This document shows, one piece after another, positions 1 to 54,493 of a stretch of 54,493 nucleotides of DNA; the first letter of the stretch is position 1, and every line of letters begins with the position of its first letter. The translations under genes were made by a program, and so were the position numbers. This DNA comes from a virus. Lineage: Duplodnaviria; Caudoviricetes. The stretch is taken from positions 1 to 54,493 of IMG/VR virus record IMGVR_UViG_3300025528_000010. One strand, given 5' to 3'. Below the pieces are notes generated by a model. It saw only the letters and a program-made list of their open reading frames with translations, was not told where the DNA came from and did not search any database.

Positions 1-132
1 CTCCTCCGGCGTCTCGGCGTCCTCGGCCTCGTAGATGGTCTGCGCACCACCCTTGAACCAGTCCGCCGGGTTGTAGTGCTCGTCGTAGGAGGTGAAGCCG
101 AATTCGATCTCGAGAGAGGCGGTGTCGGTCAT
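1..132 (-). CDS. hypothetical protein, N-terminal part (runs off the window edge)
   Basis: ATG at 132 preceded by AAGGAGA; open frame MTDTASLEIEFGFTSYDEHYNPADWFKGG... to the window edge; TTGACA on the - strand at 208-213. Confidence 0.6.
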   Translation of the reverse strand, partial: MTDTASLEIEFGFTSYDEHYNPADWFKGGAQTIYEAEDAETPEE

Positions 133-239
133 GTCGGGTCTCCTTACCCTGTCGCGCGGGGCCTATCCCCATCGCTTGTGTCCCTAAATTAGGACATGGG
201 ATTGGACTGTCAAGCGGGAAAATGCGGGGTGATGCAAAA

Positions 240-329
240 ATGGCTGACATGCTCCGTCGTCTCGTGATCGCGATACTGGCTGGCGTGGTGGTGATCTACG
301 CGGCCGGCGTGGTGGGCGCGGCCTGTTGA
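240..329 (+). CDS. putative 29-aa single-transmembrane peptide
   Basis: MADMLRRLVIAILAGVVVIYAAGVVGAAC*; GGGGTG upstream; below the ORF-track size cutoff. Confidence 0.35.
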   Translation: MADMLRRLVIAILAGVVVIYAAGVVGAAC

Positions 330-354
330 CGATGGCGGAGGAGCGCGGTATGGT
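326..354 (+). promoter_or_regulatory. sigma70-type promoter
   Basis: TTGACG-N17-TATGGT. Confidence 0.6.
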
Positions 355-360
355 CGAATT

Positions 361-484
361 GGTGTAAATGACTACAAGTGTCGAACATCCAATTGCCTTC
401 GCTCTCGGGATTGGCACTGACTCGCCCCGAGAGATGCCGGCAAGACCAACGGCCAGGGGTCCTACCCCTGGCCGTTTCTGTTTC
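361..484 (+). ncRNA. candidate small RNA (~120 nt)
   Basis: Lies between the promoter at 326-354 and the terminator at 448-484; internal stems TTGCC/GGCAA and CTCTCGGG/CCCGAGAG; the tracked ORFs here run through the terminator. Confidence 0.5.
448..484 (+). terminator. intrinsic terminator
   Basis: 13-bp stem AACGGCCAGGGGT-CCT-ACCCCTGGCCGTT followed by TCTGTTT. Confidence 0.7.
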
Positions 485-635
485 ACGCGGCGCCGTCTCG
501 GACATCCGGGGCGGCGCTTCCCGTTTCGGGGTCTACGTCATGGCAAGGGGCACGCCTCCTTACGGTGGCTGCCCGTCGCCGTAAGGTCGTCCTGCGAGAT
601 CGACTGATCGAACAGGTTGTCGCCGATGCCCCATC

Positions 636-680
636 GCATGTCAATGAAAGATTGACATGCCGATGTATGCGTGGCATATA
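636..680 (+). promoter_or_regulatory. promoter overlapped by tandem 19-bp operator-like palindromes
   Basis: GCATGTCAAT-GAAAG-ATTGACATGC inverted repeat; TTGACA at 652-657 with CATATA 17 nt downstream; second unit ends CGTGGCA (670-676). Confidence 0.6.
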
Positions 681-712
681 GCTGTTACCCCCAAACCGGA
701 GAACAGCATCAC

Positions 713-1600
713 ATGGCAGGTATCAAGGACATCGCGAAGGGTCGCAGCGACATCTACAGGGTTAGCCCATATGATCTGAGCGTCAAGCCTGGCTGGAACA
801 GCCGCGATCCCAATGACCCCAGCAACGCCGAGCACATCGACAACCTCGCCAGGTCGATTGCCGAACATGGCGTAAAGCAGCCCCTCACCATCTACCAGGA
901 GGATGGGAAGTTCTTCGTTGAGGATGGTCACTGTCGCCTCGAGGCCGCCCTTCGCGCCATCGAGCGCTACGGTGCCCAGAAGGACATGCTCATCCCCGTG
1001 CGGATGGGCGACAAGGAGGCCACCGAACAGGATCGCGTCCTCTCCCAGATCATCCGCAACTCGGGCAAGCCCCTCTCGCCTATTGAGATGGGTACGGTGT
1101 TCAAGACCCTGCGTAACCTCGGCATGTCGGACAGCGAGATTGCGCGGCGCTCGGCAGTGAGCCGCCCCTGGGTCAGCATGCTTGTCGATTTGGTCGACAT
1201 GCCGCCGGCAATCACCGACCTCGTCCGCAGCGGCGCCATATCCGCCACCCTGGCTATCGAAACGGTCAAGGACTTTGGCGGTGATGTCCAAGCCGCAGCG
1301 GAGGTGTTGCGCGGCGCAGTCGACGCGGCCAAGGCGAGCGGCAAGGATCGCGCGACGGCCAAGCACGTCAAGCTGGCGATGGAGTCCGAGGAGGGCTCTC
1401 AAGAGCCCAAGGAATCCAAGACGGCAGATGAGAGGAAGCCCTCGATGCGCGTGCGGTTGCGCGAGATCTTTCGCGACCTCAAGGACATCCATATCGATGG
1501 CAGCGGCTCCGTCACGGTGACATTCACTCCCGACACCTGGGCTGAGATCGTGGATCTCATCGGCGTCGAGATCGGCAAGGAGGATTCTGACATCATTTAA
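713..1600 (+). CDS. ParB/Srx-like N-terminal domain protein with HTH
   Basis: LARSIAEHGVKQPL, EDGHCRLEA, NSGKPLSPIE, then HTH (MSDSEIARRSAVSRPWV); GGAGA RBS before ATG 713. Confidence 0.85.
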   Translation: MAGIKDIAKGRSDIYRVSPYDLSVKPGWNSRDPNDPSNAEHIDNLARSIAEHGVKQPLTIYQEDGKFFVEDGHCRLEAALRAIERYGAQKDMLIPVRMGDKEATEQDRVLSQIIRNSGKPLSPIEMGTVFKTLRNLGMSDSEIARRSAVSRPWVSMLVDLVDMPPAITDLVRSGAISATLAIETVKDFGGDVQAAAEVLRGAVDAAKASGKDRATAKHVKLAMESEEGSQEPKESKTADERKPSMRVRLREIFRDLKDIHIDGSGSVTVTFTPDTWAEIVDLIGVEIGKEDSDII

Positions 1601-1638
1601 TGGCACGTTTACATTGCCCGATAAATCCATCCGTGTCA
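1601..1638. promoter_or_regulatory. paired 19-bp operator-like site
   Basis: TGGCACG-N24-CGTGTCA in the intergenic gap. Confidence 0.5.
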
Positions 1639-1659
1639 TACCAATAGGGGGAGAACAGC

Positions 1660-1989
1660 ATGGACACCAAGGTCTCGATTACCAGCGAGCATGAGCTTTC
1701 CGCGTTCGCGGCCCAGGCAGGCGTATTCTACGCAGCGCTCGAGAAGCTTGCCTCCGACTTGGAGGACCGGTTAGCGCGGACACGAGCGCTCCAACGACAG
1801 CTACGGCAGGACGTCGACCTGGTTGATGTTCTCAACGAGATGAAGAGCACCCCATCTCGCTCTCGACCAACCATCCCGATCAAGGGCACTAACCCGCTCG
1901 ACTCGTTCAACGGTATTGATGATCTGACCATCGCTCGCCGCCTCGCCCCAGAGCCAACTGATCATCAGGCGCAGGTTTACAAGCGTTGA
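1660..1989 (+). CDS. hypothetical protein (coiled-coil)
   Basis: GGGGGAGA RBS; fits operon packing. Confidence 0.7.
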   Translation: MDTKVSITSEHELSAFAAQAGVFYAALEKLASDLEDRLARTRALQRQLRQDVDLVDVLNEMKSTPSRSRPTIPIKGTNPLDSFNGIDDLTIARRLAPEPTDHQAQVYKR

Positions 1990-1996
1990 GAATGAG

Positions 1997-2467
1997 ATGT
2001 CCGCCCTGGATCGACAAATCGAGGGAACACACTACAAACAGTTCCCCATCCAGCCAGTCGAGCTTATCGCGGCCAACGGCTATGACTACTTCATTGGCAA
2101 CATTCTAAAGTATGTCTGCCGCTGGCGGTTCAAGGGCGGGCTTTCCGACCTGCAGAAAGCCCTGCACTACGCCGAGCTGCGACGAGACATAGCGCTTCAT
2201 CGTCATGAGAGTCCTGTTGTTGACCGTGTCGAGCGCATCATCGCCCGTCTCTGGCACTGGCGCATGTGCATCGCGAAGAGCCCTGAGAAGCGTTTCCCCA
2301 TCAGCATGAACACGTTCGTCGAGGTCAACGATATCCCACCATACGACGATCACATCCTCTATGCCCTGGATCAGTGGCACCGTCGGATGATCTCGGCCGA
2401 CCAGTTCATCGTAACGTTGCGCACCTTCATCAGGGTCCAGTTTCCAGATGTCGAACGGTCACCTTAA
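1997..2467 (+). CDS. DUF3310 domain protein (T7 gp1.7-like, putative nucleotide kinase)
   Basis: QIEGTHYK..IQPVE..GNILKYVCRWRFKGGLSDLQKALHY signature. Confidence 0.8.
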   Translation: MSALDRQIEGTHYKQFPIQPVELIAANGYDYFIGNILKYVCRWRFKGGLSDLQKALHYAELRRDIALHRHESPVVDRVERIIARLWHWRMCIAKSPEKRFPISMNTFVEVNDIPPYDDHILYALDQWHRRMISADQFIVTLRTFIRVQFPDVERSP

Positions 2468-2485
2468 ACGTGGAGAAGCGAACAA

Positions 2486-2785
2486 ATGGTACGTCGACTC
2501 GACGATGAAGACTTGATTGGTGGTGACGGACTCTCTGGTGGCGATAACGAGCACGGCGTTGCTTCCGAAGAGCTGCGACAGTTCGTCGAACGCATTGAGC
2601 GCCTCGAGGAGGAGAAGGCGGCCATCTCGAGCGACATCAAGGAGGTATACGCCGAGGCCAAGGGACGGGGCTTCGACACAAAGGTGATCCGCCGGATCAT
2701 CAGCATCCGCAAGAAGCCGCCGGAGGAGCGCCAGGAGGAAGAGGCGATCCTCGATCTCTACATGCAGGCCCTCGGCATGACGTGA
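2486..2785 (+). CDS. gapR: GapR/DUF2312 (UPF0335) nucleoid-associated protein
   Basis: [43 protein letters not shown]...[15 protein letters not shown]. Confidence 0.9.
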
Positions 2786-2976
2786 GGAGCGTTCATGGAC
2801 AGAGAACCCTGTATTGCGAAGTGACCAGGACGACGGACGACGCAGTTCTCGTCGAGTACAGGGACGAAGAGTTCTGGGTGCCTCGTTCCGTGTGCCTCGC
2901 TGGTGATCAGATTGAGGAAGGCGACACGGAGATCATCATCGCCAATTGATGGCTGCAAGCCAAAGGTATCATCTGA
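2782..2976 (+). pseudogene. small phage protein interrupted by an in-frame TGA at 2947-2949
   Basis: GTG overlaps the gapR stop; reads ...TDDAVLVEYRDEEFWVPRSV...IIIAN*WLQAKGII*; the second stop overlaps the next ATG (TGATG). Confidence 0.55.
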
Positions 2977-3365
2977 TGCGTCTAGTGGTCATTGAAAGTC
3001 CTTTTGCCGGGGACGCGCCGACTCGTCTCCGCAACATCGCCTATCTGCGTGCGGCAATGCGTGACTGCCTAATGCGTGGGGAGGCGCCGTTCGCGAGCCA
3101 CGGCCTCTACACGCAGATCGGCGTCCTCGACGACGACGTTCCGAGTGAGCGAGCCCTCGGAATCAGCGCGGGCTTCCATTGGGGAGCCAAGGCGGACGCC
3201 ACAGTCGTGTACTCAGATCTCGGTATCACTGAGGGGATGCGTGCTGGCATTGCGAACGCCATCTCCCTCGGACGCCCTGTCGAGTACCGGAGCCTACCAG
3301 AGTGGGCCATCGTGGGAACGTCAAATGAGCCTCGAATACCGCATCCTACGCGCCATTCGTCGTAG
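2976..3365 (+). CDS. conserved phage protein, nucleoside 2-deoxyribosyltransferase-like fold (DUF7768-like)
   Basis: MRLVVIESPFAGD..RGEAPFASHGLYTQ..LDD..ER..DLGITEGM. Confidence 0.7.
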   Translation: MRLVVIESPFAGDAPTRLRNIAYLRAAMRDCLMRGEAPFASHGLYTQIGVLDDDVPSERALGISAGFHWGAKADATVVYSDLGITEGMRAGIANAISLGRPVEYRSLPEWAIVGTSNEPRIPHPTRHSS

Positions 3366-3543
3366 TGATTTGATCCACCTAAGCCTTCACCGGAAGTACG
3401 ACGACACGACATGGACAGCCGGTGTGATGAGGCGTGGACAGTACATCGTCCAATACGTGGAGGACGTCGATCCGCTTGAGGCTCTTTCCAAGGCGATCTC
3501 CACTATCCCGGAGAAAAGAACAGTCAATGACGATATCATCTAG
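3325..3543 (+). CDS. hypothetical protein (paralogue of 3761-4033)
   Basis: MSLEYRILRAIRRSDLIHLSL...DPLEALSKAI...DDII. Confidence 0.65.
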   Translation: MSLEYRILRAIRRSDLIHLSLHRKYDDTTWTAGVMRRGQYIVQYVEDVDPLEALSKAISTIPEKRTVNDDII

Positions 3544-3552
3544 AGACGCTAT

Positions 3553-3825
3553 ATGCGACTTGACGAAATAACACTCAGGAATATTCCCGTCATCATCAAG
3601 CTACTCGAGCAGATGGGGAATATACATCGCCTAATAAATGCCGTTGAGGAGGGGGATTTCGCCATATCCATCCAGGGCGAATACGTCGACGCGGTCGTTT
3701 ATTACACGAGCCTGCATAAGATAAAGAAGATCCTCATCGATAACTTGTCTGGTCAGCTCGATGTCATTACGCAGGAACTACAAGCCTACGGCATCAAGTT
3801 CTCCGAGCCTGGAGGAACTTCTTAG
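3553..3825 (+). CDS. hypothetical protein
   Basis: ORF packed between neighbours; GAGA upstream. Confidence 0.6.
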   Translation: MRLDEITLRNIPVIIKLLEQMGNIHRLINAVEEGDFAISIQGEYVDAVVYYTSLHKIKKILIDNLSGQLDVITQELQAYGIKFSEPGGTS

Positions 3826-4033
3826 ACGCGCGGTTAATGGAGGGGTGCTCAATCATATTAGCCTCTCTCCCGATGCGAAAAACCCGATGCTTTGGTGCGT
3901 CATCTTTCGCGACGTGCTGGGATTTCAACCTGCAAGGTACTTCTATCATGCTGACCCCGTTGAGGTTATGCGCCAAGCCTTACTCGATTCCATCAAAAGT
4001 AACCGCATCGACCGATACGATGACATTGTCTGA
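3761..4033 (+). CDS. hypothetical protein (paralogue of 3325-3543; start uncertain)
   Basis: SLEELLRRAVNGGVLNHISL...DPVEVMRQAL...DDIV. Confidence 0.55.
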   Translation: MSLRRNYKPTASSSPSLEELLRRAVNGGVLNHISLSPDAKNPMLWCVIFRDVLGFQPARYFYHADPVEVMRQALLDSIKSNRIDRYDDIV

Positions 4034-4059
4034 TGTCACCCTTTCCGTGACTTGACAAT
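4034..4059. promoter_or_regulatory. 19-bp operator-like site overlapping TTGACA
   Basis: TGTCACC-CTTTC-CGTGACT followed by TGACAAT. Confidence 0.5.
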
Positions 4060-4073
4060 ATGAGGTTTTCGCT

Positions 4074-4277
4074 ATGTCACTGGTTGAAGTGCTGCGACCA
4101 GAGTTAGAGCGTACTGGCCTACCATGGAGGATAGAGAACGGGCGTCGGCACAAGAAGATCATACTCGCCGGCCAATTGGTCGGGATCATTCCAATGTCTG
4201 GCAAGGGTTCACTAGGGCGAAGGTGCCGCGTACTCCTCAACATCAGATCCCAGATACGACGTGCCGCCCGAGGCTGA
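4074..4277 (+). CDS. hypothetical protein, possibly HicA-like fold
   Basis: GAGG RBS; small and basic with WRIENGRRHKKI (G-x-x-H) motif. Confidence 0.55.
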   Translation: MSLVEVLRPELERTGLPWRIENGRRHKKIILAGQLVGIIPMSGKGSLGRRCRVLLNIRSQIRRAARG

Positions 4278-4278
4278 C

Positions 4279-5511
4279 ATGCGACTCAATCTCTACTATG
4301 GCGACTGTCGCGACATTCTTCGTTCGCTCATCGAGCGCGGCGTTCGTGTTCACTCGGTCGTCACTGACCCTCCCTACCATCTTGAGTCTGTCGTCAAGCG
4401 CTTCGGCCGCGACAATGCCAAAGGCGCCCGCTTCGGCAAGGATGGTCGTTTCGCTCGCCAGTCGCGAGGCTTCATGGGGAAGCTCTGGGACGGCGCCGAC
4501 AAAGACGGCACGCGGATCGCGCAAGACCCCGCATTCTGGCGCGGCGTCTACGATGTCCTCCTGCCGGGAGGGTACGTTGTTTCCTTCTCCTCGGCCCGAA
4601 CGGGACATTGGCAAGCCGTCGCAATGGAGATGGCCGGGTTCATCATGCACCCGTTCATCGGTTGGGTGTACGGCTCGGGATTCCCAAAGGGTCACAGCGC
4701 CGAGAGGGCGCTAGGAGACGCACCGGAGGCCGAGCGGTGGCGCGGATGGTATTACGGCACGCAGAGCCGTAAGCCCGCCATCGAGCCGATCTACGTGGCG
4801 CAGAAGCCGTTCTCGGAGAAGAACTGCGCCCTCAACATCCTTCGCCATGGCGTTGGCCCCGTGAATATCGACGGTTGCCGCGTGCCCGCAGAGGGTCGCC
4901 CGCTGCGCGTCGGGGACTACAAGGATACAAAAAACAACGTCTATTCTGGTCGGCTTGATGGCTCGATGGCTGGCGGCTCGAAGGCAGCGGGAACGACAGA
5001 CCTCGGTCGGTGGCCCGCCAATCTCATTCACGATGGGTCTGATGAGGTGGTCTCCTTGTTCCCGGATGCCCCAGGTCAACTTGCCGCTTCATCCACGAAC
5101 CCAAACTCGTCGAAGACCAGGAATGTCTACGGGCACTACAACGTCCCGCAGGCATCGATGCATCCAAGAAAAGACAGCGGTTCCGCCGCTCGCTTTTTCG
5201 AGAGCTACCCCTTTGATGGGGAGCCGTTGATCTACTGCTCAAAAGCATCGAGGAGTGACCGCGCCGGTTCTAAGCATCCAACTGTCAAGCCCATAAAACT
5301 GCTACAGGCCCTCATCCGACACGTCACTCCTCCGCATGGAATCGTATTGGACCCCTTTGCGGGATCCGGGACGACTGCCGAGGCGGCCATCCGCGAAGGA
5401 GTTGACTGCATCCTGATCGAGCGTGACCCAGAATATGTCGCTGACATCGAGCGGCGGTTCGGTCTCTGGACAGATGCCCATGAATATTTGGAAAGGATTG
5501 GGGTCCTATAG
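4279..5511 (+). CDS. orphan DNA amino-methyltransferase (N6-A/N4-C, beta class)
   Basis: GDC..VVTDPPY (motif IV) near the N-terminus; HPTVKP..VLDPFAGSGTT (motif I) near the C-terminus. Confidence 0.92.
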   Translation: MRLNLYYGDCRDILRSLIERGVRVHSVVTDPPYHLESVVKRFGRDNAKGARFGKDGRFARQSRGFMGKLWDGADKDGTRIAQDPAFWRGVYDVLLPGGYVVSFSSARTGHWQAVAMEMAGFIMHPFIGWVYGSGFPKGHSAERALGDAPEAERWRGWYYGTQSRKPAIEPIYVAQKPFSEKNCALNILRHGVGPVNIDGCRVPAEGRPLRVGDYKDTKNNVYSGRLDGSMAGGSKAAGTTDLGRWPANLIHDGSDEVVSLFPDAPGQLAASSTNPNSSKTRNVYGHYNVPQASMHPRKDSGSAARFFESYPFDGEPLIYCSKASRSDRAGSKHPTVKPIKLLQALIRHVTPPHGIVLDPFAGSGTTAEAAIREGVDCILIERDPEYVADIERRFGLWTDAHEYLERIGVL

Positions 5512-5602
5512 TCAGAATCCGTCTCCGCCCTTTCGGGGGAGTCAAACAGTGTTCAAGGAAACACGGAGCCGAAAACAAATGCTGTTTAGGGACGAGAGCG
5601 CA

Positions 5603-5887
5603 ATGATCGAGACCCACGTGTCAGATCTTCCTTTCGTGGCGACGGCGGCTGATGGTCGCGTTATTTCCTATTGGCATGTTACACCGCGAGGTGATTGGTG
5701 CGAGGACTGCCGCATCGGCCACAAATACGCTGATTTGTTTGTTGAGTTTATGAGGGACGGAGATCGGCCCTTCCTTCTGCAACGGGTGATGGAGGACCTC
5801 GTGAGATCTGGAAAGAAAAGCGGAGTGGAGGTTGGTTTTTTGCACTGGATGAGCGTGCTGGCAATCAGAGGGAGTTTAGCAGCTTAA
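5603..5887 (+). CDS. hypothetical protein
   Basis: GAGAG RBS; MIETHVSDLPFV...; converges on the lysis genes. Confidence 0.6.
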   Translation: MIETHVSDLPFVATAADGRVISYWHVTPRGDWCEDCRIGHKYADLFVEFMRDGDRPFLLQRVMEDLVRSGKKSGVEVGFLHWMSVLAIRGSLAA

Positions 5888-6233
5888 CCAGTTTGCCCCA
5901 ATAATAATATAATGCGTCTCCGATAGTGACGCCGAGGGCGGTCGCCGCAAGACCAACGGCGGTGATGAAACCGATTCCCCGATTACGCATTGTCTTGACG
6001 AACTCGACCGTCGGCCGAACCGTATCTTCGGAGTATGTCTGCAGTAACTTCACGGACGCCTCGACATTGGCGAGGCGTTCAATTGCATCGTCCAGGCGGA
6101 CGTGAACCTTCGTGCGGTAATCGCGAGAGGTGTCCTCGTACCTCTCGAAATCACGGCGAAGAGCCTCAACTTGGGCGGTCAGAGACCCAATAGCAGAGTT
6201 TAGCTGTGCGAAGTCGGCCGACGTTATTTCCAT
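5865..6233 (-). CDS. coiled-coil protein with C-terminal TM helix (holin-like or lysis accessory)
   Basis: GGAGG RBS; coiled coil followed by GIGFITAVGLAATALGVTI; last gene of the lysis cassette. Confidence 0.6.
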   Translation of the reverse strand: MEITSADFAQLNSAIGSLTAQVEALRRDFERYEDTSRDYRTKVHVRLDDAIERLANVEASVKLLQTYSEDTVRPTVEFVKTMRNRGIGFITAVGLAATALGVTIGDALYYYWGKLVKLLNSL

Positions 6234-6235
6234 AG

Positions 6236-6469
6236 TCACGGCCTCCACCCGCACCACTTCTCACCGAAGCTGTTATGAGCGTCCATCTCGATCTTCTGCT
6301 CGAGGCTGAACCGCTCGTAATCCTCGGCCGTCGGACGCAAAGGCTTGTTGGTGAGACACCAGGCATTGTCACCAGCAGGCGCTCTACTGGCGCAACCACC
6401 GACGATTCCTGCGGTCAAGCTCAGACTCAGGGCGACGACCAGACGCTTCTTGATGCCTGCGGTAGTCAT
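6236..6469 (-). CDS. o-spanin (Rz1-like lipoprotein); start uncertain
   Basis: Signal peptide with lipobox IVGGC; two further Cys; overlaps the 3' part of the i-spanin gene. Confidence 0.65.
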   Translation of the reverse strand: MTTAGIKKRLVVALSLSLTAGIVGGCASRAPAGDNAWCLTNKPLRPTAEDYERFSLEQKIEMDAHNSFGEKWCGWRP

Positions 6470-6680
6470 CGACGAACTCCCTGTTGCGCCGTGCTTGCTC
6501 CTCTTCGCGGGCTTGCCAGCCAATCTGTCGCCCTCGTCTGTCGACGATTGCCAAGATCACGGCAATAGCGATGCCAACTGCGGCACGAGGGCCGATATAG
6601 ACCCAGCCAAGGGCGACGGCTGCGCCACCAACCGCGATCCATGCCCACCAGGGTATGCTATATCCCAACCAGTCCATCAC
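6384..6680 (-). CDS. i-spanin (Rz-like)
   Basis: N-terminal hydrophobic segments plus charged coiled coil, directly after the endolysin. Confidence 0.65.
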   Translation of the reverse strand: MMDWLGYSIPWWAWIAVGGAAVALGWVYIGPRAAVGIAIAVILAIVDRRGRQIGWQAREEEQARRNREFVDDYRRHQEASGRRPESELDRRNRRWLRQ

Positions 6681-7522
6681 AGAGGATCGATAGCTTCATG
6701 GAGCTTGCGGGCCTTACGCTGAGCCCACAGCCGGTACCCGATGCCTGCGAGCGTCAAGGCGACACCTGTAATCGTGAGGACGACAACAACGCTGTCGATA
6801 AGGCCGCCGTCCCCTGCCAGGGGTAGCAGAGCCTGCTTGGCCTCGTTGATGACTTGAGACCCGCCAGCGATGGTGATGCCGCCGCCCGTGACAACATCGG
6901 CTCCCCCGACCGCAGGCGGCGCCTTGGCGTCTGTCGCGAGAGCCCGCTGATTGCCACCCTCGTGCCACGTAACTGCTGGGCCGACGCTCCCGCGAGCCCA
7001 TGCCTGGCCGACCTGCAGCACGTCGTTGACGCGCGCCGTCCACCCATTCCCATAGAACTTCCACGTTTTCAGTGAGCGCAGGAATGCCATACGCCGCTCG
7101 ATGATGCGCTCGATTAGGATATCGTGGTCCTCGAAGCGACGGAGGGCCGTCAAGGTCAGTTCGCCGACTATCCCGTCGACTGTGCCCTCGTAAAGGGACC
7201 CAAGGGACCGTTGCAGCCACTTCACCGACTGCGTCGGCCCAGAGTTAACAGCGCCGTCGAAAACCACATAGGCCACGCCAGGAGGGAGCGAGTCTCCCTT
7301 GATGACATCCCAATACTGCCGACGGTAGATCTCGTCCCGCTCAGCATCTTCCATCAAGAAGACATCGCGGAGCGCCCGTTTCTTCGACTGGCGGTATGCG
7401 TCGTAGACTCGCTGTGTGATGCCCTGGTTGGTACGACCACCAGGGTCGTTCTTGTCATGGACCTTCCCGCCCTCGTGGACGAGGACCTTCTTGAGCGCTC
7501 GATGGAAGTTCGATTGACTCAC
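6677..7522 (-). CDS. endolysin, glycoside hydrolase family 108 with peptidoglycan-binding domain and C-terminal hydrophobic segments
   Basis: HEGG..DKNDPGGRTNQGIT; VFDGAVNSGP; DGIVGELTL; YGNGWTARV; GTG start with GGAG RBS. Confidence 0.9.
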   Translation of the reverse strand: MSQSNFHRALKKVLVHEGGKVHDKNDPGGRTNQGITQRVYDAYRQSKKRALRDVFLMEDAERDEIYRRQYWDVIKGDSLPPGVAYVVFDGAVNSGPTQSVKWLQRSLGSLYEGTVDGIVGELTLTALRRFEDHDILIERIIERRMAFLRSLKTWKFYGNGWTARVNDVLQVGQAWARGSVGPAVTWHEGGNQRALATDAKAPPAVGGADVVTGGGITIAGGSQVINEAKQALLPLAGDGGLIDSVVVVLTITGVALTLAGIGYRLWAQRKARKLHEAIDPL

Positions 7523-7583
7523 TGCACGGACTCCAGGGCAGCAAGGCGAGTTGCGAGGGCCTCGACGGGCCTCCTGAGAATTG

Positions 7584-7608
7584 GATTGGCACGTTTTACG
7601 TGCCAATC
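7584..7608. promoter_or_regulatory. 19-bp operator-like palindrome upstream of the lysis genes
   Basis: GATTGGCACGT-TTT-ACGTGCCAATC, perfect inverted repeat. Confidence 0.65.
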
Positions 7609-7612
7609 AACC

Positions 7613-7891
7613 CTAGTATTTCATGACCACGAGGTCAACGGTCGTATCGGTGCCATGAGCCTTGACATAGACGTTGGCATCTTGCGGAAGACCTGATGCC
7701 GTGAACTCGCTCGGCGTCAGATCCGTTTGGCGGCCAATGATGATGCCGGCCGCGTCTATATCGGGATCGCTTGTACCAATGTGGACCATGATCTGGGAGG
7801 TTCCTGTAAGCTGGATGCCAACATTGGCCTCCCCCTGCGTGACCTGCGTCCAAGATGTCGCGTTGACCTGAAATCGCTCGGTGCTCGCCAT
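7613..7891 (-). CDS. small beta-rich virion-associated protein
   Basis: MASTERFQVNATSWTQV...; follows the fibre genes. Confidence 0.65.
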   Translation of the reverse strand: MASTERFQVNATSWTQVTQGEANVGIQLTGTSQIMVHIGTSDPDIDAAGIIIGRQTDLTPSEFTASGLPQDANVYVKAHGTDTTVDLVVMKY

Positions 7892-7892
7892 G

Positions 7893-10337
7893 TCATCCGA
7901 TCCTGTAGTTATCCGCTCGACCGAAGAGGATGGTGCTCCCAACAGAGAAAGTACCTTTCAGACCCGCCCCCATCCGAATACCAGAACCAACATTCATGCG
8001 GCTATTGACGAGGACCAAGGCACTGAGCCTCGGGAGAGTGGCAGAAATCCGGCTGCCGTATGAGAGACGCACGAAGCCATCGGACGAAAGATCAGGCAAA
8101 ATAGGATCAGAAAGCAGGCGATAAGAGGCGCGGAGCCGAGCGCTGCTCTCGACTCCTTGCAAGCGCGCATCAACTGCCACCGAATAGCGTAGCGCGAGGC
8201 TCGCTGATGCCGTCAAAGCGGGGAGAATCACATGCCCCCGGAGGCTGTAGAAGATGCTGATATGCCCTTGCGCCTCTGGTGACGGCAGGATCAGATCAGC
8301 TTGCCCGTCAATCGGATAGCCGCCAGCAGAATCAACCCGCAGCTCCGGCAGGGTAACGTTGGCATCGATTTTGACCGTCGCACCAAGGCTGCCGCTTACC
8401 CTGATCACCCCAAGGGTGAGGTCCCCCAATAGGACGAGTGGTACATCCACATCGCCTGTGGTCCGAACCGACGGAAGACGTGCATCCAGGTCAAACCAGA
8501 GAGGCATGTCGACTTCCACGGTCGCTTGGGGCGCCGGCATACGCGCTGTCAGCAAAACGTCGTAATGATCCGGCACCGGGTTGTCGGCATATGCCGCAAC
8601 TAGCAGTTTGGGAAGCGTGATTTCGGCTGAGATCTTCCCAGGAAATCCTACGGTACCGCTCGCCACCGTCGATGGCAGTCTGGCGTCCACAAGCACCCCG
8701 AGAGGGACGGAGACAGAACCGGATGCCCTCGGTGCCGGCATGCGGAGATCCGTGATGACACCGAGGGGGACGTGAGCATTCAACGTCACAACGGGCGACG
8801 GGAGCGTGAAGTCCGCCCAGACGCCGATCAGATTGACCTCGACGTCAATCTGACTCCTGATGTGCGGGAAAACGATCTCTGCCTGCAGTTCCAGCGGCCA
8901 CTTGATCAGACCGCTTGTGCGGAGCGCAGGGAAACGAGCGTCGACCTTGGCGCGCGAGGTGTAGTTACCCTCACCCTCTGCCGAGAAGCTCGGGAGAACG
9001 CAAAAGCTGTAGAGGTACGGAATGCCCGGCACCTCGTCATGCGAGGTTGAGTGTCCGATCTCCACATCGATGTGCAAGGTCTCGATGGGGATATCGGGAG
9101 ACCACACTTCGTCTGCAATGATCTCATAACTGTAAGAGGCTTCCCCCACATCCACATCGATGTGAGTCGTTTCGATGAGGAATGGCGGGGAAATTATCCA
9201 TTCATGTTCCGTCAGCTCAGCGCTGCCAGAGGCAGAAACTGACGGCAGACTCGCGCTGATGTCCGTCGAATAGATCAAGCGCGCAACGATCTCTACTTCG
9301 ACGGGTTGCAACCTGCTGCTTCTGTGGCTCCCTGCACTGATCGCTGCCGTGATGGCAGGAAGCTCCGCCGTGCTCCATGAAGTATCCCGGAAAGCTCTAA
9401 GGCTTGGCGGCTGCGTCCTCGAACCCGACAAGAAGCGACCACTCGCGGACCACTCGGCCCTTCCCCCGTTAGATGCAAAAAGGTCGACAGAGTGTGTGAG
9501 CGTGTGGGTGCTCGGATCGACATCGTAGATCCGAAAAGCATTTTGCGCGATGACCGCAAGCACACGACCATCCCGGCTATAGATCATCTCATACGTGTTA
9601 GGAACACTGGTATCCGTTCTGGGGGACGTAAAATTATCACCCGAGCGTTGATAGATAACGAATCCAAAGGGACCACTGACGAGAAAGAAACGCCCGTCGG
9701 GAGAGAAGGCAACCCCGTAACCGTGATTGTTTAGCGTTGAAACATTTAGCCTGGTAAAGTTGTTACCCTCTCGCTTCCAGACAGTGAAACCTGGGGTAGA
9801 ATCATTCCAGTTTTGAGGTACAGCGAGATATCGACCGTCTGGTGACCATGCGACGTGTTGAGCCTGCGTTGTTGCCGCTCCAGGCGGACGAATGCTGCTC
9901 ACCGGGACGCCGTTCTCGTCAAGCTCGAAAACAAGGCAGTTTCCATTTGAATTGGCTGGTAGTGAGCAAGCAAGGTATCGTTTTGAAGGGTCCAATGCGA
10001 GGCGCAGGACAGTTCCGATGCCCTGCGCAACAGGTCCGAGGTCGAAAGGGACTAGGGTGTCCCCTTCTCTCTTGAAACCCGCCAATCCGTTGGAACCGTT
10101 CCGAGCCGAATAGAGAGTTCGATCATCCCGCCAGATCGAACCCCAACACGTCGTATTGGCATCGTATCTCTGCAGGAACTGCAGCGCGTCGCCGACGCGC
10201 TTGTAAAAGTAAAGCCCTATCTCTCCTGCGAACGAGCCGACCGCCAGGTAGTTATCGTCTGGAGACCAGGCGGGATCAAGCGCCTGACTTCCCGGCAAGG
10301 TATCCGGCGCAGTTAGCTCGATGAAAGGGCCAGCCAT
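7893..10337 (-). CDS. fibre protein: N-terminal WD40-like beta-propeller plus ~16 repeats of 21 aa
   Basis: AWSPDDNYLAV, AWSPDGRYLAV, AFSPDGRFFLV blades; C-terminal LP-anchored 21-residue periodicity. Confidence 0.75.
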   Translation of the reverse strand: MAGPFIELTAPDTLPGSQALDPAWSPDDNYLAVGSFAGEIGLYFYKRVGDALQFLQRYDANTTCWGSIWRDDRTLYSARNGSNGLAGFKREGDTLVPFDLGPVAQGIGTVLRLALDPSKRYLACSLPANSNGNCLVFELDENGVPVSSIRPPGAATTQAQHVAWSPDGRYLAVPQNWNDSTPGFTVWKREGNNFTRLNVSTLNNHGYGVAFSPDGRFFLVSGPFGFVIYQRSGDNFTSPRTDTSVPNTYEMIYSRDGRVLAVIAQNAFRIYDVDPSTHTLTHSVDLFASNGGRAEWSASGRFLSGSRTQPPSLRAFRDTSWSTAELPAITAAISAGSHRSSRLQPVEVEIVARLIYSTDISASLPSVSASGSAELTEHEWIISPPFLIETTHIDVDVGEASYSYEIIADEVWSPDIPIETLHIDVEIGHSTSHDEVPGIPYLYSFCVLPSFSAEGEGNYTSRAKVDARFPALRTSGLIKWPLELQAEIVFPHIRSQIDVEVNLIGVWADFTLPSPVVTLNAHVPLGVITDLRMPAPRASGSVSVPLGVLVDARLPSTVASGTVGFPGKISAEITLPKLLVAAYADNPVPDHYDVLLTARMPAPQATVEVDMPLWFDLDARLPSVRTTGDVDVPLVLLGDLTLGVIRVSGSLGATVKIDANVTLPELRVDSAGGYPIDGQADLILPSPEAQGHISIFYSLRGHVILPALTASASLALRYSVAVDARLQGVESSARLRASYRLLSDPILPDLSSDGFVRLSYGSRISATLPRLSALVLVNSRMNVGSGIRMGAGLKGTFSVGSTILFGRADNYRIG

Positions 10338-10347
10338 CGAAACCTCG

Positions 10348-11769
10348 TCACGCGCTGTAGAGAATGAGGCCGTCTGCGCCGAAAGTAAGTTTCAGCTCCG
10401 AATCCTTTTCTGCTCTCTGCAAGCCGTTGAAGTCGATGAAGATCAAGGGTTTCTTGTCGACATGGGAATCATCGTAGATGACGGCGTAATTGAACCGTAG
10501 CGTGTCCTCGATGATGATCTGCGTCACGTCATCGAAGGCGATGGATACAGATGCGGGGCTGCGCACCTCCCAACGGCCGTTTTGCAGGGACTTTCCGCCT
10601 TCCGGCCAACCGTTCCCGTATACCTCATGAGCACCGCCACCCGTGACTTGGTCGAGGGTCGTGTCCGTTTTATCGAACGATGCGTCTGCACTCAACAGCG
10701 CAATTTTCAGGCTCTCGATGTTGATCGATCCGAGCGTCAGCCCCGGAACAACATCATTGTAGAAGTAGCCGACGCCGCGCGGAGGATCGATGTGAGAGCT
10801 GATTGCCTGTGCCGTCGATCCGGTGTTTACGTTCGCGAGTAGGTCGACAGCCTCGATAAATTCTCCTTCCAGGTACTCGAATGCCCTTCTGTTAGCTGCA
10901 TCAATCAGGTAGCGACCATCGGCGGTGAAGCCCAACAGGCTGCCGAACGTCCCAGAGAGGGTCTGGATCGGCTGAAACGTGTTTCCGGTGCGTCGGTAGA
11001 TGACGGTTGTAGGCTGTCCTGACGTCTGCCACGAGATCGCGACATGGCGACGATTTGGCGAGAACGCCGCTGTAACCGGATAGCCAAATTGCCCGCCAGA
11101 AATCTCACCAACTTTGAACAGTGTGTCGACGTCGGTTTTCCAGACCTCGACGAGGCCCGCATTATCACCAAAGAGAACAAAACGGCTATCCGCACTCCAC
11201 ACGGAGAAATCCAATGGAGTGTGCTTTTCCAATGGACGACGGACAGTAAAGGGGCTTGTTTCTGGCGCACCGTCGGGTCGGTAGTTATAAAAACTTCCAC
11301 CCGTTACACCTTGAATAACAAAACGGGCGTCAGGAGACAAAGAGATTGACCGAAGTGTCCCCTGGCTCAGGTTTCCAACATAGCCCGAGCTAACAATAGC
11401 CCCATCAACATTAATAGTATTCAGATAGACGTAATATTGCGAACTAATGGGGGCAGTCGCGACGTACTCCTTAGCAGGGGAGTACGAGGACCTATGCTTG
11501 TCGACTCCAGAGGTATTTGAGAGCTGCCTGGATGCAATTAACGTAAGATCCCTGTGAAATGTTTTCAGTTGGATGTCCCAGTAACCTTGAGTGTGAACCG
11601 CCGCAAGGTATCTGCTATCTCTCACAAAGAACAGAGCAGGGGGGTAATTTACAGCGTCTTTATTGCTGAGGGACGTGCTCGCGATCTGAACAAACCCCGC
11701 CTCGCTGAGCTCGAACATGCGAAGCGTGCCGTCACTCCAGGTCGCGAGGAGGGGCTTGCCGATTGCCAT
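10348..11769 (-). CDS. WD40-like beta-propeller protein with C-terminal virion-fibre-type domain
   Basis: LSPDARFV, WSADSRFV, FSPNRRHV, FTADGRYL blades; C-terminus LKIALL..EVYGNGWPEGG..YAVIYDD..PLIFIDF. Confidence 0.75.
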   Translation of the reverse strand: MAIGKPLLATWSDGTLRMFELSEAGFVQIASTSLSNKDAVNYPPALFFVRDSRYLAAVHTQGYWDIQLKTFHRDLTLIASRQLSNTSGVDKHRSSYSPAKEYVATAPISSQYYVYLNTINVDGAIVSSGYVGNLSQGTLRSISLSPDARFVIQGVTGGSFYNYRPDGAPETSPFTVRRPLEKHTPLDFSVWSADSRFVLFGDNAGLVEVWKTDVDTLFKVGEISGGQFGYPVTAAFSPNRRHVAISWQTSGQPTTVIYRRTGNTFQPIQTLSGTFGSLLGFTADGRYLIDAANRRAFEYLEGEFIEAVDLLANVNTGSTAQAISSHIDPPRGVGYFYNDVVPGLTLGSINIESLKIALLSADASFDKTDTTLDQVTGGGAHEVYGNGWPEGGKSLQNGRWEVRSPASVSIAFDDVTQIIIEDTLRFNYAVIYDDSHVDKKPLIFIDFNGLQRAEKDSELKLTFGADGLILYSA

Positions 11770-11771
11770 GA

Positions 11772-12200
11772 TCAGGCTCCCTTGGGCATCGTCACAGTGA
11801 ACGAAACCACGGTCACGTCGATCCCCTGGATGACCGAGGTCGAGGACAACTTGAGGTCGCCAGTGCCGCTGGTGTCCGATACATCGCCGTCCATGATGGC
11901 CTTGTCGTCCCCATCGAAGACGCGGAAGAAGACTGCGTTGCCCGTCTGGAGAGCCTGGACGGGATCGACGGGCTCGGCCGTGGCGTGTCCACCGTTGTTG
12001 GCATCTACGGCTGCCCCGAAAGCGGGCTTCTGCAACTCAAACTCGACGAGAAGAGTCTGATTGCTGATGGGCGTGTCCACACTTGCAGGCCGAGTACCGC
12101 CGTAGATGCGGAGCTTGGCTGCGCCCTCCCCAGCATCGAACAGTGCGGTGATCGTGTTACAGGCCGCAATGGCGGCGTCGGTGGAGATGCGAACTGCCAT
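11772..12200 (-). CDS. small virion structural protein (putative fibre subunit)
   Basis: GGAGA RBS; LRIYGGTRPA..GNAVFFRVFD..MDGDV..GDLKL motif typical of phage fibre or minor virion proteins. Confidence 0.7.
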   Translation of the reverse strand: MAVRISTDAAIAACNTITALFDAGEGAAKLRIYGGTRPASVDTPISNQTLLVEFELQKPAFGAAVDANNGGHATAEPVDPVQALQTGNAVFFRVFDGDDKAIMDGDVSDTSGTGDLKLSSTSVIQGIDVTVVSFTVTMPKGA

Positions 12201-12211
12201 GGGAGTCTCCA

Positions 12212-12251
12212 GTGTCACGTTTGCAGTGCTCTTATACTGAAAACGTGACAC
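12212..12251. promoter_or_regulatory. paired 19-bp operator-like site
   Basis: GTGTCACGTTT-N18-AAACGTGACAC. Confidence 0.65.
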
Positions 12252-12263
12252 CAGGACAAGAAC

Positions 12264-15200
12264 TCACTCCCGATAGAAAAACGAGATGGCCGCGTAGGGA
12301 ATATAGGTCAAGGGGATGATCATGTCCGGCGCGACGCCGTAATACCCATCCGACTCTTCGCCAGGCTCCTTGGGATGGATGATGATGGTCGGCCCCTCCC
12401 CTTCATCGGGCAGAACGATGACATCAACATCCTCGCCAGCCCCGTCGTCCCGTTCGACCGCATCACTCTCCTCGATCTCTCCGCTCTCAGGGTCACGCTC
12501 GACAAGGATGATCTCCTCTGGTGTCACGACCACCATCTGCTCACAATTGACAAATGCAATGTCGAGAATGATGCCCTCGTGCTGCCAGTTGATCGGAGGA
12601 TATGGTTTTTCGACTAGGGTATCCGTCTCGGTGTCAACCTCGAAGATTGTAAACGGATACTCAAAGCCCCCGTGAGCAACCACGATGTGATTGCAAGACG
12701 AGAAGTCGATTGGCCCAAACGGAACGAGCTTACTATCGACGGCCTCGTAATTGAGTGTACCGTCGACGAACTTATAGAGAACGATGTCACTCATGCCGTC
12801 GGGGCGCCTGTAGGTCGCTGCGAAATAGACCTCGAACGGAGAGAATGCGAGATAGGAGGCCAGCATGTCGGGCTCGAACTCGACGCCCTTGAGGCTAAAG
12901 TTCGTCATCCCAAACGTATTGAAGATGTGCCGCCCCTGGCTGCTAATAGGGTCCTCCTCGCCGTTAAGCGCGAAATAAGAGAACGCAATTGGCGTCTGGG
13001 AAAACACCATGTTGGTGATTGAGGCTCCTTGGGAGTGCATCATGTAGCCCTTCTCGATGAAGGTCTTGGTGCCCTCGTTGAGCCAGTAGACGCTTACGAA
13101 TGTGCCGTTGAGCCTTGAGAGCTTGATGTAGGTGTTGTCCTTGCGTTTCACCCCCAACTGCAGGCCGTCGGGGTTCTTCCAGAGGACGAAAGTTCCTTGC
13201 GGGCTGTACTGTACGTCATAGACATAGCTCGCGTTAAAATCGTCCTCGAATGGGACGTAATCGAGTATGCTCATGTCCGCTTTGAGGAAGTGACGGCCGT
13301 AACCGCTACTATGCGTCGTGTGAATGAGGCTGGAGTCGGGAGAGAAGCCATTGTTCCGGCTTGTCTCAGAAAGATACCCTTCGGCAATCTGGCGATAAGA
13401 GCGAGCCGAGAAGTGCTCCCCTCTCTTATAAATCCAATCTGCGTACAGGACAAACCGGTTGTCTGGCGTTACCATCGGCCCGAGGCGTGGGCTATAGTTT
13501 GTAGGCCGCGCTTGCAACCACACCTCAGTCAAACCGGAATCGCTGAACTGCAGCACCTTAAGATAGTAGTAAGGCTGCCCCCAATCCCTTCCCACCGCTG
13601 CGTAAACCAACTGTCCGTCAGCAGAGAACGAGACTGTCGCATAGCCAATACCCAACGGCTTATCAGGATCAGCAGATGCGATAATCTCGTAACTCTCGCC
13701 GTTGAACGCATAGATGGCATAATCCTGCCCCTCGTACCTAGAGAATATCACGAGCAAGCGGGACCCGTCTGGACTCACAGCGGCTGAGTAAGGATAGTAG
13801 GACGTGCCGGTCGGCAGCCAACTCGGAATTGGAATATCCTGAAGCTCGACAAATTGTGTCTCCGTGTACTGTCCGAACCGGATTCGTCTTTCTGACCACC
13901 GCGTATAGATGATGCGATTGCCAACCGTCATGCAGATGCTACCGAGACCGCCAAAACCGATATCGACGGCACTATAGGCGAAATAGAAATTATCCCCGAC
14001 ACGACGGTAAACCAGATCTTTGATCAACAAAAAATCACCATTGAAAGACCACCTAACATTCATTTGTCCGATAACATCTTCAATGGTGAATGGGAGTTGC
14101 TCATACAACTCTTCATCGTGATTCCATTTCCAGACACGCACTGACCACACCTCTGGCCCGCCAGGGCGAGATGCGACCGCAAGGTAAATACCGTCTGGAG
14201 ACCAACAAAAGACTGTCTCACCATTCACATCGCCGCCGATGGTCTGCAGCGGTGTGAGCTGCTCTCCGTCCCAGCGCGCAATGTGAAGGATCTCCCCCTC
14301 GGTATAAGCAAGCTGTGATCCATCAGGCGAAAAGGCGCGATAGATCTGCAATCGCTCATAAGTTCGGATCGTTCCAGGTACCGCCATCAGCGGCGTATGG
14401 AGGACGAACTCGTCAACCTTCCTCTGGTACAGCCCTCTTAGGCCATACATGTAGGTGCTGTCTCGAGAGAACTTAACCTCCGGGCTATAACCGGTGTCCC
14501 ATAACAAGTCGCCGATGGTCGCAGGAACAAAACCATACTCGGGGTGAAGAAAGTACGAGATGGGTCCGAGGCGAATCGACGTTGGCGAAATGAGCGTTAC
14601 GACCAGGATGTCCCCATCTGGGTTGAAGGTGGCGCGTCTTTCAGTACCCGCAGTCGATGGCAGGTCCCCGAATGCCGAGAAGCCAGACTCGCCCCACTCA
14701 TAGACCTTGAGGTTGTCGGCGGCGTTCCCATTGAGGATGAAGAAGCGATCATCAGGAGAGACCGCCAACAATCGACCCGACGGAAGACCAGAGATCGAGG
14801 GGAAATTCGTCCCCTCGTTGCTATAAATCGCGTGATTAGTGGTGGTCTTGACAATAAGAAACGTATCTGCAGGCGAGAACTCAACTGCTTCGAGGGACCC
14901 CGCAGGTACGCCGACAGAGGCAATCAGATTGAGATTGTCGAGCTCATCACGCTGATAGATCTTCACCGTGTTCGGTGAGTCAGTGCGGACGAGTGCCAAT
15001 CTCGACCCGTCGCGGGTGAAGCTCGCGTGAGAGATGTAGGCAGGCGGTGTCGGCAGATCGAGAGCATGGTTGAACCGCATGTAGGTCGGCCCTGTCCGAC
15101 GATAGAGCACCGCAGCTTCACCCGTCGAGCCGCCGAGAAGCAGGTAGCTATCATCACCAGAGAAAACCCGGATGCCCGTTTGAGGGACTGGAAAATCAGG

Positions 15201-15404
15201 GTTGCCAAAGATTGGCATCTCGTCGACCCGCAGGTCGTATTCGAGTGCCATTTGGTTCATATCCGGGGCGAATTTCGCCTGTTTGGCAGGGGACGCCAAT
15301 GGGGGCTGCACCTGGTACTGGACCGGGTTCTCTCCGCGCAGGCCGACCTGCAAAATGCTGATGTAGGGATAGAAGTCAAGCGGGCGTACAGTGAAGTGTC
15401 TCAT
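12264..15404 (-). CDS. large multi-beta-propeller (WD40-like) tail protein, putative receptor-binding protein
   Basis: Many FSPDG/WSPDG/FTRDG/FNPDG blade motifs over 1046 aa; located in the tail-fibre region. Confidence 0.75.
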   Translation of the reverse strand: MRHFTVRPLDFYPYISILQVGLRGENPVQYQVQPPLASPAKQAKFAPDMNQMALEYDLRVDEMPIFGNPDFPVPQTGIRVFSGDDSYLLLGGSTGEAAVLYRRTGPTYMRFNHALDLPTPPAYISHASFTRDGSRLALVRTDSPNTVKIYQRDELDNLNLIASVGVPAGSLEAVEFSPADTFLIVKTTTNHAIYSNEGTNFPSISGLPSGRLLAVSPDDRFFILNGNAADNLKVYEWGESGFSAFGDLPSTAGTERRATFNPDGDILVVTLISPTSIRLGPISYFLHPEYGFVPATIGDLLWDTGYSPEVKFSRDSTYMYGLRGLYQRKVDEFVLHTPLMAVPGTIRTYERLQIYRAFSPDGSQLAYTEGEILHIARWDGEQLTPLQTIGGDVNGETVFCWSPDGIYLAVASRPGGPEVWSVRVWKWNHDEELYEQLPFTIEDVIGQMNVRWSFNGDFLLIKDLVYRRVGDNFYFAYSAVDIGFGGLGSICMTVGNRIIYTRWSERRIRFGQYTETQFVELQDIPIPSWLPTGTSYYPYSAAVSPDGSRLLVIFSRYEGQDYAIYAFNGESYEIIASADPDKPLGIGYATVSFSADGQLVYAAVGRDWGQPYYYLKVLQFSDSGLTEVWLQARPTNYSPRLGPMVTPDNRFVLYADWIYKRGEHFSARSYRQIAEGYLSETSRNNGFSPDSSLIHTTHSSGYGRHFLKADMSILDYVPFEDDFNASYVYDVQYSPQGTFVLWKNPDGLQLGVKRKDNTYIKLSRLNGTFVSVYWLNEGTKTFIEKGYMMHSQGASITNMVFSQTPIAFSYFALNGEEDPISSQGRHIFNTFGMTNFSLKGVEFEPDMLASYLAFSPFEVYFAATYRRPDGMSDIVLYKFVDGTLNYEAVDSKLVPFGPIDFSSCNHIVVAHGGFEYPFTIFEVDTETDTLVEKPYPPINWQHEGIILDIAFVNCEQMVVVTPEEIILVERDPESGEIEESDAVERDDGAGEDVDVIVLPDEGEGPTIIIHPKEPGEESDGYYGVAPDMIIPLTYIPYAAISFFYRE

Positions 15405-16135
15405 AGCGCTTTGCCGAAGAAAGAGAAGGATGCGTTGCGGAGTCCACCAGCAATTGCGAGGATGTCTCCCTCCTCGAAGACAGTATCTTCGTCGATGACG
15501 ATACCGTTTTCCCAGGATTGTTGCCCCTGGTAGGCCGCCCCAATTAGTTGCTCGTTCTTGAAGATCGCCAGGCTTGTTCCGGGTTTAAGCCCACGACAAC
15601 AAGAGAAAGGACCGTTTGGACCGTATCTATCGGATGCAGGTAGCATGAACGGTCGATCGACGATGATCTTCGTCAGCTCGTTTGGGCGGGTCGCCGAGAC
15701 AAAAACACTGATTTCCACACGTCTCTTCCACAGAGGGACTTCGCAAATTGGTCTCCACTCGGTCCCCGTGAAACCGACATACATGTAGTCAGCTTGGATG
15801 TAAGCCTTGACCCCCTGAAAGGGTGCCTGCGAATAGCCATTCCCTTGGCGATTGACGTAGACGAGGCTGCAGCTCCCTGTTCTGGTGGCATAGGAGCGGA
15901 AATCCGGGTCTGTGTAGTGAGGAGGCACCTGCCACGGGGCGCGCGGAATCCGATACCAGTAGACCGTCGCCCCGAGCCACCAGTTCAGGAAGACAAAGTT
16001 ATTGGTGACATCAACGTCCCACAGGTGCTCGCCAACCCCCCAGAACGCACGTGCCTTGTTACGGAGTTCCTTACTCGAGTCCTGGCGCTCGATGTCGGTA
16101 TAGGCGCGCTCGATCTGCCTTGCGATGATGGGCAC
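15401..16135 (-). CDS. tail tip/fibre adaptor protein
   Basis: Position; C-terminal domain (ISVFV..RP..F.LPA) resembles that of the upstream DUF2793 protein. Confidence 0.65.
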   Translation of the reverse strand: MPIIARQIERAYTDIERQDSSKELRNKARAFWGVGEHLWDVDVTNNFVFLNWWLGATVYWYRIPRAPWQVPPHYTDPDFRSYATRTGSCSLVYVNRQGNGYSQAPFQGVKAYIQADYMYVGFTGTEWRPICEVPLWKRRVEISVFVSATRPNELTKIIVDRPFMLPASDRYGPNGPFSCCRGLKPGTSLAIFKNEQLIGAAYQGQQSWENGIVIDEDTVFEEGDILAIAGGLRNASFSFFGKAL

Positions 16136-16147
16136 TGCAACCTCCGA

Positions 16148-16855
16148 TCAGCCAGCATGCAGCGGTCGAACCTGACCGCGCAAGGAAATCGTTAGTCCCT
16201 CGGCGCCATGCAGATCCTCCGGGGCCATGATCGTGAGCGCTTGAGCGCCAGCCGGCTCGGCCTGCAACTCGCTTGGGAGGGTCACGATGTCGTTCGGGAT
16301 GTTGAACACGCCAACGGTCGACCCGTTGGCGAACGTAATCGTGCCACTCCCCGAGCCGCCTGTCACGCTAAAAGTGACATCCGCACCAACAGGGGGCACC
16401 TCGAGCAAGGCCGTCGAGCCGATGGCTCCGGCTGGTAGAGTGAACTCCATAGCCGCCACATAGCGGAACACAGGAGCATCAGGTCGAATGCGACCTGGCA
16501 CATAGACGTTTAGCGAGCGGGGGACTGGAGGCTGCGTCGCATTGAGGTCGATGGCCGTCACCCATTGCCCATGATGGTTGAAATGGACATACGCCTGCTC
16601 ATCGGCCACATAGACGAGCACACCCTCTTTCGGGGAGATGGTGTTCCACCCACCGTCAAACCACACGTTGATCAACCCCGTCGACGGGTCGATGTAGGCC
16701 GTGTTGTTCACGGCAGATGTCGGCAACGGCGTTGATCGGCTCACCACCGTCGGGTGAAAGAGCGTTGCCATCTTAAGGAAGTTGCGACTCATCGCATCCC
16801 CCCATCCATGACGGGGGAAAGAAGACTGAAAGTCGAAACCGCCAAGACTCGCCAT
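16148..16855 (-). CDS. DUF2793 domain tail protein
   Basis: VVSRSTPLP..WNTISPKEGVLVYVADE motif; follows the central tail protein. Confidence 0.75.
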   Translation of the reverse strand: MASLGGFDFQSSFPRHGWGDAMSRNFLKMATLFHPTVVSRSTPLPTSAVNNTAYIDPSTGLINVWFDGGWNTISPKEGVLVYVADEQAYVHFNHHGQWVTAIDLNATQPPVPRSLNVYVPGRIRPDAPVFRYVAAMEFTLPAGAIGSTALLEVPPVGADVTFSVTGGSGSGTITFANGSTVGVFNIPNDIVTLPSELQAEPAGAQALTIMAPEDLHGAEGLTISLRGQVRPLHAG

Positions 16856-16856
16856 A

Positions 16857-19214
16857 TCAGTTCTCCACGACAGGCTCACCGATATTGAAATCCTCGGGCC
16901 ACCCGCCGTAGAAGTAGCCCCAATCCGATCCGAACCCCTTGCGATATAGGCGGACGTTTCGTTCCATCCCCTGCAAAGACTCGAGGTCGTCCCGAACCGA
17001 GACGAACTTGATGGGGATTTGCTCGTCTCTGCCCGTCTCGAAGACATCAATCTGGTAGCTCGTCCCCGTCAACCCTTTGACGCGACGCTCCTTCGGAATC
17101 GCGTTGCCTGGGGCGGACCACCAGAAACACACCTCGACTGTCTGTCCCTCCTCCATCACGACGCTCGGCTCGTCCCAACGGCGATAGACAGAATCCTCAA
17201 GGAGCCGGTTTCGGTTAGACCAGCTAGTGTTGATCACCCACGCGCGCGGGTTGTGGTTCTCGCTGTAGTCGAGATCCTCGAACATGGAACCGTCAACGAC
17301 AACGTTCGCTGGTCGGAACGGCATGTACGGCCGAGCGGGTCGGTTGGTGATGAAGGTTGGTGACGCCTCCACGTCGCGTAGGCCGATGGAAGTGCGCGGT
17401 TGCACCTTGTAGGAGACGTCGGCGTCGGCGACCTCGGCGCTAAAGTCGATGGCGTCAAAGTTGACGTCGATGAAGCGGATAGGGGTTCCGTTAGGCCAAC
17501 GGCGCGGGATCGTGTCGAGCACACCTCGAGCCACGCGCCATGCGTTGCCTCCAAGGTGCTCGATGAACATAACGAGTTCAGTTGTGTGCTCGCGCCTGGA
17601 CCAACCACCTCCTTCGGCACCCGTCCCGAGCATCGCAAGTCCACCGACTTCCGGCCTGGTCACGCCGCGAACGTTCTCGAGGTCCATGATGAGGATGCTC
17701 TCAACGGCAGGCGGCACTTCCTGCGTCAATGTGGTGTAGCCCGTGGTGTTGCGTTCTCCCGCTCCCACCCATTCCGTGGCACCACTCGGAAGAACCTCCT
17801 CCTCGAGCAAGACGAAGGTGCGAAAGTCAGTCTGCGACGGTCTCGGGGTCACCATCGCTGCGATGAGGATTTCGGGATAGCGATCATCGCTGATGTTATC
17901 GCTCCCGATAGCCGCGACGACGAGCGGATACGGCACGGCCACGAAAATGCTGTCGATCTCGTCGTAGAGAGGCCCGTTTGGATCCTGGTCGGGGTCCTCC
18001 CATTCCGAGCGCGGCGGTGTCAGGAACTGCGCGTAAGGAAGCCCGAACACGTCTTCGAGGAGGTTGACCTTAATCTCGGCACTATCGGGTCTGCCGTAGT
18101 CGACCTCCATCACCCGCATAATGATCCGGTCAATATTGTACTTGGGCCAGGAGAACCGGATCACATCGCCAGGGAGGAGCGTCCACTTCCTGCGATTGAC
18201 GCGGATCGAGGCGCTGGCAAGCGGGACAGCCGCCGCCGCAATGTCACGGGCTCCGACGTAGCTCGCCAGCTCGGGTGAGCGGATTCCGTAATAGTGCCGG
18301 TTCTCGCTGACGACCTCCCCCTGCATCGCGATGTTGGCAGGGTCATGATAAGTCAGCGTCTCCGTCTCCTCCGACTGAGGGTTGGTCCACGAGATGGTAA
18401 TCTCGTTGACAGTCTCACCCCACAACTTGCGGCGGAACGTATCCAGGACCGCGTCGGCAGGACCGATCTCGGGCAGATTGTCAGGGTCGTAGTCGTTGCG
18501 CAGCAGCTTGAGTGTCGCAAGACCTGTTCTTGGGTTGAAGAAGAGCAGCCCCTGAATGTGATCGAGGATCTCCTGGATGAACGCCTCGATGGTACTTTGT
18601 TGCGTCCACAGAAGGGACAGGCCGAACTTCTCCTCTGCGAGTGTCTCCGCCGCTCGCACAAACGAGTCGGTGTCCACCATCGAGGGGTGGGCGCCCATGC
18701 CGAAGTCTTCATTGACCAGGCACTCGTGGATGATATGGGCCGGGTTGGCATCGTGCATGCCAAAGCTGTTGACGATTACCGCGTTCGGGGCATTGAGCGA
18801 CTTCGGGGAGCGGCGGAAGCGTGCCCAAACCGTTGGCACCTGTGGATAGTTGGAGCCGACCCAGAACCCCTCGCCAAGTCCGTTCCCCAAGAGAGCGAGG
18901 GTGGCCTTGCGACGGAAACCCGGCGCAGTCGCTGGCGTCAGGCCGAGGCGCGCAGCAAGAGCTGCAGGGATTTGCTGCGTCTCCGAGCCGAGCATGACGT
19001 GGACAGCCCCACCCACGCCACCCTCACGCTCGTTGCCGCCGAACAGGTTCTCGTTGTAGATATGGAGTGTTGTGTTGCCGTAGACGGCGCCACCCCACAC
19101 CTGTCTATCCTTGATAAAGAGCGCTGTGAGAGCATCCACTGGGCCATGGCAAAAGCCGAGGTGCATGGAGATAAAGAAGTCGTACCATGTTTTTCTGTTC
19201 TTTTTCTTACCCAT
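16857..19214 (-). CDS. central tail hub / tip attachment protein (gpJ-like)
   Basis: HLGFCHGPVD, LFGGNEREGGVGG, DANPAHIIHECL, RGVLDTIP motifs. Confidence 0.85.
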   Translation of the reverse strand: MGKKKNRKTWYDFFISMHLGFCHGPVDALTALFIKDRQVWGGAVYGNTTLHIYNENLFGGNEREGGVGGAVHVMLGSETQQIPAALAARLGLTPATAPGFRRKATLALLGNGLGEGFWVGSNYPQVPTVWARFRRSPKSLNAPNAVIVNSFGMHDANPAHIIHECLVNEDFGMGAHPSMVDTDSFVRAAETLAEEKFGLSLLWTQQSTIEAFIQEILDHIQGLLFFNPRTGLATLKLLRNDYDPDNLPEIGPADAVLDTFRRKLWGETVNEITISWTNPQSEETETLTYHDPANIAMQGEVVSENRHYYGIRSPELASYVGARDIAAAAVPLASASIRVNRRKWTLLPGDVIRFSWPKYNIDRIIMRVMEVDYGRPDSAEIKVNLLEDVFGLPYAQFLTPPRSEWEDPDQDPNGPLYDEIDSIFVAVPYPLVVAAIGSDNISDDRYPEILIAAMVTPRPSQTDFRTFVLLEEEVLPSGATEWVGAGERNTTGYTTLTQEVPPAVESILIMDLENVRGVTRPEVGGLAMLGTGAEGGGWSRREHTTELVMFIEHLGGNAWRVARGVLDTIPRRWPNGTPIRFIDVNFDAIDFSAEVADADVSYKVQPRTSIGLRDVEASPTFITNRPARPYMPFRPANVVVDGSMFEDLDYSENHNPRAWVINTSWSNRNRLLEDSVYRRWDEPSVVMEEGQTVEVCFWWSAPGNAIPKERRVKGLTGTSYQIDVFETGRDEQIPIKFVSVRDDLESLQGMERNVRLYRKGFGSDWGYFYGGWPEDFNIGEPVVEN

Positions 19215-19419
19215 TGGTTCGACCTCCCCTCTTCACACGAAGTACGTCTTGCACGATGGCGTCATCCATCTTCTCGACTTCCGAGATAGGGATGCCATTC
19301 TTCACGAAGTCTCTGAATGGAATGCCCTGCTGACGACACCAATCGCGGATACCCTTAACGCAATATCCGGCGCGGTTGACATCGTATATCGTCACACGGT
19401 CTTCTGAAACATCTCTCAT
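19207..19419 (-). CDS. tail assembly protein
   Basis: GYCVKGIRDW..FRDFVKNGI motif; conserved position before the hub. Confidence 0.75.
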   Translation of the reverse strand: MRDVSEDRVTIYDVNRAGYCVKGIRDWCRQQGIPFRDFVKNGIPISEVEKMDDAIVQDVLRVKRGGRTNG

Positions 19420-19646
19420 TTTTTCTTCACCTTCTGAGACCGCTGCAGATAATATTTGTCACCCCACCAGAGGAAATTCGGACTTTTTATAAGAATTTCC
19501 CCAAAGACAACGGCAATCGGCCTTCCAGCCTCGGCAGTCGGAGCCTCCATCTCCGTGACCGCTTGGGGTTTCGGTCCCTTCGGCTTCGGCATCAGGATGT
19601 AGCCGATGATCATAAGGGCGATGCCAACGAGGAGCGCGATCCACAT
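19416..19646 (-). CDS. tail assembly protein
   Basis: Hydrophobic N-terminus, PTAEAGRPIAVVFG..KSPNFLWWGD. Confidence 0.8.
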   Translation of the reverse strand: MWIALLVGIALMIIGYILMPKPKGPKPQAVTEMEAPTAEAGRPIAVVFGEILIKSPNFLWWGDKYYLQRSQKVKKK

Positions 19647-19650
19647 AACG

Positions 19651-20481
19651 TCACCAATAGGGATGGTTCCTGACCGGATTCTTCAACGGGATCCAGGGGT
19701 CCCCCCCGTAGTTGTTGATGTTGTTGTGGAGGGAGCGGCAGTCAGACATGGTGTGGTTGCAGCCCAGGAAGAGAGACACCTTCTGCCCCTCCTCTATGTC
19801 ACGCAGTGGTCCAAGGAACTGCAGAAAGCCGTCGTCACGGGCATCTCGAATTGTGCGGGACTCCAGGCCAAAGCCACCCCGCCAGCGGATCATCCCACCC
19901 TTGAATTTCTCAGGTTCGATGGATCCCCACCAGCCAGCTTCAAGGACAATGCCGGTGGTCGTAACATCGACAACCTGGCTTTCGACGCCGCGCATCGTCG
20001 CGCCGCACATCGGCCCGTAGAGAACATAGGGGCAGAGATACTGCCAGTTACGGCGCAGACCCGGTCGCTTAAGTGAGATGATCGTGTTGTCGCAAGTGAG
20101 GAGCGCCTGATTACGCTCCTTAGCGACGCTCAGCACACGACCCGTCCAGATGACAAGCACCTGCTCATCGGGGTCCGTCATATGCCCCGCCCAGATAGTC
20201 ACACGAACGACCTGCGGAGGGGGGAAATCCGTGAACAGGGACGACAGATCAGTGTCGACGGGCATCCTGATCGTCAGTGACGACTTGTCGTCGGTCTTAC
20301 CGCTAGATCGATACGCCTCACGGGTAATCGGTCGAGCGAACCAGGTGTGACCAAGGCGCGTCAAGTCGCGATCAGCATTGGTGTAACGATACGCCAAGGC
20401 ATCCTCGTCGCCATATCGAAACTCATAGAGTTCAAACGGGGCGCCAAAATCGGAGCTTTTCTCTATGGCGTCGAAACTCAT
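19651..20481 (-). CDS. BR0599/DUF2163 family tail tip protein (gpL-like, Cys-liganded)
   Basis: CPYVLYGPMC and GCNHTMSDC..NNINNYGG.PWIP. Confidence 0.85.
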   Translation of the reverse strand: MSFDAIEKSSDFGAPFELYEFRYGDEDALAYRYTNADRDLTRLGHTWFARPITREAYRSSGKTDDKSSLTIRMPVDTDLSSLFTDFPPPQVVRVTIWAGHMTDPDEQVLVIWTGRVLSVAKERNQALLTCDNTIISLKRPGLRRNWQYLCPYVLYGPMCGATMRGVESQVVDVTTTGIVLEAGWWGSIEPEKFKGGMIRWRGGFGLESRTIRDARDDGFLQFLGPLRDIEEGQKVSLFLGCNHTMSDCRSLHNNINNYGGDPWIPLKNPVRNHPYW

Positions 20482-21731
20482 AGGTCGTAATTCTCCAAGA
20501 CCTGATAGCTGAGGCCGAACTGAGCGACGGAGTCAGTCACCCAATCGATCTCGAGGAGGTCTGACGCGAAGCGGACTACGAACACCCACGAGATGCCGAT
20601 GAGTGATTGAGGGGTAAGCTCCTCGACGGGTAGGCGCTCCCGCACCCACAGGACCGAGAACTCCGTGTCCGGCAGCGTCTCGACGAAATCGACCGTATGG
20701 TGGTGATAGGTTCCGTCAGCCATGCGGAGCATGATGCGACGGAAGACGGTCGAGTCCTTGTAGGTGTGCCCGAACATCAGGCCGGGAATGAGGATCGCGA
20801 ATCCGTTGCCGGTGATCGCATAGAACGGAACGTCGTTCTCCCACGAGGGCACAAGGAACTCGCGGTCGCGTCCCCGCATGCGGATGAAGAACTCGATGAC
20901 CTCCTGAACCTCTCTATGGTCCCTGCCGAGGAACGAGGCTTGGACGATGCGTGACGGGAAGTCATAAGGCTTGAAGCTCCTCGTCGCGCCAAACCCGTAG
21001 TCCTCCTGCTCTCGCGGATAGACGTAAGTGACGTCGACCTGGTTCCCCCAGTTGGGACGCTTCATGAAGACTTCCCGCGTTCCGATCATCTCCCCCGGCG
21101 ATGTCTCGGGGAACACCTCGGTGGCGGAGCCTGGATCCACCTCGAAGCGGATCGGGAGAGTCGTCACATCGCTCGTGTACCGACGAGCCTTCGGCTCCGC
21201 GCGCAGGTAGCCTTGCAGGGCCGGATAGACCCGCGCCCCAGCCGGGAAGGTGACTTGGCTTTCATCGGCAAATTGCAGATCGGTAAAGGAGAACCCGGAC
21301 AGTAGTCGCGTCTCCATCCGCAGCCCATCGACAAGGAGGACTGGCAACCCTGGACGCAGCCAGTAAGGGGGGCTGTTTGGACTGGGCCACGCAGGATGGG
21401 GTTTCCCGTAACTTACTTGCCGCTGACCGGCCCCCAACGTCGAAGTGAGAACGACGTACTTCGATGGCTCCGGGATAATCGTTTTGTCAGCGAGGCCGCG
21501 CGCCATGAAGTAGTCGAGCTGAAGCTTGCTCTCCCCGTTGAAATGGGCCGTGTACTCGACATAACGCCGAGGGTAGTAACGGACGGCTCGTCGCTGCTCC
21601 GTACCGAGGCCCGAAGTGATGATGTCCGTCTTGAACTCATAGGAGACCCTCACCCGGTCACGCCAGTTCGGGACTCCGGGAAAGATGTTGATGTCCCCAC
21701 CACTCGGATAGACCGTACTGACAACCATCAC
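20478..21731 (-). CDS. distal tail-like protein
   Basis: Directly after the tape measure gene; PNW..V..E.KTDII...G.EQRRA motif. Confidence 0.75.
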   Translation of the reverse strand: MMVVSTVYPSGGDINIFPGVPNWRDRVRVSYEFKTDIITSGLGTEQRRAVRYYPRRYVEYTAHFNGESKLQLDYFMARGLADKTIIPEPSKYVVLTSTLGAGQRQVSYGKPHPAWPSPNSPPYWLRPGLPVLLVDGLRMETRLLSGFSFTDLQFADESQVTFPAGARVYPALQGYLRAEPKARRYTSDVTTLPIRFEVDPGSATEVFPETSPGEMIGTREVFMKRPNWGNQVDVTYVYPREQEDYGFGATRSFKPYDFPSRIVQASFLGRDHREVQEVIEFFIRMRGRDREFLVPSWENDVPFYAITGNGFAILIPGLMFGHTYKDSTVFRRIMLRMADGTYHHHTVDFVETLPDTEFSVLWVRERLPVEELTPQSLIGISWVFVVRFASDLLEIDWVTDSVAQFGLSYQVLENYDL

Positions 21732-24700
21732 GCGACTCCGAGAGCCTCGCGGAGCGTGCTGCGGTTCGCCCTGACCAAATTGATGAACGCCTGCTCGCCA
21801 ACAGCGGTGGAAAGCCCCTGGCTGACGACATCGCCACTGTCGAAGGCGTTGACCACCTTCACGACCGGGGGCTGCGCGACTGTACCGCCGTTAGCACGGT
21901 GGCGCGGATCGTTCTCAGTGAGGACCTCCTCGCCAACCTTGAGGATCGCAGGCACTTCGTCTGGCTTTAGGCCAGCGATACCCCCAGTGTGGTAGGCCAT
22001 CGCATTGGCAAACCAGAGAGGGCTCACAGCACGTTTGGAACCGCGCGTACTCCCCACCACGCCACCCGTATGGAAGAAACCAAACAGACTGTTGATTCCA
22101 CCAGAAAGAAAGCCCCCAATGCCCTGCAGCATCTTGAGAAGGGCCACTCTGACGATCATCTTCCCGATCTCGATCAGGAAATCGGCCGCGAACTGCAGAA
22201 AGGCATCACGGAGAGCGACAATCGCCTTCTCACCGTTCGCGATGGCTTGAGCGAAACGGTCGAAGGCGTTGGTGATGCCACTAGCCATCATCTCGGTGAT
22301 CTGCGCACCGCTGATGACCGCCTTCTGCCCCGCGCGCTGGACCCTGAGTTCGAGCGCAGCCAGATTGGTAAGCGCAATTTCGGCATCCGGGCCACCCATG
22401 GCCTGCCAGAACTCGCGCGCCTTCTGGATCGCCACGAGGAGTTGCTGGTTCACACGCTCGATGGCAGCATCCGTGCGCTGCATCGCCTCGATGTCGCCTC
22501 GCTCAGCCTGCAAGGCCCGAAGTTGCTCAAGCGACGAGCGCTTTTCCTCAAGCTGTGTGATCCGATTTTGAACTTCCTCAATTGCCTTCTTCTTCTTTTC
22601 CTCCTCGCTCAGAGCGTTGTTCAGGTTCCAGAGTTCCTCCGCCTGCTGACGGATAAGGCCAAGCTCTTGCTCCGTGATGAAGGGGTTCTTTTCACGGGCC
22701 TTGCGGATGTGATCCTCAATAAACGCCTCTTTCTCCTTCCCCTCGAGCTTAAGGCGTTGCTGCGAAATCTCGAACTCGTTATCCGCAATCTGCTTTTTAG
22801 TCGCCTCGGAAGCCTTTTCACGCTCCTCGGCCTGCTTCCGTAACTCCTGGCTATGCTCCTTTGCTCGATCAACAATATCATCGTATGCTTTCAGGATGGC
22901 GTCGGCACGATCCGCATGCCTATCCATCTGCCCGAACACCTTGTCTCGGACAGTACCCGGAGCACCACCGGCCGCCGCATCGGAGGCGTTGTGCCGCCCA
23001 ACGCGCCCCGCATTTACGGCCGAGTAGAGATCAAGCAAGTTGGTCCCCGCCGTGACGCCAGCATCCTTGAGATAATCACGGATGGCGTTAAATAGCTTCT
23101 CGATGCTGGCGTCCCGAGTGTAACCATACTTCGCGCGCTGAGGCTCACCCATCTGGATGAGTCCGATGTGCTGACCCCACTTGGTGGTCGGACCGACCTT
23201 CCATGGGTCGAATGTTCCACCCGTCTCATATGAGATGACGGTCAGAAGGTCTTTGGCCGAAATGCGCAGCTCTTCTGCAATACGTACCGCATTGGCGACG
23301 ATGCGCTCCATCTGCTCACCTTGGGGGGTGGCGCGCATCTTGCGGTAGTCTGATTCGTAGTATCTGGCGTTGACGGCATCTATGGCACGCGCGCGCGCGG
23401 ATCCCAACTCAGCTAGCTTTGCCCGCCACCCGCGCTGATTACCGATGGCTTCGACGGCCTTGACATACTCGGCGTCGATCTCAGCCAGCTCCTTCATCCG
23501 CTTCATCTCATCGGCAGTCTCCTTGACGAAACCTTTCAGCTTCTCAAGGGCAGCCTGATAGACTTCGACGGAGCCGGAAGCCGACGAGAAGCCCTCCCGA
23601 TTGCCCTGCGCAGCCCGTGTCAGGTCGTCGAGTGTCTTGCCTGTCTCATCAATTACCCGACCGACCTCTTCGAGCTTGCTTCCATACTGCTCGGCCAGAA
23701 CCGCTGCCTCGCCGACACGCTCACCCGACTCCTTGTACGCCTTGGCGAGGTCATAGATCTCCTGCAGCATCTTCTTCGCATCGAGGCTCGTCACCTCGGC
23801 GTTGAGCCGCTGGACCTTCCGAATGAACTCGTCGATCTTCTTGGAATCGAAACTATCGACGAGAGCGCGCACTTTGCGCACATCCGCATCGTCAAACAGG
23901 AGACCAGAAAGTCCGCCCAGGGCGTTGGATGACAGTTTCTTGCGGAGATTGTCGCGCGCCTCCTCAAAAGCACGGAGCTGTTCCGCAAAGTTTCGCTCGA
24001 CGTCAATCAGGGTGACATTCTTGACGGACTTCACCCAATCGCGAGACTTATCGACCGCCTTGTCGTAGGCAGTCAGAATCTCCTCCATCAGCCGCTTGTG
24101 CTCATCGACTGCTCGGGTCGCCTCGTCCACACCACCAACAAGTTTACCAATGGCGAATTCGATGCCGTAGGCGAGGGCCGTGAGGGCGGCCGCAGGGAAC
24201 AAACGACTCAGTGCCCTACCGAGCGTAAGAACAGACCCAAGAAGCGCAGCCGCAGCCGTCTTTGTCGCATTGAGAGACGAACCAAATACAATGAGTGAAT
24301 CACGCGCCCTAATGATCTTCGCATTGAAGGCGTCCACTCCCCCACTCAGTTTCACCAACCATTGGGTAATCTTAAATGCGACAAGGAGTTTGAAGATCTC
24401 AAACAGAGCCTCAACGTTCCTGATGAGGAAAGTAACAGCCCTTGTGACGCTGCCGAGGGCTGAGCCGAGGGACAGGAAGAAATCTCGGCCTTCCCGGCTT
24501 CGGAAATAGCCGATCATCTCTTCCAGGGCCTCGTTGAACGCCTTGATAAAACCGCCCTCACCCACGCGGAGACGGGCCTGATATATCTCGTTCGAGAACT
24601 GCCCCATCAGGGCCGTTGTCGACCTCAGAGAGTCCGCCAATTGCGGGCCGAAACGTCGGTTCAGCTCATCAGCAAAGGCGAGAAGATTCGTCTCTGATGC

Positions 24701-26449
24701 CAGCACCTCCCCCTTCTGCATCAGCTCATCGAGCTGGGAGGCGCTCAGACCTAGTGCGTCCGCGAAGATATTGAAGGCACCGGCAAGACGATCACCAAGT
24801 TGCCTGCGCAGCTCTTCCGATGAGACCTTGCCCTTGCTGATCATCTGCTGCAGGGCGAGGAAAATGCCGCTCATCTGCTCGGTCGACGCCTTGTTGACCC
24901 GAGCGGCCTCCGCCACAGCGAGAAAGACCTTGCGCGTACTCTCACTGGCCCAATTCGCCGCTTGCGCCGCGACCGCGAACTTCGAGTATTCGTCCGCCAG
25001 GATACCGAACTCGATGCCAAGTCGGCTCGCTTGTCGCTCGAGCCATTGCAGCTCCGTGTTGACAGCCGACTGGTTCTGACCGAGGACGACGCCAATGCGG
25101 TTCTGCGCAGCCTCGAGCTTCTGGTAGGCGCCGATCACACCGCTGATATGATTAATGGCGCCATAGAGACCGAAGTAGGCCGTTGACAGAGACAGCACCT
25201 CGCCACGGAGGCGCTGCGTCAGTGACATTGCCTTACGGGACTCGCCATAAATCGCCTGGAAGATACCACGGATGCCGCCGAGGCTGTGGAGGCTCCCTGG
25301 CATGCGGCGGAGGGTATCCAATTGCCGCTGAAGTTCAAATCGCGCCTCTCGCGCAGCCGCGCTCACCTCACGGAGAGCCTGCGCCTGCTGCACGGTCGGA
25401 CCGCCGTTCGCCTTGATTTCGGCCGTCAGTCGACGGACCTCGGCATTCAGGACCTCATACGCCTCCCGAGCCTTCTCGACCTCCGCCCTCTGCTTACGAA
25501 TGGCCTCGGCCGTGCGCGGATCCGCAAACCCTCCTCCGCCTGTCGAGAAGCGCGCCATTGCCGCTTGCAGGGTGGCGGCCCGCTGCAGCGCCTCATTGGC
25601 CTTCTGAGTCGCCTCGGCAATCTTCTCTTGGTTGATGGATACGTTTCCGAGCTTCGCGGCCGTGTCGCTCGCGATACGCTGGATCTCCGCAAGCTCGGTT
25701 CGCCCCTTTTGCAGCGCGTCTGCCGTCTTCTGGGCAGCGCGGGCGAGACGCTCGGTCTCAGTGCGGAGTGCCGCCTCATGTTTCGTGGCGTTCTGCAGCT
25801 CCGTATTGACCGAGGCGAGAGTACTCTTCGTCTTCAGATACTCGGCATTGAGCTTCTCATAGGTGGCCTGCGCTGCATCAGCCGCCGCACGGGCCGTCGC
25901 CAACTCACCTTCGAGGATAGCCTGTGCCGATGCAGCAGCATTTGACCATGCCGATTTGGACGCATGTCTGGCGGCGCGCTCATTGACGCGATCAAGGGCA
26001 CGCTGGACCGATGCAAGCTCTTTGTTCGCCGCTCGCATCTCCTTGCGAGCCTTCTTCACGGCCTCGGCCTGGGCCTCCTGGCTCTTTGCAAGCTCTTCGG
26101 ATTGCGCGCGCAGACGAGAGCTTTCCTCAGCGGCTTGCTTCGACTCCTGCGTCACCCGCTCGAGGTCGTCGCTTGCGCTCTTGGCCTCCTGCTCGAGCTT
26201 GCCGAGGGCAGCGGCGGCCCTGTCAAGCTCGGCTGCAACTTTGTTGAGGGCTGACAGGCCCGAGATTTCAGCGGATAGGCGCTTGAACTCATCCCCCAGC
26301 TTACCAAGGACGCTGTCCGCCTCCTTGGCCGATTTCGTGGTCTTTGAATTCTGAGAGACAAGATCTTTGAGGGCGTCGGAGACCGACTCAATCGCCTTGG
26401 TGGCCTCATTCTTGGCTTTGATGACGAGGCGAATGTCCTTCTCGGCCAT
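21728..26449 (-). CDS. tape measure protein with internal lytic-transglycosylase-like domain
   Basis: ~1570 aa Ala-rich helical protein; QMISKGKVSSEELRRQLGDRL; C-terminal FHTGG..DEVPAILKVGEEVL; SYETGG/GLIQ domain. Confidence 0.92.
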   Translation of the reverse strand: MAEKDIRLVIKAKNEATKAIESVSDALKDLVSQNSKTTKSAKEADSVLGKLGDEFKRLSAEISGLSALNKVAAELDRAAAALGKLEQEAKSASDDLERVTQESKQAAEESSRLRAQSEELAKSQEAQAEAVKKARKEMRAANKELASVQRALDRVNERAARHASKSAWSNAAASAQAILEGELATARAAADAAQATYEKLNAEYLKTKSTLASVNTELQNATKHEAALRTETERLARAAQKTADALQKGRTELAEIQRIASDTAAKLGNVSINQEKIAEATQKANEALQRAATLQAAMARFSTGGGGFADPRTAEAIRKQRAEVEKAREAYEVLNAEVRRLTAEIKANGGPTVQQAQALREVSAAAREARFELQRQLDTLRRMPGSLHSLGGIRGIFQAIYGESRKAMSLTQRLRGEVLSLSTAYFGLYGAINHISGVIGAYQKLEAAQNRIGVVLGQNQSAVNTELQWLERQASRLGIEFGILADEYSKFAVAAQAANWASESTRKVFLAVAEAARVNKASTEQMSGIFLALQQMISKGKVSSEELRRQLGDRLAGAFNIFADALGLSASQLDELMQKGEVLASETNLLAFADELNRRFGPQLADSLRSTTALMGQFSNEIYQARLRVGEGGFIKAFNEALEEMIGYFRSREGRDFFLSLGSALGSVTRAVTFLIRNVEALFEIFKLLVAFKITQWLVKLSGGVDAFNAKIIRARDSLIVFGSSLNATKTAAAALLGSVLTLGRALSRLFPAAALTALAYGIEFAIGKLVGGVDEATRAVDEHKRLMEEILTAYDKAVDKSRDWVKSVKNVTLIDVERNFAEQLRAFEEARDNLRKKLSSNALGGLSGLLFDDADVRKVRALVDSFDSKKIDEFIRKVQRLNAEVTSLDAKKMLQEIYDLAKAYKESGERVGEAAVLAEQYGSKLEEVGRVIDETGKTLDDLTRAAQGNREGFSSASGSVEVYQAALEKLKGFVKETADEMKRMKELAEIDAEYVKAVEAIGNQRGWRAKLAELGSARARAIDAVNARYYESDYRKMRATPQGEQMERIVANAVRIAEELRISAKDLLTVISYETGGTFDPWKVGPTTKWGQHIGLIQMGEPQRAKYGYTRDASIEKLFNAIRDYLKDAGVTAGTNLLDLYSAVNAGRVGRHNASDAAAGGAPGTVRDKVFGQMDRHADRADAILKAYDDIVDRAKEHSQELRKQAEEREKASEATKKQIADNEFEISQQRLKLEGKEKEAFIEDHIRKAREKNPFITEQELGLIRQQAEELWNLNNALSEEEKKKKAIEEVQNRITQLEEKRSSLEQLRALQAERGDIEAMQRTDAAIERVNQQLLVAIQKAREFWQAMGGPDAEIALTNLAALELRVQRAGQKAVISGAQITEMMASGITNAFDRFAQAIANGEKAIVALRDAFLQFAADFLIEIGKMIVRVALLKMLQGIGGFLSGGINSLFGFFHTGGVVGSTRGSKRAVSPLWFANAMAYHTGGIAGLKPDEVPAILKVGEEVLTENDPRHRANGGTVAQPPVVKVVNAFDSGDVVSQGLSTAVGEQAFINLVRANRSTLREALGVA

Positions 26450-26466
26450 CGGTGCCAATCTCCGTG

Positions 26467-26504
26467 TGTCACGTCTATAGTGCCGTAGTACCATAGACGT
26501 GACA
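26467..26504. promoter_or_regulatory. paired 19-bp operator-like site
   Basis: TGTCACGTCTAT-N14-ATAGACGTGACA. Confidence 0.65.
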
Positions 26505-26510
26505 TATGAG

Positions 26511-26822
26511 CTAGTCGTCTGCGAAGACCTCTTTCAGCATCTTGCTGAACTGGTTGTGGGCCTTCTTCGAGAATAGGGAGGAGACCGCCATCTGAATGAA
26601 AGCAGCCTGGCTAGCTGCTTCACGGGTCACGCGCTTCGTGACCAGCTCGCTTTCGACCACGACCATCCAGATCGGGTAATGTTGCGCATAGACGTGACCG
26701 TGGTCGAGGAGTTGGCTTACTTGCTGACGGATGCCATTGAGCCAGCTTTCGAGACTCGGAGGCTGCCGACGACCTCTGTCGTCCCCCGGAACGCGCTGAT
26801 GACGGCCTCCAACACTTTTTTT
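26511..26822 (-). CDS. tail assembly chaperone GT extension (-1 frameshift product)
   Basis: The -1 frame is open from the A7 run (26816-26822) to TAG at 26511-26513: ...WLNGIRQQVSQLLDHGH..YPIW..FADD. Confidence 0.8.
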   Translation of the reverse strand, partial: KKSVGGRHQRVPGDDRGRRQPPSLESWLNGIRQQVSQLLDHGHVYAQHYPIWMVVVESELVTKRVTREAASQAAFIQMAVSSLFSKKAHNQFSKMLKEVFADD

Positions 26823-27187
26823 GGGCCGCCCTCCGCCTCGAACGTCAGCCTTGCAATCTTCTCGAGGGCGTCAATCTGAGCGGAAAGAGGTAGCTGTCGA
26901 GCCGTCTGGATGCCCTCATCGTCAGGCTCGTCGGCAGCATGGGCAATGATCGCGGCAGCAATGTTCGGAGCCATCTCGAGGAGGGTGACGCCCGCACTCG
27001 CAAGCGTGGAGTCGTCGAGTTCGCCGGAAACGGCCTGGGCCGCGTAATGATCGTAGAAGGCTCGGATTTCGGCCCCGTAACTGCGCACGAGGGCCGTGAT
27101 GTCGACAAAGGAAAGACCACGGACGGCAAAACTGCCGCCCGCCATCTTGACCTCTTCCCTTGCCAGTTTGAGGTCCTTCAAACCCAT
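26717..27187 (-). CDS. tail assembly chaperone G
   Basis: Lies between tube and tape measure genes; FAVRGLS..D motif; GGPKK slippery site. Confidence 0.85.
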   Translation of the reverse strand: MGLKDLKLAREEVKMAGGSFAVRGLSFVDITALVRSYGAEIRAFYDHYAAQAVSGELDDSTLASAGVTLLEMAPNIAAAIIAHAADEPDDEGIQTARQLPLSAQIDALEKIARLTFEAEGGPKKVLEAVISAFRGTTEVVGSLRVSKAGSMASVSK

Positions 27188-27228
27188 CAGTCGTTCTCCT
27201 TAACCTTGGGTTCTCCAAGTGAGTCAGA

Positions 27229-28032
27229 TCACGCAACGAGCGGCTGACCGTCGATATAGATAGCTTCCAGTCCCTCCTTCTTGAGGATCTCAACCTGGAA
27301 GGGGATTTGCTGCCACTCGTCACCCTTGAGGGCGTAGTCACCGTTCGGAGAAATGCGAACGTAGGGCATGTACCAATCGTACTGGTCACCAGCCGGGTTA
27401 GCTGTGATGTAACGAAGAGCGCCCTCAATCGGCGTGGAGCCAGAGATGATGCGCTTCCGGGTGCTCGGCAGCGTGGTATACGAAACTTTCAGAGTAGAGC
27501 CCTCGGTAATCGAGGACGACGGCAGGATGTAGACTCGTCCGTGATCGCCGTCGATCCGGTAGTCCGTCCCCGCCGCGTAAGTCGTGGTGCCGGACTCATC
27601 AGTAACGACAGGGGCGTTTGCTCCGTTCATGTCGAGGGCACGAACCCCAACTGGATTGGACGGGCTGATACCGAGCTGGTACGAGCGGCCGAGCTGCACA
27701 TCCCGGATAAGCTCATCGCTCACCGTCTGCCCCGCGTCGGCAAAGTTTTCCACTTTTCCAAAGAAGAAGAAAGCGATGTTCTCTGGGGAGATGTTATCCG
27801 TCACAAACGTCGCAGTACGATTGGTCTGCAACGGAACACTCGCGTCCTTCTCGTTGATACCTCGGTCAGAGTTGTAGTGGTCCAGTGTTTCGGTCTCGAT
27901 GGTAGCGCTGAACTCCGGGGTGTTGCCGAAATAAAGCTCACCCATCGGCTCCCGCGTGCCCGGCTTGTACGGGGCGAAATAAAGCTCGCCGCGCCCGAGG
28001 GTGTAGTTGTTACGATAGTCCGCCATCGACAT
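27229..28032 (-). CDS. major tail tube protein
   Basis: NYTLGRGELYF..YFGNTPEF..NPAG..ISPNGDYALKGDEWQQ. Confidence 0.88.
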   Translation of the reverse strand: MSMADYRNNYTLGRGELYFAPYKPGTREPMGELYFGNTPEFSATIETETLDHYNSDRGINEKDASVPLQTNRTATFVTDNISPENIAFFFFGKVENFADAGQTVSDELIRDVQLGRSYQLGISPSNPVGVRALDMNGANAPVVTDESGTTTYAAGTDYRIDGDHGRVYILPSSSITEGSTLKVSYTTLPSTRKRIISGSTPIEGALRYITANPAGDQYDWYMPYVRISPNGDYALKGDEWQQIPFQVEILKKEGLEAIYIDGQPLVA

Positions 28033-28052
28033 GACATGTCTCCTTCTTACCG

Positions 28053-28090
28053 AGGCACGTTTCAGGTGCCGTTATACGTTAAACGTGCCA
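28053..28090. promoter_or_regulatory. paired 19-bp operator-like site
   Basis: GGCACGTTT-N18-AAACGTGCC. Confidence 0.65.
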
Positions 28091-28102
28091 CCTTGAACAG
28101 AG

Positions 28103-28615
28103 TTAAGAGTACGGGTTGGATAGATCCTCCGTCAGTTGGAGGAGCAAGCTAAGCCAGAAGAAGCTTCTGCCAGAGACCTCATCAGCAGGCCGAACGGCAC
28201 CCTGGCCGATTTGGATGTTATTGACCGAGTTCCTACTGGTGCTCCCTGGCCCACGGAACCCGAAGCCGAAGAAAGAGTGGTTGATCCGCTCCTTCACAAT
28301 CGCGCTCTTGACCTCGGCCATCATCCGATAGGCTGGGTCACTTGGGTTTTGATGATCATCTGGCACAAAACCCTGGACCAACAACTCCCATTGACTCGAT
28401 GCGTGCGGATTGCCTGGCTGCGTAGAGAGCGCCTCAAGAGGGATGGGTGGCTCGAGGATCGACACCATCGGCAAGGGGTCATTTTCCCCGTAGAACATCC
28501 GCCCACGAAAAACCCTATCTCGCAGGTCAAACTCATAGCCGTTGTCGGGGTTCACCCCTTCAATGGTCTTGGTGAGCCCCTTGAGGACGAGCAGACGGAA
28601 CGGGTCTTTTGCCAT
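28103..28615 (-). CDS. tail terminator protein
   Basis: VFRGRMFYG..PLPMVSILE..QGF..D..NPSDPAY; directly upstream of the tube gene. Confidence 0.75.
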   Translation of the reverse strand: MAKDPFRLLVLKGLTKTIEGVNPDNGYEFDLRDRVFRGRMFYGENDPLPMVSILEPPIPLEALSTQPGNPHASSQWELLVQGFVPDDHQNPSDPAYRMMAEVKSAIVKERINHSFFGFGFRGPGSTSRNSVNNIQIGQGAVRPADEVSGRSFFWLSLLLQLTEDLSNPYS

Positions 28616-28623
28616 ACCTGCAC

Positions 28624-29199
28624 CTAGAGACGAAGGTTGAGGAGTCGCTCGAACTCGGCGGCAAGGAAGTCCTCGACCTGCCCAAAGGGTCGATCCTCCT
28701 TCTCGATCATACCCCGGAAAATTTGGTCGACGGAGGGACCATAAAGAAGCCAGAGTCCCGGCTTGACCATCTTCGGCTGATACGCCTTTGGCGGTGGGAG
28801 ACCATCCTTCGTGCGAACAGCAAGGCCAACGTTCCCAGAACGCAGGGGCATGAGGAAAGCGTTTTTCATCAACCTCGTCCGCCCAGGCTTAACCTGCACG
28901 TGGACGCCGCGTGATTGCCTTCCCTTCGCCCCCGTTGCAAACCTGGCGAGTGAAATCGGACGCTTACGAGCGGTGATGACCGCCTGCAGGTCGTGGTTCG
29001 AGGCTTTACGCTCGATGTAGAAGCGCCCCGCATTCGCACCGAGGTAGCTCGCAGGAAGGGCAACCTGACGGCGCATGTCCTTAGCGAACCAGCTCCGCCC
29101 CTTCTCAGCAGCCTTGTTGATCGCCATACGGGCTGCGTTAACGAGCTGCTCCTCAGTGAAATCGCCTTCACGCACCCCCTCTATAGCGATGACGTACAT
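28624..29199 (-). CDS. tail completion/neck protein (gpZ-like)
   Basis: Basic protein; ARMAIN..ISLARF..LYGPSVDQIF. Confidence 0.75.
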   Translation of the reverse strand: MYVIAIEGVREGDFTEEQLVNAARMAINKAAEKGRSWFAKDMRRQVALPASYLGANAGRFYIERKASNHDLQAVITARKRPISLARFATGAKGRQSRGVHVQVKPGRTRLMKNAFLMPLRSGNVGLAVRTKDGLPPPKAYQPKMVKPGLWLLYGPSVDQIFRGMIEKEDRPFGQVEDFLAAEFERLLNLRL

Positions 29200-29200
29200 G

Positions 29201-29635
29201 TCAGGCTCCGATGGCAGGTAGAAACGCTGTAATCGTGAGGAATAGTGGCAAAGATCCGTCCTCGTAGGGAGTCGGCATGCCAACCATCTCCGAGCTATGG
29301 AGCCGAGAGACCTTCACCGTCACAGTGATGTCGTCAGGCGGGAGGACATGATCGATGCGGTATGCTTCGGTTGCTCCGATGGAAATGACCATGCCTCGCG
29401 AGGGGTTATCGACCTCTGAGCGCATCATGATGATGCGCGGGGAGTTTTCCTCGATCTCGGCGTAATGAAAATTCGTGCCTTTGAGGTCGCCTACCGAGCC
29501 GAACTTATCATGCACGCGCACGTGGATCGGCTTGACACCATCTCGCAGGGGCCAAGCGAAATAGAGCGCGGGGACGCTCAGATGCTCATGCAGCGTCCGA
29601 CGCGCTCTCCTGATATGTGCGCGAAAGCGCCCCAT
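29201..29635 (-). CDS. head-tail joining protein (gpFII-like)
   Basis: RRARRTLHEHLSVPALY..YRIDHVLPPD; position. Confidence 0.7.
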   Translation of the reverse strand: MGRFRAHIRRARRTLHEHLSVPALYFAWPLRDGVKPIHVRVHDKFGSVGDLKGTNFHYAEIEENSPRIIMMRSEVDNPSRGMVISIGATEAYRIDHVLPPDDITVTVKVSRLHSSEMVGMPTPYEDGSLPLFLTITAFLPAIGA

Positions 29636-29940
29636 CAGATGTCCTCGTCGCCACCCTTGCTCGCCTTCCCGACGCGACGCGCGGCCTTGGCGACTCCATG
29701 AGCCTCACCCTTATCGGCGTCTCCGGGCTCCTCGGACTTCTCCTCGGTCGACATCTCGCCAAAGCTGCGGGTGCGATACTTCTCAAGGATCAGTTCGTCC
29801 TGGGTGAGATCGCGCGACGCGCCGAGCTTCTTGAGGGCCGCAGCAGACTCCTCGGGCACATCGAAAATCTCACCCGGCTTGGCGATTGTCGGCTTTCCGT
29901 CCTTTAGATATTCGACGCTGTGAATGGCAAGCTGCTTCAT
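29635..29940 (-). CDS. small protein downstream of the major capsid gene
   Basis: GGAG RBS; PGEIFDV..AAALKKLGA with low-complexity tail. Confidence 0.7.
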   Translation of the reverse strand: MKQLAIHSVEYLKDGKPTIAKPGEIFDVPEESAAALKKLGASRDLTQDELILEKYRTRSFGEMSTEEKSEEPGDADKGEAHGVAKAARRVGKASKGGDEDI

Positions 29941-29957
29941 GACGAATGCTCCGCTAT

Positions 29958-29988
29958 GGAAAGATGCTGGCGGCGGACACCGCCAGCA
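29958..29988 (-). terminator. putative intrinsic terminator after the major capsid gene
   Basis: TGCTGGCGG/CCGCCAGCA stem followed on the - strand by TCTTTCC. Confidence 0.55.
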
Positions 29989-30002
29989 CAATTTCGAGGA
30001 GG

Positions 30003-31085
30003 TTAGGCAGGAACGACGGTCGCCCGGAGGGTTGCGTTGGGGTTGACCGGGACCATCAGCGGTGCCGACTGATGGAGAATGTACTCGACGGCCGGGTCAC
30101 CATCGCTCATCCAATTGCGCGGGAAAATCGGAAGCGCCTGGTAGTTGGAGTGGGGATCGATGATCGCCCCAAAGCAACGATAACCCTGGATGCGCTCAGC
30201 ACTTGCCGTCATGACGATATCGGTCGGCTGCATGAAAGGAACTTCCACGCCACCTTCCTCGAAGGTATCGCGATACAGCCAGATCTCGATGGCTGCACCA
30301 GACCCACCGCCAACGTTCAGCTCACCAACCTTAATCACCTTGTCGGCCGCGATCAGACCGCGCTCGACGGTGGCTCGAGGATCGCGGATCTGCGTGTCCA
30401 TGTGCTTCATGATCTCGGGGTCCTTGCGGAGGACGCCCCAAACCTTCGAGCCGATGGTGATTCTTGTCGGGAACCCGCCGAACGGAGCCTCAAACATCCG
30501 GTCGGCGAAACGCTGGATGTCATCGAAGATCGAGACACCCGTGTCCCCCCAATAGGTGCCGGACGTCTTGACAATCGTATGCGAGGGGTCGCGCCTGAAA
30601 TCCAGCTCCGTGCGCGGATACTCCTCACCTTCCACGATCACCTTGGCATCGATGATTGCGCGAGCGGCCATCCACTCCCACCGACGCTGAATCGCCTGCA
30701 CGTGCTGTACGGTAATCGCAACCTTGAGCAGCTCGCGACGCTGCATCGGCGTCAGCTCGGACTCCGCCAGCATGGATCGATCAATACCAGGCCGCTTGAC
30801 GAGAGGAGCCAGCGGATCAACCGTGTCCTTGAGCTTGATGTATGCCGGCTTGAAGCGGAAAGCGCCAGACGAATCCTCATAGATCGGCTTGCCGCTACCA
30901 AGCGGGCGAACGAAGGGGGCGAGCTTGCGACCAACCCTGGGCAGCTTCTCGAAGTCAATCCACTCGTCGGTTGAGGTGATCTCGTTCGGAAAGAACAGCC
31001 GCAGCCAATATTGATAGGCAGGCTCGATATCGCGGAAAATTCCGAGGGACTTCCGGGTTTCCCACACTTTGTAGGGGGCGCTCAT
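30003..31085 (-). CDS. major capsid protein (lambda gpE family)
   Basis: LAPFVRP..FKPAYIKLK..RRWEWMAA..QSAPLMVP. Confidence 0.93.
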   Translation of the reverse strand: MSAPYKVWETRKSLGIFRDIEPAYQYWLRLFFPNEITSTDEWIDFEKLPRVGRKLAPFVRPLGSGKPIYEDSSGAFRFKPAYIKLKDTVDPLAPLVKRPGIDRSMLAESELTPMQRRELLKVAITVQHVQAIQRRWEWMAARAIIDAKVIVEGEEYPRTELDFRRDPSHTIVKTSGTYWGDTGVSIFDDIQRFADRMFEAPFGGFPTRITIGSKVWGVLRKDPEIMKHMDTQIRDPRATVERGLIAADKVIKVGELNVGGGSGAAIEIWLYRDTFEEGGVEVPFMQPTDIVMTASAERIQGYRCFGAIIDPHSNYQALPIFPRNWMSDGDPAVEYILHQSAPLMVPVNPNATLRATVVPA

Positions 31086-31126
31086 GGTCGAGTTCCTTCT
31101 TTCCCTATTCCTGGGGTTACTGACGA

Positions 31127-31540
31127 TCAGCCGCGAGCGCGGATGAGGATCTGCGTGGGAGTGGGGGCTCCCTCAAACGCCGAGCGCTTGTCTTCGTCTG
31201 TGGCGTAGGAGGCATCCCACACCAGCATCTCAGGATTGAAGCAGCCCGAGTAGAAGAAAGGCGCCGTGGTGATCTTGCCAGGGTCAGCGTCCGCGACGAC
31301 CTTCTGGGTCGAGACAAGGCTTGCCTGCACCGTCCCCTTCACCGCAGGGACCACATAGCCTTCCTCATCTACACCACAGACCTGGAACTGCTCGATAGTC
31401 TGACCGGGCCGCACCCGAAGCGGATAGCCTGGGGAGAGTGCCGGCCAATTACCAGAGAGCAGGAGACCGGCCTGGTAGGTGCTAAGCTCCTCGAAGGCGG
31501 CAAGGCCGGCCTCGGGGTAGGGAACATTAACATTCGGCAT
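31127..31540 (-). CDS. head decoration protein (gpD-like)
   Basis: FYSGCFNPEMLVW motif; between protease and major capsid genes. Confidence 0.8.
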   Translation of the reverse strand: MPNVNVPYPEAGLAAFEELSTYQAGLLLSGNWPALSPGYPLRVRPGQTIEQFQVCGVDEEGYVVPAVKGTVQASLVSTQKVVADADPGKITTAPFFYSGCFNPEMLVWDASYATDEDKRSAFEGAPTPTQILIRARG

Positions 31541-31563
31541 AGCTGCCTCCTCGGATGCAGAAA

Positions 31564-31606
31564 TGACAACTGCAATGGATAGTGTCACGTATAGCGTGAC
31601 ACTATC
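31564..31606. promoter_or_regulatory. 19-bp operator-like palindrome
   Basis: GATAGTGTCACG-TATAG-CGTGACACTATC; TGACAAC half-site exactly 19 bp upstream. Confidence 0.65.
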
Positions 31607-31612
31607 GCCAAG

Positions 31613-32938
31613 TTAAGAGTGATTCTGCCGACGAATTCCCGGCAGACCGAAGCTTTCCGCCAGCATCATGCTGTCATCCTCATCCTTGATGTCAGAGAAA
31701 GCCCCAACATCGGGACGGTCCACCTGCATTGCGGCATCAAACTTCCGATAGGTCATCGAGGAGCCCTCGGGCTTGTCAGACGCCGCCCCCTCTGCGGGAA
31801 GATCCTCGAGGAAGGCCACGGCCTGCTCGACGCTCATGTCCGTCTTGAGTGCGGCAGAAAGGGCTGCCTTGGGCCGGGCCTTCCCCGCATCCGAAGAAAG
31901 GATCGCATTGATGCGGCTGCGCTCGGCAGCAGCGCCCTCCTTGAAGCCTTCGGCGTGCCCCTCGGCACGACCGGCAGCATGACCTTCCGCGCGAGCGGCG
32001 TCGATGGCGGCATCCGCTGCCGCCGCGTTTTCCTTGTTCTGCGGCATGGTTTCAGTTCCTTCCTTTCTGAAAAGATCGGCTGCAAATGCGGCAACGGCGT
32101 CATCGAGCGGAGAGACCTGGTCGGCGAGTCCGCGTTCGATTGCCTCATCGGCAGAGAATGTGAGGGCCTTCGTCTCCCGGATGGCCTCCTCACTGATCCC
32201 TCTACCTCGCGCCACAATACGCACGAACATGTCGTAGAGGGCATCGGCGCGCTCCTGCCACCGCGCCCGAACCTGGTCAGACAGGGGCTCGTAAGAGTTG
32301 CCGTCTGTTTTGTGACCACCCTTCGGAGCGGAAACGAAAGTGATTTTCCACCCCGCCTGATCGAGTGCCTTGCTCACATCGATATGGGTCAACAGCACGC
32401 CAATGGAACCGACTCCGCCAGTGCGAGACATGTCGATTCGATCCGCTGCAGACGAGATCGAGTAAGCCCCCGAGTAACCATACTCGTACACGAAGGCTCG
32501 AGTCGGTTTCTTACCGCGATTGGCGAGGATCATCTCGACGAGGTCGAAGTTCTCCGCCACTTCCCCGCCAGGTGAGTTCACCATGAACGCGATGCCCCGT
32601 ACATCAGGGTCAGCAAGTCCTCGGCGAAACGCACGGGAGATATACTGGTATCCGGTCGCCCACCCTGCAACCTGCCACGGGAAATCCGAGAGAAGGATGC
32701 CTTGTACCGGAATCCGCAGGATGCCATTGCGGACAACGTATGGACGGTACGCCGCATACCTGGAGTCCCCATCGATCCAGAACCCCTCCTCGTCATCGGC
32801 AACCATTTTCTCGGACAAAAGATGCGGGAGATCAGGACTCTTGGCGAGGGCACTCAGGTGCCCCTCGAACAGCGCCGCGTGGGGCTCAGAGATGAGTACC
32901 GACGAGCTGGCAAATCGCGAAAGCAGAGTCTTAAGCAT
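31613..32938 (-). CDS. S49 family prohead protease with C-terminal scaffold
   Basis: NSPGGE, SGAYSI, VGSIGV motifs; Ala-rich C-terminus (AERSRINAIL). Confidence 0.9.
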   Translation of the reverse strand: MLKTLLSRFASSSVLISEPHAALFEGHLSALAKSPDLPHLLSEKMVADDEEGFWIDGDSRYAAYRPYVVRNGILRIPVQGILLSDFPWQVAGWATGYQYISRAFRRGLADPDVRGIAFMVNSPGGEVAENFDLVEMILANRGKKPTRAFVYEYGYSGAYSISSAADRIDMSRTGGVGSIGVLLTHIDVSKALDQAGWKITFVSAPKGGHKTDGNSYEPLSDQVRARWQERADALYDMFVRIVARGRGISEEAIRETKALTFSADEAIERGLADQVSPLDDAVAAFAADLFRKEGTETMPQNKENAAAADAAIDAARAEGHAAGRAEGHAEGFKEGAAAERSRINAILSSDAGKARPKAALSAALKTDMSVEQAVAFLEDLPAEGAASDKPEGSSMTYRKFDAAMQVDRPDVGAFSDIKDEDDSMMLAESFGLPGIRRQNHS

Positions 32939-34652
32939 CCGTCTGTTCCTCCGAGCCGTCGGCCTTCTCATCCCTCGCCTCTGTCTCGCGGGGAGCGCCT
33001 GATGCGGCATTCATCATGTTGTCAGCCTCAGTAAACACGATCCCGAGGCGCTCCGCCTCGGCGCGCTCTCGCGCCACCTGTGCAAACACCTGACGCCAAT
33101 CCTTACCGAGGCGGGCAAGCTCATCCTCACGGGTGCTGAGGCCGTACTTGATCCGCAGCACTGCTGCCTGCGTCTCCTTAAGTTCGTCGATCTGGCCGCG
33201 CGAGGCTCCGATCCACCCACATTGACCGTAGGCTTCGCGGTTAAGACCCTCCCAATAGTCAGGAGCGTTCCGAGGCAGGCTCTCGATTGTGCCTTTGGCA
33301 AAAGCTTCCTCGAGCCACAACCAGTAGATGTGGGTGGCAAGGGTATCGGCCGTCTGACGCTTGCGCGCCATCATCCCCTTGTAAGTCTCGTTGAGGGCAC
33401 CCTTCATCGACGAGTAGTTGGTCTTGCTATAATCGCGAGACAACTGCTCGTAGGACACACCGAGATTGGCGGCCAGGTAGCGCAGAAGTGACGCCTCAAA
33501 GTCCGTGCCGAGCGGTCCCCCCTGCCCCGCAGGGCGCAACTGCAAACGTGTACCTGGGAAGAGGTGGGGAATGCGGACACCGTTAAGTGTCGCATTCTTG
33601 GCATTCTTCATATAGGCCCCGAGGGCTCCTAGGAACCCACCCGCGTACTTAGCAAAAATCTTCTCCCAATCGTCCTCGCCCCTTCCGGCACCGAGCATCT
33701 CGAAGACCTTTTCAGTCGCGAGATCGGACTCAATTGTTGCTGCATACGTCGCATTGACGACCGCGTTCTGCAGCATGACATCCCGGAATTTCTTCGCAAT
33801 TCGCGTCTCTTTCAGCGCGGAGACCATAGCAGCAACACCGCGCGTCTGGTCTGGACGGAAGCGCTCGAAAATGTGGATGACCTGCTGCCGACCCCACGGC
33901 TTCCGCACAGGCACATACTTCCACTGGTACGCCTTCATATTGACGTACATGTCCGATGGGTGCGAGCGGCGGATGTAGTAACCGAGCGGGGCACCGTGAT
34001 GGTCACGGTGGATGCCCCCTCTAACCCGATCACTTTCCATGACCGACGGAGGGTTGGAGAGTCGATCCGTATCGATAAGCTGGATCGCTGTCTTGTAGGG
34101 GCGACGCGGATCGTTAATCCATTCCGAGACAGCCAAAACCTCGCCCGCAATCATCTCGAGGCCGACAGCGAGGCGGATAAGCCCAGTGAAATTGGTCTGC
34201 CCGGAGGCATCAGGCCAGTTCGACACGCTCTCGGCCCAGAGCGTGAATTTCGCCTCAACCTCCTGCTGGAACTCCTCAGCCCAAACCTCATCTAAACCGA
34301 GAGCCTTGTAATTAGGCTTCGAGTTTAGCATGTACATAGAGCCGACGATGTTGTCCTTTCGGATCTCAGAGCCCGAGCGAACATACGCATCGTTTCGGAC
34401 CAGGTCTCGGCTGCGAGCGTCGAGGATCTCCTTCTCGGGCAGGATGTCGGAGTCGGCCGAGCCCATTGACGGCGACCACAGCGCAAGCTCTCTGTCGATC
34501 TGGCTCGCGCTCTCGTAGGCACCACCCGTCATCGCAACTGGGTTGCCCGCGACGGTCGGGAGAACAGCCTTGGTATCGACCGTCGCGGGCCATCCTTGGT
34601 CGTTCAGACCAAGGAAGTCAAGCATCTCTGGATCGTTCGCAAGGCGGCTCAT
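32931..34652 (-). CDS. portal protein, lambda family
   Basis: RSRDLVRND, RPDQTRGV, GVSYEQLSRDYSKTNYSS. Confidence 0.93.
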   Translation of the reverse strand: MSRLANDPEMLDFLGLNDQGWPATVDTKAVLPTVAGNPVAMTGGAYESASQIDRELALWSPSMGSADSDILPEKEILDARSRDLVRNDAYVRSGSEIRKDNIVGSMYMLNSKPNYKALGLDEVWAEEFQQEVEAKFTLWAESVSNWPDASGQTNFTGLIRLAVGLEMIAGEVLAVSEWINDPRRPYKTAIQLIDTDRLSNPPSVMESDRVRGGIHRDHHGAPLGYYIRRSHPSDMYVNMKAYQWKYVPVRKPWGRQQVIHIFERFRPDQTRGVAAMVSALKETRIAKKFRDVMLQNAVVNATYAATIESDLATEKVFEMLGAGRGEDDWEKIFAKYAGGFLGALGAYMKNAKNATLNGVRIPHLFPGTRLQLRPAGQGGPLGTDFEASLLRYLAANLGVSYEQLSRDYSKTNYSSMKGALNETYKGMMARKRQTADTLATHIYWLWLEEAFAKGTIESLPRNAPDYWEGLNREAYGQCGWIGASRGQIDELKETQAAVLRIKYGLSTREDELARLGKDWRQVFAQVARERAEAERLGIVFTEADNMMNAASGAPRETEARDEKADGSEEQTDA

Positions 34653-34891
34653 CAGAAGAAGAACCTCAGAGGACCGCTTGTAGAAACGTCGCCCCCGACG
34701 CACTTCGCAAGCTCATCCTCGAGCTGCTGAATATAGAGGGCTAACTGATTTCGATTGCTCGCCTGATACTCGACGCGCTCTCCGTTCTGATCGACCAAGA
34801 CGCGCACCGCCCGCCCTGTCATAAGATCATGGTAGGCGTCCTTTGCTTCATCCAATCTCTGTTTGATAGGATGGCATGCGATAGGAATCAT
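34652..34891 (-). CDS. head completion protein (gpW-like)
   Basis: AYHDLMTG..DQNGERVEY..LALYI. Confidence 0.85.
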   Translation of the reverse strand: MIPIACHPIKQRLDEAKDAYHDLMTGRAVRVLVDQNGERVEYQASNRNQLALYIQQLEDELAKCVGGDVSTSGPLRFFF

Positions 34892-34920
34892 GGCGGGCAA
34901 CCCTCTCCGACATGTAGCAT

Positions 34921-34958
34921 TAACACGTTACAAGCGGACTGACAATTTAAAGGTGACA
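34921..34958. promoter_or_regulatory. degenerate paired 19-bp site
   Basis: TAACACG..|TGACAAT-TTAAA-GGTGACA. Confidence 0.45.
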
Positions 34959-37037
34959 TTAACACAAAGCTTCACCGAGGGAAGACAGGTCGATGTCCAC
35001 CTCCCTCTTCTGCTCAAACGGCCGCCCGTCTGTCTCTGGGTAAAACACGAGATCGTTATCGTCCCACTCTCGCGCCCACGAGGGCGGGTTAGACCAGTCA
35101 ATGTCTTCGATGTTCACATGTCGGGACAGGCAGAGGGCCACGCAATAGCACAACAGGTCCCATGCCTCGTTTCTGACCCTGCGCTTGTTCTCCCAACCCT
35201 TCGGTCCCTTAACCTCGGCCGTCAGCTCGGCATACCACGAGCGGGGCAGCCAATCGGGAAACGTCACCATACCCCCGTGTGGAATGGTTCTCCCGAGCAT
35301 GCCGTGTACTCGATCCTTGATCTGGTTGGTGTTGATCTCGAGGACTGGGATCTCACCTCTCGCTCCCGCATGTCGATCCCGTCGCTCGGAGTCTGGATAG
35401 GCAATCTTGACACGAGGGGCATGTTGGCCCGCACCCTTGATGAGCTGAAACCGACGGTGATGCCCGCCGTGGTGCTCGTCGCGCAGCCAGCGCCAGAAGT
35501 TATAGGCATTTGTAGTGACGCCCTCCCGGCCATAGGCGTCACAACCGACGACCTTGATTGCCATGTGTCGTCCACTTCCGTCAGCCAGGGGATATGACCG
35601 CTCGATGACCGCCTCAACAAGGAGTAGCCAGTCCTCCAAGTATGCAGCAGGGTCAACGCGCTGACGCTGTCCAGGCGCCTCTCCGTCCTCTCGAACGGAG
35701 TAGCGGATGGCAAAGCGGTCAATGATTGTCACGTCTCCGCCAATGCCGATACCATGAACCTGGACCTCAAAGCGGTCTTTCTGCACGTCAATGCACGCGA
35801 CCAGGAACAGAACTCCTGGAGGTACAACTCTCACCCCGAGGGGCTTTGCTCTCTGATGATACTCTTCCGGGGTCCTGTCGCCTGCCAGAGTTGGCGGTAG
35901 AAAGGGATGCCCTTGATCCGTGTTGATCGTCGCCTTCAACGCCCCGAAATCGCCAGTGGTCTCGAACTCCTCAAGGGCCTTGAGGTACTTGAGCACAAGC
36001 GTCTTCCAATCCGTGAAGACCGCCGCCACGCCCTTGAGCCAGAATGAGGCGATGTCTGACTGACGCCCAACCCCCTCGACCGTCCCGTCTGGCAACCAGA
36101 CCTGACCCTCTTTGAGCCATCTCCCATAGTAATCGAGTTCTCTCTTGCCTGGTTGCCCCGGACCTGGATCGTGCGTGTGCGAGTAACCGCAAAACGGACA
36201 GTCCAAGGTCGCCATCTCAGCGGCCTCGATATGATCCTTGGAGTCCGGGTAGGAGAGATGCTTGAAGTCGGCCTCGAAGGGCATCTTACAAGAGGCGCAC
36301 CGCCAGTATCGACGGCGTCGATCACCTCGGTTGTAGAGTGCCAGAATGCCTTTGGTTGGTGGAGCCTCGTGCGGAGTCGACGGTTGCCAATCCGATCTCT
36401 CGATCTCCCACCCCGGTGAAGACTCAGCAACAGTCATGCCGTGACGACCGAAGGTCTGGGTGCGCTTCCGCCCAAGGTCGAACGGCGTACCCTCCTTGTC
36501 GATATCAAGCGGCATGCGGTCATAGTCATTCAACCACACGCGCGGCACAGTCTTCCCTGACAGCTCGGTGATCGTCGGCCACTTCACCAAAAGGCGCATG
36601 CCAGAGAGAAAACGCACGTCGTGGACGTTCATGTTCTGACGCCCAGGCACGACGCGCTTGCCCAGCTCCTCAGAGTAGCGGAACGCCCTACGCAGATCCC
36701 CAAGGGACCAATCGCGAGCCGTTCCCTGGGTCATGTGGACCATCATCATGTCGGCCGGGTCGCAAATGGCCGTGTAAGTAAGCCAATTGAAAAAGAGGTC
36801 CGATTTGCCGCACCTAGCCGGTCCAACGAACACGACCGCCGTATGGTCAAGGGATGTGAGCACATCCATCGGCTCGACTAGATATGGCGCAATCGTGTTG
36901 TCCCACTGTCCAACATAAGATCCGGGGTTATATAGGTAGCGGTATCGCTCCGCCGCCTCCGACACGGTCAACCTCTCCGGTGGGCGCACGGCCTCCGCAG
37001 CCTTGAGAAGGATGTCCTCCAGGCGCTCGAACTTCAT
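34959..37037 (-). CDS. terminase large subunit (lambda gpA family)
   Basis: GPARCGKS Walker A, NDYDR, ESSP, Zn-binding Cys pairs, IDVQKDR, RNEAWDLLCY. Confidence 0.95.
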   Translation of the reverse strand: MKFERLEDILLKAAEAVRPPERLTVSEAAERYRYLYNPGSYVGQWDNTIAPYLVEPMDVLTSLDHTAVVFVGPARCGKSDLFFNWLTYTAICDPADMMMVHMTQGTARDWSLGDLRRAFRYSEELGKRVVPGRQNMNVHDVRFLSGMRLLVKWPTITELSGKTVPRVWLNDYDRMPLDIDKEGTPFDLGRKRTQTFGRHGMTVAESSPGWEIERSDWQPSTPHEAPPTKGILALYNRGDRRRRYWRCASCKMPFEADFKHLSYPDSKDHIEAAEMATLDCPFCGYSHTHDPGPGQPGKRELDYYGRWLKEGQVWLPDGTVEGVGRQSDIASFWLKGVAAVFTDWKTLVLKYLKALEEFETTGDFGALKATINTDQGHPFLPPTLAGDRTPEEYHQRAKPLGVRVVPPGVLFLVACIDVQKDRFEVQVHGIGIGGDVTIIDRFAIRYSVREDGEAPGQRQRVDPAAYLEDWLLLVEAVIERSYPLADGSGRHMAIKVVGCDAYGREGVTTNAYNFWRWLRDEHHGGHHRRFQLIKGAGQHAPRVKIAYPDSERRDRHAGARGEIPVLEINTNQIKDRVHGMLGRTIPHGGMVTFPDWLPRSWYAELTAEVKGPKGWENKRRVRNEAWDLLCYCVALCLSRHVNIEDIDWSNPPSWAREWDDNDLVFYPETDGRPFEQKREVDIDLSSLGEALC

Positions 37038-37666
37038 CAGATGATGTCCTCGTCGTCGTGCTCCAAGTCATCTTCCCTTTCCTCCGCCTCGTCTTCGCCG
37101 AGGCGGTTCGGTGTATCGCCACTCTCCGCAACCCGGACGATGTGCTTGTAAACATCATCCTGCAGCCGGTGAACGATGCGCGTAACCTTGATCAATTGCT
37201 TGTTGTCGAGGCCCAAGGCACGGTCGATGGTGTCGGGTAAAATCTGCAGCTTGGTTCGTATGTCCTGCAACACATCCGAGAAGAGAACGATCACCCTGTC
37301 AGACGACCAAAGCTTTCCTGCTCGCTCCTCATAACGGAGCTGCTTGAGTTTGGCATTCCAGTAGCTCTCCCTCAGCTTTTCGGGGAGCTGATCTGGCTTG
37401 AGGCGCTCCAGGTACTCCGTGACATCAAAATTTGGCTCGACCAAATAGGACGCAGCCTCGGCAAGATCGTACAGCGGGGCTCCGTGACGATCTTGTCCGA
37501 CTGGCCGCAACTTCCTAATGGCCTTCTCCACCTTGTAACGGGATAGGCGGAACACCTTGGATAGGAAAGTTACTGACACCCCCGTCCCCGGATTCTTCCG
37601 CAAGCTACGCAAGGCAGAATCCAGATCTTGGGCGGACAGGCTCTCATCAAACGATGTCGTCGACAT
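37037..37666 (-). CDS. terminase small subunit (DUF1441-like)
   Basis: PLYDLAEAASYLV..YWNA..AGKLW..LPDTI; directly upstream of the large subunit. Confidence 0.8.
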   Translation of the reverse strand: MSTTSFDESLSAQDLDSALRSLRKNPGTGVSVTFLSKVFRLSRYKVEKAIRKLRPVGQDRHGAPLYDLAEAASYLVEPNFDVTEYLERLKPDQLPEKLRESYWNAKLKQLRYEERAGKLWSSDRVIVLFSDVLQDIRTKLQILPDTIDRALGLDNKQLIKVTRIVHRLQDDVYKHIVRVAESGDTPNRLGEDEAEEREDDLEHDDEDII

Positions 37667-37868
37667 GACGCGCTCGCTTGACCTTGTCTGCCCACCGACG
37701 CACCTCCGAGTAGGGCCATAACGACGATGACCCTACCTTACAGGGCGGGGGGAACTCGTTCTTTTCAACCATGCGGTACAGCGTCGAGCGGCCGACCGGC
37801 ACGAGCTGCAGGACCTGCTCCAAGCGCAGAAACCCCAACTCCTCTCTGTGCGTCTCATTCAATACCAT
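37647..37868 (-). CDS. AlpA-family excisionase / recombination directionality factor
   Basis: FLRLEQVLQLVPVGRSTLYRMV..FPPP.K.G..SLW..SEV. Confidence 0.88.
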   Translation of the reverse strand: MVLNETHREELGFLRLEQVLQLVPVGRSTLYRMVEKNEFPPPCKVGSSSLWPYSEVRRWADKVKRARHVDDIV

Positions 37869-37891
37869 GGGCTCCCAGTGAGTCCGGTTAC

Positions 37892-37929
37892 GTCTCACTG
37901 CGGAGTGTCATAGCACGTTTAGCGTGACA
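37892..37929. promoter_or_regulatory. paired 19-bp operator-like site
   Basis: ..AGTGTCA|TAGCACG-TTTAG-CGTGACA between int and xis. Confidence 0.6.
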
Positions 37930-37930
37930 A

Positions 37931-39118
37931 TCAACCTCCCCGCCTGAGACGCTCGATCAGTTCGCCCCAATCTCGCATCATGGCGACGCGCTCGTCCCAG
38001 TATTGCGCGCGGTTGTAGGCTCTCTTGGTCTCGTCCTCTTCGAGGTGATTGAGTTGCGTCTCGATCACCGCAACACGGTATCCACGCTCGTTGAGGATGG
38101 TCGAAGCGGACGAACGGAACCCGTGAGCGGTGTGCTTGCCCTTGTACCCGAGCTTCCACAAGGCATGGTTCAGGGTGTTCTCTGATATGCGCCCCCTGAG
38201 ACCGACAGGAGACGGGAATACGGGTCCGCTACGACGGCCCGTGATCTGCGCCATTTCACGCAAGATCGCGAGCGACTGGAAAACGATAGGTACGTCATGA
38301 GGACGCCGCATCTTCGTGTGTTCAGCCGGTATGCGCCAAACGCCCTCCTCTAGGTCGACGTGCTCCCAATCCATGAGACGCAGCTCGACGGGGCGCGGAA
38401 ACGTCAGGGCATGAAACAAGAGTGCATTGCGAATGACGCGGCTGCGCAGGCTGTCTATGGCCTGCAGCAACTTACCGAACGACTCCTCGTGGATAATCGC
38501 CGGATGACTCGTAACTGTCGGAGACCGCAGCGCTCGATGGAGTAGCGGGGTGGGATCACCGGATGCTCTATCGGTTAGAGTGGCTAGCTTGAAAACGGCT
38601 CCAATTACCTGTCTGGCACGCCGAGCCGTCTCGAGGCGTCCGCTCGCCTCGATGTCCTTCAACACCGCAAGGATGTCGGAAGCACGCAGCTCATCTATGG
38701 GTCGCGATCCAATTTTTGGAATTATCAGCTCCTCCAATATCCATCGGTTCTTTCTGATGGTAACAGGAGCGAGCCCCTTCGGCGCCAATCCATCCAGGTA
38801 CTCCCTTGCTATGACCCCGAAGGTGTTCCGTGCCGCCAATATTGCAGCCCTTCGAGCCGCTCTCTTCTCTTCCGACGGGTCCTTGCCGGCCGCGAGCAAT
38901 TTTCGCGCCTTCGCCGTCTCCTCACGGGCCTCGGCCAGACTTATTTCGGGGTACTTCCCTATCGCGAGGGTTCGCCATTTCCCATTGTGGCGATAATTCA
39001 GGCGCCAAAGTTTGGAGCCGGATGCGCTGACGAGCAGGTACAACCCGTCGATATCATACAGCTTGTAGGGGGCGCCCTTTGGCCGCGCCCTGAGAATTTG
39101 ACGGTCGCTGAGAGCCAT
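37931..39118 (-). CDS. int: P4-type tyrosine integrase
   Basis: Arm-binding domain (DGLYLLV..GSKLWR..IGKYPEISLAEAR); catalytic R (PRPVE), K (TKM), HGFR, H (QLNH), Y (AYNR). Confidence 0.95.
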   Translation of the reverse strand: MALSDRQILRARPKGAPYKLYDIDGLYLLVSASGSKLWRLNYRHNGKWRTLAIGKYPEISLAEAREETAKARKLLAAGKDPSEEKRAARRAAILAARNTFGVIAREYLDGLAPKGLAPVTIRKNRWILEELIIPKIGSRPIDELRASDILAVLKDIEASGRLETARRARQVIGAVFKLATLTDRASGDPTPLLHRALRSPTVTSHPAIIHEESFGKLLQAIDSLRSRVIRNALLFHALTFPRPVELRLMDWEHVDLEEGVWRIPAEHTKMRRPHDVPIVFQSLAILREMAQITGRRSGPVFPSPVGLRGRISENTLNHALWKLGYKGKHTAHGFRSSASTILNERGYRVAVIETQLNHLEEDETKRAYNRAQYWDERVAMMRDWGELIERLRRGG

Positions 39119-39151
39119 TCCTCATACCTCACAGACAGCGTTGCCGCCGCC

Positions 39152-39406
39152 CGATACCCTCAAAAATACCCTAAATTGACATGGGCTTCAGAGGGACACG
39201 CTGGGACGCGCTGGGACGGCGTATTTGCGTTTTGCGAGGATTTTCAGGAGCTTAAACCGCCAACGTGAGACGGCCTGGGATAAGCTGAAACAGCTTGGGA
39301 AGGGGATATGGTGCCCAGGAGAGGCTCCCGAAAATCCACACTATCATATTGAAATCATTGGGTTATTAAATACATGAAAAAATTCGATACCCTCAAAAAT
39401 ACCCTA
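39152..39406. other. attP site; core 39309-39324 matches a tRNA-Leu 3' end
   Basis: 22-bp direct repeat CGATACCCTCAAAAATACCCTA at 39152-39173 and 39385-39406; core reads CCTCTCCTGGGCACCA on the - strand; IHF-like AATCATTGGGTTA. Confidence 0.8.
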
Positions 39407-40153
39407 CATACCAGCGGCGTACATCGACAGGTCACGTTTCACGTCGGTAATCTGCTGCAAGGCATATCCTCCGACTGTCCAGTTACGCCCCTTGTGGATC
39501 GCTGCGACCTCAATGAAAGCCCCACGTCGGGTTCCGAGCCGCTCGATGAGCGGGCCAGGAATCAGGTACATGTCGATATAGCCGACTCCTCGCACAATGA
39601 CCCCTATGACGATGCACCTCGCATACCCGTTCGGGACCTCGAAACGGACCTGATCATCCGCATCCTCCTTCGCCAGACAAACAGCTATGTTCCGTTGCCT
39701 CCCGTCGATAATGGCGTAGATGTCGACATCCTTATTCGGGTCATCGGGATCAGGGAGAGCGCAATGGCCGCCCGATAGCTGGATAAGACCCGCGACAACA
39801 TTCGTAGCCCCACTCTCAGCAAGCTTCCGAGCCGGCCTCTGTTTCACGTCAATGTCAGGATGAATTCCGAACGCCAGCCAACCCTCATCTACGCCGAGCA
39901 GCTCCGCCAAAGCCGTCAGTTTGTTATGCCTGGGTATTGTGACGCCGCTATACCACTTGCGGATCGTCTCTCGCGATACGGATATACCGAACCTAAGCTC
40001 GAGCTGGTTACGGATCCAAGTCAGGCGTCCTTGATTGAACTGAGGTACCAGAGGGTGCCCTTCGCAAACGTCGTGGAATCGACGCGCAAAATCCTTATGG
40101 GGCAGCTCGTATCTCTTATTCCCCTTTCCAGGTCGCTCTTCCGTCATCATCAT
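39404..40153 (-). CDS. XRE-type HTH repressor-like protein with non-peptidase C-terminal domain
   Basis: SRETIRKWYSGVTIPRHNKLTALAELLGVDEGWLAFG; GGAGA RBS; adjacent to attP. Confidence 0.8.
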   Translation of the reverse strand: MMMTEERPGKGNKRYELPHKDFARRFHDVCEGHPLVPQFNQGRLTWIRNQLELRFGISVSRETIRKWYSGVTIPRHNKLTALAELLGVDEGWLAFGIHPDIDVKQRPARKLAESGATNVVAGLIQLSGGHCALPDPDDPNKDVDIYAIIDGRQRNIAVCLAKEDADDQVRFEVPNGYARCIVIGVIVRGVGYIDMYLIPGPLIERLGTRRGAFIEVAAIHKGRNWTVGGYALQQITDVKRDLSMYAAGM

Positions 40154-40160
40154 CAACTCT

Positions 40161-40190
40161 CCATATGTCACTCACCAATTGACATATGGA
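40161..40190. promoter_or_regulatory. 19-bp operator-like palindrome at the repressor leader
   Basis: Core TGTCACT-CACCA-ATTGACA (40166-40184) inside a longer CCATATGTCA..TGACATATGG inverted repeat. Confidence 0.6.
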
Positions 40191-40224
40191 GAGTTGATCT
40201 ATTTGTCAACACAAAAGTGCGAAT

Positions 40225-41775
40225 TTACCTTTTCATCGTCAGACGCAGGCGAACTGAATCAACGATTCTGCTCTGTGTCGCATCACGGGACGCAAGTAGA
40301 GGTAGAATGTCTTCGTCGTAAGTTCCTTTCGCTATAATGTGATGGTTGAAAACCGCCTTCGTCTGCCCCGATCTATGCAGCCGCTTATTAAACTGTTGAT
40401 AGATTTCCAAATCAGGCGTGAGCCCATACCAAACCGAGATATTCCCGCCGAATTGCAGGTTTTGGCCGTGCCCCACGGATGCCGGGTGGGCGAGGAGTAA
40501 GTCAATTTCACCCCTGTTCCATCGGGCCTTCGTCTCCCTCACATCCCCTTCTCCAAACACCACTGCCCGCTTGAACACCCTTCTGATGCGCTCCAGGTCG
40601 AACCTGAAAGTGTATGCCACAAGGACGGGTGCCCCATTCGCCTCGTCAATAATGTTCTCGAGGGCCTCCAATTTCTCATCGTGGATCCATACGTGCCTAC
40701 CGTCCTCGCGGTACATGCTACCGTTGGCAAACTGTAGCAGCTTATTTGCCAGGACCCCCCTGTTAACCGCCTCAACGTTGTAGACCTCCGAAACGAGTGA
40801 CTCCTCAAAGCGGCGGTACTCATCCATAACCCGACGCGGTAAAGTAACTTTCACCGGGATGTCGAACTTCGGAGGGAGATCAACACAGTCCGTCTCGTCC
40901 ATAGCGAACATAATATCGCTAAGACGTTCCATGATCTCCCGTTCAGCATGCGGCTTTGGCTCCAGGTTCCACCCCATGTAATCCTTATCGAACCAACGTT
41001 GCTGGAACCAGTACTTACTGTCACCAAGGCGTTTTCCGCCATCCGCCACCTTCGCTAGGCCCCACAAATTGATGAGACCCTTTGGGGCCGGCGTTCCCGT
41101 AAGCAATACAACTCGTTTCGCATACCTTCTTGCCTTCACGGCAACACCGAAGCGGCTAAGCTGCTTCTTCGCCGTGCGCATTACGGCGTTCTTAAACATG
41201 CTAGCCTCATCAATCACCAGCATGTCGTAAGGCCAGCTCTTCCCTTGACCAAAAAACTCCCACAGCCAAGGGAGAGCCTCCTTATTGATGATGTGAACCT
41301 CCGTGTCCTCGGTCGCGAGGCGCTCGCGTTTCCACCGCTTGACATTGGTGGCGACGCGACCAGCAAAGCGTCTCGCCTCCCTCTGATCGAGCCCTATCAC
41401 ATCGCGCGCAAAGCGATAGGCAGCCTTCCTCGCCGCCTGGACCTCCTGATCGTCATCCTCTACGCGCACAAGGGTCCATGTCAGGAGACGGGTGTGCTCC
41501 CATTCTTCGATCTCATCTGGCCAAGTGGCAGTGGCAACGAGGCGAGGGGCAACCACAAGGACTTTGCTAACTCTACCCTCATCAAGGAGATCTAAGATCG
41601 CAGTTAGCGTCGTCCCGGTCTTCCCGGATCCCATCGGCAACGCAAGAATGATGCCTGGGATCCGCTTGATCTTATTCAAAAGACGGACCTGGTATGGGCG
41701 GAGATCCTCCCTTCGCCTCAAAGGACGTTCTTGGTTCACACCTGCATCTCGATAGTTCTGCAACACCGAAGTCAT
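40225..41775 (-). CDS. SNF2-family (SF2) helicase
   Basis: MGSGKT, VIDEAS, LTGTP, GHGQNLQ, RLHRSGQ. Confidence 0.92.
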   Translation of the reverse strand: MTSVLQNYRDAGVNQERPLRRREDLRPYQVRLLNKIKRIPGIILALPMGSGKTGTTLTAILDLLDEGRVSKVLVVAPRLVATATWPDEIEEWEHTRLLTWTLVRVEDDDQEVQAARKAAYRFARDVIGLDQREARRFAGRVATNVKRWKRERLATEDTEVHIINKEALPWLWEFFGQGKSWPYDMLVIDEASMFKNAVMRTAKKQLSRFGVAVKARRYAKRVVLLTGTPAPKGLINLWGLAKVADGGKRLGDSKYWFQQRWFDKDYMGWNLEPKPHAEREIMERLSDIMFAMDETDCVDLPPKFDIPVKVTLPRRVMDEYRRFEESLVSEVYNVEAVNRGVLANKLLQFANGSMYREDGRHVWIHDEKLEALENIIDEANGAPVLVAYTFRFDLERIRRVFKRAVVFGEGDVRETKARWNRGEIDLLLAHPASVGHGQNLQFGGNISVWYGLTPDLEIYQQFNKRLHRSGQTKAVFNHHIIAKGTYDEDILPLLASRDATQSRIVDSVRLRLTMKR

Positions 41776-42080
41776 ATAATGTCGTCGTGATTACCAGATC
41801 GCGGTCGCAAGAAAGCATCCGCAAAGATCGCCTTGCCGACCTCGATGTCGTCCACAACGTGGACCTCACAACCCTCTCGACGGAGACGGGCGATCTCTTG
41901 CTCCTGGTTTTTGGTAGGCTTGCGCCCAGGAGCCTTGAACTCAACAAAAACGATACGACCGCCCTTAACAAAAACGCGGTCTGGCGCACCGTGCCGCCCA
42001 ATCCACTGCAGTTTTCGCACCAGCCAGCCACGGCGCTTTGCGTAATCGCAGACCTTCCGTTCGACGTAACTCTCAAGCAT
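41772..42080 (-). CDS. VRR-NUC domain nuclease (putative resolvase)
   Basis: GAPDRVF..FVEFKAPG..PT..Q. Confidence 0.9.
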   Translation of the reverse strand: MLESYVERKVCDYAKRRGWLVRKLQWIGRHGAPDRVFVKGGRIVFVEFKAPGRKPTKNQEQEIARLRREGCEVHVVDDIEVGKAIFADAFLRPRSGNHDDII

Positions 42081-42106
42081 TGCCAGCACAACTTCAACGT
42101 GACTTT

Positions 42107-44104
42107 CTAGACAACGTCACTGTAATAGCCGATCTCACGCAGGATCGCCTTCGCCTCGCGCACGTACCACCGAAAATCAACGTCGTCTGGAAACTCGTCA
42201 GGAAGCTCCATCAACGGCCTGGCCCCCTCAGAGCGTGGCACTCGGTTCCCGTTACTCTGGTAGTGGATCGAGCCCTCCACCTCGGTCGAATAGTACCAGC
42301 GAATGGCCTTCCCGAGATACTCGGCGTCAGTGGTGTCGAACGTGACCCCAGGCTTGAGAAGTTGTCCGCGCTTACCGGTACGCTGATATTCGACCTCTCT
42401 CACCCCCCAGATGGCACCCCCACTCACCGTCCGAACCGTAAGGAACTTTCGGATGTCCCGACAATCGCGAACCGTCTTGTCTATTGGTATACCCTTCGTG
42501 ATGTAATCGATAACCGCATCCACGCAGATTTCATTCTCCGGGTTCTTCATCAGACCCGACCGAGCGTAGTAACCCTTGAGCTTCACCTCACCGTTCGCCT
42601 TGATTGCGATGTAGTTATTGACGTTGGCCGAGTACAGAGACTTATACTCAGTCGCCTCGGTTCCGAATCCCGTCTCCTGCTCCCAATACCCGACGATCTC
42701 GTTCATCAGCTCGATCTTCTTTATCGGACAACGGATGACGATGCCGTCGGTGTTCGCGCTCACTACGGAGATCCCCTCCCACTCCAACCGTTCAATCAAC
42801 ATTAGAAGAGACAGTTGCCCGGTGATCGTCGTCTGGATTAGCAGGTCCGGGGAGAATAGACACGAGTAAACCGAGCCAAACTTGCCGAAGGATCCGTTGA
42901 TGGTAATCTTAAGAGAGCCTTGAATAGTGTCCCATTTCTTCTGCTCGGAACGGAGAGCGGCAAGGCGCTCCTCGATATCAGGCGACCTCCCCTCGCGCTC
43001 AAGGACGGCAGTCAGTTCCCCGATCTGCTTTTTCAATGCGGTAGCCCTCGCCTTTGCAGCGATGCGCCTATCGACAATACCCTTATACACCCTCTGGAAT
43101 GCCCACCCCATTTGCTTCGGAGCCAGCCCAAGGCGCATTATGATATATGGGTAGTAAGAGGTGACATCGCGGTCCACCAGGATGTGCTCGTCGTCAGCAT
43201 GCACCGCGACGCAATCCTCGGAGCTGTGGAGTCCTCCAATCCCCATCCTGTAGATGCCGTCGCCAATGTGGATGTGTGCCTCGCTCAACGCACTTGGCAG
43301 CAGCACCTTACCGCTCTTAGACAGTCTGAACTTGTGCTCCTCAATCACACGGAGCACCTCCTTGAGCTGAGGGAGGCGGAACCGGATGAACTCTGGGGTT
43401 CGATAACGAAACGTCATCAACGGAGAGAACTCCGGCTTCTTAACATCTCGCCCTAGCAACTTGGAGACCTGGGTCTTGATGACGGTCTCGGCGATCTGAG
43501 CATCAGACTTCGAGCGCAAATCGATCCCGTACTCGACACTCATACTCGTGCGTAAGGTCAATTCCTCACGGAGGCGGTCATAAAGAAGTCCTGTCGCATC
43601 GAGATCGTTGACACAATACCTGTATACCTCCTCGATTTCCTCATCCGTCAGAACGCTATTCGGGCTATATGGAAGGTCCTGCATCCGGCGCCCGTGGAGT
43701 CGACCATTATAAATCTTGAGGCCAACCTTACCAGGGGCAACTTCAATTAGATCGATATGGTCCAGGTCATCTGGAACATCTATCCCGAAGTCCTTCGCGA
43801 CCTCCCAAGACCTCATCTTTTCAACAATGATTTTATCCGCGATGCCCTTTATCTCTCTTGTCGATAGACCGGAAACCGCCGCGTAGATGATGAGCAGGTC
43901 GAAGGAACGACTATTAAAACCAACCGTCCGTCGCTTTTCCACGAACTTGCGAAGAAGCCTCCGGTCCTCCATAGACAAACGGCTCTTCGTCTCGATGGAC
44001 CAGACACGCCCATCACGCTTCCGCTTGGCCGCGAAGAGGAAGTAATTTCCATAGACCTCGGTGTCGATCAGTTCTACGTCACGCTCGGCCGCAAACTTGA
44101 ACAT
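42107..44104 (-). CDS. family-B DNA polymerase with 3'-5' exonuclease
   Basis: Exonuclease DTEVY, FNSRSFD, YCVND; polymerase DVTSYYP, KITINGSFGK, NTDG, NNY, KG. Confidence 0.9.
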   Translation of the reverse strand: MFKFAAERDVELIDTEVYGNYFLFAAKRKRDGRVWSIETKSRLSMEDRRLLRKFVEKRRTVGFNSRSFDLLIIYAAVSGLSTREIKGIADKIIVEKMRSWEVAKDFGIDVPDDLDHIDLIEVAPGKVGLKIYNGRLHGRRMQDLPYSPNSVLTDEEIEEVYRYCVNDLDATGLLYDRLREELTLRTSMSVEYGIDLRSKSDAQIAETVIKTQVSKLLGRDVKKPEFSPLMTFRYRTPEFIRFRLPQLKEVLRVIEEHKFRLSKSGKVLLPSALSEAHIHIGDGIYRMGIGGLHSSEDCVAVHADDEHILVDRDVTSYYPYIIMRLGLAPKQMGWAFQRVYKGIVDRRIAAKARATALKKQIGELTAVLEREGRSPDIEERLAALRSEQKKWDTIQGSLKITINGSFGKFGSVYSCLFSPDLLIQTTITGQLSLLMLIERLEWEGISVVSANTDGIVIRCPIKKIELMNEIVGYWEQETGFGTEATEYKSLYSANVNNYIAIKANGEVKLKGYYARSGLMKNPENEICVDAVIDYITKGIPIDKTVRDCRDIRKFLTVRTVSGGAIWGVREVEYQRTGKRGQLLKPGVTFDTTDAEYLGKAIRWYYSTEVEGSIHYQSNGNRVPRSEGARPLMELPDEFPDDVDFRWYVREAKAILREIGYYSDVV

Positions 44105-44178
44105 CTCGCCCTCGGAAAAAGACAGCCCACCCTGGGAAGTCCCGAGGTGGGCCGACGCATCACGCAAGACAGAGTTGA

Positions 44179-44976
44179 TCAAACATCATCGTCATAGTCG
44201 CGGGAGCGACGAGCCCGACTGTTGCGAGGGGGGCGGTCCTCGTCGTCATCGTCCTCATCACGTCGGCGGCGCGGACTGCCATCGTCGTCATCGCTGGAGC
44301 GCTGCCGACGTGAACCACGCCCCTCATCCTCGTCATCATCGCGACGGCGGCGATGATCGCGCTCATCATCGTCTCCAGAACGTCGGCGGAAACTGCGGTC
44401 ATCCTCGTCGACGTCGTCAAGGTCCTCGAACTCGTCGGGGTCAACCGGAGCATGGCCGAAGGGCTCGCCGTCACGACGAAAGCGCACGGCTTCCAACGAG
44501 CAGTTGATGCGCGGGATTCCCTCGTAGGTCTGAGCCCAGAAGCGGACGATGGCGTCGACGTAGCAGCCCCCGTAAGGACGACCATCCTCCTCGACGAGTT
44601 CCGTCTTGTCCCTATCCAGGACAAGTGGGCGCTTCTTGTTGCGGGAGCGAACGACGAACATTCCCTCCCACTCAGGCTTACGCTCGTCCTCGTCGACATC
44701 GTCGCCGTAGAAGCAGGCCATGTTCGCCTTCTTGATCTTCGGCCACTTCTTCCGGTCCTCGCCGAACTCCTTGAACATCGCCTCCTCGATGGCGTCCTCG
44801 CAGAGAGCAATGTTCGCCTTGCCCTCCTTGCTCGAGGTGTCGATGTAGAACTGTGCGCTGTACGCCTTGTCGCCACCGTCACCCCTGCCGAAACCACGGG
44901 GCTTGAAAACGTTCGGATACCCAATGCGGACATCCTTCAAAAGCACGCGAGAAGGGTCTTTCTGCTTAGGCGCCAT
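44179..44976 (-). CDS. DUF2815 ssDNA-binding protein (T7 gp2.5-like) with long D/R-rich tail
   Basis: VRIGYPNVF..PYGGCYVDAIV..SLEAVRFRRDGEPFG. Confidence 0.88.
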   Translation of the reverse strand: MAPKQKDPSRVLLKDVRIGYPNVFKPRGFGRGDGGDKAYSAQFYIDTSSKEGKANIALCEDAIEEAMFKEFGEDRKKWPKIKKANMACFYGDDVDEDERKPEWEGMFVVRSRNKKRPLVLDRDKTELVEEDGRPYGGCYVDAIVRFWAQTYEGIPRINCSLEAVRFRRDGEPFGHAPVDPDEFEDLDDVDEDDRSFRRRSGDDDERDHRRRRDDDEDEGRGSRRQRSSDDDDGSPRRRRDEDDDDEDRPPRNSRARRSRDYDDDV

Positions 44977-45004
44977 AGTTGCTGCTCCACCTTACACGTG
45001 ACAG

Positions 45005-46174
45005 TCAGTCGTCGAAAAGATCGATGAGACTCGGGATTGCCGGGCGAGCGTCTCTCTCATCGACGAGAATGGGTTTCGGCTCACCCTTGTCGACCAAATC
45101 GACGATCTCCTCATAGACCCTCGGCCCCAGCTCCTCCTCAACCTGGGTCGGTGTCTTGAGCCGGAGGTTGTAAGCTCTATCCTGAACCAACTCGCGAAGC
45201 CTCTCCTCAGCGATCTTTCGATCCTTCCATTTTCTCGGCGGGTGGCGCCCCAGCACCAGCTTTCGCCCAGGCACAGGGCGGCCAGCCAAGGCGTCGTCGA
45301 TGGCCTCAGCATGCAATTGCTCGAGCCACTTGCTGATCATCGCACGGTGCTCGAGGATGTAGCTTCTGCGCTCCGGCGTCATCCCGTATCGAGGGAAGTT
45401 CATCGGAACACCATCCTCAATATCCGCGTCCAAATCGTCAAAATCATGGACGACGAGATTGAGCATGTACTGGTGGTATGCCGAACATTTACCAGTTTTT
45501 GCGCCTGGACAATACTCACACTGGATTGGACCTGGAACAGCCGTCGGGTTTGGATCTTCTGTCTTCTTGGCGGCGAATTTCATCTCGACGCCAAACTCGA
45601 GGAGTTCGTCAAGTGTAGTATCCCAGAAACCACCCCCGCCACTGACTCGCGGCTGCCAGATAATCAACCGAAAGTCCGTCACATCCGTCTCATGGCGCGC
45701 GATGCTTTCCCAGAATCCCAGAGCGTATAGACGAAGTTGATAGTTTTCGACCGGGCTAACGGGCACCATCCCGAACTTGTTATCCCAAATCGTAATGCGC
45801 CGTTTTCCGATAATTCCAACGTCGAGTGTGCCAAATTGACCTGGCATCCACCGATCAAGTCTCACCCGCTTCTCGACGTATAATTTTCCAGGGATGGCAT
45901 CGATCATGTCGATGCCTTCTGCGAGCATGTCAGCATGCTCCTCAGTGATCTCAAGCTCGAAATCACCGTGTCGGAACACCTGACCAACAAATCGGTACGG
46001 CTCCACCTCCCTGACGAGGCACCTCTCCATGACCTCGTGAAGGATCGTCCCCTCGGCACTGTATTCGTTATCGTCGTCCTCGCCGTACTCTTCGACCATC
46101 GTGGGCGACAAAGGGCAACGCGCCCACATGGCTGCGGACGATGGAGCCAAACGAGCGTGTGGTCTGTCTGCCAT
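45005..46174 (-). CDS. DUF2800 Cas4-like PD-(D/E)XK exonuclease
   Basis: HARLAPSSA..W..CP, EGTILH, FGTLD, WDNKFG, QLRLYALG, CEYCP..C. Confidence 0.88.
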   Translation of the reverse strand: MADRPHARLAPSSAAMWARCPLSPTMVEEYGEDDDNEYSAEGTILHEVMERCLVREVEPYRFVGQVFRHGDFELEITEEHADMLAEGIDMIDAIPGKLYVEKRVRLDRWMPGQFGTLDVGIIGKRRITIWDNKFGMVPVSPVENYQLRLYALGFWESIARHETDVTDFRLIIWQPRVSGGGGFWDTTLDELLEFGVEMKFAAKKTEDPNPTAVPGPIQCEYCPGAKTGKCSAYHQYMLNLVVHDFDDLDADIEDGVPMNFPRYGMTPERRSYILEHRAMISKWLEQLHAEAIDDALAGRPVPGRKLVLGRHPPRKWKDRKIAEERLRELVQDRAYNLRLKTPTQVEEELGPRVYEEIVDLVDKGEPKPILVDERDARPAIPSLIDLFDD

Positions 46175-46179
46175 CGGAA

Positions 46180-46296
46180 CCTCGAAGGTCTTCGGGAGAA
46201 GGGTGCGGGCCGATCCGAGGTCGGCATCTCACCGGGAGGACGTGAGGCCGACTCCGCACCCTTCACCGGAAGACCCCCGACCTGTGTCGGGGGTCC
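46180..46296 (-). other. structured intergenic RNA leader
   Basis: 22-bp stem (46187-46208 with 46254-46275), inner stems, and an overlapping hairpin at 46272-46295. Confidence 0.5.
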
Positions 46297-46308
46297 AAGC
46301 GACGGCTC

Positions 46309-46788
46309 TCACACGTCGTCATCTTCCTCAGAGCGCCGACGGCGCGGGGGCTCCTCCTTGCCCCAATTCTCAGCGATCTCGCGCAGCTCGTCGAGCGCGT
46401 CCTGGCGCTGGTTCTCGGGAATCTCGCTGAATTTCGCCGCCTTGAACCGCGCCGTGAGCTTCTTGAGAGCCTCTCGTCGCTCATCGTAATCCGAATCGTC
46501 CGTTGCATCCTCGAGGAAGCTCGTAGCCTTGAGCTTCATCTCGTCGATGCTCGGGGCCTTCTCCTTGTTCTTGCTACCCGGCGGACGACCGCGACCGCGA
46601 CGCGGGGCCTCCTTCTCCCCCACACCATCGTCGCCGTTATCGTCGCCGCCATCGTCATTGCCACGCGCCGGCTTCGCGTCCACCTTGTCCTTTAGGTTAG
46701 CGTTCGCCTTGGCGACCAAGGTGCTCAGCAGCTCGTTGTTCTTTCGGATAACCTCCGTGAGACTCTCAATGGCGGCTTCGAGGCTCAT
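46309..46788 (-). CDS. conserved replication-module protein with AT-hook
   Basis: MSLEAAIESLT coiled coil; RRGRGRPPGSKNK; C-terminal FKAAKFSEIPE; AAGGAGA RBS. Confidence 0.8.
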   Translation of the reverse strand: MSLEAAIESLTEVIRKNNELLSTLVAKANANLKDKVDAKPARGNDDGGDDNGDDGVGEKEAPRRGRGRPPGSKNKEKAPSIDEMKLKATSFLEDATDDSDYDERREALKKLTARFKAAKFSEIPENQRQDALDELREIAENWGKEEPPRRRRSEEDDDV

Positions 46789-46836
46789 GCTGCTCTCCTT
46801 CACATGGAAATTGTCTTAGATCGACGGGCGTTTCCC

Positions 46837-46880
46837 GCCCACGCGCTGATTGACATTGCACGTTTTCCGTGACAAGTCAA
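46837..46880. promoter_or_regulatory. divergent promoter region with stacked 19-bp sites
   Basis: GCCCACG..ATTGACA|TTGCACG-TTTTC-CGTGACA|AGTCAA; TTGAC hexamers on both strands. Confidence 0.65.
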
Positions 46881-46914
46881 ACGGCAGATTTCACCTCTTT
46901 GGACGGAGTCAGCG

Positions 46915-47415
46915 ATGGGTCGCTTGAATGACGCGAAAGTGCGGACAGCTCCGCCAACGCTGCGGAAGCTCCTCTCCACTCACCTGCCGCAGTTCGCCAG
47001 GAAGGGTGTCCTCAGCGAAATCGAGTTAGCCAAAGCCCTTGGCTGCTCAACGGCTCACGTCCAACGCATGCTTCGCCTCAACCGGGTGTTCAAGCGCAAC
47101 ATCCAGGCCCTCTGCTCGATCCCCGAATCGACACTCACCCCTGAAATCCTCGCACCCTACATCTTCGATGGGGACAACTACGTGCCGACGCTCGAGGAGG
47201 TTCTGGCGGACAACCTTCCACAGCATGCCAGCCGCATCAAGCGGGGTTCGGTCAGTACAACGGCCCTGGCATCCGATCTCGGCTGCTCCCGAGAGACCAT
47301 CTACAAGATGTTCCGGGCCAACCGCCTGCACTCCCACTACGTCAACCGGCTCATCTCGCTTCCCGGTTCGACGCTGACAATCGAGAAGTTGACCCCTTAC
47401 ATCAACCTCGGGTGA
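46915..47415 (+). CDS. tandem-duplicated HTH (Cro-like) regulator
   Basis: Two ~75-aa repeats: PTL..L...LPQ.A..G..S...LA..LGCS......NR.......L.S.P.STLT.E.L.PYI. Confidence 0.8.
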   Translation: MGRLNDAKVRTAPPTLRKLLSTHLPQFARKGVLSEIELAKALGCSTAHVQRMLRLNRVFKRNIQALCSIPESTLTPEILAPYIFDGDNYVPTLEEVLADNLPQHASRIKRGSVSTTALASDLGCSRETIYKMFRANRLHSHYVNRLISLPGSTLTIEKLTPYINLG

Positions 47416-47451
47416 GCGGGTACGCACCCGCCCTTCTAAAAGGGTGCCATA

Positions 47452-49815
47452 ATGATCGAGGACGTTAAGTCCCTCGTGGATTACGGCTTCGCCGTCCACC
47501 TCCTCAAGCCGAGGTCTAAGGCGCCTGTCAACGACGGCTGGTCCGAGGCTCCAGTCTACACCTATGACCAACTCAAACGCCTGTACCGACCGGGGCAGAA
47601 CGTCGGCGTTCGCCTTGGCAAGCCGTCGAGGGTCGGTGGGCGCTATCTCCATGTCATCGACCTCGACATCCGCCTACCAGAGGCAAAGGATGAGGCATAC
47701 GATGCGCTGAAAGACCTCTTCCCAGGCGTCAAGTGGTTCACCCTGCCTTGCGTCCGCTCTGGCTCAGGCGGCGAGTCGAGGCATTTCTACTTCCTCACCG
47801 ACGAGGCATTTCGGAGCCGGAAGCTGGCTCACAGTGACAACAGGCTGCGTGGAAAGGATGGTCGCGACCATTGGGAATGGGAGATTGAGCTGTTCGGCAG
47901 CGGCAAGCAGGTCGCCATCCCGCCGAGTGTCCACCCAGAGACTGGCAAACGCTATGAATGGATTCGCGAGCCCGATCTCGACCTTGGCATCCCCACCATC
48001 GACGCTGACCTCATCTACGATCTCATCCACGCCGATAACTCGACCACACCGACCTACGACAATTCCGAGCCCCTAGGTCTGACCATCGAGCAGGCGGAAG
48101 ACATCCTCAACGATCTGCAGGATTGGGCCGACGACCGTGAGACCTGGGTTCGGGTCGGCATGGCCCTAAAGCATGAGTTTGCTGACGACAAGAAGTTGCT
48201 GCAGAGAGCGTGGCAACTATTCGATGCTTGGTCGAAGAAAGGTCGCGGCTACAACAAGCGAGAGAACCTTGCTCAATGGCGCTCCTTCAAAGTCAACCGC
48301 GATGAGCTTGTCACGATGCGCTCGCTCGTGGCCGAGGTGAACGACCGTCGAATCTATGCTGCCGTTGACGAACTCGACGAGCTCGACGAGTTCGAGGACG
48401 AGCCGGAACCCCTCGACCGTGGATCATTGATCACCATGTTCGAGAGCGAGGGGTCAGAAACGCCAAAGCGTGTACCTCGCGGCATCGAGCCCGACGTGTT
48501 CGAGCAGCTCATGCGAGATGGCGTCCCGGCGAACGTGCTCGCCATTCCAGGCGTGCTCCAAGAAGTGGTCGACTACTACAACGCGACCGCGATGAAACCG
48601 CAGCCGCAGTTCGCCGTACAGGCAGCACTCGCCTTCGGCTCGGTGGTGCTCGGCCGCAATTGGTCAACAGACCAGAACAATTTCACCAGCCTCTACTTCC
48701 TGAACCTGGCTCCCACATCGGGAGGCAAGGAACACATCAAGCGCGTGATCGAGACCTTCCTCGGCGAGGCAGGTTTGGACAGCCTGATCGGGCCGAAGAC
48801 CTATTCCTCGGAGGCAGGCGTCCTGTCTACGCTCCTCCTCAAACCCAGGCACATCTCCATAACCGACGAGTTCGGACGCTACCTCGCTTCATCTCGCGGA
48901 GCCGGTAACGCCAACAAGCTCGACATGCAATCCGCGCTGATGGAGGTCTTCGGTCGCCTCGACGGCATCTACTACGGCATCGGCTACAGCACCCGTGGCA
49001 TGACGAAAGAGCAGATCGATGCTCAGAGCAACATGCGGGTCGACCGCCCAGCCCTCACGCTCGTCGGCATGACGACGCCGACCACGCTCTATGACGCCCT
49101 CGGCCAGCAGGACGTGGTCGACGGCTTCCTCAACCGATTTCTGATCGTCGAGAGCCCGCTAGGTCGCCAGGAGGAACGCTTTCGCACCTCCGTCCGAATC
49201 CCGTCTCGGGTGTTGAAGTGGGCGAGAGACAATGCCTGGCAGTGCGGAGAGGACGACGACGACCTCGAGGCGTTGCGAGCTATGGTCGAGCCGTCGCATG
49301 CCCCGGAGCCGCGCATCGTCCCATTCGCGGAGGACTGCGTTCCGATCCTCAAGGACATGTCCGCGCGCGTCCACGAGGAAATGAACCGCCTCGACGAGCA
49401 CGGTATGGCGGAACTCTACGGCCGCACCCGCGAGATCGCGATGCGCGTGGCACTTATCGTGGCTGTCAGTGATGGCAGCACCCGTGTCGAACGACGGCAC
49501 TTGGAATGGGCACGCGACTACGTTTTTTATTACCACGGACGCATGGCTCGAATTTTCACCGAGAACCTCGGCAAGACGGATTTCCAGAAAGCCTACGACG
49601 CAGTGATTGATTTTCTGCTCACCTGCGGCGACGAGGGGGCACCCGAACATATCATCGCAAGGCAGCGCCGTCGCACATTCGGCACGCTGCTTCCGCGTCA
49701 GCGGGACGAGCTCCTGCAAATGCTCATCCGTGACAACAAAATTCGCGTTGCAGAGACAAAGAGTGGTCGTGGGCCAAAAAGACCCTGGTATATCGCCGTT
49801 CGCAAGCGAAAATGA
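47452..49815 (+). CDS. primase-polymerase / PriCT-2 / helicase-like (DUF3987-type) replication protein
   Basis: NVGVRLG..VIDLD..RHFYF..IPPSVHP; WVRVGMALK..WS; APTSGGK, DEFG, DGFLNRFL. Confidence 0.9.
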   Translation: MIEDVKSLVDYGFAVHLLKPRSKAPVNDGWSEAPVYTYDQLKRLYRPGQNVGVRLGKPSRVGGRYLHVIDLDIRLPEAKDEAYDALKDLFPGVKWFTLPCVRSGSGGESRHFYFLTDEAFRSRKLAHSDNRLRGKDGRDHWEWEIELFGSGKQVAIPPSVHPETGKRYEWIREPDLDLGIPTIDADLIYDLIHADNSTTPTYDNSEPLGLTIEQAEDILNDLQDWADDRETWVRVGMALKHEFADDKKLLQRAWQLFDAWSKKGRGYNKRENLAQWRSFKVNRDELVTMRSLVAEVNDRRIYAAVDELDELDEFEDEPEPLDRGSLITMFESEGSETPKRVPRGIEPDVFEQLMRDGVPANVLAIPGVLQEVVDYYNATAMKPQPQFAVQAALAFGSVVLGRNWSTDQNNFTSLYFLNLAPTSGGKEHIKRVIETFLGEAGLDSLIGPKTYSSEAGVLSTLLLKPRHISITDEFGRYLASSRGAGNANKLDMQSALMEVFGRLDGIYYGIGYSTRGMTKEQIDAQSNMRVDRPALTLVGMTTPTTLYDALGQQDVVDGFLNRFLIVESPLGRQEERFRTSVRIPSRVLKWARDNAWQCGEDDDDLEALRAMVEPSHAPEPRIVPFAEDCVPILKDMSARVHEEMNRLDEHGMAELYGRTREIAMRVALIVAVSDGSTRVERRHLEWARDYVFYYHGRMARIFTENLGKTDFQKAYDAVIDFLLTCGDEGAPEHIIARQRRRTFGTLLPRQRDELLQMLIRDNKIRVAETKSGRGPKRPWYIAVRKRK

Positions 49816-49816
49816 T

Positions 49817-49845
49817 CGGACCCCGCTTCGGCGGGGTTCGTTTTT
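49817..49845 (+). terminator. intrinsic terminator
   Basis: CGGACCCCGC-TTCG-GCGGGGTTCG-TTTTT. Confidence 0.8.
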
Positions 49846-50099
49846 GCACTAGTTTGCACTAGTTTTGCACTAGTTTTTTTCGATAACCCTTTGATTCATA
49901 AGGATTTTTGAAAACTAGTGTAACTAGCGCCGGGTTTGGGTCACTGGGAGCATCCCGAGGAGTTTCGAGTGGTGTGATTCAGGGGATCCCAAAGGTTGAC
50001 GCGAGTTACACTAGTTTTGAAAAAATTATTATTTTTCAATGATTTAGCTATCGAAAACTAGTGCAAAAACTAGTGCAAAACTAGTGCAAACTAGTGCAA
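49843..50099. repeat. large imperfect palindrome of TGCACTAGTTT iterons (replication origin or cosB)
   Basis: Nine ACTAGT hexamers in inverted arrays; IHF consensus AATCAAAGGGTTA on the - strand at 49884-49896. Confidence 0.75.
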
Positions 50100-50156
50100 C
50101 GAGCATGGGCCGAGAAAATTCGGAAATTTTTTCTGAAAACTGCCGAGGACCGGGGT

Positions 50157-50197
50157 CGGTGGCCGCCCCCGGTGCGCCCCCCTGGCAGGAAGGACCC
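50157..50197 (-). other. lambda-like cos site (cosQ plus cosN)
   Basis: - strand reads GGGTCCT-N22-GGGCGGCCACCG; lambda has GGGTCCT-N23-GGGCGGCGACCT; the phage has a gpA-type terminase. Confidence 0.7.
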
Positions 50198-50494
50198 GAA
50201 GCCGATACGCTCGTACTACGTGTTGAGCGCCATTTCCCGCCCTATCCCGTCATGTCCCGTCGCGTTTCACCACGTATCACGCTATCCACGGTCGACCATT
50301 GGCGCGTTGTCTATGCGCGTCCTGTCACGTCCCATCACCTCCCGTCGCGTCCCAAATGCAGGCGCGAAAGCGACCACGGCGCCGGCGCGCGCCATGCGGA
50401 CATGCAGCGAGAAAACGGCTTGCGGATTAGGAATCGCGCCAGATAACCGGCGTTTAACCTTGCCCAAACGGCGCACCTTAAAGCGGCGCCGCAC

Positions 50495-50547
50495 TGTCAA
50501 GTTTTCATTGACTTGCCACGGTTTCGATTCATAATTCCAACGTGGCA
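50495..50547 (+). promoter_or_regulatory. early promoter with 19-bp-pitched sites
   Basis: TGTCAAG-TTTTC-ATTGACT|TGCCACG; TTGACT followed by CATAAT. Confidence 0.65.
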
Positions 50548-50562
50548 GAGAAAGGAAACACC

Positions 50563-50688
50563 ATGGATACGAAAATCAATCGCGCCCTTGCCTTCTGTCT
50601 TTTGAGCGACGTTCGCAAGGCAAAGGCAAGCATGTCTCTTGTGTTTTGGGAGTCTGTTGGAGTTCGCGTTGTGCGCCTTCCTTGCTGA
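50563..50688 (+). CDS. small hypothetical protein (41 aa)
   Basis: AAAGGAAA RBS; MDTKINRALAFCLL... Confidence 0.5.
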   Translation: MDTKINRALAFCLLSDVRKAKASMSLVFWESVGVRVVRLPC

Positions 50689-50699
50689 TGGAGTCGAAA

Positions 50700-50807
50700 A
50701 TGCTGAAAATCGTTCGCGCGATTGCCAGTCTTGCCTTATTCGTCTTTTACGCGGCGGGCGCCGCATCTTTCGCCTTGCTAACCGCAGTCGTATTCCGCGC
50801 CGTCTGA
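50700..50807 (+). CDS. small membrane peptide (35 aa)
   Basis: GGAG RBS; MLKIVRAIASLALFVFYAAGAASFALLTAVVFRAV. Confidence 0.5.
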   Translation: MLKIVRAIASLALFVFYAAGAASFALLTAVVFRAV

Positions 50808-50820
50808 AAGTTGCTTTCGT

Positions 50821-50860
50821 TGTCCACTTTTCCTTGACTTATCACGGTCGCGCATTAAGT
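50821..50860 (+). promoter_or_regulatory. early promoter with 19-bp-pitched sites
   Basis: TGTCCAC-TTTTC-CTTGACT|TATCACG. Confidence 0.55.
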
Positions 50861-50890
50861 TGCCGTCGTATCGATTGAGGAGTCGTTGCA

Positions 50891-51196
50891 ATGATGCCTC
50901 ATGTTGACGTGACGCCCGTTATTTTTCGCACCGACGGTGAGGGCGTAACCGCCATTTTTCCGTGCGAACCTGGAGACAGGTACGGATATACGATGCTTTG
51001 CTATGCGAAAAAGGGACAGCATAGCACCTGCAGCGTTGAATGGGCACGCTCGCGCAAGCATCGTTCCGCCACGCCAGATGAATATGCAGAATTGCGGCGT
51101 GAACTGGAGTCCGCGCCATATAATTATCGTCTGAAAATTTATCGCCGCATGCGAGGTTGGATGGAAAACGCGCGCCGTGCCAACGCGAGGAGGTAA
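50891..51196 (+). CDS. conserved hypothetical early protein
   Basis: GAGGAG RBS; VTAIFP..CYAKKGQHS..ATPDEYAELRRELE. Confidence 0.8.
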   Translation: MMPHVDVTPVIFRTDGEGVTAIFPCEPGDRYGYTMLCYAKKGQHSTCSVEWARSRKHRSATPDEYAELRRELESAPYNYRLKIYRRMRGWMENARRANARR

Positions 51197-51335
51197 CATG
51201 AGCATCGATAAGGCTTCGCCGCATGAAGCGTTCCCATATGTCATGTTTTAATTGACATGTCACGCAACACGCCTTAGCGTGCTGAAAGTAAGTTACATGG
51301 AGTCGACGTCATGAGCATCGATAAGGCTTCGCCGC
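51197..51335 (+). repeat. 26-bp direct repeat of a gene start flanking a promoter
   Basis: CATGAGCATCGATAAGGCTTCGCCGC at 51197-51222 and 51310-51335; TGTCATG-TTTTA-ATTGACA|TGTCACG lies between the copies. Confidence 0.8.
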
Positions 51336-52192
51336 TTTTTCAGGCTTACCTCTGGCACCGCATTAAGTCCGGGAAGTCCGCTTATGCCGCACTCGAGGCT
51401 GCTCGCCGCGACGTGGAAGAGGGAAGAAAGCGTCATGCGCCCGTTTCCGCCAAGCTTGGCAAGCCATTCAAGGCGTATGGCGGAATGATGCTTTGGATCG
51501 AAAACCCGGACGACGTTGGTTTGCGAATGGTTGGGGATGCACATAATATCGTGCGCCTTGATCATACTGGATGGTATTGTGACGATTTTGGAGATGGTCC
51601 GACTGCGAAAGGCGTCGTGCTGCAACTGCCTGGGCGCAACCGTCGACCGCGTTTCCTCGCTGGCATAGCTGACCCCCACAATGATGGTCCCGTGCTAGTC
51701 GACGTCGGCACCATCTGGGAAGGCGAGGAAGCCGAATGGATCCCGCCGCGCAATGGTTGGGGCGGTTATTGGGCATGGACGGATAACCCGCGCGAACATG
51801 ACGGTTGCCGCAGTGCGGCGCGCGAGGCTGACAGACTTGCAGAGCGATATGCGGAAACCGAACGTGAATATAACATAGCGTTCGATGCAGGTTGCTATTG
51901 GCGTGACACGGTCGACGAACTGCAGGCAGTACGCGCATCTGTCCGCGCCTTGCTTGCAGAACGTAAGGTCGCCAAGACTGGCAACCCCTCTTATCCGACT
52001 ATCTGCGCAGCCATTCGGCAGGATATCGCCGAAAAGCTAGAGTACATTCGCAATCTTCGCGAGCGCCGCGATGCTCTGGCAAGCGGCGATTATTCAGAGG
52101 GACCGCGTTTCTATAGTTTCTCGCTTCGGGATCCCTCGCTTGTCTCTGCATTCAATGAGGGCGCCGGGCAGACGGTTATCGCTTTGCCCTAG
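51311..52192 (+). CDS. hypothetical early protein
   Basis: GGAG RBS; 293-aa ORF with HTGWY.D..GVV.QLP and ADRLAERYAE.EREY motifs. Confidence 0.8.
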   Translation: MSIDKASPLFQAYLWHRIKSGKSAYAALEAARRDVEEGRKRHAPVSAKLGKPFKAYGGMMLWIENPDDVGLRMVGDAHNIVRLDHTGWYCDDFGDGPTAKGVVLQLPGRNRRPRFLAGIADPHNDGPVLVDVGTIWEGEEAEWIPPRNGWGGYWAWTDNPREHDGCRSAAREADRLAERYAETEREYNIAFDAGCYWRDTVDELQAVRASVRALLAERKVAKTGNPSYPTICAAIRQDIAEKLEYIRNLRERRDALASGDYSEGPRFYSFSLRDPSLVSAFNEGAGQTVIALP

Positions 52193-52221
52193 TGGCACGT
52201 TTTCCGAGTCCTGGCACGTTT
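52193..52221. promoter_or_regulatory. two TGGCACGTTT half-sites 19 bp apart
   Basis: 52193-52202 and 52212-52221, upstream of ardA. Confidence 0.55.
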
Positions 52222-52240
52222 AGGATTGAGGGTTCAAAAA

Positions 52241-52912
52241 ATGAGAATCTATGTCGCGTGTCTTGCGAGCTATAACAATGGCGTTCTGCATGGCGCATGG
52301 ATCCCGGCATCGTCGGACGTCGACGAAATGGAAGATGCGGTGCGCGCCATTCTGCGAGCGTCCCCATTTCCAAACGTCATGCGGCGCGACTGGCATTGCG
52401 AGTCGTGCGGCGCCGACGAAACGCTGACAGAGGCTGGCAATGGCGAATTTCCGCCGTGCCCTCATTGCGGCGAGATGATGGTGCCGAACGTCGACGGATA
52501 TAACGGCGGAAACCCCTATCCGTCGGCCGAAGAATACGCAATTCACGACTCGGAAGGCCTCGGACCTATCGACGAATATTCGAGTCTTAGCGATATTGCG
52601 CGCCGCGTGACAATAATTGAGGCTGCGGATGCATACGGGATTCCGGCAGACGTTGCCGCGCAAGCCGTATGTGACCTTGGCGATAATCAAACCGAACCGG
52701 ACGAATTTTTCAGCGAGCATTATCACGGCGCATTTTCATCTTGGCGCGAAATGGCAGAAGAATATATTTTGGAAACGCACGACATTAATCAAGTTCCCGA
52801 ATGGTTGATCAATCATATTGACTGGGATTCCATTGCCAGAGACTTCCAAATTAGCGGCGAACTTACAGCGTATCAGCACGACGGAACGTTCTATTTCTTC
52901 CATTCGTATTGA
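52241..52912 (+). CDS. ardA: ArdA antirestriction protein with Zn-ribbon insertion
   Basis: MRIYVACLASYNNGVLHGAWI, EEYAIHDSEG, HIDWDSIARD; strongly acidic. Confidence 0.9.
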   Translation: MRIYVACLASYNNGVLHGAWIPASSDVDEMEDAVRAILRASPFPNVMRRDWHCESCGADETLTEAGNGEFPPCPHCGEMMVPNVDGYNGGNPYPSAEEYAIHDSEGLGPIDEYSSLSDIARRVTIIEAADAYGIPADVAAQAVCDLGDNQTEPDEFFSEHYHGAFSSWREMAEEYILETHDINQVPEWLINHIDWDSIARDFQISGELTAYQHDGTFYFFHSY

Positions 52913-52957
52913 CTCCTGACGGGAAGAAAAGACTGCTAGCGACCGAGGATAACAGAC

Positions 52958-53245
52958 ATGCTGAAATATCAGGTTGAATATACGGATACATTTGGCGGCG
53001 AACCGAATTATGCATGGGTTAGACGTGCAACCATCACCATGCCAGAACTGACGCACTACGGATATGACGGATCGTCTGGTTATGCCAGGGCTAACCGTGC
53101 GTTCCAGCGCGAGCTAATGCGTAGGGCAAAGGCGGCCGTGGGCCTGACTGGGATACGTGGAGAAACTCACCGATATGGGGATACGCTCGAATTTCGTCCG
53201 CGTGGTATGGCGACCGTCCTTTTCGTGACGTGCGCTGACGATTGA
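52958..53245 (+). CDS. conserved hypothetical protein
   Basis: GAGGA RBS; EYTDTFGGEPNYAWVRR motif. Confidence 0.8.
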   Translation: MLKYQVEYTDTFGGEPNYAWVRRATITMPELTHYGYDGSSGYARANRAFQRELMRRAKAAVGLTGIRGETHRYGDTLEFRPRGMATVLFVTCADD

Positions 53246-53649
53246 CTAACCTAGTGACCTTGAGGATGCCGCAGAGGCTAACCTCTGCGGCAAGACAGAG
53301 GGAAGAAACATGCGCATTGAAACTGTCAAAGACTTCAACAAAGCTTTGGATAACGGCCCGTTTGCATGGCCGGGCGGATATCCCTTGTATTTCATTTGCG
53401 CTGATGGTGCGGCCTTGTCTTTTGAAGCGGCCTTAGAAAATGCCGATTTGATACGCGAAGCTATAGCAGAAAAAGATGATAGTGGCTGGCGCGTAGTGGC
53501 ATGCGAGGTAAACTGGGAAGCGGAATATTTATTTTGCGAACATACGGGCAAACAAATCGCGCCAGCGTATGGCGAGGATTGACTAACTTCGTGACCTTGA
53601 GGATGCCGCAGAGGCTAACCTCTGCGGCAAGACAGAGGGAAGAAACATG
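53240..53649 (+). repeat. 73-bp direct repeats (53240-53312 and 53577-53649)
   Basis: 71/73 identical; each spans stop codon, 11-bp hairpin, RBS and ATG. Confidence 0.9.
53310..53582 (+). CDS. conserved hypothetical protein
   Basis: AWPGGYPLYF..DG.ALS..VNWE..L.C motif; RBS lies within the repeat. Confidence 0.8.
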   Translation: MRIETVKDFNKALDNGPFAWPGGYPLYFICADGAALSFEAALENADLIREAIAEKDDSGWRVVACEVNWEAEYLFCEHTGKQIAPAYGED

Positions 53650-53877
53650 AAAGCACGCTATCTAACCGCCCCGTCGTATTGGGCAAGCTATCTCATAAAT
53701 GGCGACGCAAGCGGAATCGAGCCAGAGGAGAAAGCCGCCTGCGACATGTGGCTCGAGTCGGAGGGCCTAGGGTTCCCAGTATCCTGCGAGGATGCGGGCT
53801 TCCTCAAAAACCATGACGCTTCCCGCTTCGCTCTGCCAGCAGACTGCCAAACGTACCTGTTTCTGATGCCGGATTAG
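53647..53877 (+). CDS. hypothetical protein
   Basis: P.YWASYLINGDASG motif; RBS lies within the repeat. Confidence 0.75.
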   Translation: MKARYLTAPSYWASYLINGDASGIEPEEKAACDMWLESEGLGFPVSCEDAGFLKNHDASRFALPADCQTYLFLMPD

Positions 53878-53942
53878 TAACCGTGCGCCACCTGGAGGCT
53901 TCGATCAGTGGCGCACTAAGCACCAACCGAGGAGGTAAGAAG

Positions 53943-54242
53943 ATGGTCCGCAACGAATTTGGTGGCTTCCTCTATCGCACCACGACCGAGATGCTAGACG
54001 CTATCGCCGAAGAGTGGCTTTCAGCTGGCGGTGCGAACGGCATAGACTTTCAGCGGACGGTTCTGGACGATAACACTGACGTGGAACTTGCTATCGAGAC
54101 AATCGACGGTTGGAGTCTCGATCGTCGCGGCGACTTCGGCGAGCCGTCGCACATGGAATGCAACGAATATTCGGCTTCTGACCTTGCCGCAGCCTTTGGC
54201 CGGCTGCGAGGGCGGTTCAAGGCGGCACAAAGAGGGCAGTAG
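53943..54242 (+). CDS. hypothetical acidic protein
   Basis: GAGGAGG RBS before ATG 53943; preceded by a GTGCGCCAC/GTGGCGCAC hairpin. Confidence 0.7.
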   Translation: MVRNEFGGFLYRTTTEMLDAIAEEWLSAGGANGIDFQRTVLDDNTDVELAIETIDGWSLDRRGDFGEPSHMECNEYSASDLAAAFGRLRGRFKAAQRGQ

Positions 54243-54493
54243 ACGCCGCGTGCGAGGCCCGAATTGAGGCCCTAGATTGCACCATGTCTTTGAAGAGACA
54301 TAAATGTTATGTCCAATGACGGTGAACATGAATGCGCATAGCGTATGCCATAGGACTCGCAATCAAGGCGATTGTTCTAATATGGAATGGAGGTGATATT
54401 AAGTTGATTGTCGTGTTTACTCTCGCATATCTTCTGACCAAAGACTTATTATAATTGCGCATCGTCTAGACTCTATCGTGTCTCGAGTCTGAC

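Follow-up and report, generated by a model that had tools for sequence, protein, structure and literature searches.

Does a locus at the end of the tail genes of a temperate siphophage encode a chain-like fibre, in which copies of a small protein are strung on a repetitive polypeptide? The window analysed here is the complete 54.5-kb genome of the phage (IMGVR_UViG_3300025528_000010; 54,493 nt), which is related to prophages of Hyphomicrobiales. Its siphophage gene set includes genes for the tape measure, a J-like protein, and a major tail protein that has an Ig-like domain; no sheath family was found among the 20 window proteins scanned. The candidate fibre module comes last in the tail operon, flanked by the J-like tail-tip gene on one side and the lysis genes (endolysin) on the other. 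The initial annotation had proposed that many copies of a 142-aa protein thread onto the repeats of an 814-aa protein, so that repeat number sets fibre length, and that the propeller fusion protein would cap the fibre. We consider it rather likely that the genes at 7893-12200 encode such a beads-on-a-rope (chain-like) virion fibre, and we infer from sequence and modelling that the beads bind the rope and that the fibre belongs to the virion, at the tail tip. The features of the locus are as follows.

12264-15404, minus strand: 1046-aa multi-propeller protein (PD40/WD40-type matches)
12201-12263, minus strand: 63-nt spacer before the bead gene, with an RNA hairpin and a GGAG ribosome-binding site (sequence and fold)
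11772-12200, minus strand: putative bead, a 142-aa protein of the garland/chain-like-fibre dimer family (PHROG and PDB matches)
10348-11769, minus strand: 473-aa protein, 7-bladed propeller plus beta-rich C-terminal domain (phrog_24741, AF2, structure match)
9378-10337, minus strand: N-terminal beta-propeller head of the 814-aa protein, aa 1-320 (WD40/PD40/propeller Pfam matches at aa 108-304)
8997-9377, minus strand: linker of the 814-aa protein, aa 321-447 (PYLY motif and internal duplicate)
7974-8996, minus strand: candidate rope, 16 tandem 21-residue units, aa 448-788 (repeat periodicity)
7896-7973, minus strand: Gly-rich C-terminal tail of the 814-aa protein, aa 789-814 (kept across homologues)
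7613-7891, minus strand: small beta-rich ORF of 92 aa (ATG 7891) or 109 aa (TTG 7942), between the rope gene and the endolysin gene (ORF list; weak phrog_4772 match, E 4.9e-5)

The 814-aa protein carries a regular array of 21-residue units

The 814-aa ORF is confirmed at 7893-10337 on the minus strand. The initial annotation had noticed about 16 consecutive repeats of mostly 21 residues, and anchoring on [L/M/F]-P indeed delimits 16 units at aa 448-788 (nt 7974-8996), with lengths of exactly 21 aa in 14 units, 22 aa in one, and 25 aa in one. In a BLOSUM62 autocorrelation of aa 440-800 with 500 shuffles as background, the z-scores for lags 21, 42, and 63 are 11.1, 7.0, and 5.6, respectively. 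When the protein was tested alongside 10 other window proteins, its z was 10.7 at lag 21; the z of the other proteins never exceeds 5.1 at any lag, and none of them peaks at lag 21. The annotation had seen no repeat at the DNA level, and Tandem Repeats Finder likewise detects none in 7800-10400. The consensus of a unit is hydrophobic-P-x-hydrophobic-x-hydrophobic-x-G-x-hydrophobic-x-hydrophobic-P-hydrophobic-x-hydrophobic-x-a-D-hydrophobic-R, with strictly alternating hydrophobic residues.

An autonomous solenoid fold of the repeats would have spoken against the threading idea. No confident fold was obtained for the repeat region by AF2 as a monomer from a 34-row alignment (mean pLDDT 39.7; below 50 in 395 of 485 residues), and no solenoid was seen, a homo-oligomeric shaft being outside the reach of a monomer run. 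Within the linker (aa 321-447), a PYLY motif is conserved and one segment occurs twice (IETTHIDVDVGE / IETLHIDVEIGH). The C-terminal tail ends in ...YRIG; its final G is invariant and the ...F.IG ending is kept in 10 aligned homologues. This conserved tail is a possible anchor to the virion. The earlier description of the protein as a second tape measure can be kept only as an analogy: the phage has an ordinary tape measure protein at 21728-26494 (phrog_2335, E 4.6e-219), the 814-aa protein has no tape measure match in Pfam or PHROGs, and a rope would remain in the fibre.

The 142-aa protein is homologous in sequence to two solved virion proteins

The 142-aa protein starts from the ATG at 12200, and its start Met is common to all 24 aligned homologues (51-76% identity). 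It matches phrog_3758 ("virion structural protein", E 5e-36). Against the PDB, the single sequence finds 9rkv_A (E 4.3e-15) and 44nx_B (E 1e-4), and a profile built from 25 bead sequences finds the same chains at E 2.8e-19 and 1.6e-8, respectively. The chain 9rkv_A is the garland protein gp014 of phage 7-7-1 (PDB 9RKV), and 44nx_B (PDB 44NX) was taken as A1002 gp40 on its chain length of 147 aa, which is that of fiber-dimer I gp40. These matches make gp014 and A1002 gp40 the solved homologues of the 142-aa protein. In tblastn, it is also 44.8% identical to Milano gp127 and 7-7-1 gp012. No direct match to GP4 gp80 (8jou_a, 140 aa) was obtained in the single-sequence or profile PDB search. Dimers have been reported for the bead homologues gp014, gp125/gp127, and gp40.

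A strong ribosome-binding site and an operator pair, the latter like those claimed before capsid-region and tube genes, had been assigned to the spacer upstream of this gene. The ribosome-binding site stands (GGAG, 7 nt upstream of the ATG), but the operator pair is not supported. It is an 8-bp inverted repeat (arms TCACGTTT/AAACGTGA) that looks like an RNA hairpin (-30.2 kcal/mol, z -3.2; equalled by 1 of 200 shuffles). The genome contains 3 matches to the 8-mer where 1.46 are expected, which is no enrichment (21 of 100 shuffles reach 3), and the inverted repeat was not found before capsid or tube genes in this genome. Among 11 spacers from relatives, the hairpin is not conserved (z -0.2 to 1.5).

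Propeller proteins and a 21-residue-periodic protein accompany the bead gene

The 473-aa protein had been described as a propeller fused to a C-terminal domain of a size similar to that of the small protein, and this description is accurate: the propeller spans aa 1-329 and the C-terminal domain has ~140 aa (aa ~335-473). The protein matches phrog_24741 (E 6e-53), its AF2 model has a pLDDT of 78.6 and a pTM of 0.71, and the propeller superimposes on 3u4y_B (VIA Z 24.7, rmsd 3.0, 285 aligned, aa 5-327). Its homologues are 7-7-1 gp011, Milano gp1, and Atu_ph07 gp576, and in 7 of 8 loci a homologue is encoded after the bead gene. Homologues of the 1046-aa protein lie upstream of the bead gene in 5 of the 7 loci with sequence there (L007 and L010-L013). 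Both propeller proteins are conserved partners in the module. In L007, two adjacent ORFs match the 1046-aa protein.

A 21-residue-periodic protein is encoded after the bead gene in all seven related loci with enough downstream DNA (L007 and L010-L015; z 5.8-14.9), and also in 7-7-1 (gp010 and gp009), Milano (gp2 and gp3), RHph_N46, and Atu_ph07, where the repeat sequences have diverged although the 21-residue period is retained. The repeat number among relatives ranges from about 5 to 37, and the heads of the rope proteins are swapped, with a propeller here, Laminin_G_3 in L015, and no Pfam match in several, as expected of a modular shaft scaffold.

Complex prediction weakly supports docking of beads on the repeats

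The initial annotation had suggested complex prediction of the small protein with repeat peptides as a check. ESMFold2 models of four beads with three units (aa 512-574, nt 8616-8804, of the 814-aa protein) give ipSAE values of 0.60, 0.56, and 0.37 (median 0.56), graded as weak support with no interface specified. Similar complexes have already been solved, so the score may reflect likeness rather than binding. The best of three controls reaches 0.01. The runs share at least 90% of contacts, and the pLDDT of the repeat partner is 58-60.

A model of the fibre and its relation to solved chain-like fibres

Taken with the bead homology and the conserved periodic neighbour, this result suggests that the 21-residue repeats of the 814-aa protein are probably the string. 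In the proposed fibre, the beads would be dimers of the 142-aa protein, and the rope would be the sixteen 21-residue units as an extended chain of alternating-hydrophobic, proline-punctuated strands, each of which would dock by sheet augmentation and so complete a bead's open beta-sandwich. With probably one dimer per unit, a rope would hold up to about 16 dimers or 32 beads; one strand site per unit means that the unit count would fix how many beads are bound and how long the fibre is. Scaling from A1002, in which 11 dimers span about 300 A, would give a length of roughly 45 nm. Receptor binding would likely fall to the N-terminal propeller of the rope protein as the distal head, and anchoring to the conserved C-terminal tail; this polarity would be the same as in the A1002 rope.

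Chain-like fibres have been solved by cryo-EM since 2023 in GP4, VP1, Bas63, and A1002. In the Pseudomonas podophage A1002, bead dimers of gp40/gp41 dock on the rope polypeptide gp39 by beta-sheet augmentation (PDB 44NX/44NY), with 268 fibre-dock residues for 11 dimers, about 24 each (PMC13730344). The 21-aa unit found here fits this size. The two systems share a homologous small bead, bead genes that adjoin the rope gene (gp08, gp07, and gp06 in KPP25, which has a homologue of the A1002 rope), and, if our model holds, tandem docking on one polypeptide with a C-terminal anchor and an N-terminal distal end. They differ in that the A1002 rope belongs to the split nozzle of a podophage, with an Ig-like end, 11 sites, two bead proteins, and, in its KPP25 homologue, no significant sequence periodicity (z at most 2.4), whereas the siphophage studied here has a single bead gene, a regular array of 16 units joined to a beta-propeller, and two more propeller proteins conserved in the module. 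Sequence periodicity is thus no diagnostic feature of known ropes.

Among solved and named proteins, those closest to the bead are the garland proteins of the myophages Milano and 7-7-1 (9rkv_A, E 2.8e-19), and the gene order is also the same, namely the bead, then the propeller plus C-domain protein, then 21-residue-periodic proteins. The Milano garland proteins gp125/gp127 form dimers with the fold of T4 gp8 and A511 gp105 (PMC10811340). In Milano and 7-7-1, the dimers were placed in a ring around the distal ends of tailspikes and short fibres on a contractile-tail baseplate and no string was identified, whereas the present phage is a siphophage. [quoted passage not shown] Fiber I of the Ralstonia podophage GP4 (PDB 8JOU) has five bead dimers of gp80, a 140-aa protein, on a separately encoded rope, which sits on an Ig-like collar in a fibre that points up to the capsid, unlike the arrangement proposed here; the A1002 (PMC13730344) and Bas63 papers call it the same fold and quaternary design. 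The collar/whiskers of the Escherichia myophage Bas63 and the A511 assembly differ from our model in location (the neck or the interior of the baseplate) and in their low bead count, with no more than 2-3 dimers on each rope.

Less likely readings: the repeats as an autonomous shaft, or beads on another string

A possible but clearly less likely reading is that the 21-residue units form an autonomous shaft, either homo-oligomeric (e.g., trimeric) or a beta-solenoid, with the 142-aa protein as a garland or connector on folded fibre domains. Periodic beta structures are common in phage fibre shafts, and an oligomeric fold would be invisible to the AF2 monomer run; yet that run gave neither a solenoid nor a confident fold for a very regular array. 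The garland dimers of 7-7-1 gp014 were modelled on distal tail-fibre domains with no string resolved (PMC12796354), so that beads may bind folded partners, but the bead is also a homologue of A1002 gp40, which docks on a rope, and the bead-plus-repeat model scores far above its controls. Vibrio phage CKB-S1 has a bead homologue, and no neighbour with 21-residue periodicity was found there; against this, the bead gene and a 21-residue-periodic gene occur together in 7 of 7 loci and in four named phages.

It is unlikely that the beads are strung on something else, for which the candidates would be the product of the 92-aa ORF, the linker (aa 321-447), or part of either the 473-aa or the 1046-aa protein, with another role for the 21-residue array. 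For Milano, the authors put forward as the possible string gp126, a different small protein that has a long string at its N-terminus (PMC10811340), and the 473-aa protein is a frequent companion of the bead gene; however, the ORF list of the window shows nothing resembling gp126 between the genes for the bead and the 473-aa protein, the size and strand pattern of the repeat units fit docking sites, and the complex test on the repeats passed, if weakly. A module unrelated to any virion fibre, for example a set of cell-surface or lysogeny-related propeller proteins, is very improbable, since the genes close the tail operon, with the J-like tail protein on one side and the endolysin on the other, GenBank annotates the homologues in 7-7-1, Milano, and Atu_ph07 as virion structural or virion-associated proteins, and bead homologues are present in solved virion structures.

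Implications for fibre length and for garland phages

The mechanism that the initial annotation proposed agrees with the architecture of the A1002, GP4, and Bas63 fibres, and it matches a solved fibre class; the design is already known, and no new principle is involved. Solved beads-on-a-rope fibres come from few phages, with 2-11 bead dimers. Of the ropes named in the cited papers, that of GP4 is a separate collar-docked protein, and those of Bas63 and A1002 belong to a collar protein and a nozzle protein, respectively. If our preferred reading of a beads-on-a-rope fibre is true, the locus extends the design to a temperate siphophage, with a very regular 21-residue rope fused to a receptor-type head. 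Because the unit count varies widely among relatives, repeat number would determine both the length of a fibre and how that length evolves.

The Milano paper left open what strings the garland dimers together (PMC10811340). Downstream of Milano gp127, the second and third genes encode virion proteins with a 21-residue period, and the same holds for 7-7-1 gp012; the locus thus offers a testable candidate for the string of the Milano garland. The component proteins of the long flexible capsid fibres of 7-7-1 are stated in print as unidentified. We raise the tentative and rather doubtful proposal that 7-7-1 gp010/gp009 and Milano gp2/gp3 are the garland string, that the same chain-like fibres, rather than classical trimeric ones, are the long flexible flagellum-grasping capsid fibres of 7-7-1, and that evolution tunes the length of such fibres through the repeat number (about 5 to 37). 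If so, one conserved module, consisting of a garland-family bead, a propeller plus C-domain protein, and a 21-residue rope, would explain two features of flagellotropic Agrobacterium phages.

Gene content of the window and position of the probable fiber module

The window represents one complete genome of 54,493 bp. PHROG scans detected an integrase, a terminase, a portal, a protease, a major head protein, and a tail terminator, as well as a 1588-aa tape measure and a major tail protein that has an Ig-like domain. Genes for distal tail proteins and for a J-like tail protein of 785 aa come next. The virus is a siphophage and, because an integrase is present, probably a temperate one. After the J-like protein, the genes encode, in order, a 300-aa fiber-like protein, a 244-aa protein, a 1046-aa multi-propeller protein, a 142-aa protein (the bead), a 473-aa protein, an 814-aa protein, a 92-aa open reading frame (ORF), a GH108 endolysin, and a spanin. 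The module of the bead and its candidate rope, the repeat array of the 814-aa protein, thus lies between the J-like and lysis genes, the usual place of side-fiber and receptor-binding protein genes.

11772-12200, minus strand, gene of the 142-aa bead protein
12201-12263, minus strand, 63-nt spacer upstream of the bead gene
10348-11769, minus strand, gene of the 473-aa propeller protein
7893-10337, minus strand, gene of the 814-aa protein (repeat array, aa 448-788, at nt 7974-8996)
7613-7891, minus strand, 92-aa beta-rich ORF
4261-5511, plus strand, 416-aa ORF

The 92-aa ORF starts 1 nt past the stop codon of the 814-aa gene, before the endolysin; its sole match is a weak one to a PHROG of unknown function, and its product could be a fiber assembly factor or an additional component. 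A DPPY motif (VVTDPPYHL), typical of N6-adenine/N4-cytosine DNA methyltransferases, is present in the 416-aa ORF.

Assignment of the 142-aa protein to the bead family

The bead gene begins with an ATG at position 12200, with a GGAG ribosome-binding site 7 nt upstream. Its 142-aa product falls in phrog_3758 "virion structural protein" (E 5e-36), and its nearest named relatives are found in Rhizobium phages (53%), Atu_ph07 (46%), and the Agrobacterium phages Milano (gp127) and 7-7-1 (gp012; both 45%). Against the PDB, the single sequence matches 9rkv_A (E 4.3e-15) and 44nx_B (E 1e-4), and a profile of 25 sequences matches the same chains at E 2.8e-19 and 1.6e-8, respectively. The 9RKV entry, "tail fibers", comes from 7-7-1; its 141-aa chain equals in length gp014, the garland protein, which forms homodimers round the distal parts of the fibers according to PMC12796354. 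44NX contains the 147-aa gp40 of podophage A1002 (PMC13730344). According to PMC13730344, the A1002 bead fold is shared by the beads of VP1 and by GP4 gp80, of which five dimers sit on a rope encoded by a separate gene; Milano gp125/gp127, with the fold of T4 gp8 and A511 gp105, seem to form a similar filament according to PMC10811340. By its sequence, the 142-aa protein is a member of this bead family of chain-like fibers, in which bead dimers dock on one rope polypeptide, a design already known from cryo-EM since 2023. The initial annotation had proposed that many copies of the protein thread onto the repeats of the 814-aa protein, which is in essence the mechanism of these fibers.

A Pfam search with the window's bead returned no match, and the bead homologue P0045 of Amorphus orientalis bears the source label "DUF2190 domain-containing protein". 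In the related locus L013, a relative of the 473-aa gene is preceded by three bead paralogues in tandem (9523-10932; 141, 142, and 141 aa), recalling A1002, where two bead proteins occupy different stretches of one rope.

The spacer upstream of the bead gene folds as RNA into a strong hairpin (GGUGUCACGUUU...AAACGUGACACUGG; -30.2 kcal/mol, z -3.2) that extends to the GGAG site directly upstream of the gene. The operator placed here by the initial annotation did not hold up: the 8-mer is not enriched in the genome, and the hairpin is not conserved, with nothing comparable in the spacers (53-89 nt) ahead of the relatives' bead genes. The hairpin could tune expression of the presumed high-copy bead subunit.

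In the 473-aa protein (AF2 pLDDT 78.6), a 7-bladed propeller (aa 1-329) precedes a C-terminal domain of about 140 aa. The description of both neighbors of the array in the initial annotation, this protein and the 142-aa protein with its GGAG site, is correct. Its homologues are 7-7-1 gp011, Milano gp1, and Atu_ph07 gp576. The C-domain does not resemble a fused bead in hhalign (bead versus 473-aa profile, probability 0.5%), and its profile matches nothing in the PDB below E 1; the Foldseek and VIA lists for the protein are filled by propellers over aa 2-329 and barely probe this domain. The 473-aa protein is a possible fiber cap.

Periodicity of the array in the 814-aa protein

The array comprises 16 consecutive units, each opening with L/M/F-P, and 14 of the 16 have a length of exactly 21. 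In a BLOSUM62 autocorrelation with 500 shuffles as background, the array region reaches z = 11.1, 7.0, and 5.6 at lags 21, 42, and 63; 10 other window proteins never exceed z = 5.1 and show no lag-21 peak. Tandem Repeats Finder detected no DNA repeat under the array. These results bear out the 21-aa repeats, and the lack of a DNA-level repeat, noticed in the initial annotation. The unit consists of two strands with alternating hydrophobics, and its consensus (77 instances in 27 proteins, picked by HMM and therefore descriptive) is h-P-x-h-x-h-x-G-x-h-x-h-P-h-x-h-x-a-D-h-R, where h is hydrophobic. The hydrophobic-Pro anchors in the window array are spaced alternately by 11 and 10 residues, which would be consistent with each bead monomer taking one strand. 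The units that the HMM detects are almost always separated by a multiple of 21 residues. Because the HMM under-counts divergent units (14 of 16 in the window, 0-2 in distant candidate ropes), unit numbers were taken from lag 20-22 tracks, which put the window at about 15.6 units and 20 relatives at about 5 to 37.

Related loci

Neither the region nor the 814-aa protein matched any of 50,697 phage records by blastn/tblastn, and single-protein scans for related loci returned one near-identical contig only. An ESM Atlas search with the repeat domain reached no higher than 0.87, and only against viral clusters without a name, which is a lead at most. Scanning with the bead alignment returned seven viral and three genomic loci, of which the viral L002 (a near-copy of the window) and the genomic L008 and L009 (too short) were left out of the synteny count. 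In 7/7 loci (L007, L010-L015), a 21-residue-periodic protein (z 5.8-14.9) is encoded downstream of the bead gene, and a relative of the 473-aa gene lies between the two in six; one is also present in L009. The heads of the periodic proteins are propellers in most cases, with none recognized in the short L011 protein.

In L015, the propeller of the periodic protein (12544-14400) is replaced by a Laminin_G_3 head of the ConA-like lectin type (E 6.9e-22), and BLAST detected no relative of the 473-aa gene in this locus. In L007, a contig of Mesorhizobium sediminum KCTC 42205, the rope-type gene (11876-13852) is split into three successive ORFs of 168, 194, and 331 aa; the repeats are in the third of these, the other two match the propeller head, and this prophage gene may be frameshifted or decayed.

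The 21-residue period also occurs in 7-7-1 gp010 and gp009 (L001, 10964-13407), the RHph_N46 703-aa protein, and Atu_ph07 gp575; in Milano (L019, 1527-3916), gp2 has periods of 41 and 22 (z 10.4) and gp3 reaches z 8.9. BLAST did not link the periodic proteins of these four phages to the window's 814-aa protein. The repeats of the 7-7-1 and Milano pairs come in two flavors with one 21-residue period: the first is built of GDW-YP-Y units, and the second, of APMA[D/E]A units, comes after an N-terminal stretch that looks like a propeller. Both 7-7-1 proteins, the RHph_N46 protein, and Atu_ph07 gp575 have at their C-terminus a basic cluster and then a short hydrophobic strand (e.g., ...RRRRQFMVIRKW), possibly a common anchor.

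The array as a candidate rope

On balance, we lean toward the 21-residue array being the rope for the beads. Complex prediction of four beads (25-row alignment) with aa 512-574 gave ipSAE values of 0.60, 0.56, and 0.37 (median 0.56), compared with 0.01 for the best of three controls; the partner had a pLDDT of 58-60, and the contacts of the runs agreed to at least 90%. The score was graded as weak support, with the caution that a pass may stem from likeness to solved complexes, which exist here. The A1002 fiber-dock domain (226+30+12 = 268 residues, about 300 Å long) carries 11 dimers (PMC13730344), i.e., about 24 residues per dimer versus the 21-residue unit of the window.

A less likely reading has the array forming a shaft on its own, the beads having their role elsewhere. 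AF2 of aa 330-814 (34-row alignment) gave a mean pLDDT of 39.7 and no solenoid; the shallow alignment and the blindness of a monomer run to oligomers make this weak evidence. Several observations speak against the rope reading. In KPP25 gp06, which is homologous to the A1002 rope, periodicity is not significant (z at most 2.4), with hydrophobic-Pro motifs seen by eye about every 20 residues; the 7-7-1 garland dimers are modeled on folded fiber domains without a string in PMC12796354; and Vibrio phage CKB-S1 has a bead homologue within its baseplate module and no 21-residue-periodic neighbor. Periodicity is likewise not significant in the 667-aa neighbor protein of Pseudomonas phage Rollin. Other strings for the beads, or a non-virion role, share what little likelihood remains.

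The 325-aa protein of GP4 (L018, 27948-28925, minus strand), which adjoins the solved bead gp80, has Gly-rich units and a 10/20-residue periodicity (z 5.0 and 4.7); it matches no PDB chain, and we do not call it the GP4 rope.

With the array as the rope, the window would add to the known chain-like fibers a siphophage host, a rope of high regularity joined to a head of receptor type, and the conservation of two further propeller proteins in the module. More speculatively, the 21-residue-repeat proteins may bear on the capsid fibers of 7-7-1, whose proteins PMC12796354 states to be unknown; gp009-gp013 go unmentioned in the main text of that paper. The most useful product of the analysis is that it offers the garland beads of Milano and 7-7-1 a candidate string that can be tested.
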